Assembly: GCF_006345805.1 (NCBI RefSeq)
Contig: NC_043002.1
Coordinates: forward strand, 55,862,001-55,926,000
Source: Octopus sinensis
Lineage: Eukaryota
Length of the DNA stretch: 64,000 bases
Direction of reading: 5' to 3'
Part shown: one piece after another, positions 1 to 64,000 of the stretch
How the letters are laid out: each line of letters opens with the position of its first letter
Position numbering within the stretch: position 1 is the first letter of the stretch
Translations under genes and position numbers: made by a program
Notes under the pieces: generated by a model
Database searches by the model: none
What the model was told of the DNA's origin: nothing
Seen by the model: the letters and a program-made list of their open reading frames with translations, nothing else

Positions 1-311
1 TGTGAATCTTAGAGATAGTGCATGTGCGCACACACACACATACACACAAAGCTTGAACTCAGTGCCATCAATGCTCACACTATTTATTCTACCATTATCA
101 AGTAGTATTTGCTAGCTTTGAATATGTATTTGTAGTGTGGACAGACATCAAAGAATTTACCAACCCCTCTGATGTCCACATCCATTCTTTATAGATCAAT
201 ATGAAGGGTCACATGAATTTCTAGTGGAAATAAGTAATGCAAGGGATTCTTTGCTATTTATTACATGTGTATATGTGGGCAGGAGACGGCAAGTGCATTG
301 CTCAATCCTAC

Positions 312-359
312 CTTCTCAGCAGAGAGGAAAACTTCTACACAAGACAGAGACTGTCTTTT
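312..359 (-). CDS. Probable further DOCK exon: KRQSLSCVEVFLSAEK
   Basis: Strong acceptor ttgtcttttgtttttccag|AAA and donor AAG|gtagga; 48 nt, open, phase 0 to 0, matching the 10806 donor. No homology support. Confidence 0.5.
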
Positions 360-3300
360 CTGGAAAAACAAAAGACAACAGAGACGACATTTTGAGAGGT
401 GTCCCAAACATTTTTCAAACATGGTTCTATTCAAAAAGGGAGAATTGGAACAGCTGACTATAGCTCCCTACTTATTGTTGTCGTGTGTGTGTGTGTGTGT
501 GCATGCGCGCACTTCTATTTTATGTTGAAGATTCTACATGAATACAGGAAAAGTAGTTTCTTTATCAACAGACTGGAGCAGCAGACAAAATGCTTTGAAG
601 TATTTAGTTATGTCTCTAATATCAGAAGAGGCAGGAGTAATGAAACAGAGAGGTTTTAGAGCCTGTCACTGATGTGAGAATCATTACTAGCTTCTGTTTA
701 GGATGTGGTCTTGGATTTCTGTGTATATATCATAATCATAATTTAACATCCATGGCACTTTGTAAAAATTAATTGGTGCTGGTGCCATGGTAAAAGTACC
801 CATGCTGGTACTGTGTTAAATAAAAACCTCAAGCTGGTGCCACGTAAAAAGCACCCAGTACACTTTGTAAAGTGGTTGGCATTAGGAAGGACATCCAGCA
901 ATGGCAACCCTGCCAAAAAAATTGGAGTCTCATGCCGCTCCCTGGCTTGCCAGTTCTTGTCAAACCATGTGATCACAGAGCAAACTTTTTAACCCCACAA
1001 CCATTTATACACAATGGATGTGTTAAATAATAAAGCTGTGATGTCTGACAAAAGTGTGAAGATATCAAAATGTGTTGGAGTAATTAATTGTATGAGGTTT
1101 AGGAAACTGTAACTACAACAGCAATTTCAGACATATATCTAATTTAATCTGTGCTATATAAAGGACTTTATTTGAGAACATTGATTGAATATATATATGA
1201 GGTAGTTTATTAAGTAATCTATGGATTTACATAGGAGTGTTGTCATACTTGTGTAGCTTTAGTCAACTTGGCTCCTATACAGAAATAACCGACAAAATTG
1301 CTTAAGAGTAACCAAAACATCTAACATATGGACAGATCTAAGGATGACATTACACACTTTGACATGCAAGTTTTTTTTCTCTCTTTTTTTTGATAGTGCA
1401 ATACAAATATATATATATATATAAATACACAAATGTTTACTATTTTCCATGCCAACACTTAAACTTGGACAGAATAGTTTAACAAAATTTATGTTATGAT
1501 TTAAAACGAGGAAATTCAAGAAAAAAAAGGAAAAAGATCATGAGATGATATTATCTTGGAACATGGTGTGTTTCAGTTAATTAATTAGTTAATTAGAAAG
1601 AGAGATAGAGTGACAGGACAAGGGGATACATATTGTGTGTGTGGTAAAAACAAGAGGTAGAGTGAGACAGAGAGTGAGAGGAAAATAAGAGAGAGAAAGA
1701 TGGAGAGATAGATAGATAGATACAATGAAAGGAATGAAGGAAAGATGGAGAGGTGTGTCATGAAACAAAAGTGATATTGTGTGGATGTGAGTGAGTGTCT
1801 ATGCATGAGAAAGAGAGGGGGAAGGAGAGAGAGAGATGAACACCTGGGATAGCTAAACTACCAACAGCTTTATTACTACAAGAGATGTTATACACTAACC
1901 AAATGGATTCATTGACCTAATTGTTGTATTGATGAGTCTATCTACACTACAATTCAGCTAGGTAAATTCTTCAACCTTCTTCAGGTGCTAATAATATATT
2001 ATTTTCTAGTACTCATTTCTCTTGTGCAGGGATGAAGAACAGAAAAAAAAAAAAAAATGATGATACCTTGTAGTATCCAGGTAAGGTCTGGTTGATAGTA
2101 ATAAATAAATAAAAAGAAAATATAAAGATAATATAATTATTAATATATAAAGATTATTTCATTAATAATGAACAATATTAAAATTTTTTATATCTAATTA
2201 GGAAGAAAAAAGATATTAAATAAATGAATAAAATTATTAAAATTTTAGATTAATATAAGATCTGCTTTATAACAAGAAAGTGAGATTTTGTGGTATTCAT
2301 GTCATTTAAAGCATATATGGTAATATATGTTGATATATGTTAATATATGTTGGTGTGAAGTGGTTTCAATTTTTGATTGAAACCAGGTCTTTGACATTGC
2401 TCTCTTGGAGCTTATTTCTTGCACCATGGCACTCGTTACAAATTGGAAAATAAAACAAAAAAAATCAATAAAGAAATATGAATGACATTAATAAATAAGA
2501 AATACATTAATACACACACACATACATACATGTACACACACACACACACACCTTTATATATAAGTAATAGAAAAAAGATACATAATTCCACATGCAAATT
2601 AACATATAAATATTGAAAATTCAAGACACTTCTTTTATCCACTGCTATTACAAGGAGATATGCCTGATATATTGGAATACATACTATATTCATTTGTATA
2701 TAATATAATCGTTGTATACAATTTGTATATAATAATATGTCCTTATATATAATATGCTGCACAAATTGAGGGTCATGAAATTTCAAACAAAAAATAAAAT
2801 CTCATGTATAATACGCACAGACTTTCCTTATTGATATGATGTACAGAAAAAATGTTTAGTCAAATTTATTATAATTGCTATCTAAAACACATTGGAAAAG
2901 TTCACGCATTTCCAAAACAAAAATTGAAAAGTAACTTTTTAGATTTAGACTGTAAAACTGTACTTGCTGTAAAGAAGGCTATAAAACCATAATGGAAAAA
3001 TGTTAAACACTTCTGTTTAAATACTTTCATTCACCAATCAAGTAACATATAGTTCAGGTATAAATAAGTGTACTTTACATTTATAGGTTTAAAATGAGGT
3101 GGAGGGGTGCGTATTATACTCAAATAAATATGGTAAAAGTTTTAACAGTAAAATGGTTAAGTGATCCCTTTTCCAGGTACCATGACATAATGGATCCAAA
3201 TTACACAAATCGATATTGCTGTAAGAGTAACAGGCAAAATACCTTGTGGTATTTATTCTAATACTTTGAGCTTTTAGTTCAAATTCAGCAACGATAAATA

Positions 3301-3859
3301 AGGGACCACTCCTGCACAATTGTTTGGAGGAATTGTTAATGTCTCAGGTGAGAACACCTTGTGGGATCAATTTCAACTCTTAGTATTCAGAGTTCAAATA
3401 CCCACAAGGGGTTCAAAATCTGATGAAGGCTTGGGTTAAGCTTTTGACCTCAGGAACACAATTGATAATGAAAGCTGCAATGGGCAGAGGAAGGTTTGTA
3501 CAAGTCTGAATGTTACAGTTGAACAACAATGATGATGATAATGGTACCTTTTTGTGGTACTTCTTTAAAAAGAGGATGGACTGTGTCTTAACAGCAGACA
3601 CAACCCTAATACCAATGAAGTGATATGAACTTTCAAAAGGCAGGAAAAGAGAAGCTTAATTTGACTTATATACATACTTTACCAAATATAGTGCTTTTTT
3701 TTTTTTTTTCAAAATAAATATTTTAGGAAAAATACATTTCTAATGTTACAAGGAGTTTAAGTGATCAAGTCACAAGGAGTTCAATAATATCAAACAGATG
3801 ACAAACAAAACTCTCTTCATATCATACCAGTCGATTGTGATAACATTGTTATTATTCAG

Positions 3860-4268
3860 CCTGGTGAATGAAATCTGTGTTCTGGGATTGTGACAGACAG
3901 CTTCGTCTCGTCCTGGTGAATGTTTTTACCTTTCACCTTAAAAGGAAGGTGGGGTTGGAAAGGAGGTGCCTGTCGAAGCCAATAAATGATGGATGTGTGT
4001 GACACGTATGTTGGAAGTGAAAGGCCCTGCGTGAACACATCACAAAGATTACCAAGGTGTCGGTATTAAAGACAGGGCTTGTGGGGTTGGAACTTACCTG
4101 TTTGTAATGCCTCATTATGTTATTTTTGTATATGTAAATGTTTTTTGTGTTCCATTCGTTAATCATCTGTCATTGTAAATTTTTAAACCCATACAATTGT
4201 ATATGACCCCGTTCATATTGTGTTGTCCCTCTCTTTGTGCGCCTGTATGGGCAATAATAAAACCAAAC
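3860..4268 (+). mobile_element. Possible 5'-truncated L1/Tx1-like LINE 3' end (decayed)
   Basis: Decayed frame LVNVFTFHLKRKVGLERRCLS...WMCVTRMLEVKGP resembles Tx1 ORF2 C-termini from memory; followed by a T-rich 3' UTR and an AATAATAAAA tail. Confidence 0.4.
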
Positions 4269-6555
4269 ACAATAGAATGTCTTTTGATCTCAGTTCATGA
4301 TCCCCAGATTGGTAGTTTAATATCTTACACACACACACACACATCTTATCATGTTGAATAGTTTAAGCTAAATATTTTCAACTTTATCTGCAGCGTGAAC
4401 CCCTTAAAACTGAGCAAGATTATATTGTTGTTTAACCCCAGGTCAACTTTGCTTTCAATCATAAGTTTGCTTGATCAATCCAATTACGATCATTCTGTTT
4501 TTATTTTTTTCTTCTCTACATCTGGACTACATTAATGATAAGGTACCATTTCAGGGAGATTTGGCTGCTAATTTTAGCAGGTCGTGATTCTCTTATTGAT
4601 TTACACAAAGAAAGATAGTTCATCTAACAGTGAATGACTGTACATGTGGAGTTATCATTAGAATGGGCATGACAGCCGCTACATGTGGGTAAAAACACAC
4701 TGCAACAACTACTGGACTCTATCGAACATTACCAGACTGAAATAATGTAGAATAAAGGTCTTTCCAGGTTCAACCTGTAGATTTGAACCAGTAACCTCTG
4801 CATTTCAAGTTTATAACACTTTCAACCCTATGGATACCAACCGAACCCAAGATCTGCCCTGGATCTACAATTTCTAGTTTTAAAATTATCTAAAAGCATT
4901 CCATCAAAATTTATGTCCCAAATACCAGCTTTAATAACAACAAAATTATTTTACTAAATTCTTCAAAATTAATTGAAATTACAGGAAGTGTATTTCAACA
5001 GAAAAATGGTAACAAAAGGATTAAAAGAGTATTTATTTAGGGCTGGATTAATTCCAGTGTGATTGCTATAGGTCAGCCTTGAATAAGCAATTCTATGATC
5101 AAAAGTGTTCCAACAATGACCACCCTATCCTTTTATTCAAGTACCCATGACCACTTTATTGAATGTGGTCATCTTTTTTCAAGAGGGAGATTAGTTGCTA
5201 TTTCTAAAGCAAATAATTGCATAGAGTTCCCCTCATTGATTGTCAGTGAACACAAGAGCATATTATAATTTATGTCAACAAAGCTACTACAGTCTCCATT
5301 TATAAGACAAACTATTGACAATATCAGTAAGAACAACATTGAATCTTCACACACGTGTACAGACTGTCACTACTTCAAGGCAAACTATCATATATATAAA
5401 ATGAAGAATGGAGTATGTAGTGTTACATTTATTCCATGGTTTACAATTGTTTCATCAATGTGCAGGTGACTAATCAAACATCATGTCTAGACATAGATGA
5501 TAACAGTGATTTAGTCATGTGCATTATGAAATTTATATGACATAGTAGCTAGTGTGGTCATTTAATCGTAACCAAGAGGAAAAATATAATACCAAACACT
5601 TCTTCACTTATTATATATATATATATCACAACTTTACAAAAGAATACAATCAAGATAGGTAAGGGGGGAGGAGGATCACAAAGTGACTAAAGGATTAAGT
5701 CAGTAGGTTTGTTCATGCATATGTGTACATGTAAGTGCAAAGAGGACTGACAGTTGTAACTATAGTCAAACTGAATCACACCTACAATAATAACATCATG
5801 TTTGGGAATAATTATGAAAATTTCAGTCATCTAAAAACAAAAACAAAAAAAACAACCTGGAAGGACCTAGGAAGACAAATTGGTGCAGTGAAGAAACAAA
5901 ATACCAAAACTAAGAGGAAGAAATCTAAATATGGAATTGTAAGCCAAGACATCAACACGACAAAAGGTTCATGGTGGAGAATTGACAGAGAATAAGAAAA
6001 TGAGTATTGTTCTGAAATATACCAACCACAGACAGGCTGACATGCGAATGAGATTTGGCAACAGTTTTCTGAAGAACAAAGAAAAACATGCAGGCATGTC
6101 AATGAAAGAGAAATAAAGGAATGAGGAATTTCCTCAGAAGTTTAAATTCAATAAACATCTCTCTATATATATGGAGAACAGCCCCACTTTTATGTATGTT
6201 TTATCAAATACTCAACTATATCTAAGTTTTATATTCTTCATTTCATATTTTATGCTATATTTTTCATATTTTCTTGTTGGCTTTTTTGCAGTTGGCTTGG
6301 AATGGTAGACTTCTGATGTCTTTAGACCTTCATACTGGCAATTCATTTTTCATCTGTAACTTGTTTCAGTCATTAGACTGCAGCCATGCTGGAGCACAAT
6401 CTTGAGACATTTTTAGTCAAATGAATCCACCCAAGGAGTTATTTTTTTAAAGCCTGGAAATTATTCTATCGATCAGTTTTGCCGAACCACTAAGTTATGG
6501 AGATATAAACACACCAACACTATTTGTCAAGCTGTTATGGGGACGAACACTGACA

Positions 6556-6960
6556 CATCATCATCGTTTAACGTCCATTTTCCATGCTGGCATGGGTTGG
6601 ATGGTTCGACTGGGGTCTGGAAAGCCAGGAGGCTGCACCAGGCCCCAATCTGATCTGGCAGTATTTCTACAGCTGGATGCCTTTCCTAATGCCAACCATT
6701 CCGAGAGAGTAGTGGGTGCTTTTTACGTGCCACCAGCACAGGGGCCAGAGGAGCTGCATCGGTCCTGTTCGGATGGTGCTTTTTATGTGCCACCAACACG
6801 AGGGTCACAACTACAATTTCCATTTGATTTGATTTTGATATTGCTGATGTTGATGTACTTGACTCAATAGGTCTCCTCAAGCACGGCATGTCACCCTACA
6901 ATCCAAGGTACTTTTGAATGGGCAGGTTATGCGATACTGATGTAGGTTACGGCAGTGGAC
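6556..6960 (-). mobile_element. RTE-type LINE 3' UTR fragment with (CAT)n tail
   Basis: Same 3' end (catcatcgtttaacgtcc...ccatgctggcatgggttggatgg) as the ORF2-bearing copy at 57258-58860. Further fragments near 740-970, 20160-20440, 24600-24990, 26000-26330, 27075-27415, 39066-39345, 50122-50596. Confidence 0.85.
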
Positions 6961-8227
6961 TCATATATATGATGGCCTTCTTCCAGTCTCTGTCTACCAA
7001 ATCCATAAGGCTTTGGTCAGCCCAAAGTGATAGAAGAAGACACTTGGCCAAGGTGCCACAAAGTGGAACTGAACCTGGAACCATGTGGTTGGGAAGCAAG
7101 CTTCTTAGCACACAGTCTTCATTTCTTGATAATGAAAATCTAGAAATGTTGGATATGGATTTAGGAACTCTACCGTTCCGAAGCAACTATAAAAAGCTAA
7201 CAAGAAAACATGAAAAATATAAAATAAAGAAGATAAAACTTGGATAGAGTCAAGTATTTAAAGAGACATAAATATTTTTCAATTACCAAATCAATTTTTA
7301 ATAGTTGCATATAAATTTGTTTTTTTTATTGCCCCTACTCATATCACCCGTTCAAGGTATCAATCCTGACTAAATAAACAACATAATCTTAAACATCTTG
7401 ATGATGTCTGCTGCAATAATAAAATTGATGTGAGCAATCTTTGAAAAGTAACATGAGAATATAAAATGGTTTGCACTGCTTCTCATCACATTATAAACTT
7501 CAAAATATTTAATACCATAAATATTTTGAAATCAATGAAATTCAAGCAATCTCACAGACATCTTTGTTATATTTCCTACCTCCATTACTGAAAAATTCCT
7601 CTTCTTAATTCATTATTATCTCCCTTACACAGTATCTCTTCTCCACTCTAATCGCCCCCAACCACTTTCCTTCTAAAATGTGAATAACCATGTGGTCCCT
7701 CCACAGCAAGAAACCTGTTCCACACTTTAATTGCTTATCTCCTAGCATAAAGACACCCCCAACCAATCCTTTAGGGTTCATAATCTTGCAAGTTGAATGG
7801 TGACCTCACTAATGCTGGTGCCATGCAAAAAGCACCCAGCACATGGGGTAGAATGGTTGGCCTTAGGAAGGGCATCTAACCATTCCAACCATGCCAAAGT
7901 AGACACTTGGGCCCTCAGATCATGTTGTTCTGTCCACCCCATGCCAGTATGGAATATGGATGCTCAACAATGAACCCCGCCCACCCAACATATTTTTCTA
8001 ATTTTTACTAATTTCTACATTCAATTTTACCCTGTCAGTGTAATTTCTACACAGATTTATAAATAATTTTTCTGCATTTATATTTAATACCCAAACCCTT
8101 TAAGAATCTCTTCTGCCAATGATTTTCAAAAAGTTTTGCTTTATATAATTCAATGGGTTTTCAGCCTTCAATCAAAACTTACAGCATGTATTTCTTTTCT
8201 TCATGTTTTGCTAGATATTCCAATAAA

Positions 8228-8525
8228 GGCACCTGGCTTAGCAGTAGGGGTATTCAGCTCACAATTGTAAGGTCATAAGTTCAATTTCCAGTGGTACACT
8301 GTGTCCTTGAGCAAGTCACTTTATTTCATGTTGCTCTGGCTCACTCAACTGGGAAAAGTGAGTTGTACCTGTAATACAAAGGGGGTCAGCCTTGTCTCTG
8401 AGAACTATGTTAAGGGTGCACATGTCTGTGGAATGCTCAGCTACTTGCATGTTAATTTCATGTGCAGGCTGTTCCGTTGATTTTATTAACTGAACCCTGG
8501 TCATAGTAACCAAGGGAGTGCCAAT
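8228..8525 (+). mobile_element. tRNA-derived SINE (CORE/Meta-like body)
   Basis: A-box-like tggcttagcagt, B-box-like gttcaatt, then gtgtccttgagcaagtcacttta; related copy at 16007-16356 (-). Confidence 0.65.
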
Positions 8526-8911
8526 GTCCATTCTCCAAGCTGTCATGGGTTGGTAAGATGGAAGGCTGCACCAGACTCCAGTCTGATTTGGCATGGTTTT
8601 CTACAGCTGGATGCCCTTCCTAATGCCAATCACTCCAAGAGTGTAAAGGGTGCTTTTATGTGCCACCGGCATGGGTGCCATTTGTGACATTGGTATCTGC
8701 CACGACAGCGATTTTGCTCAGCTTGATGGGTCTTCTTCTCAAGCATGTCATAATGCCAAAGGTCTCGGTCATTGTGTCTGTGAGGCCCAACACTTGAAAG
8801 GACCTCGGGCTTTTTACCTCTGTGAGTTTATATAATCCAAGAAGTAGTGCACTAGGGCACCGTATACAACAAGAGCATCATCATTATTATTATTATTGTA
8901 ATTATTATTAA

Positions 8912-9122
8912 GGTGGCAAGCTGGTAGAATCGTTAGCATGCCAGGTGAAATGCTTAGCAGTATTTCATCTGCCATACATTCCAAGTTCAAATTCTGCCAA
9001 GATCGACTTTGCTTTTCATCCTTTTGGGGTCGATTAAATGAGTACCAGTTATGCACTGGGGTCGGTCCTATCGACTTAATCCCTTCCCCCAAATTTGAGG
9101 CCTTGTGCTTCCAGCAGAAAGG

Positions 9123-9158
<36 letters not shown>

Positions 9159-9160
9159 AT
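8912..9160 (+). mobile_element. tRNA-derived SINE with Nin-like central domain and (ATT)n tail
   Basis: ggtggcaagctggtagaatcgttagc head, gttcaaatt B box, ttttcatccttttggggtcgattaaatgagtaccag core. Other copies near 9200-9600, 10965-11130, 14480-14680, 39735-39960, 44088-44320, 54640-54810. Confidence 0.8.
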
Positions 9161-10245
9161 TGAGGCAGTGAGAAGGCATTCAAAAAGCATAGTAAAAAAT
9201 TCCTAGTGGTATTAGTTCCAACTATTTACATTCTGAGTTCAAACCCAGCTGAGGTCAATTTTGCCTTTCTTCCTTACAGGGTTGATAAAATAAAGTACCA
9301 GTCAAGTACTGGGGTTCGTATAATCGACAAGCCCCCACCCCAACCCCTGCTCCAAAATTTCAAGCCTTGTGCCTATCGTAGAAAGGATTATCATAAGTAT
9401 TCCTTTCATTCTTCTGAGGTCGATAAAGTACCAGTCAGACATTGGGGTAAATGATCAGCCCCCTCCTGCCATCCCTCCAAATTTCTGGTTTTCTGCCTAT
9501 AGTAGAAAGGAATATTATTATTATTATTATTACTATTTATTATTATTGTTATAATTATTACTATTCATTATTATTATTATTATTATTCATTATTATTATT
9601 ATTATTATTATATCTATGTATAAGTTTCCATTGTTCTACTGATTAGAATCATACAAAGACTAAAAATAAGAAAGATCGAGTAAAGAATTGAGAAGTTGAC
9701 AGTCTCCAATACACACACGTGAATGTAAATATTTTGTGAGAGTGTGTGTGTGTGTGTTATTTAAATCAGCCGAAGTTACAAAGTGACTCAGAAGGTAAAA
9801 GCTTAGTGCATTGACGTTTATGAAATTGGTAAATGCCACTGCACGAAAAACCTGGCTCTCATGTCACATTGTGACTATTGCCAATTCAATGATATGTATG
9901 TACACACGCACACACACGCGCATACGGTTCTTTGTTGTTGTTTTTGTTAGAGTTGAACTTCAAGTCCCACACTAAACTAGAAATTCTCAAATGGGAAAAT
10001 TAATGACAAAGTCTTGAAGGCTTTCTCTGTTGCTGTACCGTCCAATATCACCCTTTCAATATGAAACTTGAAGTATTGCAGCAGTACATCAGCTTGTAAC
10101 AATAAAGCAAAAAAAACATATATTTACTCTACTGCATGTATCTGAGTTCTCTCTATTTTGTTCATACCAGTAAATATACACATCACATCATATATATGGT
10201 ATCTATAGATGTATGTACAAAATGTATAATACTTTTGTCACATAG

Positions 10246-10313
<68 letters not shown>

Positions 10314-10805
10314 AAATTTCAAAATCAATCACGCAAGATGAACTGTGGCATATAACCTGAATAATTAAAAAGAATTTTATTAAATAAAACATTTGCAAAT
10401 TGTTCAGAGTAAGAGAGAGAAAGCAATCTGATAGAGTTGGTTGATATTTTTATAGCAATAATTCATCAACCGAACACATTAAGAAAAAACTCTTACTGTT
10501 ATTTTTCTCAAATATATTCCATAAGTACAGTGTTGAATTATACCAATAAATTGACTTCTACATTCCAAAGATTTTACTGTGTGCCTTTGAATTAACCAGT
10601 ATTTACTGATGTACATTTACATCTTTTTGATTTTCCCATAATTGAAAAAAAAAAAACGTTTGTACATTTAATATCCTACAGTGGTGTAGGTTGAATAGAT
10701 ATTCAAATTTATGACATCACTGTACGTGGTTTCCATAGCAAGAATTGTTTCTTTTAGAAAACGGTAAATAATTCTGTCTGTTAAATGTGTGAACAATGTG
10801 TTTAC

Positions 10806-10887
10806 CTCTTTCATTTCTGAATATATATTGAAGGAGTTGTCTTCATCATGGAACCCAGTGTCAGCTGACAAAGTAGAAGACCGATTG
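10806..10887 (-). CDS. DOCK3/4: DOCK3/4-like C-terminal tail exon: [27 protein letters not shown] (or a terminal exon reading on to TAA at 10668)
   Basis: ttttttctgtag|C AAT ... GAG|gtaaac; 82 nt, phase 2 to 0; the frame stays open past the donor to 10668. Confidence 0.78.
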
Positions 10888-13800
10888 CTACAGAAAAAAA
10901 AAAAGAAAAAAATTATAAAATTTACTATCTGAATGTCATTTCTTGGACACTAATAATCATACAAAGGTGGTAAGCTGGCAGAATTGTTAGCATCCGGTCA
11001 AATTTATTCTGAGTTCAAATCCTGCTAGGGTCAACTTTCCCATTCATCTCTGGGGTCAATGAACTAAAATACTAGTCAAGTAGTGGGGTTGGTGTAATTA
11101 ACTTGACCCCTACCTTCAAAAACTGCTGGCCTTGACTGCTGCAATGGACCCACAACTTACAAAATAGAACAGAAGAATTTGAGAGTGAAGAGCCAGTGGG
11201 TGATTTGTTTCTCAGGAAACTGTCAATAGATGTCACTGGTTGCAGCCCAACCACAAACAATTAACATCACTGTTCATAGCTGTAGCTCAACATAGTTTGG
11301 TAAACAGTCACATGCATGCAAACTCACATATGTGTGTGTATCATCATCATCCTTAAACATCCGCTTTCCATGCTGGCATGGGTTGGACAATTTGACTGAA
11401 GACTGGCGAACCAGATGGCTGCACCAGGTTCCAATCTGATCTAGCAGCGTTTCTACAACTGGATGCCTTTCTTAATGCCAACCACTCTGAGAGTGTAGCG
11501 GGTGCTTTTACGTGCCACCTGCACAAGGGCCAGTCTGGTGGTACTGGCTATGGCCATGCTCAAAATGGTGTTTTTTATGTACCACCTGCACAGGAGTCAG
11601 TCCAGCGGCAAGTGCCAGTAAGGCGACGCTGGTAGCGATCACGCTCAAATGGTGCTTTTTACGTACCCACCGGCACGGAAACCAGACAGCTACTCTGGCA
11701 GTGATCCCGCTCAGATGGAGCTGTTAGCGCTCCACTGGCACGGGTGCCAGTCATCGAATTTGGTTCAATTTCGATTTCACTTGCCCCAACAGGTCTTCGC
11801 AAGCAGAGTTTAGTGTCCAATGAAGGGAGGTTGGTATCGGTGCCAGTCGTCGAATTTGGTTCAATTTCGAATTCAATTTCAATTTCACTTGCCTCAGCAG
11901 GTCTTCGCAAGCAGAGTTTTGTGTCCAAAGAAGGATAGGTATGCGTAAGTGGGCTGGCTACATCCCTGGTAAAGGCCATGGGTTATGGTCTCGCTTGTCC
12001 TGCCGGGTCTTCTCATACACAGCATATTTCCAAAGGTCTCGGTCACTAGTCATTGCCATGCTTCATGGTAGTGAAACTTGGGCTCTGACTGCAGAGGACA
12101 TGCATAGGCTTGAAAGAAATGAAGCTAGCATGATCCACTGGATGTGTAATGTCAGTGTGCACACCGACAGAGTGTAAGCACCCTGAGAGAAATGTTGGAC
12201 ATAAAAAGCATCAGATGTGGTGTGCAAGAGAGACGTTTGCGCTAGTATGGTCATGTACTGCGGATGAATGAGGAAAGATGTGTGAAGAAGTGCCACTCCC
12301 AAACAGTTGAAGGTATCCGGGAGAGAGGTAGGCCCGGGAAAACATGGGATGAGTTAGTCAAGCATGACCTTTGAACGTTGGGCCTCACAGAGGCAATGAC
12401 GGAAGACCGAGATCTCTGGAGATATGCTGTGACTGCAAAGACCCGACAAATAATGTGAGTTCATGGCTGCTTCCTGCATGAGTTTTGCATAGCCCCAGCC
12501 CATCCAAAGTACCTTGGATTGCAGAACAACCTGCTGTGCTTACCTTGGATCGTAGGGTGACCTGCTGTGCTTGAGGAGACCTATTATAAATAATGCAGTT
12601 TTTCAATTGCATGTTGGAGGGGGATGGGATAAACTACCTGCATCAACTTGCTATAAAAGCAGGTAGTAATTTAACCTTGTACTTATTCTTAGTGAAAGTT
12701 TTGAAGAGTGCAGTTCGATTTTAACAGTTATTTTTTCAAAGCTATAATGGAAGTAACAAAGGAGCATATTCAGCATATTTTGCTTTATGAGTTCAATAGA
12801 GGCAACAACGCAATGGAAAGTGCAAAGAATATTAATGCAGTATATAGCGATTGGAAAATAAGTGTAAGCCAGTGTCAACAGTGGTTCCAGAAATTCTGAA
12901 CCGGAATCTACAGCCTAGAAGACAAGCCTCATCTTGGAAGATCAGTAGAGTTCAGCAAGGACATCCTGCAAACCCTGGTGGAACAAAACCCCATTGTAAC
13001 TGTTGAGGAACTAGCAGAGAAGCTTGGATTTGGTCATTCAACCATTCATTAACACCTGCGTACCATCAGAAAAGTCAGCAAACTGGGTCAAACTTTCTGA
13101 GTCTAATCATGCGCAGAGAGGAAATGTGTGCTCTTCTTTGCTGTCATGTTTCATGAATGAACCTTTTTTGGACTGAATAGTGACTGGTAGTGAGAAATGG
13201 GTTCTCTATAAAAATGTCAAGCACCGAAGACAGTGGACAGGGAAAGGAGGAATATCAGCACCCTGGGCTAAAGAAGGTCTTCACCCATGTAAGGCATTGT
13301 TATCTGTTGCCAGCTCCTTGTCAAACTGTGCAATCTATGCCAGCATGGAAAATAGACATTAAATTATAACAATTCAAAGAAACACTCAAATTTACCAAGA
13401 TATAAATCCACAAGAATAACCATTTCCTAAAAAGATTCTAAAAATCAAATTAGGAGCATGAAAATAGAAAGGGGAAAGAAAAAACAAACCTGCTGTTTGA
13501 GTGAATGGATCCTGTGCTGGGGGTACTTGGTCGATCATCAAACAAATCTAAACGGTTTGAAGGTGTTTGATGCATTCTACCAAAAGATGGCGAGCCCTTG
13601 GAGAAAGAAATTGATAATCTAATAAGAATATGGATAACATTGATGTGAAATAATGGAAATGGAAATTCAGGGAGTTGCAGTTAAATATTTTGTCTAAAGA
13701 AATATTTGGAAAAATTAATGAAAGAAGCAACAAAATGGTTGTTTAAGCCTTTAACATCCAGATTTCTTTGTCAAATGTTTTGCTTATTTATTCACATTGT

Positions 13801-16800
13801 TTTCAATTAATCATGCATTATCTCATGGACTCAAGATTTCAAAGATGTGATTGTTTATTTTTGCAATAACATTGTAGGGTAGATGTGCAAGGTTGGTTCT
13901 GGTTAATTTGAATAGAAAAGGGGCAGAATATTTTGGCCAGGTCAAGCCAATTTGAATGCTAAAGCTTTAAACATGCATGTTTCCATGCATGCATGGCTCA
14001 GACGGAGTTTACTGAGAAAGGTTTTTTGTGACCAGAAGCCCCTTCTGTTGCCAAATCCTCCAGTTTCCAAACAACATTGGAAATAATGGACATCACTTGT
14101 ATGAAGGTGCCACTTGTTTGCAAGTATCACATGATGTCAAGACAAGAAGACACTCACACACAACCAACTTCCTTACATGCATACATGCATGCACACACAC
14201 ACACATACACGTAATGTGCTTCCTTCAGTTTCTGTGTACTAAATTCACTGACAAGGCTTTTGTCAGTCCAGGGCTATAGAAGACACTTGCCTAAAGTGCC
14301 TTGCAGTGGGATTGAACCCAGAGTCATGTGATTGGGAAGCAAACTTCTTACCACACAACAACGACACTTGTCAATACTTAGGCGCTTCTATTTGGTCACT
14401 GAATCAGTTTTAAGGGCTTTCCTGCACATTCTGGCAGTGCAGAACAACAAATACTTCATACCACTGCCTGCCATATTAGGGCAGCGAGAGCTGGCACAAT
14501 CATTGGCATGCTGGGCAAAATTGCCTCCTAACAGCTGCATTTCATCTATCTTTACATTTTGAAGTCAAATTCCACAGAGCTCAACTTTGCCTTTCATCGT
14601 TTTGGTGTTGCACTGGGGTCAATGTAATCAACTTACCTGCCCCCCTTGAAATTGTTGGCCTTGTGTTGATATTTGAAACTGACATTACTGCCTGCCTTAG
14701 TCCACCTCACTGACAGAAGTCATTCAAGGGAGATCAGTGATGTTGGCCTTGATTGAATAAATCTATGACTAAAGACATTCCTGTCTTTACCTAGCATATT
14801 ATCCAATGTGTTGCTCCTTTAGAACAAGAAACCTGTTCTGCTACAGCCTTTTTCTCTCATAACTTTATCCCTCTCTATTCTTTATTCTCCTAGCATAAAA
14901 AAACACTATTTTCTAATTTTGATAGCTGTATGATGATTCCACCAGTGCTGGTGCCACGTAAAAAAGCGTTGTGAAGTGGTTCACATTAAGAAGGCCCTCC
15001 AGCTGTAGAAACCATTCCAAATAGAGCTTGAAGTATGATGCAGTCCTTCAACTATTCCTTGGGCCAACCAAAGCCTTGTGAGTGGATTTGGCAGATGGAA
15101 ACTGAAAGAAGCCTATCATATCTATCTATCTATCCATTTATGTGCATCTGTTTGTCTGTGTTTATCTTTGGCTACCACTTGACAATCAGTGTCAGTTCAT
15201 TCATACCCTTGTGCACTTAGCAGTTCGGCAAAAGAAACCAATAGAAAAAGTATCAGGCTTTTAAAAAGAAAATTAGAATCGAGGTTGATTCATTTGAATA
15301 AAATTTCCTGCAGGTGGTACCCCAGCATGGCTACAGTCTAATGACTGAAACAAGTAAAGGAGAAAGTTTTCAGTTTAGAAACTTACAGTAATCGTGTGTT
15401 TAATATTTTTGTTCAAAATAACTAAATTTTCTTCCATTGTTTTATGTAAAGGCAAAATAGCGTCAGTGACATGGTTCCCATGTAAAGTTAGACCATTTTC
15501 AAGAACTTTAAGCTGAAAGAAAGAAAATAAATGGATACAGAATAGAGAAACAAGTGGCAGCTAGAAAGACAAGGGATTTGTGAAGGGTGAGAGAGTGAGA
15601 GAAAAAAAAACAGCAGATAAACAGAGAGAGAGAGAGAGAGAGAAAATGAGAGACAAAATAGATGGAGAGAGAGAGAGGCATAGAAACTGGGACAAGACAG
15701 ATGGGAGCAAGAAAGAGGAGAAGAGGGGGAGTATTTAAATGTCAGTTAAATGCTGGTAGGGACACCACATTTTGTTTTAAAACCATGGTATATTCTACCA
15801 AGTATATTAAAGGTTTATAAGCAATACTGTCATGTCCTTTTGTGTTAGCAGGGCATTGTTTTAACTATTTTAAAGTTTATATTTAGATACACATTCTTTA
15901 GAAAATCTGCAGAGACATACTTTAAATATCAAATAACAACGTTCAATGTCTACAGAGTAGGAAACATGAAATAGCATGGTAGTAGCATTAGTAGTGGTAG
16001 TTGCAGTAGTAAAGGGTAAGAACCCCCTTTTCGGGCATGAATGACTATGGGATTGCACCTAGAAAGTTCCCGTCCAAAGCACATGTCCGGGCAAGGTTGT
16101 TAATGGAAGAGCAGCAAACACCCAGGCATACCAGCCTTCCTTCTCCATACCACCAATGTTATCCTAGAGAAAGGCAAAGGCCAATACAACCTGGCACCAG
16201 TGATGCTGCAACTCATTTCTACAGCTGAATGAACTGGAGCAATGTGAAATGAAGTGTCTTGCTCAAGAACACAACACAACCCAGTCTGGGAATCGAATTC
16301 ACTGCCTCATGATTGTGAGGCTGACATTCTAACCACTGAGCCATGCACCTTCACATGTAGTAGTAGTAGTAGTAGTAGTAGTACATTTATAATATAATCT
16401 TGTAGTAGCAGTAACATTAGTAGTGGTAGTAGTAATAGTTAGTCCCCCAGTAATACAATGATAATTACATTCTTAATTAAGAGAGAATGAAATTAATGGG
16501 CAACAAAAGACAAAGACAGACTTACTTGGCGTAGCATGACAGCTTTTAATTCTTCTAAATGCTTTAATTCATCTGGGTATTTGGCAGCAAATTCTTGAGT
16601 AAAAAATGCCTAGAATAGCAAGAAATACATTTCGAAAATAACAGGAAAAGCCAAACGGAAGTGAATGGAAATTTGGTAATAAAAAATGAAGGCAAGGATA
16701 ATGATGATGATGATTAGGATGGTGGTGGTGGTGGTGGTGGTAGTAGTAGTAGTAGTGATAATGACAATGATGATTATGATGACAATGATGAAAATGTTAA

Positions 16801-17408
16801 AGATAATGGTCAGCATCTCTGCTGGTGCCATGTGTAAAGCATCTGTGTTGGCATTAGGAAGGGCATCTAGCCATAGAAACGATGCCGAAACAGACAATTG
16901 GAGCTTGGTGCAGCTCTCAAGCTCACCAGCTCCTGTCAAACTGTCTGACCCATGCAAGCATGGAAAATGCATGTTAAATGATAACGACGAGGAACACAAT
17001 GACAATGATGACAATGGCAATGAGAAGGCTATTAAAGCAAGTTACCTCTTGATATTTGGCTATGCCTCCATTCACAGTAGCATTGATAGTTCCCCTGAGT
17101 TTCATAGACAGCAAAGTAAGCTCGGTGGTAGGTTTGATCTGACATTTCTCTATTTGGATTATCAAATCTTTGGTCACCTGCTTCATCAGGTCAATTGCAC
17201 CTTCAATTGGAGTTAGGTTTTCAACATCGATGCTCTCCACTTCATACCAGCGGAGAATCCCAGGCAATTTTTCAACAGTCTTGATTATAGATCGCTCTAT
17301 ACAGAGAGTCTGGGAACAAAGAAAACACATATTTAGATATACATACACACACACATTTATATATATATACACATATATATATATATATACATACGCACAC
17401 ACATTTAT

Positions 17409-17455
<47 letters not shown>

Positions 17456-20400
17456 GTAGTAGTGGTAACAGAAAAGAGGAATTTCAATTATCCCCACATG
17501 GTGAGTTGTAATGTATATAAGAAATTAAAAAAGGAAAATCCGCACACTTACAAAGTTTTAATTTAATTTTTAATATATCGACCAGTTTTGCTATCGCTAT
17601 TTGTCCAACCCATGCTAGCATGGAAAACGGACGCTAAACGATGATGATGATTCATGAAGAAATTTTGTCCATGTTGTGTGTGATGAAATTCACAAGTGAA
17701 TGACTTCACAAGTAGATAAATAAAGGGAGGTAATTGGTTGTCATTATTATTGTTATTGTTGTGGGTAATGAGATAACTGTTCAGCTTTTGGTAATGGGAG
17801 GGGAATATATATGTTTACAGACAGAGACCAGTTTCAAAAACCTTGTTTAGTGAGGGGATTTATGTACAGTGATGTAAACGTGAATTGAAATGTGTAAAAA
17901 GATAAAAGTTGGTTATGCGTGCATATTAAGACGTGTTTTGTATTTTTCAATAAAAAAAAATTTCTTTATTTAAACATTCTAGTTGAGAGATTGTGTCTAT
18001 GCACTGGTAGAAAGGGAAAACTGTGAAATTTGGTTTGATGTTACCTGCACATTTTTCTATATGCTCACTGAGAGGAATTTGTCTGTATTGTGGGAAACGG
18101 ATTTGCTCTTTATGTAGAGTGGTTCTCTTTCTCAAGGTCATACTCATTTGTCCAATATAGTGGTGTCCGCAACCTGAGCAGGTTGTTACATAAATTAGGT
18201 TCTCAGAGGCACAAGTGAAACTAGTTTTAATTGTGAACCTCTGTCCTTGTTTGAAAAGGAAATCCGAGCCTTCAAGCAGGTACCCAGGTTTGAAATTTCC
18301 CCAAGACATTTTCCCTGATGAAGGCTGGAGGGTATATCAGTCAAATGTAAATAATGTAAATAATTCCTCATCTCTTAAATACAGAACCGGATATTATGTA
18401 TCTCCGAATATATTTTGTAACACACACTCCATCTAGTCTTCTGTAACAATATAATATTTTTTTGATGTATTCTTTTTTCACACTGAGGAGAACAGTAATA
18501 TGTAATCAATTTAATTATAATTAAATTAATTTCTAGTTTTTTCTTTACCATGTTGTTTACATGTTAATATTATGGTTTAAAATGATCATATGCATGGATT
18601 AAATTCTTTTAAAACTTTTAACACCATCTTTGTTGAGCTTCTATAGGATATGTGTTCTATAAATACTCATAACACACCTTTTATATATATATGTGCATAT
18701 ATGCATACATATATGTACATACCTACATATATATGTATATATACATGCATATATGGGTACAGGACATAAAAAAAAACGTACACAAAATGAGAAACGAGAA
18801 CATAGAAAACAAAACTTTTTTAGAACAATGCAAAAAAACAAACAGAGAAATGAGACATACAACATAAAGAACATTCCCTTCATCAGTTGTCCCCTGTTTT
18901 ATTTACTCCACTTTTGTTAAAACAGTCCTTCCTGCAAAGCAAATTAAATAAAATTTGGGATTTTTTGCAGAGGGTTAAAGTGGTAACAAAAACAGGACAG
19001 TGAGAACAAAACAGTAAAAACAAATGGTGAGGGCTGTTAAGCCAAGACAATGTGAAGTGGTGAACACTAGAAAAACGAGCTTTGAGAAGAGGTAGATAAA
19101 AGCACGTCTTGTCTTTAGGAACGAAGTGGAAGAAAGAAAGATGGGTAGCTGTTGGTCACATGTAAGCAATGGGAGAATCAAGGAGGAAGAGTGAGAGAGA
19201 GAGGGAATGGGGTAGGGGAGAGGAGAAGAATATGGAAAGGGTGGGAGAGAAAAGCAGAAAGGAAGAAGAACAAGAGAGGGAGATAGATAGATAGACAGAA
19301 AAGAGAATAAGAGTGTGCATCAAGTGTGCATACAAACAAACCCCCAGAGAAAATGAGAGGGTGTGAGAAGTGGATTGGGAAAAGTGAAGCAAAGAAATGA
19401 AAAAGAAGAAAAGAAGTTTCCTTACTTTAAACTCATTATTTTTATCTTTTTCTCCTCTGTGGTATGGTCGATCATAGAGAAACGTGTCCACTTCGTTGAC
19501 TTGATAGAAAGACTTCACTTCCCGAGGGATAGAAGGATTACTCAGCTCTCCTTGATCTACCTTGAAAGGTTTCACACAACTGATTTGGATGTCTTTTTGG
19601 GGAGTTAAGGAAATTTATGCAAAGATAATCAGATTCTTTTATGAACACAAAGACAGTGACACAACAAAACACAATCAGCCAGGAGGGCATTGGTGCCATT
19701 TTGCCAGCACACATGGTAAATGAAACAGTTTGGTACCAGGAGCAGCTGTGTGGATCCAGGTTCACTCCTTTCGTAATATCCTGTCACTTAAATTATGACA
19801 TTTGAACCTCAAGATTATGCCCTGGCATTTGCCACTATCTCTCTCTCTCTCTTCCTTTACTCAACCATCTCATTTATACTCTGATCCCTGTTCCTTGTGA
19901 GAATGCCTGGCATTTTGCCACCATCTCTATCCTTCTGTCTCTCATTCTCTCTCCTCCTGCACTTCCCTTAGGTTGGTCAACCATATATTTCCTTTGCAGT
20001 AGCATACTCGTTTCCGTCTTCATTCCTGATCTTTCACTCTCCAGCCAGGTAACCTTGTACTCCCTCTACAGCAAGACACCTATATCTGTCTTACTATAAC
20101 CATTTTATCATCACCTCCTCCAATGTCTCCTCCCCTCTTAAAAGTTTTTATTTTGCAAGTACTTGGTGACCCTGTCAGTGCAGGTACCACTTAAAAGCAT
20201 CCAATCCACATTGTAAAGTGGTTAGTGTTAGGAAGGGCATCCAGCTGTAAAAACCTTGCCAGAACTGACCTCACCTGTGCTTGTGCCGCTGAGTGGTTGG
20301 TGTTAGGAAAGGCATCCAGCTGTAAAAAATCCTGCCAAAACAGTCACAGAAGTCTGGTGCAGACTTTGGTCTGGCCAGCTCTTGTGGTACCGTCCCACCC

Positions 20401-21176
20401 ATGCTAGCATGGAACATGGACATTAATTGATGATGATGATGACCTGTGCCACAATTATGAACTTTTGATGGAAGATTTTAATTTAATTCACTTTGAAATG
20501 AGTTTGTATCAACAGAAGCTGGGACAATAATCCATTGGGTCGGAATTGAAAAGGTTAAGAAAGCAATGTGAGAAAGAATCAAGATTTATAGAGAGAAGAA
20601 CAATTTCAAATAAAAAGGATACATTGTTGATCCCCTTGTTTCATAGTGTCATCAGGAGGATTGTTGTGGATGAGTATAGTTGCATTTGGGAATTCAGTTG
20701 TTAAGTGACTCATAATCATTTGTAACTTGAGGTATTCATCACCACGATAAATAAATACTTTGTTCTGGTAAAAAAAAAAGAGAAAAAACAATAAAAATAA
20801 CAAAAACAACAAATGATTTATACTTCAAGTTTCATTACATGAAACATAATTTAGGGTACATTATATACATTTGACAGATATTTGTCCTTATCTTGTTTGT
20901 TGTTAACACGTTTTGGCTGATATACCCTCCAGCCTTCGTCAGGTGTCTTGGGAAAATTTCCAACCTGGGTTCTCATTCCTAGCGTATTTTTCGGCATTAC
21001 TATTATTATTACTCAGGTCACTGCCTGGAATCGAACTTGGAATCTTGGGGTTAGTAGCCCGCACTCTTAACCACTATGCCATATGCCTGTGGCTGAGTGG
21101 TTAAGAGCGTGGACTACTAACCACAAGATTCCAAGTTCGATTCTAGGCAGTAACCTGAATAATAATAATAATGATA

Positions 21177-21222
<46 letters not shown>

Positions 21223-22205
21223 TCAAAAAGTACCTTAGGAGTGAGAACCCAGGTTTGAAATTTCCCCAAGACACCTGATGAAGGCTGGAGGGTATATCAG
21301 CCAAAATGTGTTAACAACAAACAAGATGAGGACATAAATCCATCAAATGTAAATAAAGTACATAATTCCTCATCTCTTAAATATAGAACTGTATAATTTA
21401 GGGTATCAAACAGGGGCTGCAATCATTGGAAATGAATTATCATCTTCGTTTAACATCCACTGGTTTGGCAAGGTTTCTACAGCTGGATGCCCTTTCTAAG
21501 ACCAACCACTCCAAGAGTGTAGCAGGTGCTTTTTACCTGACATTGGTCTTTACTTATTATATATTGATTATTCATTTTTATACTTTTTGTGATCTAGTTA
21601 TATGTTTTAAAAAAAATATATTCTATTTTTTTATTTATGTTTTGGTTTATGTCTATCATTGTTTGAATTGCATAATAGTGGTTTTATCTTTAATTCATAT
21701 TTTATATATTTATATCGTGAAATTTGATTTAATACTAAATTGAATTTTTCCCTGTAAGTTTGGAGTTATACTCCCTAATATTATTATTATCATTATTATT
21801 ATTATTATTATATATATATATATCAGCTAGCATGGAAAGCGGACGTTAAACGATGATGATGATGATATATATATATATATATAAAATTAGAAAAAAACCA
21901 CCTTTTATCAATTCAAAATGAACAATTAAATTACACCATCTAGACAATTACATATTATATACGTTTTTATTATTATTTTTTGCAATTTACTTAATCTTTG
22001 ACATTTTATTGTTATTTTAATTTTCCTATTATATGTAATTGTCTAGATGGTGTAATTTAATTGCTCATTTTAAATTGATAAAAGGTGTTTTATTCTAATT
22101 TTTTATATATATATGTTATATTGTGTGAAATTTGATTTAGTATTTCTAAATTGAATTTTTTTCCTTGTAAGTTTGGATTTTATTCCCTCAAATAATAATA
22201 ATTAT

Positions 22206-22240
<35 letters not shown>

Positions 22241-25200
22241 CGGTGAAGCTTTACTATAACGTCATATATTATCGACTGCTATTTCCAGTAAATATTGGTG
22301 CATTGTTGTACCACTATTCTATGTGTGTGTGTGTGTATGTGTATGTATATATGTATATGCATGAAGACATACATAACAGGTAAACAGAAATTTTATGGTG
22401 GAACTTACCCTCAGGAATTTTGGGAATGTTTGTCCGAAGTAGGCAACACGGTAATATGAAGGGTCCTGCCTTAAAAATTGACCATCCAAGATATTCTCAA
22501 AGAACTTGGCTTCTTTTTGCTGTGGACAAAATGCAGACAGTTTAAAGTGACATGAATCTGGTTAACATAGATTATATTTAAATTCAATTTCCTTCTTAGG
22601 GAATTAAGTAACTATGAGGAGAAGGAGGAGCCACAGAAAGAGGAGGAGGATGCACAGGAAGAGAAGGATCCACAGGAACTTTTCTATGCTTGCATAGATC
22701 AGACAAGAGTAGATTGGGGGAAATATTTTCCATCGCTGAATGCCTTTCTTGTTGCCAACTTTCACAGGTTTTCAAATGGAGTAATACTAAACTCCATTGA
22801 GCAGCTAACAGTTTGGACATGCATTATACAGGGAACTGGAGACAAAAAACACTGTTTATGGTGTATTTTCAACAAAGATCCCGTAACATGTCAAGATATG
22901 TCACCAAGTTCAGATAGCCTTTCACGATGAACTGCAAACCAGAGACACAGAAAGGATGCCATTGTTTACAAACCAGCAAACAAAAAGGAAACACACACAC
23001 ACACACAATGAGCTTCTTTGGTTTCTGTCTACCAAATTCATTCTCAAGGCTTTGGTCAGCTTGGGACTATAGCAAAAGGCATTTTCCCAAAATGCCCTGT
23101 TGTGGAACTGAACCAGAAACCTCATGGCTGGGAAGCAAGCTTCTCAACCACACAACAATGCCAGCACAATTTTTTCCTTTCTTTTTCAGAATAAAAGAAA
23201 ATTGGTGAAAGAGTATTCTTTGAGGAATATTTCCACTTTGAAACATTATATAATTCTTCTCTTCAAGATGTGCTAGCCCATCCAAATTCAAAAGCATTTT
23301 TATTGTTCTTACTTCTAAAGCAACTCCACACAATGTAACACAACACCCCATCTCAAATTCTTGTGACCATATTTAATACTCTCTAATTGGAAACACCATT
23401 TTGTTCAGCTCTCTGCATTTCTGAATCCACTGACATCGGCATCTTTCCTCCCCTCCACTTAAAAACCAAAAAAATCTGTATTTCCAAACTATAATTTCCC
23501 TTCACACTTGAAACCATAGGTTCTCAAAGTGGGTGTTACCACCCCACTGGTGGGCGCTAGTGTCTAAGGGGACAGTGGAGGTAAAGGAGGTTTTGTGAGG
23601 AAGGCAGTGAATTGGGGGACACTATGAATTTATTATAATAGTATTGTATACAAATTATATAATATTAAATATCAAATGATTCATAGTATATATAAAATAT
23701 TTATTTATACATAAAAATAGGGGTGGGGGCGATGGGGGTATTATATGACCTCGAGGGTGGCTCAAAAAGTTTGAGAAACTCTGCTCTAAACACTTTTACC
23801 CAATCCTTTTCTTTCATAGAACTCTAATTCCTCAGGAAATCACTCCTTGAAGCTACTTTTCTCTCCAAACACTAAATTCCAACAACTTAGTTCCCCATGT
23901 TCTTTCTTCTTTTTCCTTTTTTTTGTGTTAATTAGTTTCAGGAAGAGAGTTGCAACAGAGTTTCTCCTGAGTTGAGCGGAATAATAATAAGATTTGTAGA
24001 ATAGCAGGTAGTTTGGTTGTGTCAATTGTGACTGCGAGACGTTCATGCCTTTTTCGTTAGTGTTAAAGACTGTAACCCTTTAGTATTTAAACCAGTGATG
24101 TCAAACCCAAATATTCCACCTGTTTTAGGTTCAAACTGGGCTAGATCAGGCTTCTTATGCTTGCCCTACAGTGTCATTCCAAAAGTTATAAGAATCATAC
24201 TGAAATCTCAAAACTACAAGACACTGCATGATTAATTCAAAACAAAGTGATAAATGAATATTACATTTAACAGTAATCTGAATGCTGAAGAGTTAAATAA
24301 ACCTCATTATGCTACAAAACTTTTTAATTATAGTTTTAATTTCCAAAACTACTTAATTATAGTTTTAATTTCCAAAAAGTCCAGGTATGTAGGCTTGATG
24401 GTTTATGAAGAATAAAGGTGTTATCAAGAGACATGCACAAACAACTGCAATGTAATTTGAACTCACAATCTGTGAGGTGATAGCTTAATTTCTTAAGCAA
24501 TCAGAAGTTTCTTCTCGGAATTAATCACATAATAAAGAGAAATAGCTACAGCCAGCTTCCTCCTCCTTCTCCTTCTTCTTCATCATCATCATTTAGCATC
24601 ATCATCTTCATCCTCATTTAGCGTCCATTTCCCATAGTTTGACTGGGACTGCTAAGCCAGAGAGCTATACCATGCTCCAGCCTGATTTGGCTTGGTTTCT
24701 ATGGTTGAATGCTCCTTCCTAATGCCAACCACTCCAAGAGTGTAGTGGGTGCCTTTTGCGTGACACCAGCACTGGCCATGACTACAGTTACACATGGCTT
24801 GACATGTCTTCTCAAGCACAGCAAATCACCAAAGCTCTTGATCACTTGTCATCAACTCCATGAGGCTCAACATCCATAGATCACGTTTCACCACTTCATC
24901 CCATGTCTTCCTGGGTCTACTTCTTCCACAGGTTCTCTCCAGCTCTTCTTTATGCAGCTGTCCTCATCCATACGCATCACATGACCATACCAATGCAGTC
25001 TTTTCTCTCTCTCTGTCTTACACACACACACACACACATACAGATTGTTAATTGGTTTTACATCCATTTTTCAATCTGAGCATGAGTTAGATGAATATAC
25101 TGAGGCACTGTTTTATAGCTTAATGCCCTTCCTGTGATTAACCTTTACTTGTGTTTTGATTATGGGTTCTCTTATTTCCTTGTCTTTGAAGGTGCAGAAT

Positions 25201-28200
25201 GAGTGAACAATTTGTTGACAGAGGAAGTGACAACAAGAGCACTGCATACAGATCATGATATTCGAATATTGCACAGGTAGGTTAAAAATTCAAATCAACA
25301 ACAGAAAAACAACTAAATACTCTAAGGAATTTGGTCAGACACTCTACAATTTCTGCCAAGTACATCCACTTTCTTTATATTTCTATATAAAAACAAGAAC
25401 AATACCGTTAATCTGTTGCCAAACGCAGATGACAACAACAAAACGGCATATACAACAGCTACTCACCAAAATCTCACTGAGTTTTCTGTAATCATACAGT
25501 TTAGTTTCATAGTGACATGCCAGTTCTTTACAGAGTGGAATTCCATATTCCCAGGCCTAAAAAGAACAAAAAAAAGGTAAAAAAAGTTACGTTATGGTCT
25601 TTTGTTTGTTTTTTTTTCAATACATTTTACTGAAGTTGGACAACTGAACAAACTGGACATGTACAACATTTCTTGATTTGTAACAATTCTTTCTAATATA
25701 GGCATAAAGTATGGAATTTTAGGGGAGGGCAGTAATCAATTACACTGTCACAGTATGCCACTGGTACTTACTTTATCAACCCTGAAAGGATGAAAGGCAA
25801 TGCTGGCCACAGTGGAATTTAAACTATAATATATATACACCTTGATCAAAAGATGGAAGATATGTGAGGGAGATCAAAAGATGAATAGCATTGGCAAAAA
25901 TCTGCATTCTCAAAATTGTATAACATCTTGAGAAACCAAACTCTGAGTATCAACACCAAGATCCAAGTATTGAATTGTGTTAATGTATGAAAGTGAGGTA
26001 TGGTCGATAGGAGTGGTTCCGAACCTTTCAAGCATGGTGCTGGTGGGATGTAATAAGCACCATTCAAGCGTGGGTCATGCTAGTGTCGCCTTACTGGCTC
26101 CTTCGTGCCGGTGGCACGTAAAAAGCACCATCTGAACATGGTCGATGCCAGTGCTGCCTGACTGGTGGCACCCACTACACACTCGGAGTGGCTGGTGTTA
26201 GGAAGGGCATCCAGCTGTAGAAACCCTGCCAGATCAGATCAGCCTACTGGCTTGCCAGTCCCCAGTCAACCCGGCCAACCTATGCCAGCATGGAAAACGG
26301 ACATTAAATGATGATGATGATGATAATGATGTTCCCAACACTTTTATTTTAATTACTTTTTCCATGGAGCCCTTTTAATTTGCTTATCCTTATGTATGTA
26401 TATATATATATGGGATTTTGAATTTAGTTCACGGACCCTCAGTACTACCTTTGCAAACCACCAGGGGTTTGCAGACCCAGGTTGGGAATCACAGGTCTAT
26501 AGCATCAGAAATGAGAAGATGCTTGGGGAGTAGGGAAATGTGGTTCTTAAGGAGAATATTGAGCATAGCATGGAGAGATAAGGGCCAAGCAACAGAGATG
26601 TCTTGGTCGTGTGATGAGGAAAGTGGGCCTGGAGAATTTTGTGAGGAGCAGAAAGATTGAAGGGAAAAGAAGTAGAGGAAGGAGGAGAATGATATGGATG
26701 TAAAGCTTGACGAACTGGTTGCTAGAAAGAGGCAATGGAAATGTTACAGAAAGCAAAGAATGGAGAATTGTGGAAGGCCATGAACACCTTTGTCCTACAA
26801 TATAGCTTAGTACATGTTAGCAAATCACTGGCTTGACTGAGTATTTTGCGGCACACTTTCACTCACTGATGTAGGTGTCTAGGTAGTTGTGAACAGACAC
26901 AGACACCATCTTTACCTTTCGACCCAGAAGAACATGGAAGATGGGACAACTGGAAGATGGGAGACTGGCCCAGGAACTGAATGCACAACCTTACGATTGA
27001 GAAACCAACACACTAACCACTAGACCATGTGCCTTGACATACATACAGAGATAGATATACGCACACATGCATGAGCGAGGTCATTGCCAGTACCGCCTGA
27101 GAGGCCCCCATGCCGTGGCATGTAAAAGGGCACCATTCGAGCGTGATCGTTACCAACGTTGCCTTACTGGCACCTGTGCCGGTGGCATGTGTAAAAAGAT
27201 TCGAGCGAGGTCATTGATAGTACCGCCTGACTGGCATGTAAAAAGTACCCACTACAAACTTGGAGTGGTTGGCGTTAGGAAAGGCATCCAGCTGTAGAAA
27301 CTCTGCCAGATCAAGATTGGAGCCTGGTGCAGCCATCTGGTTCACCAACCCTCAGTCAAAATCGTCCAACCCATGCTAGCATGGAAAACGGACGTTAAAC
27401 GATGATGATGATGATATATATACACACACACACACACTATGCTAAATATAAACAAGCCGCCAAATTCCCACCAGTGGCAGGTAATCAGTGTACACCTGGT
27501 CAAGGATCTGGGGGCAGCGGAGCTATACTTGAAGTGGGAAATAGGTCACAAAAGAGAAGAGAAAAATAAAAGATTGGTGCTGCTGGTGGTTGTGGTGAGG
27601 GTGGGAAATATGATATAAGGTACATGCGACACTTGTCCCCCCCCACACACACACACAGCTGTGCAAACGCATAAACATTGATAGCAATATGCATATACAC
27701 AAAAGCATAAGCACTGCTTACATACCATACACGGATATTTGTATAGAACAATGGGTACAGATCCACTCCTGCCTGCTAAGTGACACTCACACAAAGGGAG
27801 GTAATACAAGCAAGGGCAGAGAATCGGGAAAGAGAGGAAGTGAATAAAACATTTCAACACATGACTAATTATTATTTTTAAAAAATTGTTTCAGCCACTC
27901 GACTGTGGCCATGCTGGTGCACTGCCTTGAAGGGTTTTAGTTAAACAAATAATTTCCAAGATTTATTTTGTCTTTATTTTTTACTAAACTGCTGAGTTAC
28001 AGGGATATAAACCAACCAATATTGTTTACCAAATGGGGGTGGGGTACAAACAACACAAACATATATATATATAACACAGATGCACACACACACACACACA
28101 CAAATGCACACATATATATATATATACATGCACACACACACACACACAAATATATATATGTTCAATTCACAGTGGTTCAGCTAATCTTTTTTCAGTCATG

Positions 28201-31200
28201 TTTAAGATTTAGTTGCTTTAATTGGAGCCTATATTATTAAAAAGAAATAATATATAATTACAGTTAAATATATATATATATACAGTTATATATATATATA
28301 TAACATGTGTGTACATGCACATATACACACGTGCATACACACACACACACAATGAGCTTCTTTCAAATTTCTTCAAAAGGCTTTGGTCAACCTGAGGCTA
28401 TAGTAGAAGACACTTGTTCAGGGTACCATGCAGTGGAACTGAACGCAGAACCATGAGGTTGCAAAGTGAGTTTCTTAATTACAGATAGGATGGTCATGGT
28501 TGGATTTCCTTCTATCAAAAGTTTGCTTCCTCACGACTGACCAAGGGCTGAACAACAACATCAGATATTAGCTGCTGCTACCTTTTTATTTCCTATACCT
28601 AATACCACTTCTCCTGAAGTTATGCAAGAGGCATCACCTGGCTTGTTAGAAATAGCAGCCAAATCTCACTCAACTGTCGTAAAACAGTCAAGACACATTC
28701 AATAATGTGATCATATATACACCATCTCAAGAAGAGAAGGTCACATTTGGAATGCTTTTAATCATAGGCTTACTTGATCAGGGATGGCCTGGGGCTAAAC
28801 AGCAAAATGATGATGATGATGATGACTAAGCGCTGTGCCATCAGCTTTACTCAACAACTGTCTCTGGAAGGTGAAACCATGTAACAGCCACAGAATCAAT
28901 ATCAGTCAGAATAGTGGGAGATAAATGGAGGAGGGGGAAGTCCAACCGATGTCAGCAGGGAATGTGGGGGGTGACGATGGCAGTAGTAATAATAATGGTG
29001 GTGGTGGTGGTGGTGGTAGCAATGATGACGATGGTGATGATCATGGTGGCAGTAGTGATGATGAAATCAATGGTGATGGTGGTGATGATGGTGAGGGAGA
29101 AGGAGAGAAAGAGACAAAGGAAAGAGAGAAGAGGAGAAAGAAGGAAAGAGAATGATTCATGGGGTAGAAGTGAGTAGTGTGCTGACCTTGGTCAGCTATG
29201 TCCACACAAACCACCACCGGCCTGAGAAAAACTACCCCCTCCCTCCTCTGGAACCAACCAGATGGAAAATATTGATTTGATTACAGGAAAGAGACCTTAT
29301 AAAAGGGGACACATCATTCTCTGCATGCCTTCCACAGCAGTAACAGTGGTACCTCTTCTCTCTATTAAACAAGGGAGCCTTGATGTGTTGCTCAACCTGT
29401 TAGAAATAGCAGTCAAACCTCACAACTTTACTGTCTCAAAAAGATAAAAAAAAAAAGAAGATATCTCAGGCACAGATGTGGCTGTGTGGTAAGAAGTTTG
29501 CTTTCCAAGTTTGCATGGTTCCAGGTTCAATCCCACTGAATGGCACCTTGGACAAGTGTCTATTTATAGCCTCAGGCTCAACAAAGCCTTGTGAGTGGAG
29601 TTGGCAAATGGAAACTGAAAGAACCCTGTTGTGTGTGTGTGGGTGTGTGAGTGTTATAAGAACAGTTTCTTTTTTATTTAACAGGCTCTATATGGTTACC
29701 ATTGTTTTGAATACACATTGTAATACATTTATCCCACTCATTGTGAACTTGTAATAGCACATCTGGTGATACGTGTGCAAATGAGTTGGTGATGCGTTCC
29801 TTCAAATGATTTATGTCTTTTATCTTTCTGCAATACACCACGCCTTTCAAATGCCCCCAAAGATAGAAATCAAGAGGGGTCAGATCAGGGGATCTAGAGG
29901 ATCTTATAAACTGTTTCTTATTAAAAAAATAATGTTTTCCTATGTATGGAGACTTTTGAATCACCCTGTATAAACATTAGGGAAAGAAACCCAACTGTTT
30001 CTTGCAATAAATACAGTAATTCCTTGCCATATCATGGCTCACCTGTCATGCTTTATTTAAGCTTACATTAATTCCTCCATGGTGTTTTGGATTTATAATA
30101 AATAAATATATAAAAAATAATTATAAAAATAATAAAAAAAGATATACAGTATTGTTTCTATTTTACAGATTTTCACCTATTGCTGGGGGTGGGGGTTGGA
30201 ACATAAGATCCGTAATAGTCAAGGGATTACTGAACATCTAAAGCAAAATTGGTTTCATGTGTTGGGCCTCACAGAGGCAATGACCAAGGCCTTTGGAATT
30301 ATGTTGTGCTTGAGAAGAAGACCCATTACTATCGACCCCTTAAGGATCCTACAAACCTCAGTTGAGAACCGCTGAATTAGAGAAAAGAAAAAAAACTTGT
30401 GCATGCCTGGCTGTGTGGTTAAGAAGATTACTTTGCAACCACATGGTTTCAGGTTCAATCCCTGATTGTGCAGCACCTTGGGCAAGTGTCCTCTACTATA
30501 GTCCCAGGTTGACCAAAGCCTTGTGAGTGAATTTGATAGATGGAAACTGTATGGAAGCTTCTCATGTGTGTGTGTGTATCTTTGTCCCTCACCACTGTTT
30601 GACAATAGGTGTTGGTTTGTTTACATCTTGATGACAGAGACTGATACAATAAGTTCCAGACTTATAAAAATGGGTCCTGGGGTCAATTTGCTTGACTAAA
30701 TCCCTCGAGGTGGTGCCCCAGCCTGGCCATAGTGCAACGACCGAAACAAGTAAAAGAGGAAAGGTAAATGGGGCGGCAGTATAGTAGAAGAGAGGAAAAG
30801 GAAAGGGAGAAAGAGGGAGTAGAATTGGGAGAAGGGGGGAGTAGAAAGTGTGCCAGAAGAGAAAGAGGTAGAAGCGCATGAAGAAGATGAGGAGGAGGAG
30901 AGAAAGAAGAAAAGGAGGGGATAGCAAAAGGAGAGGAAATCAAAGGAGGGGGTAATTAATAAGAAAGAAAGTGAAGAAGGCTGTGTGCTGGTAGGATTGT
31001 AAGAGAGACAGAAGAATGTGTTGCAGGATTTCTTGTGGTTCTCTGAGTTCTGGGTTCAAAGCAGGCTGAGACCAGCTTTGTCTCTTATCCTTCCAGGGTC
31101 CTTACAAATACTGGGGTCAATGCTTTTGACTAACATCCTTGAAATTGCTGATGGGTTTGTGTCATTGTAGTGTGTTGTATTTTACAGAGAGGGAGAGAGA

Positions 31201-34200
31201 GAGTAAGACAATGAGAGACAAAGAGAGACTGTAAGAGAGAGGCCTAAAGTGAGAGAGAGAGAGTATCTTACCTTCCCCTTATCAAAACAATCAATGATGT
31301 CCAAGTAGAGTCTCTCTTTGCGATCACACTGGAGCTCTGAGTGGTAATTCATCTCAGTTGGTAGTGGGCTCTCTGTCCATTCCAGTAAACTTGAGTAGAG
31401 CTGGAGTGTGAGTCCAGCCTCCACAAAACTATCTGTGTTCAGATGCAGTTCATATAACTTGTGAATATATCGAATATAAAGCTCTTCCTTGTTCACCTCA
31501 GTCTTGTAAAAATTCTAAAATCCAAGAAAAACAAAGAAAACATTAAATTCATTTAGATTTGAAAATAAATTTTTTATTTGTCAAAGAGAGATTAATTTTA
31601 AAAGGAATTAATTCTAGAATAAGGAATTAAACCAACTGATTTTTGTGTTTCTCAATTCCATCATCTCTCTTAGTAGAGAGGTCTTCGTCTTGCAACCAAC
31701 TTAACAACTCTGTTCATGCCATATAAAGACACCCGTGTTGGTGCCACATAAAAGCACCCGTGTTGGTGCCATGTTAAAAGCAGCCAGTACATTGTAAAGT
31801 GGTTGGCATTATGAAGGGCATCCAGCTGTAGAAACCATGCCAAATCAGACAAATGGAGCCTTGTGCAGCTATCTGATATGACAGTTCCTGTCAAAGTGTC
31901 CAACCCATGTCAGCATGGAAAAGGGATGTTAAAAGATGATGATGATGATGATGATAACAGGCACATCATTTGTTTTTTGTAGACTTCTTCCTCATTGTTA
32001 GCTGTTCTACTTTTTAAACAGAAACACACACACAAACAATTACAATATAAACATACTTACAAGAATATTATAGGTACAATGCATTCGTTTATCTTTGTTA
32101 TCCTCTTTGTCAATGTACTTCCTAAAAAAAGAAAAAGAGAAACATTGATAAAGAACAACTACATTGGAAGTTACAGTATGGCCTTAAAACTCTCTTGGCA
32201 GAAGAGGCACATTACAGTGTTCCTAACTTGACACATTGTTAGCCTACACAAACACTACAACATTTAATAAGCTACCAAATGTTTCAGTGACTGTTTAATT
32301 AACTCTTTTCATACCAACCGACGAAAGATCACACTTGGTTCTCTCTTACAAACTTCCTGTTTTAAAGCGGACCAAATTGAAACATTCCATCAAAATTTCT
32401 TGTTGGTTTATTTATGTTCCAAACACCACATTTATAATGGCCAAGTTGTTTCAAAAGAAATATGGTAACAAAAGGGTTAAATGTGTAACTGTGTGTGTTT
32501 GTGTGTTTATCACTATTCATGCATTAATATACACACACATGATTAAATGTATGGTAACTGGGATTACAAAAGCCATTTCTAAAGGTTTAACACCAATAGA
32601 GTTGTTTGGGATTAACAGTACCTATTAGTGAGTTGAAAGGGACAACAGAAAACGAGTGAAAGTTGATTGGGTCTGGGGGAGAGGAATCAATTTATAAGAC
32701 ATATTGCTAATCATAGACACTGAGAGTGGGAGGTTTAAGTCTTTTATGTGGTCTATTAATCAAGATTATTTAAAATCCATGTTCCATGCTGGCACAGACT
32801 GAATGGTCTGACAGGATCCAATGGGTCACAATCCAACATCAGCTTTGGCATGGTTTCTATAGCTTGATGTCCTTCCTAATGACAGCATACATTGGGTGCT
32901 TTATTTGTTTTCATGGTACCAGCACTTGTAGGATCACGATGCAGCTTACAAGACTATGAACCTCCAAGAGAAGCAGCTTTTATGTCAAGAAATGAAGGAT
33001 TAACCCTTTCATTACCAACCTGGCTGAAGGTGTTTTGTAGTACAAAAGTCTTGTTTTCAAAAGTTCTGAATTAAAATCCTCCACCAAACCTTAGTCACAA
33101 TTTATGTTCCTAACACTAGCTTAATGATAACTAATGATAGTTATTTTACTAAATTCTTGGTTATATTTAAAATTAATTGAAAGAAACACAGAACATCTCA
33201 AATACAGTAACAAAGGTTAAAGTAAGAGAGAAGGTTCCAGAGCAGAATCGGTTTCTTGCATAAAAGAGCTGCCTGGCTGGTACTAGATCAGTGGTTCTCA
33301 ACCATTTTTTTCCCTCTGGACTCCTTTGATCCTGGCTTCACTCAGACGGACCCTCACAGCCATTTGATGTTTAAAAACTCCCATTATGTTTTTATAATCA
33401 AATATTAGGAATTGTATAAAAAAGAATTGTTAAAATATTTTGTGTATTGGGGAAGCATAACTTATTTATTGCGCATAAATTTTCATGACAAAATCTTATA
33501 TGGACCCCTAAGGGCCATATATTGGCCCTGGTTGAGAACCACTGGACTATGAGATGATAAAAGTCTATATATCTCATATCAGGACTTCAATTTACTCATC
33601 ACAATTCACTGCATATTAAATACGAGTGTACTTAATATTAAAAGATAAAGAAAATTGTAAAAATCAAACCACACGGCTGTTATACCCTGTTTCTCATAAT
33701 TTCTTCATTATGGATGCAGTCGGTGTGTGAATGTGTTTGTCACTCCCTCTACCACCACTTGACAACTGGCATGGGTTTGTTTACATCCCTATAACTTAGT
33801 GATTTGGCAAAAGAGACTAATAGAATAAGAGCTAGACTTGAAAAACAAAAAATAAAATACTGCATGCTAAGGGTGGTATGTTCGACAAAGACCTTTTGAG
33901 GTGGTGCCCCAGCATAGCCGCAGTCCAACAACTGAAACAAGTAAAAGACAAAAAAATATTTCTTTTTCTTCAGCACCAAACAAGCAACACAATTTACTCT
34001 TTCCTCTCTTCTGTTTCTTGTTTTGTGTTAAGATCTAAAGACTTTGCCAGACACAGTTGCTTTATGACTAATCTTTAGAACCTCTTGAGAAGGTCAACAG
34101 AGTTTGACACCAGAAGCTGAGGTGGGGGGGATGTTCAATGGAACTGTTCAGCTGCCACCATCAGACTTTCTTTAGAGTCGGTCAGTTAGGTGAAGTTCAT

Positions 34201-35715
34201 TCAGTCATTAAAAACAGAAGTGCTCAAAGTGGCCACACCAACGGAGAACGCATTGTACAATAATTAACCTGAGAATATAGGGAGGACTTTGCATGGCTGT
34301 GCGGTAAGAAGTTTGCCTCTGAACCATATGGTTCTGGGTTCAGATCCACTGTGTGGCACCTTGGGCAAGTGTCTTCTTTTATAGCCTTGGGCTAACCAAA
34401 GTTTTGAGTGGATTTAGTAGATGGAAACTGAAAGAAGCCCATCATGCATGTGTGTGTGTCCCCACAACTACTTGACAACCAGTGTTGGTGTATTTACATC
34501 CCTGTAATTTAGCAGACACAAATCACACACACACACACAATGGGCTTCTTTCAGTTTCTGTCAACCAAATCTACTCACAAGGCTTTGGTTGGCCCAAGGC
34601 TATAGTAGAAGACACTTGCCCAAGGTGTCATGCAGTGGGGCTGAACCCAGAAACGTGGGTGGGAAGCAAGCTTCTTACCACACAGCCATGCCTGTACCTT
34701 ATGTATACATAAGTGTATGTATGTGTATGTATGCATGTATTGTGTGTATGTATATGTGTGTGTATGTATATGTGTGTATATGTATATGTGTGTATATGTA
34801 TATGTGTGTATACACGCATGTATGTATGTATATGTGTATGTATATATGTATGTGTCTAAGTATATATGTGTATATGTCTGTGTATGTATGTATATATGTA
34901 TGTGCATGTACATATGTATGTGTGTTTGTCCCCCATTGTTGCTTGACAACCAGTGTTGGCTTGTTTATCAGCAAAAAAAAAGTCCTGGGGTCAATTTGCT
35001 CCACCAAACTCTTGAAGATAGTGCTCCAGCATGGCAGGCAACTAGGTAACAGTATAAAAGGGATATCAGCCTTTAAGATAAGACCCTCCTCAGTCAATAA
35101 CCTTCAGCTGAGTTAAAGAATTACTGGATGTTGCTAATAATTCCCACACACACACACACACTCAGAAAGACATACACACCACACACAAAGAGTTCTTCTC
35201 AAAGACTAGTATTCAGTTCCTTCCTCCTGTACATGGCAATGCTGAAAACACACACACAAGCTAAACATGAATTCTGCCACAAGTGAGAGAAAAAAATTGG
35301 GAATAAAATACTGCAAGAAACCCCATCAAGCCCTCATCATCGGATTTAACTTGGATCATTAATTTGATGGTTTTAACAGACACAATAACTTTATCTCCAG
35401 AAGGATATTAATATTAGTCTGAAGGGGTCAGACTGTTAAATCTGTCAGACTTCTTCATGGTGGTGGAGGTCTTCCTCTCTCATCAGGCAGGGGTTGTCCC
35501 CTAATCTAAAACATCTGCTGGGCTACCACAACAGCACACTGGAAGAAGATTCAGGCTCCATACTTCCTGTTACAACTCTAATCTTGTGCTTAACTTCACA
35601 CAACACATTTAGTGGAGTATTGCAAGGCCAATTGCAGTGGCAAGTGTATGTTGTCATGTATGTAGAGAGGAGAGAGAGAGAGAGAATGTGTGTGCGTGTG
35701 TGTGTGTGTGTGTGT

Positions 35716-35756
<41 letters not shown>

Positions 35757-35958
35757 GTGTGTGTGTGTGTGAGTGTGTATGTGTGGGAGAGAGTATGTGT
35801 ATGTGTGAGAGAGAGAGTGTGTGTGTGTATGTGTGTGTGAGACAGAGAGAGAGAAAGAGAGCAGAATGGAGGAAGTGTGTGCCATTGCATATTTCTTTGA
35901 AGAGAGTGAATTTGGCAGAGTTTCTACCTGTCTATAATTTGGTGTATGTAGATATAAG

Positions 35959-35999
<41 letters not shown>

Positions 36000-38193
36000 C
36001 ATACACACACATATTTTATATATACATACATACACACACATATATACACATAGAAAAGGTAAGCAGAATTAGCGGTTGTAGTAACCGACTAACGGATAAA
36101 AAATATCCATATTTACTACCAGTACTAATTACCTATACTATCCCTGGCCATGGGTATTCAGGCACACAATGCTCATAGGGTAGAGGTAACTATAGAATAT
36201 CAAATTTAAATAATCAGAAAATGGAGCAAGCTTCTAATCAACAAACAAGCAAATTGAACGCGGTTCAATTTGTTTGTAGATCAAAAGTTTTCTCCATTTT
36301 CTGACTATTTAAATTATATAAGAAAAAAGGGATAAAAGAATCCTGATAGATTTCAATAAAGAACTCTGTATTAAAAGAATTTCATTACCAATGTTTAACA
36401 ATTAGACACCAGTAAATGTAAGTAGAATACAGATCCCATACATACATAGGGATACATTCTTAATTCTGAAATAAGGAGTGCGTGTGCAGCGGGGGGGGGG
36501 GTTATATATATTTATATTCATTGATGGACATGCATAAGTGTCATGAATATTTGATTGCATGGTAACCCATCTGTTTGCTTCACCAGTTTCAGAATGGTTC
36601 ACAGATCTAATCTGAAGCCAGAGTTATTAAAACAATGCTGATTCTAGATTCAATTCTCAAACCAAACCCAATTTCTCCAAGGTTTCAGACATAAACATTA
36701 CAAATGTTCACTTTCTGCAAAAGATTGGACTATTTTTTATTAGATGCAAAAAAATAAAAGGTTCACCAATCCAAATTAATCATACTTCATCAAGATTGTA
36801 ACTCACTCCTGTCTCCAGAAAGTGGACAGAACATTGAGATGATGGCATTATGATGCCATCTCTTCATTTTTTTTGTGTGCTTCTTATCATCAACATCACA
36901 ATTAAACATCTGTTTTCAGTGCTGGCATGGGTTGGATGGATTGGCAGAAGCTGAGCCAGCAAACTACATGGCTGTAGAGACCATGACAAAGCTCTAATGT
37001 CAGGTTTTGCATGGTTTCTAAGGCCAGATGCCCTTCCTAACACCAATCACTTCACAGAGTGTACTGGGTGTTTTTTACATGGTACCTGCAACGTCATCAA
37101 GTAACTTGCAAGACAAGACCCCTTAACTGAGAAAGAAGATAAAATTCCTTCTTCTTGCATAAGTAAACATTATTCACCTCTAGGATTTCCACAAAACAGT
37201 GAATGTGGAAGATTCAACATGAAAGGAAGGGTACAGCCCTTTAGTTTTACTTTGTCTGAGAGAAAGAGGCAGGGTTTTGTGTGGAGTTTAGCTGCTTGAA
37301 TTTGAATTCAAAATCTGCCAGTGTTCTTGACTGTGCTTTCCGAATTTCAGAAGCTTCTAACATAATGACCAATCCAATATTTTATTCCATCCAGTAGTCT
37401 CTATTTCCTCTTCACCTATAAATTTGTGACCTTCTGCCAATGTTAGAAAACCTTCATCATCATTCCTGTTTAGTCTGAGGAGCCCCTACATTTCACCTTG
37501 TCTCCCTATTAATGTCCCTTATTTCTCCCTCTTCCATGATCCACACTTATTGGTCTTCCTTCTTCCTGAGTCTATCTCTATTCCCATCTCTAACCAGCTC
37601 TTACACCCCTTAACTTACCTACTAACTCCCCACTTTCCATCCTTTATCCCTATTCTCTCTCCTATATTCACCATTAACCATGAGGGCATGCCCGCACTAT
37701 CTATTTCCTCCTTTTCCTGTTGGGGTAGTCATATATCACCTCTTCAACAAGACATCTGCTCCCGTACCTCCATCACACTTTTCACCTACTCCTTTACTTA
37801 CTAAGCCCCAACACAGTTAGGGGCCGGCTGTCTTGTCTTGCAAGTTACTTGGTGACCTCACTAGTGCCAATGTCATAAAAGAAGTACCAAGAATGCTCTG
37901 TAAAGTAGGTGGCATCAAGAAGCACATCCAGCTGTAGAAACCATGCCAAAGTAGAATTTGAAAGCTTGGTACTGTCCTCTAACTCAATGGTGCTTGTCAA
38001 ATAGTGCAACCCATACCAGCATGGAAGGTGAATGTTAAATGATGATGATGACAAGAAGTAGTGTCAAGACCCATCCAAGCTCTTGTAATTTTAGGGGTCA
38101 GAACAAGTTGATTACATCAACCCCCAATAGTTGATGAGTACTTTGTTGACCCCCAAAAGGATAATCTAATGATTCTGCTGGTATACTGCCATT

Positions 38194-38232
<39 letters not shown>

Positions 38233-40868
38233 TAGAAGAAGAAGAAGAAGAAGAAGAAAAGAAGAAGAAGAAGAAGAAGAAGAAGAAGAAGAAGAAGAAG
38301 AAGAAGAAGAAGAAGAAGAAGAAGAAGAAGAAGAAGAAGAAGAAGAAGAAGAAGAAGAAGAAGAAGAAGAAGAAGAAGAAGAAGAAGAAGAAGAAGAAAC
38401 AACAACAACAACAACAATAATCCTTTCTACAATAGGCATAAGGCCTGAAATTTTGGAGGTGCTCAGATGGGACTTATTTTATTGACCCCCAAAAGATGAA
38501 AGGCAATGCTGACTTCATTGGAATTTGAACTCATAACATAGAGATTTGACGAAGTGCTCCTAAGCATTTTGCCCAGAGTACAAACGATTCTGCCAGTTTG
38601 CCATAATAACAATAATGTATAATAAGGATTTTTGACGTGGGCATAAGTTTGTAGGGAGAGTATAGAACAGTGCTTCTCTATGTAGATGGTACTTCCTCCT
38701 GGAGAGGGAGGTGGGGAAATATAAGGGTATTAGAGATAACAGCTGCACTTTTAATTTTTTTTCTTTTCATTTTAGTTCTTGTCTCCTATTTAAATATTAA
38801 CTTAAAAACATATCAATGCAAACTGAATGAACTAACATGTCTAGTTTTATCTCTTTCTAACTTTAAAAACCCACTTAAGTTTTTAATCCAGGACCAATAA
38901 AATAGATACCTGTAATATACTGAGATCAGCTACAGTCCTTCCCATTCGAATCTGTGTCTTTGTATAACAGTTAAAAATCATTATCATATATAAATATAGC
39001 ATACATACTATAAATGTGACTAATTTTTATCAACTTTCTTGATGTTTATGCAAAATGATAAAATTATCATCATCATCGTTTAACATCTGTTTTCTATGCT
39101 GGCATGGGTTGGATGGTTTGACTGGGGACTTGTAGGTCAGGAGGTTGCACCAGGCTTCAATCTGATCTGACAGTTTCTACAGCTGGATGTCCTTCCTAAC
39201 GCCAACCACTCCAACAGTGTAGTGGGTGTTTTTTATGTGCCACCTGCAGAAAGAGCCAGTCAGGCGGCACTGGCATCGGCCATATTCGGATGGTGCTTTT
39301 TACATGCTACCAGCACAGGAGCCAGTCAGGTGGAACTGGCAATGACCCATGTATGCATCAAAAGAAAAAAAGTTTATTCCCTTAAAATAAAATTAAAAAC
39401 AAAAACGAAAATCTGTGTTGATTTTATATTATGGAAGTTTATTCCCCCACTTCTCTCTCTCTCACACACACACACACAGTCTGTATGCACACACACACAC
39501 ACACACATCTCCTCTCTATGTGATTCTTTCTCTGTCAGTGTATGTTTGTGTATAACATTCATTTGTTCATTGCCTGCCACCAAGCTTAGCATGTGCACCC
39601 ATCCCACACCCCCTCATGTTAATTCTCTCTCTCTTCCTATCTCACCCCTTCTCTATACAATGTAAGGTATGACTGGAGAGATCAGTCAACCAACAATTAT
39701 TATTATTATTATTATTGATAATAATATAACGATGGAGGCGAGCTGGCAGAACCATTAGCACACTGGGTGAAATGCTTAGCGGTATATTGTCTACCACTAC
39801 ATTCTGAGTTCAAATTCCACCAAGGTTGACTTTGTCTTTCATCCTATCAGGGTTGATGAAATAAGCACCAGTTACACACTGGGGTCAATGTAATAGACTA
39901 GCCCCCTTTCCCCAAAATTTTCAAGGCCTTGTGCCTAGAGTAGATATAATTATTATTAATATAATTATTGCTGTAATATCAGTAGAAACAGCAGGAATCT
40001 TAAAGATGATGCAACAATTCTCAGAAATAAATAATTATACACTTACCTATAATCCAGCAGTTTTTCCATCAGGTTCGATATAGACAAGATGAACTGGGAT
40101 CCGGATTGCTGGAGACTAGGCTCCGCTTGGACCTTTTCCATAAGTCTGGTGAAAAATTTAACCATTTTGAGATGAGTAAAATTTGAAGTTAATATAAATA
40201 GATTTGGAAAATTTATATGAAAAATAATTCCTCTAAATGAGAAATGTAATAATGAAAATTCTGATTTCACAGTGGAATATGTTGAAAATATTAAGAAAAT
40301 CTGGATTAAGAATGTCTTTGAGTAAAGTCTGTAGAATTTTTCTGTTTATATTCCATGTTTTTAAAGATCCAGAACAAATGTTGTATATCTGAGGAGTTAA
40401 AAAGTTTGGTAAAAGTTAAAAAATTTGGAAAACTTTGCAAAGTTTTCCTGCATCAAAAGTTTTTTCTCCCAAAATTTTGTTCTTAAAGTTAAGCAACCAC
40501 GAAGAGCTGGAAGTTTAAAAGCCTTGCTTTTAGAAAACAATGTTCTATATTTTTGTTACACATAAATATTTTTGACTCTTGTCCTTTGTAGTTATAAAGG
40601 GAGTATGTTATGTCAGAGATGTTGCAAACTTGGTTGAAGACAGGACATGTTGACAAAGTTTATCACACATTTTCCCTCAAAATGAATTGGTATGTGTATT
40701 AAAATCCTTGTTTAAGTAGAAATGGCCAACCAAAAAGAGAATGCACTACATCCATGCCTTCTGTATTTACAGAAATGAAATATATTCATGTTAATTAGTG
40801 CTATGGGATGAGCTTGTTTGGTTGTTTGGAAAGCCTTTGCTTAACAACATATATATATATATGTTTGC

Positions 40869-40924
<56 letters not shown>

Positions 40925-41092
40925 ATAGGTGTATGTATATATTTATGTAGGTATATATGTTTATATATAAATTTATATATGTGTGCGTGTATATATATAT
41001 ATATATATCTATATATATATATATATAATATATATATATATAATATATATATATATAAATATATATATGTGTGCGTGTATATATATATATAT

Positions 41093-41151
<59 letters not shown>

Positions 41152-41903
41152 GTATATAGGTGTATGTATATATGTTTATATATAAATTTATATATGTGTG
41201 CGTGTATATATATATATATATATATATAGATATATGTAAATTTTGTAAAAATTGTCTATTCTTTCTCAAATTCTTTCATTTCAGTAAAAGCATGTTCGTG
41301 CTTTACATTTTTTTTGCATTTTTTTTTTCTCTTTCAGTTGTGTATTATGTTAAATAAAATCTTTTTGTGTAGAAGCAAAAGAGAGTCCTAGAGTCATGAA
41401 ACTGGAGTTTGAAATATTTTCTTCCAAATATACATTTCAGCAAATATCCAGAGACAGAAACAACAAAAAAAAAAAGAAAAGAAAAGAAAAGAAGAGAAAA
41501 AAAAAGAAAACTTATGGAAAAAGAAGGCACTTTCTTGCTTTTCGTTTTTTTTTTTGGCAAATTAATATCCAGAAATGTAGTCGCAGAGTTTAAGTTCCAG
41601 TGCACAAAAGAGAGGCACAACTTGTGAATGGTTGTAAAAAAATGATGAAAAATAATGGGAAGCGGGTTCATATGATTAATGCTTTTAATAGCATCAAGTC
41701 TGTGACTAGCCCTAGGTCTATGATAGCAACCTTCTTGCTTTGAAGAGGTTTACATTAAAACCATACAATAAAATTTCATGCGAATTTATGTTTCAAACAG
41801 CAGCTTCATGATGACAAAGTTGTTTTGCTAAATTCCTATTTCTGCAATTAACTGAAACAAAGGCAATTCTACTTCAACTGAAATATGGTAACAAAAACAA
41901 AGG

Positions 41904-41940
<37 letters not shown>

Positions 41941-42805
41941 AGTTCTTTGATTTCTTGCTAGAGATTTTTTTTTGTAGTTCACTTATTGTTGCTGCTGTTT
42001 ATAATTATCATCATCATCATCATCATTATTATTATTAGCAACAAGGTCAGAATGGCAGGGCAAATTTGACCAGTTGGTAATAAATCTTCATGCCTAATAG
42101 AGAAACTGCTGCTGCTGCTACTACTGCTGCTGCATTTATGACTAATCTTTGACTTCTGTAATTGCTTTTACAAAACTTTCTTCCAAACTCTGATATTGAG
42201 ATGTGTGTGTGTGTGTGTGTGGTGTGTGTGTGTGTGTGTGTGGTGTGTGTGTGTGTTGTAACTTCTCTGCTCAAGTACAGGAGATTATTATCATGATGAC
42301 AATGATAACAGTGGTGGTGGCGGTGGTGGTGGTGATGAAGTGACAGCTGCTTCAATGGGAACAGCTTCCTTTGGGTATAAGTTATTGTAATGTTTGCTTG
42401 CCTCTCTCTCTCTCGTGTGTGTGTGTGTGTGTGTGTGTGTGCACTCTTATCTAAAAGATCAATTAAGTTCCCAATTATATCAGCAGTGGTACAGCAGCAG
42501 CAGGGTGCAGTGAAGAGGGAACCACCAGAGCTGTAGCTTAGGTGGTACTTAAACAAGTCAGACTGAGCAGAGTCTCTTGTAAACAATGGTCCCCCTACCC
42601 CCACCCCTGAGAGGAGGAGGAGGAACACCAACAGATGATGGCAGAGCAGTAGTAAGAGACCTGATAGCAGCAGTAGCAGCAGGAGGGAAAAGATGCTCAT
42701 TTCTGGAGGTCTCACATACACACATGCACACACACACACACACATATATACACACATGCACAAACATAGACATCATACACACACTGAACCAGCCATATGC
42801 ACACA

Positions 42806-42857
<52 letters not shown>

Positions 42858-44033
42858 CTCACCCCTAGCAACCGATAAAGAGCATCTCCACATGAATGCC
42901 CAATATGCAAGAAATAGCAGTCACATCTCCCTCAAATCCCATCTTAACACTTTTTCACTGGATTTCTGTTAAAATAAACTTTGTTTCAATTAACTTTGAA
43001 AATAGTAAAAAATTTACTAAAGCATGATTAATCATTGATTAATCTGGTGTTAGGAAGTTTAAAGGAAAGTTTTAATTAAGATCCCTTTAAAACAGAAAAT
43101 TTGCATCATAGAGTCAGTGGGGTGATCTGGGGTGGATTGGTATCAAAAAGGGTAAAAAAGGTTAAAAAAAAGTCACAGTGAATAATATGATCCTAAATTC
43201 GCTGCATATAGACAGGATAGCCATTGATGGATTGCCTAGGATTATTGGCCTTCTATCACCATCACAATACTGCCACCACCACTACCACCACCATCGTTAC
43301 TCTATACCAACCATCCTTTCTGTAACAACAGAATCCTCAAAAGACCCAAACCATTCCTTGTCCCCACCAGGGTCCCAAATACCATTATTTCCACCTAACA
43401 TCACTGGTTCCTGTTGTTCACATCTTCTCTGCCATCATCACTGGTGGTCAGAAATATCTTTATTATTTCATAAGAGAAATCATTGGCAGAACTGTTAGCA
43501 AACCAGACAAAATGCTTTCTAGCATTTCTTCCAGCTCTCCATGTTCCAAGTTCAAATCCCACAAAGGTTGCCTTTGGGGTCTCTCATTTTTTATGTTTTA
43601 CTTGTTTCATTTAGACTGTGGCCATGCTGGAGAACCATCTGAAGACTTTTTTTAGTTGAACGAATCGAACCGTACTTTTTCTTTTATGCCCGGTACTTAT
43701 TCTATTGGTCTCTTTTACCAAACTGCTAAGTTATGGGGATGTAAACACACCAACACCAGTTGTCAGACAGTGGTAGAAGACAAAGACAGACAGACACACA
43801 CATACACACGACGGGCTTCCTTCAGCTTGGGTCTAGCAAATCCACTCACAAGGCTTTGGTCATCCCAGGATTATAGTAGAAGAAAACACTTGCTCAAGGG
43901 GTCACACAGCGGAACTGAACTCAGGACTATGCTGTGGAAAAGCAAACTCCTTACCACACAGCCCTGCCTCTGGGGTTAATGTCATCAACTAAACACTTCT
44001 CCAAAATTTCAGGCCCCTTGTCTCTACATGAGA

Positions 44034-44072
<39 letters not shown>

Positions 44073-44292
44073 CATCATCATTATCAAGGCAGTGAGCTGG
44101 CAGAATTGTTAGCATGTTGAACAAAAATGCTTAGCAGCATTTCTTCCAACTCTTTACATTCTGAGTTCAAATCTCATTGAGGTTGACTTTACCTTTCACC
44201 TTTTCGGGGTCAATAAAATAAGGTCCCAGTCATTTACTACACCTCCTATCCAAATTTATATCCATGTGCCTGATAGGACACATTACATAGTA

Positions 44293-44324
<32 letters not shown>

Positions 44325-47300
44325 TAGTGCTATAGTAGAGGTTGCAGAAGTAGTAGGAGTAACAGAAGTGGTGGTAGTAGTCATTTTAGTGGTAGTAGTA
44401 GAAGTGGTGGTGGTGGTGGTGGTGGTGAAAGTACAACTAGGTGCTGGGCATGGAGGGGGTTGAGGTGAGGCCCTAAAGGGTGGGGCAGGTCAAAGCTGAT
44501 AAATGATGAGTAAGAAACCACCACCCCTCTCACCGCCACTACTACTGGTCTCCTGCCATTTCTTCCTGTCTTTAATGGGATGATGAAGTACCAGTGTAGG
44601 GTTCAAACAGCCCCTTGGCCCACTCTCACCTTGAAGTTCAAGTGCTTATGTTGCAGTACACACACACACACACATATCTATTGTGTACATATATATATGC
44701 CTGGCTATGAGCGCTCGCACACACACACACACACACACAGTGTCAATAGGCACTGACACAAACACATTAGAACTTGCATGTGCATATATGAGTATGTCTA
44801 ATTATGCATCTACACACATATACGCACTACACACACACGTACATAAACACATACATACACTCATGCATACATACACTCATGCATACATACACACACGGAT
44901 CTATTGTGTACATATATGAATATGCCTGGCTATGCGTACACACATGTGCACACACACACATACATACACACATGTGCACACAGTGTCAATAGACACTAAC
45001 ACATACACACACACAGTGTCAATAGGCACTCACACACACACACACACACACAGTGTCAGTAGGCACTGACACATACACATTAGAACTTGCATGTGCACAT
45101 ATGAATATGTCTAGTTATGCATATACACACACATGCAAAGTGAATTAAAGCACCCTTAAGGAACACGTGCACGCTTATCTTAGATTTATAAGTCATCCAA
45201 GTAGTATCCACCACCACCACCACTACCATCACATCATGATCAACAACAGTTTCTAAGTCACATGACCTGAATTTTGAGAGGAGGGGCAAAAGACGATACT
45301 GTCACACCAGTATTTGACTGGAATTTTTTTTTTTAATCAACCCTCAAAATATAAAAAGCAAAGTCGACCTCAGCAGGATTTGAACTCAGAACATGAAATA
45401 CCGGAACAAATACCACTCTAAAGATTCTACTGGAAGGAGATTACAGAGACTAATTAAATAGAATGTTATCCTTTTTCTTCTATCTTTTACTTGTTTCAGC
45501 CGTTAGGCTGTGGCCATGCTGGAGCACTGTCTTGAAGAATTTTTAGTTGAATGAATCAACCCAAGGACTTAAGCCTGCAACTTATTGGAGACGTAAACAC
45601 ACCAAAACCAATTGTCAACTGGGATTGGATTCAAACACAGACGCAAAGAGATTCACACACATACACATGATGGGGGCTTCTTTTAGTTTCCGTCTACCAA
45701 ATCCATTCACAAATCGTTGGTCAGCCCAAAGACACTTGCCCCTGCCTCTACCCTTCCAGGTGCCACACACAATGGGTCTGAACCAGGAACCATGTGGTTG
45801 GGAGGCAAACTTCTTACACACACCCATGCCTACACCTTACATTCTGTATTTTATTCACAATAATGAAAAAAAATTGTTTAACTTTGGTGCAACCTGAGGA
45901 GAGATATAATTGATTGAATCACTTATAGGATGTGACAAGGATGAATGAAGGGCCAAGAAAGTTAACTGTGGATGGATTTGAACTCAAATACATGATATCC
46001 ATGGCAATGTCTCTATTTGCTCTAACTCTTTAGCATTCAGATTCGTCCATCAAATGTAACGCTTATTTATTCACCTTGCAGCTTTGAGATCTCAATGATG
46101 TGATTGTTTATTTTTAGAATGACATTGTAGGGTTTGTGTGAGAGGCTGGAGCTGGCCAGTTTGAACATAAATCAGGGAACGTTATTTCGTTTAAAATGCT
46201 AAATGGCTAGATTACAAGTACAAACTAGTGGAATGAACTATTTCCTTTACAATGAACGTCACTCATTCGTCCTTTCACAGGCCTCTGTTGTGTCTCGTTG
46301 ACATTTTCACGTCCTTCTTTGAACTCCTTGTATATGCCACTTTATAATGTAGGTTTATAACAAGGTTATAAGAATTCAAATATAAATCAGACACAACACG
46401 TAACAAACAATATTTCTTCTTGATGACTTCTGCGACTGTTTTCACAAAGTGCCTGCACACATCGCACTGCCCCTCACAAACAGTGCACATGTACCTTAAT
46501 GCAGTTTAGGACAGTTGACTTGCTATCCCACAGGGGTGTCAGGATTTCACCACAACAGCTTCTATGTAGTCACTTGGCCTCCTAGAAATAACACCTAAAC
46601 CATCCTTATATTAAACTATACTGTTTTACAAAAACAGTCACATAAGGCAGTTCTAGATGGACTGTGCTTTAAAATAAAAAGAGGACAAGATGCTTTCAGC
46701 TAGGATGTCTTGAGTTGTCCTGGGGTTAAAACAGCCCTTTGCTTGTAGGGATAGATATTTTTCCCTCCAACTTATTGTTCACTCCTTCATAATTAAAACT
46801 ATCAAAGGGTTTGTTTAAATGGAAGAATCTAAAGTTCACCATTTTTATCCTTCAAAATCTTCCCTATTGTCACCACTAAACAAACAAGTGCCAGCGTCTT
46901 CTTAAAATAAAACAGGTTTATAATATTCCTTAAAATTAAATAAGTTTGTGTGACATAAGGAGACATTTAATTCAGACATTTTAAGACGAAATATTTTTTC
47001 AAAGAAATGCAGTGAACTGTGCTGGAATGCAGTGAATGAAATTTCACAAAATCTCTCAAAATATTTCTCATTTCTTCAAACAGGGTTGCTGCTTAAAATA
47101 TCTCATTTAACAACTCTTTGCATCACACAAAAATCTTATTTAACAAATTCATTTTCACCTTTTTTTTCCTCCCTTTGTTTTGCTACTTTACTATTCTTAC
47201 CGAAGGCAGGTGGTGAGTGTGAACACATGACCATTGCCATAGCTGAATATTTAACAAGTTTGTTTAGCATACATGAAGTACAAGGTTCAGTCTCACTGCA

Positions 47301-47739
47301 TAACACTTTGGACAAATATCTCCTTCTAAAATATTACCAGGTCAAGCTCAATGTCAGTGAAATTAGGGTGGTTGGAATGCAGCCAATCGGCTTGTCAGAT
47401 CCCAGTGAAGTGTCCAGCTGAAGCCAATATGAAATACAGACATTAAATGATGATGAGGATGATATATAATCATGGCTGTCCACTCGTGACAAAGGATGAC
47501 CATCACTGACCACAGCTCAGCAATGCCAGTGCATGAGGTTATTGTACCTGTAGTTGGCGCTATACCTGGATTTATGCCTTCCATGCTTGCCATTGCACCC
47601 TCCTACTCACCTGGGCATTGGAAAGTCACTTTACTGGCTTACTGCACAACCTAGAATCTTAGGCCCAACAAGGCTTGCACAGAATCTCACAGACCTTCTT
47701 CACCCTATTGACAAATTTCTATTTCTATTTCTTATTTTA

Positions 47740-47792
<53 letters not shown>

Positions 47793-48921
47793 TAATATAT
47801 ATATATATATACACACGTGTGTGTATATGATAGATCGTTAGCTCCTACATGCATTTTTTTTCTCTCCTTGACTTGTTCTATTTCTATTCCTGAGCTCTAT
47901 ACTAATACATTTGTTTGTTTGTACTCCACCTGCACTCGGCTTTTGTTTATTTTCGTAAACCTCCCCCCCCCGTTATATATATATATCACGTGATCGACCA
48001 GACCATCAGATGTTGTTACACATCGCTGGTCACAATGCGTTCGCATTGTTTTAGCCTTCGAATGATGCCACCCCGCTGGCTAAGCGAGCAGGCCAACAGA
48101 AGAAAGAGTGAAAGAAAGAGTGGTGAAAGAGTACAGCAGGGATCACCACCCCCTGCCGGACCATCATGGAGCTTTTAGGTGTTTTCGCACAATAAACACT
48201 CACAACGCCTGGTCTGGGAATCGAAACCGCGATCCTGCGATCGCGAGTCCGCTGCCCTAACCACAAGGCCATTGCGCCTCCACATATATATATATATATA
48301 TATATATACGTGTATGTTGGTTAATGTAGTCCTAGAAAACTAAAATAAAATGCAAGGTCTGATGATGATGATGATGGTTGAGTGACAGCAGAAAGATTGC
48401 CACTCAAGGCTTAAGGTTTATAAGGTTAGAATACTAATGGTCTTGGGAGGAGAGTGTGTGTGTGTGTGTAGGTGTATTTGTTTTACTAGAAAATGGCTCC
48501 ATACATTTCGGGGTGTATATTTATATATGATTAATATAAATGGTGTGAATGAGCAGACATTGTAGGCAATAAGTATTCAAACTATTAGAGAGAGAAAGAG
48601 AGAGAGAGAAAATGTGTTTGTGTGTCTTTCTCTCTCTCTCTCCTTTCTCTCTCTCACACTCTCTCATCTTTGTTGTTTTGTAGGAAAACTTCCTTCACAA
48701 GCCACACCTGGTGTAATTATTGTCTCTCATTACATCTATCACAACATTGTGAACTACAAACCCCAATCCTCTCCATTTAAAAAGCCACCATTAAGATGGA
48801 ACATTCCAGGCCTGTCCTATAAAGACATTTTCTACTTATTCATCCTCTTATCATTCCATATTTTCATTTTGCTTCATTTTTTTGTGTTTCAAAAATCTAA
48901 TTTACTCATTGCTGATATATA

Positions 48922-48956
<35 letters not shown>

Positions 48957-50076
48957 TCTTTTACTTTTTTACTTGTTGCAGTCATGTAACTGTGGTCATG
49001 CTGGAGCACCACCTTTAGTTGAGCAAATCCACCCCAGAGCTTATTCTTTGTAAGCCTAGAACTTATTATATCAGTCTCTTTTACCGAACTGCTAGGTTAC
49101 GGGGACATAAACAAACCAGCATGGGTGCTATTAGTGTGACACCAGTATCTACCACAACTGCGATTTTACAATATATGTATGTATGTATGTGTGTGTGTAT
49201 GTGTCTGTATACAGGGTGTGGTGACTATATTGTCATCTAAATCATGTAAAAATGAAAATAACACTGACATCACACTTGAACAGATATATTTACTAAAATT
49301 ACATAAAATATCTTGAAATACTAAAGGGTAAATTTATTCAATAAAGCCGTCATTGGTTTCAACCATGGCGTCTAGACAACTTTGGAATCTCCTGCAACTC
49401 TTCTGGACGGTCTCCTTGCTTCAGTTGGTGAATGCTGCCATAATCCTTGCCTTCAATTCATCTTTTGGTGTAAAGAGTTTTATTGGTCTCTTACTCAGCT
49501 GCATCCCACACATAACAATCAAGGGCATTGCAGTCTGGGGAGTTAGGTGGCCAGATGTTAGGGGTGGTGTGGTCGCAGAAATTGTCTGACAGCCGTGACT
49601 GGGTTCTCCTGCTTGTGTGGCATGGTGCTGAGTTCTGTTGCCAGACATAGGGTCTTCCAGCAGCCACCTGTTTAACCCAGGTCAACACTTCTTCCTCCAG
49701 GCATTTGATGTAGGCCTCCATGTTGAGTCTGAGGCTGTGTGGGAAGATGAATGGAGGCATAACATCACCATCACAAGTTATCACTCCAAACACCATGATG
49801 TTGACTGGATGTTTGATTTTTATCAATCTTGGTACATGTTTTGGGGACATGCAAACACTCACATTGGCACTTCTGGCATGAATGTCAAGCAGTACAGCAT
49901 GTTGTTTCCAAATTCTTGGCAGAGTGAATTGCATTATGGTACTGTTTTTCTCACAGATGGTGCCCAACTAACCCTACTATACTGTGTAGTCAACAAAATC
50001 AAAACAAAACAATGAGCAAGCGTGAAATTAAAAACATAAAATGACAACAATTTACCAATTGCACTCTGCATGTATG

Positions 50077-50123
<47 letters not shown>

Positions 50124-51252
50124 TCATCATCATCAATCATCATCATCATCATCATTTAACATCTGCATTCCATGTTGGTATGGGTTGGATGGTTTGACTG
50201 AGGACTGGCAAGCCAGAAGGCTGCACCAGGCCCAGTCTGATCTGGCAAAGTTTCTACAGCTGGATGCCCTTATTAATGCCAACCACTCTGAGAGTGTAGG
50301 GGGTGCTTTTACATGCCACCGGCATGAGGGCCAGTCAGGCAGTACTGGCAACGGCCATGCTCAAATGATCCTTTTTACGTGCCACCAGCACAGGAGCCAG
50401 TTAGGCAGCTCTGCCATTGACCACACACGAATGGTGCTTTTTATGTGCCAACAGCACCAGCTATACTCAAATGGTGATTTTTATGTGCCACTGGCATGGA
50501 TGCCAGTCAGGTGGCACTGGCATTGGTCATGACAATGATGTAATTTGACTCAACATATCTCCAAAGGTCTCGGTTACTTGTCATCGCTTCTGTGAGATAT
50601 GTGTGTGTATGTGTGTGTGTGTGTATGTGTGTGTGTATATCTATCCTATTTTAAAGTGATCTAAAAGCTTTCCATCAAAATTCTATGTTGACTTATGTTC
50701 CAAACACCAGCTTAATAATGACAAAATTATTTTACTAAATTCTTCATTAGATTCAAAATTAATTGAAACAAAGAAATTTCAGCAGAAAAATGTTAAAAAA
50801 AATATTGCCAAAGTCAATCTAAATTAAAACCTTTCAAAATCCATCTTAATTTAGGTTCCAAACACCAGCTTAGCATTGACAAAGTTATTTTACAAAATTC
50901 TATGAAACAAAGGCAGCCTATTTCAACACTAATCAGGATAACAAAAGGGTTCGATCATATTTGGTTAAACTAGGGTTTCAATTTTCACCATAGCCACATA
51001 TTCAACCAGTTTAATAAGCTGAATAAGCTGTTAAACTTGACACTCCAGTCAACTCTAACATACACATACACACACACACTTTTGTATTTAAAATAAAAGA
51101 AGAAAAATTCTTTCCTGGGACTGAAAGAGATATGCTTGGGTAGAGACTAACACCCAATTATGAATGCATTCACAAGTACAAAATAAACTATACAACCAAT
51201 TCAACTGGACACTTCTGCATACATCCTGTCCCCCATACAAATACTGAATGAG

Positions 51253-51293
<41 letters not shown>

Positions 51294-54200
51294 GCCAGCA
51301 GATGTACCAGCCCTGCATCATATACATAGACACATACTGACAACAGCAGCAGAGTTAACACACACACACACACCATGGCACACCTTGAAACTCAATGAGT
51401 CATGACGCTCAGATGAAACCCTATCCTAGAGAAAAAAAAAAAGAACAAGATGAGCTTTGCCAGAAGCTGGCAGTCAATGATGCAGACCACTAAACCTTTT
51501 GTTAATTCAAACAGCCTCAAAGACAACATGTGCAATGCATCAAAGCATATGCACCTACAAAACAGAGCATACATGCAACGGCAACTGCTGCAGCAATATC
51601 TAATGAAGAGTGATTCACTGAAAGAAAGACAGACAGACAGACAGATTCTGTTTAATTTGATAATAAACCCTTACCACCTCCACCACCCAGTTTCTAAAAT
51701 ATGTTCTGTTTAAAGTTTGAATAAAAATGGGGAGATAGTAAATAAAATACTTGAAACGTTCTCACCAATACACAAATAAAATGAGAGAAAGATGTGTGTG
51801 GTGGTGGTGGGTGGGGTGCAGGCATGGTTGTGTGGTAAGAAGTATGCTGCCCAACCACATGGTTCTGGGTTCAGTCCCATGACAACCAACATTTTTCTTT
51901 TTTTAAGTATGTTTGGAAGCTGAGTCAACAGAGAAGGGTTCCAAACTAAATGAAATCTCCAAATGGTTTCAATGCACAGCTCTCTGGTATCCAACTGGCT
52001 AAAATGTGTCAGCAGAAGGGAACCCAAAAGTCATGACCTAGATATGGCCCAGCCTCCTTAGAGTATAGGAAGTTAAAGGCTGAAACACTTGTCTGAGAGG
52101 GGGTGGGGTTCTCCCCTGAAGACCTTCTGCTGGTCAGCTCCCCAGAGAGTTTCCTACCACCAAGTCAGGGTCAAGCACTGAACATAATAGATTTATCTCC
52201 TCCCTTCAAAATTGCTGGCCTCAAACACAGTAAAGGATGGATGACCCCTTCAGTGGGAAATGTTATCTCATAGAAATCTCACTTAAATCTCATAGAAACC
52301 AGCTAACATTCATACATTCATTCAGTTCTCATTGTGCCATGTGGCACTTGAACTGACAGCAGAATCATTCCACCTTCCTACACTGAAAAGCATCCTTGAC
52401 AGCTTGCTCCATTGTTAACCTTCTGCTTTTAAGATCTTTTGTTATTGTTCTCCACCACATTTCCTTTGGACAGCGACATCTTTGTGGAACCTATTGCAAA
52501 GCAATCCTGACAACTGTGTTTGGTTTATAGCCATTTCCATCTCCTTGCTTCAGTAGTTTCTCTTATTAGTTTCCAATTACTATTTATAAATCTCACAATG
52601 AGAGATATTCAGCAACAGTACTTTGGAGTAAAGATTATTTGCCAACATAACATGGCAGTCCTGGTTTAGGATGAATGTTGCTGTAATTTAGCCCCAGGAG
52701 ACATCGTCTCCAGCTGGCTATACGACACGATCTGTGTCCTAAAATTTTCAAACACTCCAACTCAGCTCAAAACAATATCTGTGTATCGCGATTTCCAGGT
52801 TATGTTGGCAAATAATCTTTACTCTAGAATATTGTTGTGAGATTTATAAATAGTAATTTTCTAATTTATAAATCAGTGACTAGGTGTCACTTTGAAAATT
52901 ATATATTTTGAACAGGAATTTGGCAGCGCCACCTCTAGCCAAACAATTATTCTGTGCTGATGAAGGGAAATAACCCGGAAATACACAGATATTCTTTTGA
53001 GCTGAGTGGGGGTGCTAGATTACCTTATTTGAAAATATAAGGAGACTGATCGTGTTTTATAGCCAGCTGGAGACAATGTCTCCTAGGGCTAAATTACAGC
53101 AACATTCGTCTTAAACTAGGACTGCCATATTATGTTGACAAATAATCTTTACTCCATAGTGTTGGTCATGTTAAGAAAGCATTCTCTTTTAAAGACAGGG
53201 GTGAGTACATATTGGATTTGGTTTCATCCTTCAAGAGTTTGAATTTTAATGAAGATCAACTTTACCTTTTATCTCTTTAAGGGAGAATGGCAGTTGGCAA
53301 AATAAAGGCCAAGGAATACTGAAAATCCATCCTGCTGACTAGGATTGTCCCTTTCATTAACTGGCGCTATTAGTGTTAGAGAGGGCATCCAGCAGTAGAA
53401 ACTGTTCAAAAATGGAGCCTGATATAGCCCATAACTCACAAGATCCTGTCAAACTGTCCAACCCATGCCAGCATGGAAAATGGTTATTAAATGATGACGA
53501 TGACTGTAGTAATATCCTTTCCTCTACACAATTATTCTTTAGCAATGACCAATAATGTAATTATCGTTACATTTCGGTAATTGAAAATAAATAGATAAAA
53601 ATAAAACTCTACTAATTTAGGTTTTCTCAATGCAAGATAACAGGACACAGAACCAGATAAAGAGACAGATAGACAGTGTGACACGCACGCACACACACAT
53701 GCACACGCATGCACACATGCACACGCATTCACACACAGTGTCTGAGTTTTCCTTTTGTTTTTTTTGTTAACCTACATCTTTGACAATAGTATTCTCTTTA
53801 AAAATACATCAGTGAGAGGGGGGAGGAAGAGTGACAAGAGGTGGTGGCGGTGATGGCCATACAAAGAAATGTGCTGTTAATGAAGTGGGAGAGACCAGAG
53901 TTGTGGCAGTGGCAATACTTAAGATAATTACTGACCTAAACACACACACAGAGTGACACAGAAGGACACTCATACACAAGCATACACAGGCAAGCACACG
54001 GAGACATACACACATACACGCACTAACACACACCCACACATAGCTTGTATTTCTCATATCTACTTTCTTCCCCACCCCCACTCCACACACTGTGCCACAA
54101 ACAAGGCTGGGGAGGAGTTGGGGGTGGTTATATTTAGAAATGTGATAGATTTTATGGAAAAGCATGTTATATGCATGTGTGTGTGCGTGAGGATGGGCAT

Positions 54201-56004
54201 GTGAAGGTGGTCTGTGTATGTGTGTGTGAGCATGCGCAAGTGTGTAAGTGCTTGAGTGTGTGTATGTGCATGTGTAGGGTTTTTTAAAAAAATTTTTTTA
54301 CGTCTGTTTTTGCATGTCAGCATGGGTTAGACTTATTAATGCAGGTTCTCCACAACCAGCTGCTCTCCCACCATTCATTCCTTCAATCAAGATATCTTTA
54401 ACAGACTTCCAATTCCCATAATGAAACGTTACCTTACAAAAACACTGCATTTTATGCCTTCATCAATGTTACCATTGGTTACTATTGGAATGGCTTTAGA
54501 CTGACAGTTGCTGACTTGATCAAAGGTTTCTCTAACTGTCCAGCTCCAATGATAAAGCAACACGTCAAGAAATCACAGTTCCTTCCAAACACAAGACCAA
54601 CAGCAAATTGGTTTGTTATTACTTTTATTATTTATTATTGAGGCAGTGAGCTGACAAAGTTGTTAGTGGCATTTTGTCTGTCCTTAACTTCTGAGTTCAA
54701 ATTTTGCCAAAGCTGACTTTGCGTTTCAACCTTCCAGGGTCGATAAAAGAAGAAGCAAGTGAATTACCCCTCTCCCCAAATTCCAGGCCTTGTCCCAAAA
54801 TTTGAAAACATTATTACTCTGCATGTGTAAGCAAAAGCAGGGTATTGTAATCACTCGTCATCGTCTGTTTGTTTGCAAAATTACTGGAAAACGGCTGAAC
54901 GGATTTTCACCAAATTTGACAGAAATTCTCATTGGGTGAGTGGCTCGAACTCATTAAATTCTGGTTTGATTATCTTCAAAACTGGTGGACGGGTCAATCA
55001 AAATGTTTTTTTCTTTGTTACAGATGCATAAACGATAAGCAGGGGAAATAACTCTTGATGTCATTTCGTTGAAATATGAATTTGTCTGAGAATATATTTA
55101 CTAAATTAAATTTCATCCTTATGTGTATCGCTCCAGAGCCTTTTTTTCATTATTATTATTTAGGTGACAAGCTGAAGAAAGAAGTACCAGTGGTGCACTG
55201 GGCGGGTGAGATAAACAACTAGTCCCACCCACCTACCCAAAATTTTAGTTTTGTATCTATTAATAGAGAGGATTATTATCATTATCAATGTTTTCGTTGT
55301 TCTCATCTTAGATATTCACCATCATCATAATCACCATTCTAATCATCATCGTTTGATATTTATGTTTCCATTCCTACATAAGTCAAATGAAAGTCATTGA
55401 AGCAAAGTTATTCTGGAAGCCCTTCCTGTTGCTAACCTCTCACTTGTTCCCAAGTGGGGCAACAATCTCCCAGTCTGAGTAACAAACAGCACAGGCAGGT
55501 TTCATGCAGAGAAATGGAAACAAATGGCTCCATGTGAATGGGATTTATTTACAAATATCATGAGACATGTCATGTGGCCTGCACATGCTTTCACGACGGA
55601 CATATACATGGATAGATATAAATATATATGAGAGCAGTAGTAATGGAGATAAACGTAATATATGTCCATGCTGGCATGGGTTGGAGGGTTAAACCAGGGC
55701 TGGCAAGCTGGAAGGCTGCACCAGACTCCAGTCTAATTTGGCATGGTTTATATGACTGATGCCCTTCCTAACACCACCCACGCAGCATACAAAATACAGA
55801 AGACTGAAGAAAATACATAATTTCTTAACTTGACAGCTGTTTCAGGAAACTTTCAGGTATGTAATAATTGTAATAGTCATACTTAACAGATGGAATATGC
55901 AAGAAGTCTTGGGTATGCAACCAACAAACAGTCACATGCAGATATTACAATAAGTCCAGCTCACCTCATCAATAGAAAGTTAGCTCTCATCTATAAACTG
56001 TCTA

Positions 56005-56098
<94 letters not shown>

Positions 56099-57005
56099 TA
56101 CATACATATATATACATATACATCATCATCATATACATATATATATATGTATATATGTATATGATGATGATAATTATATATATATAAGTCTGTGTGGAAA
56201 GAGGTTGTATATATATCGAAATCAAACCAAATTCGACGACTGGCACCCATGCCAACTTTCCTGACACTAAACTCTGCTTACAGAGACCTGTTGGGGCAAG
56301 TGAAATCGAAATTGAACCAAATTCGATGACTAGCACCTGTGCCAGTGGAGCGCTAACAGCTCCATCTGAGCAGGATCACTGCCAGAGCAGCTAACTGGCT
56401 TCCGTGCCGATGGCACATAAAAAGGACCATTTGAGCGTGATCGTTACCAGTGTCACCTTACTGGCATGTGAACAAAACATTTGAGCGAGGTCGTTGCCAG
56501 TGCCACTGGACTGATTCCTGTGCAGGTGGCATATAAAAAACACCATTTGAGTGTGGCCGTTGCCAGCACCGCCTGACTGGCCCTCGTGCCGGTGGCATGT
56601 AAAAGCACCCACTATACTCTTGGAAAGGTTGGCATTAGGAAGGGCACCCAGCTGTAGAAACTCTGCCAGATCAAGATTGGAGCCATCTGGTTTGCCAGTC
56701 CTCAGTCAAATCATCGAACCCATACTAGCTTGGAAAGAGGATGTTAAATGATGATGATGATGATGATATATCTCAAAAATTATTAACAAGTTAGAAAAGA
56801 GAGAGATCTAATGGATACAAATTAATTTATTAATTAACATATTCACCTACAATTGTTTCATTTCACAAACAAGATTAAAATTACAAAACTTATATAAATA
56901 TATAATCTTGCATTTTAAATACCTTGTATGGAAAATCATCAGGCTGTACAAAGGACAATAAGGATTACACACACATACACACACACATATATATATATAT
57001 GTATG

Positions 57006-57036
<31 letters not shown>

Positions 57037-57091
57037 GTATGTGTATATACACATATATATATATATATATATATGTGTGTTGTATATATAC

Positions 57092-57123
<32 letters not shown>

Positions 57124-57176
57124 ATATATACATATATATATATATATGTGTGTGTATATATACATATATATATATA

Positions 57177-57217
<41 letters not shown>

Positions 57218-59125
57218 ATATATACATATATATATATATGTGTGTGTGTATATATACATCATCATCATCATCATCATCGTTTAACGTCCGCTTTCCATGC
57301 TAGCATGGGTTGGACGGTTCAACTGGGGTCTGGGAAGCCCGAAGGCTGCACCAGGCCAGTCAGATGTGGCAGTGTTTCTACAGCTGGATGCCCTTCCTAA
57401 CGCCAACCACTCCGAGAGTGTAGTGGGTGATTTTATGTGCCACCGACACAGGTGCCAGACGAGACTGGCAGACGGCCACGCTCGGATGGTGTTTTTTATG
57501 TGCCACCGACACAGGTGCCAGACGAGGCTGGCAGACGGCCACGCTCGGATGGTGTTTTTTATGTGCCACCGACACAGGTGCCAGACAAGGCTGGCAGACG
57601 GCCACGCTCGGATGGTGTTTTTTATGTGCCACCGACACAGGTGCCAGACGAGGCTGGCAGACGGCCACGCTCGGATGGTGTTTTCTTATGTGTCACCGAC
57701 ACAGGTGCTAGACGAGGCTGGCGGACGGCCACGCTCGGATGGTGTTTGTTACGTGCCCTCAGCACGGAGGCCAGTCATTGCGGTACTGGCTACGGTCACG
57801 TTCGGATGGTTTTCTTATGTGCCACCGGCACTGGTACCACAAGGATACAAATTCCATTGATGTTCATCTATTTTGATTTGGTTCGATTTGATTTGATACG
57901 ATTCGATTCTCACTTGCCTCAACAGGTCTTCACAAGTGTCACAAGAAGGAAGGTATGCACAGGTGGACTGACTACGTCCCAGGTAGGGGCCACGGATTAT
58001 GGCTTCACTAGTCTTGCCGGGTCTTCTCACGCACAGCATACTTCCATAGGTCTCGGTCTCTAGTCATTTCCATGGTGAGACCTAACGTCCGAAGGTCGTG
58101 CTTCACCACCTCGTCCCAGGTTTTCCTGGGTCTACCTCTTCCACGGGTTCCCTCAACTGCTAGGGATTGGCACTTTCTCACACACCTCTCTTCATCCATT
58201 CTCGCCACATGACCATACCAGCGCAATCGTCTCTCTTGCACACAACAACTGATGCTTCTTAGGTACAACATTTCTCTCAAGGTACTAACGCTCTGTCGAG
58301 TAAGTACACTGACATTACACATCCATCGGAGCATACTGGCTTCGTTCCTCACGAGCTTACGCATGTCCTCAGCAGTCACGGCCCATGTTTCACTGCCATG
58401 TAGCATAGCTGTCGTACACATGCATCATACAGTCTGCCTTTTACTCTGAGCGAGAGGCCTTTAGTCACCAGCAGAGGTAAGAGCTCCCTAAACTTTGCCC
58501 AGGCTATTCTTATTCTAGCAGTTACACTTTCAGCGCACCCACCCCCACTACTGACTTGGTCACCTAGATAGCGGAAACTATCAACTACTTCTAGTTTTCC
58601 CCCCGGAAAGTGACAGAAGTTGTTTTCTGCAGATTTTCGGAGGTCAGTGCTCCAGAGCACCTGCCACATACAAAAACTATCTTCCCAGTTAGCCTACCTT
58701 TGACATTGCTGCACCTCTTATGTGTCCATAGCTTACACTGGGTACACCTTATAGAGTTTCTACCTACACCTTTTCTACAGATCGAGCAGGGCCATCTTCC
58801 TGATGATATTTGTGGGTTTTCTACCTTTCTACTTATTAGTACTTTGGTTTTAGCTAGGTTATATATATAATGTGTGTGTGTATATATACATATATATATA
58901 ATATATTGTGTGTGTGTGTGTATATATATACATATATATATATATATGTGTGTGTATATATACATATATATATATATATAATATATGTGTGTGTGTATAT
59001 ATACATATATATATATAATGTGTGTGTGTGTATATATACATATATATATATATATATGTGTGGTGTATATATACATATATATATATATGTGTGTGTGTAT
59101 ATATACATATATATATATATATGTG

Positions 59126-59168
<43 letters not shown>

Positions 59169-59324
59169 ATATATACATATATATGTATATATATATTGTG
59201 GTGTGTATATATACATATATATATGTATATATATATATGTGTGTGTGTATATATACATATATATATGTATATATATATGTGTGTGTATATATACATATAT
59301 ATATATATATAATATATATGTGTG

Positions 59325-59357
<33 letters not shown>

Positions 59358-59360
59358 GTG

Positions 59361-59393
<33 letters not shown>

Positions 59394-59396
59394 GTG

Positions 59397-59446
<50 letters not shown>

Positions 59447-62400
59447 TCATTTGTAAAGGTACATAAGTGACTCGAGAACTGTGAGTTTCATGCATATGCA
59501 TCTCTCAATCCAAGAGTCACACTTTACAGCCAATGAAAGCATACATACACACACATGTAAAGAAATAGAGAGAAACAAAGTCAGAGACCAAAATGAATAA
59601 AAAGAGTGTTGAAAGATATTTAGTTGCAACACTGTATTGGTCAAGTGATTCTCTATAAGTTTCTCTGTTTCTGTTCAGTTTTGTGGTTCTTTTACCAATA
59701 ATAAAGTACTTGGTCTAATTTCTAAAGAATACTTTGACTGCCTGGAACATATGTTTCAAATCCTACAATTTATTGTTGGACAACAATTCTTTGTATTGAC
59801 TAGTTTAAAAAAAATTTTTAAAGTAAACTTTATTCATTTGGCTGAGACAAGTAACGAGTAAAGAATAATTGGATAGTTTGCCGATATATATTTCATCTCC
59901 ATCTGGAACAATGAATAAGTGAACACAGGGTGGATTTAGACACAATACACAGAGAAAGCAGTGAATCATAGGACAGTATGAAGAATTGTCTAGCAACATA
60001 CAAGTGTTACACTGCTAAAATATGAAATTCTATAACTAATATAATTCTTTCTGATTTTGGCAGAAGGCCAGTAATTTTGAGAGGAGGGAGAAAATCAATC
60101 ACACTGACCCCAGTGTCCAACTAGTACTTTATTTTACTAACCCAGAAAGGCTGAAAAGTAAAGTTGACCTCAGCAGCATTTGAATTCAGAAAGCAAAGAA
60201 CAGGGAAAATGGCACAAAAACTTTTGTCCAGTGTGGGAATGATTCTGCTAGCTAGCCTCCTTAATATGACGCATGTTATACCAAGTTCAAACTTTGCTCT
60301 GGCCATTTATTCAGTGTATGACATAAAGCATTCTTTTCATCTCAGTCTACCTATTACCAATCTGAACATCATGGTTTTTCACAGGCTGAGGATACGATGA
60401 AACAGTCTGCTTCCCAACCAAATAGACAGCCATCACCTCCTCTCCCACCAGGTACACAGACTATAATGCAACTATACTTTATAGAGAACAGAACTTCTAT
60501 CACCAGGTACCTGGCCTAGCAAGAGACTAATACCTTTTGCATGGCATAACATGAGACTACAGACGCGATATGAAGCCATGACTCTTCAGTTAAGAATCTG
60601 ATACCCTATCCAGCAGACATTTTACAACAATGGCAAATTCTTAAAACTCCAGGATTGCTGTTATTAAGAGGAGGTGGGGGTTATTGTACACTAAACAGAA
60701 AACGTATTGTAATATTAGGGATATTACAGCAAGTTGAGAGGGGAGCAAAAAAAAAAAAACCCTAGACACACAAAGCTGGTTGTCACAGAAAAGAATTGAT
60801 GGTTTCACTTGAAATTAAAAGGGTGTTGGTGGTGGTGATGGGGAATCTCTTGTTAGACTCACCTACATACACACATGCACAAGCATGCACAGACACACAC
60901 ACACACACACAATAATGATAGTCCAAATAGAAATTAAAATATCAATGCCACCAAAGTAAACTTGATTCCAGCTGTGGAGAAGAGGTGGTGGTGGTGATGG
61001 TAGTGTAGTGGCAGGGATGGCAGTAGGGGTAGTGGGAGTAGTGATTATGGTAGTGGTGGTACTGTAACTTTTCATTCCCTAACCACCCCACCCAACCCCA
61101 CGAATCTACCTCAATTCAATTTCCGAACAACAATGTTTTTTTCCCCTTTTTCAAGTTCATTCTTCCTTCCCTCCATTCTCCCCACCCTGCACCCACACCA
61201 TACACACACTCAGCAAAGGATGCCAGACAAAGACCCCCTTTTTACAGACAGAAACCCCTTTCACTAATGACTTAACAGTAACTCATCTTTCTTGAAGCCA
61301 GGCATTTCAGGCATTGTCAATGAAATAAAAACAAAACAAAGAAATTGCAAATAAAATAAAAAGAAATAAAAACCCTAACAAAAAACAACAAATAAACAAA
61401 ACACACACACACACAACTGATCTGAGGGTAAAAGATTTTGTAGGCTACAACAAAAATAAAAAAGAAAAACAAAGAAAAGTCCCAGACTCCTTTTAAACCA
61501 TTTTTTGCAAAGCATGTAAAGCATGTAAATAACCAGTTCTCAGACTAAATACAGTAATTCTTACACAGTTTACAAGCTCCCAACCCTCACCCGGGTACTT
61601 ACATGTATTCGGGGTGGGGTGAGTCAGCTCTGACCAATGAGTTCACCACAACCTTTATGAATGCTGACCATATAGGCATAGGAGTGGCTGTGTGGTAAGT
61701 AGCTCGCTTATGAACCACATGGTTCTGGGTTCAGTCCCACTGCGTGGCACCTTGAGCAAGTGTCTTCTACTATAGCCTCGGGCCGACCAAAGCCTTGTGA
61801 GTGGATTTGGTAGACGGATACTGAAAGAAGCCCGTCATATATATGTATATATGTGTGTGTGCGTGTATATGTTGTGTGTCTGTGTTTGTCCCCCCAAAAT
61901 CGCTTGACAACTGATGCTGGTGTGTTTGCATCCCTGTAACTTAGCAGTTCAGAAAAAAAGACCGATAGAATAAGTACTAGGCTTACAAAGAATAAGTCCT
62001 GGGGTCGATTTGCTCAACTAAAGGCGGTGCTCCAGCATGGCCATAGTCAAATGACTGAAACAAGTAAAAGAGTAAAAGTAAGAGTATATCCCAGCAAGTA
62101 ATTCAGATAGCACAGATGCCATAGCTTGCTGTAGAGGTGTAGAGTTCATGTTGATAACAACACACAGCTATGTCTTAAACTATCCACCATGGCTGTGATA
62201 CTGCCAAACCCTGTATGATACGGGGGAGGGGGGAGTAATATAAATGATGTCAGGGTTGAGGACATCTCATATCAATATGAAGAGTCAAACAAAGAGATGT
62301 AGTGAGCTCTAAGTATGGAGATTGGTTGTTTCACAGAGCAAACAGCCTAGCAGAATGTCCACTTGCTCAAGGACATCTTAAAACCTACCACTGGGAGCTT

Positions 62401-62874
62401 GAAGTGTGTAGGGTAACATCATCATCAACAACAACATTGTTTGACATCTGTTCTCCATGCTGGCATAGGTTGGACAGGGACTGGCAAGCCACAGAGCTGC
62501 ACCAGGCTCCAACTGTCTGTTTTGGCAGGGTTTCTATGGCTGGGTACCCTTCCAAAATGTCAACCACTTTACAGAGTGTTGATTGGGTGCTTTTTACGTG
62601 GCACTGCTTTTTATGTGGTACCTGTACTGGTGTTTTTACATGACACTAGCAGAATTCTGTAACAGAAATGGTAGCTTGTGAAAAAGACAAAAGCAAAAAT
62701 GATGATGATGATGAAAAAGTTAAAGCTGAAGAAGTGAAAGAAGACAAAACAGAAGAGATATAGTAATGGCAGCTGTGGAAACACTCACATATCATGGAAA
62801 AGTTCTTTGTATTCTGCATCCCCTTTATTATTGGTAATAAATAGGTCCAATTTCTCAAACATCTCTTTTTCCAC
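10806..62874 (-). CDS. DOCK3/4: Dedicator of cytokinesis, DOCK-B subfamily (DOCK3/4-like) Rac GEF; partial multi-exon gene, DHR-2 region (13 exons, 554 codons in window; 5' part lies beyond the right edge)
   Basis: 13 exons with AG/GT boundaries join in frame without stops. Motifs [64 protein letters not shown] and [13 protein letters not shown] match DOCK3/4 DHR-2 as I recall it; no database search run. Confidence 0.95.
11341..12057 (-). mobile_element. RTE LINE 3' portion (end of ORF2, 3' UTR, CAT tail)
   Basis: Encodes [19 protein letters not shown]-like ORF2 end; 3' UTR closely similar to 56215-56766. Confidence 0.85.
12053..12582 (+). mobile_element. RTE LINE ORF2 C-terminal fragment, head-to-head with the previous copy
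   Basis: [34 protein letters not shown]...RGRPGKTW, with stops and frameshifts. Confidence 0.88.
12583..13307 (+). mobile_element. Mariner (Mos1/Hsmar-like) transposase remnant, 3'-truncated
   Basis: ATG 12747 [22 protein letters not shown]...WFQKF* (HTH), later [13 protein letters not shown]...[13 protein letters not shown] (decayed TGDEKW and LHPKK motifs); internal stops. Confidence 0.88.
13490..13596 (-). CDS. DOCK3/4: DOCK3/4-like C-terminal tail exon: [35 protein letters not shown](S)
   Basis: tttctttctccaag|GGC ... AGC AG|gtttgt; 107 nt, phase 0 to 2, compatible with both neighbours; Ser/Pro-rich as expected after DHR-2. Confidence 0.8.
15387..15512 (-). CDS. DOCK3/4: DOCK3/4-like exon: [42 protein letters not shown] (end of DHR-2)
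   Basis: tctttcag|CTT ... ACT|gtaagt; 126 nt; GL.LH...PLHK motif. Confidence 0.93.
16007..16356 (-). mobile_element. tRNA-derived SINE
   Basis: Minus-strand head tggctcagtggttagaatg...gaattcgattccc, then gttcttgagcaagacac body, in (TAG)n/(CTA)n flanks. Confidence 0.7.
16526..16609 (-). CDS. DOCK3/4: DOCK3/4-like exon: [28 protein letters not shown]
   Basis: attctag|GCA ... CAA|gtaagt; 84 nt, phase 0 to 0. Confidence 0.94.
17046..17309 (-). CDS. DOCK3/4: DOCK3/4-like exon: TLCIERSII...[10 protein letters not shown]...[22 protein letters not shown] (lobe B/C, nucleotide-sensor Val)
   Basis: ttcccag|ACT ... GAG|gtaact; 264 nt, 88 codons. Confidence 0.96.
17520..18282 (-). mobile_element. Penelope-like element 3' fragment: GIY-YIG endonuclease and 3' region
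   Basis: ORF 17947..18309: [37 protein letters not shown] (LIY...CxxC...YIG, conserved R and H), typical of PLE GIY-YIG domains. Confidence 0.85.
19426..19592 (-). CDS. DOCK3/4: DOCK3/4-like exon: [55 protein letters not shown] (DHR-2 lobe B)
   Basis: aaaaag|AC ATC ... AAA|gtaagg; 167 nt, phase 1 to 0. Confidence 0.95.
19593..20622 (-). other. U12-type (minor spliceosome) GT-AG intron, 1030 nt
   Basis: 5' site GTATCCTTT (20622-20614); branch site TTCCTTAAC (19612-19604) followed by TCCCCAAAAAG| with no polypyrimidine tract; splicing restores the frame (T+AC = Tyr). Confidence 0.95.
20623..20764 (-). CDS. DOCK3/4: DOCK3/4-like exon: [47 protein letters not shown](Y)
   Basis: ttttaccag|AAC ... 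CAA T|gtatccttt; 142 nt, phase 0 to 1; ends at a U12-type donor. Confidence 0.95.
20859..21392 (+). mobile_element. Fold-back non-autonomous element: tRNA-like head, (AAT)n, hammerhead-like pLTR; 13-bp TSD
   Basis: Inverted arms ~20859-21085 and ~21090-21360, 32-nt unpaired tail 21361-21392; direct repeat ATAATTTAGGGTA at 20846-20858 and 21393-21405. Confidence 0.85.
21879..22110. repeat. AT-rich inverted repeat (~80-bp arms), probably a Penelope-type pLTR inversion
   Basis: ccttttatcaattcaaaatgaacaattaaattacaccatctagacaattacat is inverted at ~22032-22085; direct repeat gtgaaatttgattta...tgtaagtttgga at ~21717 and ~22126. Confidence 0.75.
22409..22519 (-). CDS. DOCK3/4: DOCK3/4-like exon: [37 protein letters not shown]
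   Basis: gtccacag|CAA ... AGG|gtaagt; 111 nt, phase 0 to 0. Confidence 0.95.
25467..25556 (-). CDS. DOCK3/4: DOCK3/4-like exon: [30 protein letters not shown]
   Basis: ttttag|GCC ... TTG|gtgagt; 90 nt, phase 0 to 0. Confidence 0.96.
29674..29968 (-). mobile_element. Internally deleted Tc1/mariner (maT/Bmmar-like) element
   Basis: TA+CAGGGTGATTCAAAAG terminus at 29970-29953 joined almost directly to the transposase C-terminus [22 protein letters not shown]...NNGNHIE. Confidence 0.85.
30014..30232. mobile_element. Tigger/pogo-like MITE
   Basis: Imperfect TIRs CAGTAATTCCTTG / CAAGGGATTACTG; TA at the left flank. Confidence 0.6.
31272..31514 (-). CDS. DOCK3/4: DOCK3/4-like exon: [20 protein letters not shown]...IIDCFDKGK (DHR-2 lobe A)
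   Basis: ttttag|AAT ... AAG|gtaaga; 243 nt, 81 codons; overlaps ORF 31182..31496. Confidence 0.96.
32061..32121 (-). CDS. DOCK3/4: DOCK3/4-like exon: [20 protein letters not shown]
   Basis: ttttttag|G AAG ... ATT CTT|gtaagt; 61 nt, phase 2 to 0; absent from the ORF track. Confidence 0.93.
33004..33216. mobile_element. piggyBac-like MITE (TTAA TSD)
   Basis: TTAA|CCCTTTCATTAC ... GTAACAAAGG|TTAA; close copy at 63326-63545; related copies at 32303-32476 and ~4825-5020. Confidence 0.8.
33289..33544. mobile_element. hAT (Charlie-like) MITE
   Basis: Perfect 15-bp TIRs CAGTGGTTCTCAACC / GGTTGAGAACCACTG; 8-bp flanks only partly duplicated. Related decayed copy ~23516-23783. Confidence 0.8.
34291..34692. 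mobile_element. Two inverted, tail-to-tail copies of the same tRNA-SINE
   Basis: + copy 34291-34458 (gcatggctgtgcggtaagaag...gaaactgaaagaagccc) and - copy 34530-34692. Confidence 0.85.
38194..38420. repeat. Compound microsatellite (AAT)n-(GAA)~54-(CAA)n
   Basis: GAA run 38235-38398 with one interruption; source of the poly-K/L/S ORFs. Confidence 0.98.
40047..40145 (-). CDS. DOCK3/4: DOCK3/4-like exon: [32 protein letters not shown](R)
   Basis: tttttcaccag|A CTT ... TAT AG|gtaagt; 99 nt, phase 2 to 2; LLDYR motif. Confidence 0.94.
44657..45135. repeat. CA-rich minisatellite with recurring cacacagtgtcaataggcactgacac motif
   Basis: Motif recurs at ~44736, ~44978, ~45011 and ~45048. Confidence 0.75.
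47987..48281 (-). mobile_element. Young CpG-rich tRNA-derived SINE
   Basis: Head GGAGGCGCAATGGCCTTGTGGTTAGGGCAGCGGACTCGCGATCGCAGGATCGCGGTTTCGATTCCC (A and B boxes); inserted in (TA)n. Confidence 0.8.
49212..50068 (-). mobile_element. Tc1/mariner DD37D (maT) element, internally deleted
   Basis: Termini TA|CAGGGTG ... CACTCTG|CA. ORF 49491..49967 has [11 protein letters not shown]...[16 protein letters not shown]; 37 residues separate the second catalytic position (here N) from the third (D). Confidence 0.9.
52575..53156. mobile_element. Penelope/retrozyme-like repeat: inverted partial copy plus 330-nt tandem unit with hammerhead motif
   Basis: 52625-52785 is inverted relative to 52983-53156; 25-nt direct repeat at 52800-52824 and 53130-53154 (period 330). 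Confidence 0.8.
52951..52989 (+). ncRNA. Minimal type I hammerhead ribozyme motif (stem III deleted in this copy)
   Basis: TCTGTG CTGATGA A GGG aaataa CCC G GAAA TA CACAGA: stem I TCTGTG/CACAGA, CUGAUGA and GAAA cores, stem II GGG/CCC. The sister copy (52803-52778, minus) supplies GAAA TCGCGA TA CACAGA. Confidence 0.7.
54811..55147 (+). mobile_element. Helentron-associated (HINE/DINE-like) non-autonomous element
   Basis: ttattactctgc start, gtctgtttgtttg microsatellite and aaacggctgaacggattttcaccaaatttg motif, T-rich end; resemblance from memory only. Confidence 0.45.
56215..56766 (+). mobile_element. RTE LINE 3' UTR fragment with (GAT)n tail
   Basis: Near-colinear with 11341-11930; same internal gaaatcgaaattgaaccaaattcga repeats. 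Confidence 0.85.
57258..58860 (-). mobile_element. 5'-truncated RTE-clade LINE (ORF2 C-terminal part with PHD finger, 3' UTR, CAT tail)
   Basis: NLAKTKVL...[12 protein letters not shown]...[13 protein letters not shown]...KGRLYDACV / MLHGSETW...[12 protein letters not shown]...[10 protein letters not shown], stop at 58008; a few frameshifts. Confidence 0.95.
57431..57790. repeat. 63-bp tandem repeat (~5.5 units) in the RTE 3' UTR
   Basis: gtgccaccgacacaggtgccagacgaggctggcagacggccacgctcggatggtg recurs at 57437, 57500, 57563, 57626 and ~57690. Confidence 0.95.
58861..59443. repeat. Higher-order (TA)n(TG)n-TATATATACA compound repeat; same type at 56985-57257
   Basis: Recurring ~28-34-nt unit on both sides of the RTE insertion. 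Confidence 0.9.
61674..62085 (+). mobile_element. Near full-length tRNA-derived SINE (most abundant family in the window)
   Basis: ggagtggctgtgtggtaag...gggttcagtcccactgcgtggcaccttgagcaagtg...gactgaaacaagtaaaagag. Partial copies near 6975-7112, 14200-14360, 15055-15360, 23005-23160, 29470-29650, 30400-30760, 43590-43970, 45480-45830. Confidence 0.88.
62789..62874 (-). CDS. DOCK3/4: DOCK3/4-like exon: [28 protein letters not shown](I)
   Basis: ttgtttcag|GTG ... GAT AT|gtgagt; 86 nt, phase 0 to 2; resembles DOCK VE.ELIDKLD...KGD..Y.ELF. Confidence 0.92.
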
Positions 62875-63325
62875 CTGAAACAAGAACAACAAAATTAGAA
62901 AGAGGTTGATGTTTCATAGTTTTGTGTCTCCTATGTTAGAGAGGCTATCATATAGGAGTACCTGAGCTCAGTTGTTAAAGTCTACAGGTGTTGATGATTT
63001 TAGTTTCCTTACTATAAAACACCAAATTCTCTCAGCTTTGGTTCACCAAGCAGATGCACACTTATTCTTGTCCCTTGATCTTACTTTCACAACTTTTGAT
63101 CCCATATCAGTCAAGGGGTCTTGTCTTGTAAGTACTCAGTGACCTCACTTTTGCTGGTGTCACATACAAAGCACGAAGTACACTCTGGAAAGTAGTTGGA
63201 ATAAGGAACAGTATCCAGCCAGAGAAACCATACCAAAACAGACATTGGGGTTCAGCACAGTCTTCTGGCTTGTCAGTTCATGTTGAACCATTCAACCAAA
63301 GCCAACATGGAAAAAGGAACATTAA

Positions 63326-63545
63326 CCCTTTCATTACTAACCCGGCTGAAACCGGCTCTGGCTCTGAGTACAAATATCTTGTTTTCATAAATTTTGAATT
63401 AAAATCTTCCACCAAACCTTAATCACAATTTATGTACTTATCACTAGCTTAATGATAACTAAGTTATTTTACTAAATTCTTTGTTATATTTAAAGTAATT
63501 GAAAGAAACACAGAGCGTCTCAAAATAAATACAGTAACAAAAGGG
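63326..63545. mobile_element. piggyBac-like MITE inserted into the TTAA of an RTE tail
   Basis: TTAA (63322-25)|CCCTTTCATTAC ... GTAACAAAAGGG|TTAA (63546-49); removing it restores the RTE end ggaacattaaagaatgatgat. Confidence 0.88.
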
Positions 63546-64000
63546 TTAAAGAATGATGATGATGACAGCCTAAGACAGCACAACATTTGTTATCCTTCAA
63601 AGATTCCATCCTTCCTGAAATTCATGAACACTTCTCTTAACATGCCTACGCACATTCCTTTATCACTCTTTCAATGTCCACTTTTCTGTCTTTTTCTGCG
63701 TATTGTTGATGTACTTCTAAGCTTTCATTGCTGTCTTCTTTACTTGACTAATTATGGTAGCTTTCTCTCCTCTCATTTAACCTCTTCTGATGATGTGCAG
63801 TGCATCTGACCACTGTAATACAATAAGCTCTTTATTATTATTATTATTATTATTAGTCTAAAGAGGAGGAAAGGCAGGATAGATAGCCTTTTTCACAAGA
63901 GGATCCTCCTTATATATTGAGGTCAAACGGATGAATAAAACAAAGGCTTAATGGAGTTAAAATTCAGTTTCGTTTCTTGATTTCCATTTTTGGAAAGCAT

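What the first reader, a model, noticed from the sequence alone, without database searches (positions are those of the whole stretch)
52575..53156. Retrozyme-like 330-nt circularly permuted repeat with a minimal hammerhead whose two copies lost complementary parts
Seen: the plus segment 52800-53154 starts and ends with the same 25-mer (period 330), and the inverted copy (52803 to 52575) reads across that junction, as expected for a tandem or circular template. The plus copy has stem I, CUGAUGA, stem II and GAAA-UA but no stem III. The minus copy lacks CUGAUGA but keeps GAAA-UCGCGA-UA-CACAGA, with the palindrome ATCGCGAT (52785-52792). Merged: UCUGUG CUGAUGA AGGG AAAUAA CCYG GAAA UCGCGA UA^CACAGA. 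Established: minimal type I hammerheads with palindromic stem III occur in PLEs and animal retrozymes, cleave as dimers, and can yield small circular RNAs. Inference: a relic of a ~330-nt self-cleaving RNA family.
Basis: partly seen in the sequence, partly recalled or inferred. Interest (0 to 1): 0.8.

Follow-up and report, generated by a model that had tools for sequence, protein, structure and literature searches.

The report
Hammerhead retroelement inserted from both ends
This is a decayed copy of a 352-base non-coding repeat found at well over a thousand places in this animal genome; it carries a predicted self-cutting RNA motif and mostly sits as back-to-back pairs whose two outer ends almost always stop at two different fixed points, which likely records how Penelope-type jumping genes copy one RNA from both cut DNA strands.

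Summary
The feature is real, but no merging is needed: other copies carry the complete minimal type I hammerhead (55 exact 35-mers, control 0). The true unit is 352 nt; 330 results from this copy's own deletions. The minus copy never had CUGAUGA: it is 5'-truncated at the junction. The window holds one insertion of an abundant non-coding family (1,842 exact 24-mers). Of 87 insertions sampled without regard to structure, 59 are head-to-head pairs and none is tail-to-tail. In 48 of 50 classable pairs one end stops about 170 nt and the other about 228 nt after the cleavage site. Exact duplications of 9 nt or more flank 30 of 48 (control 2 of 254). Two sister families (352 and 348 nt) keep this geometry with compensated hammerhead stems. 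No coding Penelope-like (PLE) body adjoins the unit in 209 loci. Best reading: a retrozyme-like, non-autonomous PLE derivative, likely inserted by two target-primed cDNAs from two internal start sites. Cleavage, RNA circles and the helper element are not shown; the RNA reads look like read-through. The scan noted a similar insertion style for a ribozyme-free unit in another genome.

The parts
52566..52803 (-). Left arm: 5'-truncated copy running from unit position 333 through the hammerhead cleavage site to site B (about position 221-227). Outer end uncertain between 52566 and 52575.
52566..52623 (-). 'Tail': the ~55-nt segment between site A and site B, present at this end only
   Evidence: coordinates read
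52778..52795 (-). 3' half of the hammerhead on the minus arm: GAAA, palindromic stem III (ATCGCGAT at 52785-52792), UA cleavage site (between 52784 and 52783), stem I 3' strand
52799..52803 (.). Head-to-head junction; 5 bases fit both arms (microhomology)
52799..53153 (+). Right arm: slightly more than one unit, from about position 142-146 to site A (about position 172) of the next unit; carries 13-, 4- and 6-nt deletions that shorten the period from 352 to 330
52951..52989 (+). Minimal type I hammerhead of the right arm with the 6-nt stem III palindrome deleted (predicted inactive); cleavage site would be after 52983
52908..53031 (+). Predicted ~50-bp imperfect rod that extends hammerhead stem I (approximate limits, mapped from the family fold)
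53038..53110 (+). Stem-loop region (unit positions about 55-125) best conserved among the three sister families; candidate protein-binding signal (inferred)

Best explanation
The window holds one old, damaged insertion of a 352-nt non-coding, hammerhead-motif repeat family that was likely mobilised by the reverse transcriptase and endonuclease of a Penelope-like element (PLE). SHOWN: the family, its tandem 352-nt unit, the complete hammerhead motif in other copies, head-to-head two-armed insertions, two fixed outer ends (site A about 170 and site B about 228 nt after the cleavage site) used once each per insertion, 9-16-nt target-site duplications, and two sister families with the same geometry. 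INFERRED: a PLE protein, probably a dimer, binds the structured RNA just downstream of the hammerhead and makes staggered nicks about 10 bp apart; each nicked strand primes a cDNA, one at site A and one at site B; both cDNAs run upstream for a variable distance, a third of them through the uncleaved hammerhead into the previous unit (tandem or circular template); the two cDNA ends are then joined, often through short homology, so no separate second-strand priming is needed. The hammerhead would cleave only as a dimer, through its palindromic stem III, and inefficiently; cleavage is not required for insertion. Today the family looks inactive here and is seen in RNA as read-through.
For: Unbiased sample (first 100 of 1,842 exact 24-mer matches, all on contig C1; 80 loci, 87 insertions): 59 head-to-head, 0 tail-to-tail, 28 single or other; of 50 pairs with both ends in the two windows, 48 are A+B, 1 A+A, 1 B+B (binomial p=2e-12); 9 pairs had an end outside the windows. 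Exact duplication >=9 nt in 30 of 48 versus 2 of 254 mismatched flank pairs. All family-1 loci held: 93 A+B versus 2 same-type; family 2: 13 versus 1; family 3: 11 versus 0. Arms of one insertion share non-CpG subfamily variants (43 of 78 versus 1,657 of 10,040 between insertions; family 2: 15 of 20 versus 92 of 359), much less so CpG-decay variants (47 of 229 versus 3,010 of 22,800). Junction overlap >=3 nt in 23 of 57 versus 5.5% for random exact overlaps. 30 of 92 arms pass the cleavage site and 8 of 92 exceed one unit. Stems I and III differ among the three families yet stay complementary or palindromic; unit folds at z -5.4 and -7.9; two copies cofold through the palindrome (-34.7 versus 2 x -14.0 kcal/mol). 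PMC11167929 shows in vitro that a PLE protein nicks and extends both strands of AT-rich DNA, starts at two internal RNA sites bounding the tail, is predicted to dimerise and does not need hammerhead cleavage.
Against: No coding helper identified: the coding PLE families found share no sequence with the unit, and those whose 3' ends I read stop in (TA)n with a different hammerhead, unlike family 1. PMC11167929 saw no difference in start site between the two strands in vitro. No duplication is recognisable around the window's own copy. 15 of 57 junctions have gaps over 5 nt, and BLAST overlaps tolerate mismatches, so the microhomology comparison is loose. Variant sharing between arms is partial (5 of 20 discordant even in young family 2) and could reflect subfamilies active at the same time, not one RNA molecule. 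Position 10.1-11.1 is A-G in family 1 and U-U in family 3, not the G-C that PMC4209133 calls highly conserved; only 8 of 45 hammerhead-spanning arms keep core, stem I and palindrome. No pile-up of RNA ends at the cleavage site.
Confidence: 0.75

Rival explanations
1. [quoted passage not shown] The insertion step could still be PLE-driven, so this overlaps with the best explanation and differs in making the circle the obligatory intermediate.
For: Exact unit periodicity, arrays of up to 3.5 units, no leader sequence upstream of 80 single arms, consecutive units share variants (32 of 70 and 9 of 11), unit length conserved at 348-352 across three families, strong circular fold.
Against: RNA reads are mostly 90-95% like the reference, 64-72% run on into unlike flanks, both directions are equal, and unit-to-unit joints also occur in the DNA run. 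A tandem source locus explains the arrays equally well. The libraries laid are ordinary cDNA libraries from one study and could miss small circles.
Confidence: 0.4
2. The unit is the pLTR of a coding PLE not yet found; the arms are heavily 5'-truncated insertions of that autonomous element.
For: Inverted 5' segments and a one-sided tail are standard for coding PLEs (PMC8557442); own-genome searches score only the best 40-150 candidates, so a rare coding copy could be missed.
Against: Arms that run upstream return to the previous unit (67 of 304 family-1 arms exceed one unit) and never enter a shared body; only 4 of 209 loci have PLE fragments in the flank, none in pLTR geometry (L210 is separated by a (TA)n run); stops interrupt all frames of the unit.
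Confidence: 0.1
3. The head-to-head pairs arise by L1-style twin priming on one RNA (non-overlapping segments) or by later DNA-level inversion or fold-back, not by two programmed start sites.
For: Junction microhomologies and variable junction positions resemble twin priming (recalled from L1 work, not tested here); twin priming on a multimeric RNA is not excluded.
Against: The two arms copy overlapping parts of the unit; 45 of 46 B arms run more than 20 nt past site A with no pile-up there; the second end is fixed, not random; the duplication flanks the whole two-armed structure.
Confidence: 0.1

Closest known systems
Animal non-LTR retrozymes (PMC7229834; bioRxiv 10.64898/2026.07.22.740005)
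   Same: Non-coding ~350-nt unit, GC under 45%, one type I hammerhead per unit, tandem copies, target duplications longer than 4 bp, PLE link proposed.
   Different: Here most loci are sub-unit, head-to-head two-armed insertions, not arrays; the hammerhead is the minimal PLE-type form; two fixed 3' ends are used once each; no abundant circular RNA shown. 'Inverted' and 'tail' structures were not mentioned in the passages I searched in either paper.
Penelope/Poseidon PLEs, e.g. PAc of Anolis (PMC11167929) and D. virilis Penelope (PMC2377424, PMC8557442)
   Same: Minimal hammerhead with palindromic stem III, two internal 3' ends bounding a tail, inverted 5'-truncated partner, AT-rich targets, partial-tandem structure.
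   Different: No ORF; tail about 45-57 nt rather than 30-40; pairing of one A end with one B end is near strict here, whereas the papers call the tail optional or often one-sided and saw no strand difference in vitro.
Minimal PLE hammerheads that cleave as dimers (PMC4209133; review PMC6765202)
   Same: Core CUGAUGA...GAAA...UH, short palindromic stem III, dual copies on opposite strands 100-700 bp apart were noted in Schistosoma.
   Different: 10.1-11.1 is not G-C; stem I continues into a long rod; activity untested.

Membership tests
Type I (minimal) hammerhead ribozyme | Conserved core CUGANGA, GAAA, UH | tested here: met
   Invariant in 6 of 6 aligned copies of three families; 55 exact genomic 35-mers. 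The window's own plus copy keeps the core letters but lacks stem III.
Type I (minimal) hammerhead ribozyme | Stems I and III pair, with compensatory change | tested here: met
   Stem I TCTGTG/CACAGA, CACACG/CGTGTG, TCCAGA/TCTGGR; stem III TCGCGA, CTCGRG, CTAG in families 1-3; both intact in 62 of 93, 29 of 36 and 19 of 25 pattern-matched copies (the family-2 count includes 2 family-1 strays).
Type I (minimal) hammerhead ribozyme | G10.1-C11.1 closing pair of stem II | tested here: not met
   A-G in family 1, A-U/U-U/G-U in family 2, U-U in family 3; a 3-4-bp stem lies one position further in.
Type I (minimal) hammerhead ribozyme | Self-cleavage after H17 (as dimer) | not testable with these tools
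   Only a cofold prediction; no RNA-end pile-up; no Rfam match.
Non-LTR retrozyme | Non-coding tandem unit of 150-450 nt with one hammerhead per unit | tested here: met
   352-nt period in L011, L014, L017, L291; 348 in L327; stops in all frames. Arrays are a minority of loci.
Non-LTR retrozyme | Accumulates as small circular RNA | tested here: inconclusive
   Two raw RNA runs of one study show read-through-type reads and no circle-specific signal; libraries not suited to small circles.
Non-LTR retrozyme | Target-site duplication longer than 4 bp | tested here: met
   >=9 nt in 30 of 48 versus 2 of 254; not recognisable at the window's own copy.
Autonomous Penelope-like element | ORF with RT and GIY-YIG endonuclease flanked by the repeat | tested here: not met
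   0 of 209 loci in pLTR-ORF geometry; no shared body in 80 upstream flanks.
PLE-mobilised insertion | Inverted 5'-truncated partner and a tail at one end only | tested here: met
   59 of 87 head-to-head; 48 of 50 A+B.
PLE-mobilised insertion | Sequence kinship of the unit with the pLTR of a coding PLE in the same genome | tested here: inconclusive
   None among the coding PLE loci examined; searches return only the best-scoring families.

The most novel reading that the evidence does not exclude
Each insertion is made by an asymmetric PLE protein dimer sitting on a single 352-nt (possibly circular) RNA, with one reverse transcriptase fixed at site A and the other at site B, so both nicked target strands are primed on the same template and the two first-strand cDNAs complete each other. 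This would explain the PLE 'tail' and inverted repeats as one rule, be the first insertion-level proof that animal retrozymes use PLE machinery, and define a ~230-nt portable RNA signal kept at constant spacing across three diverged families.
Probability: 0.35. Interest if true: 0.8.

Novelty: new variant of a known kind. Interest (0 to 1): 0.55.

Why it matters
How Penelope-like elements finish insertion (second strand, tail, inverted repeats) and how animal retrozymes move are both open; the 2026 preprint argues the PLE link from co-occurrence and sequence kinship only. These families give thousands of short, fully resolvable insertion records with a near-strict one-A-one-B rule and target duplications, which turns the question into a simple in vitro test on a 352-nt RNA. 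The back-to-back arms also make ready double-stranded RNA in host transcripts, which looks A-to-I edited. The window's own copy is a dead relic.

Tried and rejected
Rfam search of 48000-58000: no hammerhead family at E<=5. Search for a coding partner: Neptune-like family seeded by window 17950-18336, GIY-YIG profile hits and a second PLE clade share no sequence with the unit; chance neighbours at L028, L118, L210, L268 rejected as pLTR-ORF. A loose hammerhead pattern found only 7 length variants of family 1. Idea that the cleavage site sets the 5' ends of arms: arm ends are somewhat more frequent just downstream (14 of 45 at risk in positions 1-30) than just upstream (5 of 31), not a sharp stop. 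Idea that edited RNA templates were copied into the genome: A>G exceeds T>C only modestly (133/6,696 versus 101/6,612, p=0.048; 150/8,329 versus 108/8,283, p=0.01; none in family 2; other pairs are also asymmetric), so not claimed. Editing at the cleavage-site A itself: the A>G at L014:1655 and 1657 comes with C>T at 1656 in similar read numbers, so one diverged expressed locus explains it; not claimed. No RNA holder was on record in the run index. A pair count on alignment A1 used a stem I register off by one and is disregarded. No host exon found on the minus strand between 31.6 and 64 kb (42 frames), so an intronic position is not shown. No earlier scan note by sequence or in this genome. 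Literature searches without a cephalopod retrozyme report or an A+B rule; the Lunse et al. dimer paper is not held; supplements and Repbase/Dfam were not seen and may list these families.

Full report
OBSERVATION. The described motifs are at the stated places. The 25-mers at 52800 and 53130 match at 24 of 25 bases, the inverted copy is real (E 3e-85), and the palindrome is at 52785-52792. Rfam returns no hammerhead in 48000-58000 at E<=5; minimal forms may fall below its models.

THE FAMILY. The window lies in a 2.72-Gb animal genome; its repeats look like those of an octopus, which is recalled and was not tested. A DNA search gave 2,921 first-look candidates (40 scored); an exact 24-mer occurs 1,842 times and a complete-hammerhead 35-mer 55 times, both with 0 for the reversed control. 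Tandem loci give a period of 352 nt. Aligned to the family, the window's plus arm has deletions of 13, 4 and 6 nt and one extra base, which makes 330; the 6-nt deletion removes the stem III palindrome. The minus arm begins at unit position 333, after CUGAUGA, where it meets the plus arm over 5 shared bases. Copies differ from the column majority by 8.4% (6.8% outside CpG), and the best full units reach about 96%: family 1 is old. The sequence is held by runs of six coded organisms (shares of words, only 4 runs laid).

INSERTION ANATOMY. I took the first 100 of the 1,842 matches (all on contig C1; 80 loci after merging overlaps). The 24-mer lies in both arm types, so the sample is blind to structure. 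Of 87 insertions, 59 are head-to-head, 0 tail-to-tail and 28 single or other. Outer ends cluster at positions 162-182 (site A) and 220-236 (site B) after the cleavage site. Of 50 pairs with both ends in these windows, 48 have one A and one B (p=2e-12); 9 further pairs had an end elsewhere. An exact duplication of 9 nt or more flanks 30 of the 48, against 2 of 254 mismatched controls; most are 9-16 nt and overlap the element ends by a few bases. 30 of 92 arms cross the cleavage site and 8 of 92 exceed one unit; 45 of 46 B arms run well past site A. Junction overlap is 3 nt or more in 23 of 57, and 15 of 57 have gaps over 5 nt. The window's insertion fits (left arm B, right arm A), although no duplication is recognisable there.

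SISTER FAMILIES. Two related families turned up in flanks. Family 2 (2,224 candidates) is younger (95-99% among the best 40), has exactly 352-nt units, aligns end to end with family 1 (identity not computed), ends at 173 and 216-219, and inserts in (TA)n. Family 3 (2,919 candidates) has a 348-nt unit and ends near 170 and 222-230. Over all loci held, A+B versus same-type pairs are 93:2, 13:1 and 11:0, with 25, 1 and 2 pairs unclassed and 52, 15 and 13 single arms (these sets are not all unbiased). Hammerhead cores are invariant while stems I and III differ between families and stay paired. Natural units fold far better than shuffles (z -5.4; -7.9), with a long rod continuing stem I. Against activity: position 10.1-11.1 is not G-C, and only 8 of 45 unbiased hammerhead-spanning arms of family 1 keep core, stem I and palindrome.

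IS IT A pLTR? Several coding PLE families exist here, some with 775-883-aa open frames. None of the loci examined shares sequence with the unit; the Neptune-like ones whose ends I read carry different minimal or variant hammerheads 70-200 nt before a (TA)n end. Of 209 family loci, 4 have PLE fragments in the flank, none contiguous; 80 flanks upstream of single arms share no body (7 hit rows, local duplications or other repeats); 67 of 304 family-1 arms continue into the previous unit. The helper therefore remains unidentified, and a rare coding copy is not excluded because searches score only the best candidates.

RNA. Two raw RNA runs of one study (organism B; about 6% of each read) gave 1,854 and 1,602 reads on one unit, equal in both directions, mostly 90-95% alike, 64-72% running on into unlike sequence, with loose ends behind sites B and A and no pile-up at the cleavage site. 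This is read-through of genomic copies; it neither shows nor excludes circles. A>G and T>C differences are listed at 32+23 and 29+26 places in RNA against 7+1 in the contig run X17, while G>A and C>T are 16+22 and 17+23 against 11+12; this suggests A-to-I editing of the hairpins formed by the two arms, but the DNA is from another organism and is contigs.

MECHANISM. Both outer ends are sense 3' ends, that is cDNA starts joined to target DNA, inside one duplication. The simplest reading (inferred) is two target-primed cDNAs from staggered nicks, started at sites A and B and joined at their far ends. PMC11167929 (parts 1-2 of 4 of the text read) shows for a lizard PLE two internal start sites bounding the tail, nicking and extension of both strands, a predicted dimer and no need for cleavage, but no strand difference in start site. 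The near-strict A+B rule adds that the two events are coordinated. Arms of one insertion share subfamily variants (43 of 78 versus 16.5% between; 15 of 20 versus 26% in family 2; permutation p<0.001) far more than CpG-decay variants, which fits a common template or source and argues against later gene conversion, without proving one molecule.

COMPARISON AND NOVELTY. Non-LTR retrozymes (PMC7229834, passages), their proposed PLE origin (10.64898/2026.07.22.740005, parts 1-3 of 5 and term search), minimal dimer-type PLE hammerheads (PMC4209133 and PMC6765202, passages) and the inverted partner with one-sided tail (PMC8557442 and PMC2377424, passages) are all published. In eight searches I found no cephalopod retrozyme and no count of an A+B rule; supplements, Repbase and Dfam were not seen. 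It works like a non-autonomous PLE; membership among retrozymes is met for unit and duplication and open for circular RNA. An earlier scan note (e1-7881736) describes a similar insertion style for a tRNA-like unit in another genome; I did not test it.

VERDICT. Real, a new variant of a known kind; the local copy is a relic, the family-level insertion rule is the part worth following. Interest 0.55.

Noticed in passing
window 17950-18336 (-): GIY-YIG endonuclease fragment of an abundant Neptune-like PLE family (15,645 first-look candidates) that ends in (TA)n; unrelated in sequence to the 352-nt unit.
   Followed up: partly
window 31185-31514 (-) and 16977-17483 (-): Frames with weak Pfam matches to DOCK DHR-2 lobes A and C (E about 1e-4, below cut-off): likely exons of a DOCK exchange-factor gene; whether the finding lies in its intron was not shown.
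   Followed up: partly
L257:6950-7300 and L264-L293: Family 2: young 352-nt sister family with intact hammerheads and (TA)n targeting; best material for cleavage and circle tests.
   Followed up: yes
L263:5480-5800 and L324-L348: Family 3: 348-nt sister family with a 4-nt stem III palindrome and the same two end sites.
   Followed up: yes
L246:4125-4175 (+), L217, L257, L258: Coding Neptune-like PLE (775-aa frame in L257) with its own minimal hammerhead (CUGAAGA core, palindromic stem III) about 200 nt before its 3' end.
   Followed up: partly
L221, L230, L242, L227, L228, L041 3' ends: Other Neptune-like families carry hammerhead-like motifs with an altered first half of the core (e.g. UUGAUAA) and palindromic stem III about 70 nt before the end; read by eye, not tested.
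   Followed up: no
L244 and L245: Coding Neptune-like PLE copies arranged head-to-head over several kb; L244 has a ~281-nt tandem repeat in its 3' UTR.
   Followed up: partly
L294-L323: A second PLE clade (8,452 candidates) with a different RT thumb and C-terminal GIY-YIG and a long CA-rich 3' UTR; clade not assigned.
   Followed up: partly
L048:2590-2640 (+): A further minimal hammerhead of another sequence next to a (TA)n run.
   Followed up: no
L014:1479-1831 (reads): Excess of A>G and T>C differences in RNA reads over DNA contigs, suggesting A-to-I editing of the two-armed insertions.
   Followed up: partly
L027, L029, L163: Single arms with 9:0, 8:0 and 7:1 A>G versus T>C changes, possibly copies of edited templates; family-wide excess is weak.
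   Followed up: partly
L006:1858-3145: Array of ~164-nt sub-units (positions about 13-172) in tandem, apparently repeated starts at site A or later local amplification.
   Followed up: no
window 49494-49967 (-) and 58011-58424 (-): Frames resembling a Tc1/mariner transposase fragment and an RTE-like LINE end (recalled resemblance; no such Pfam match).
   Followed up: no
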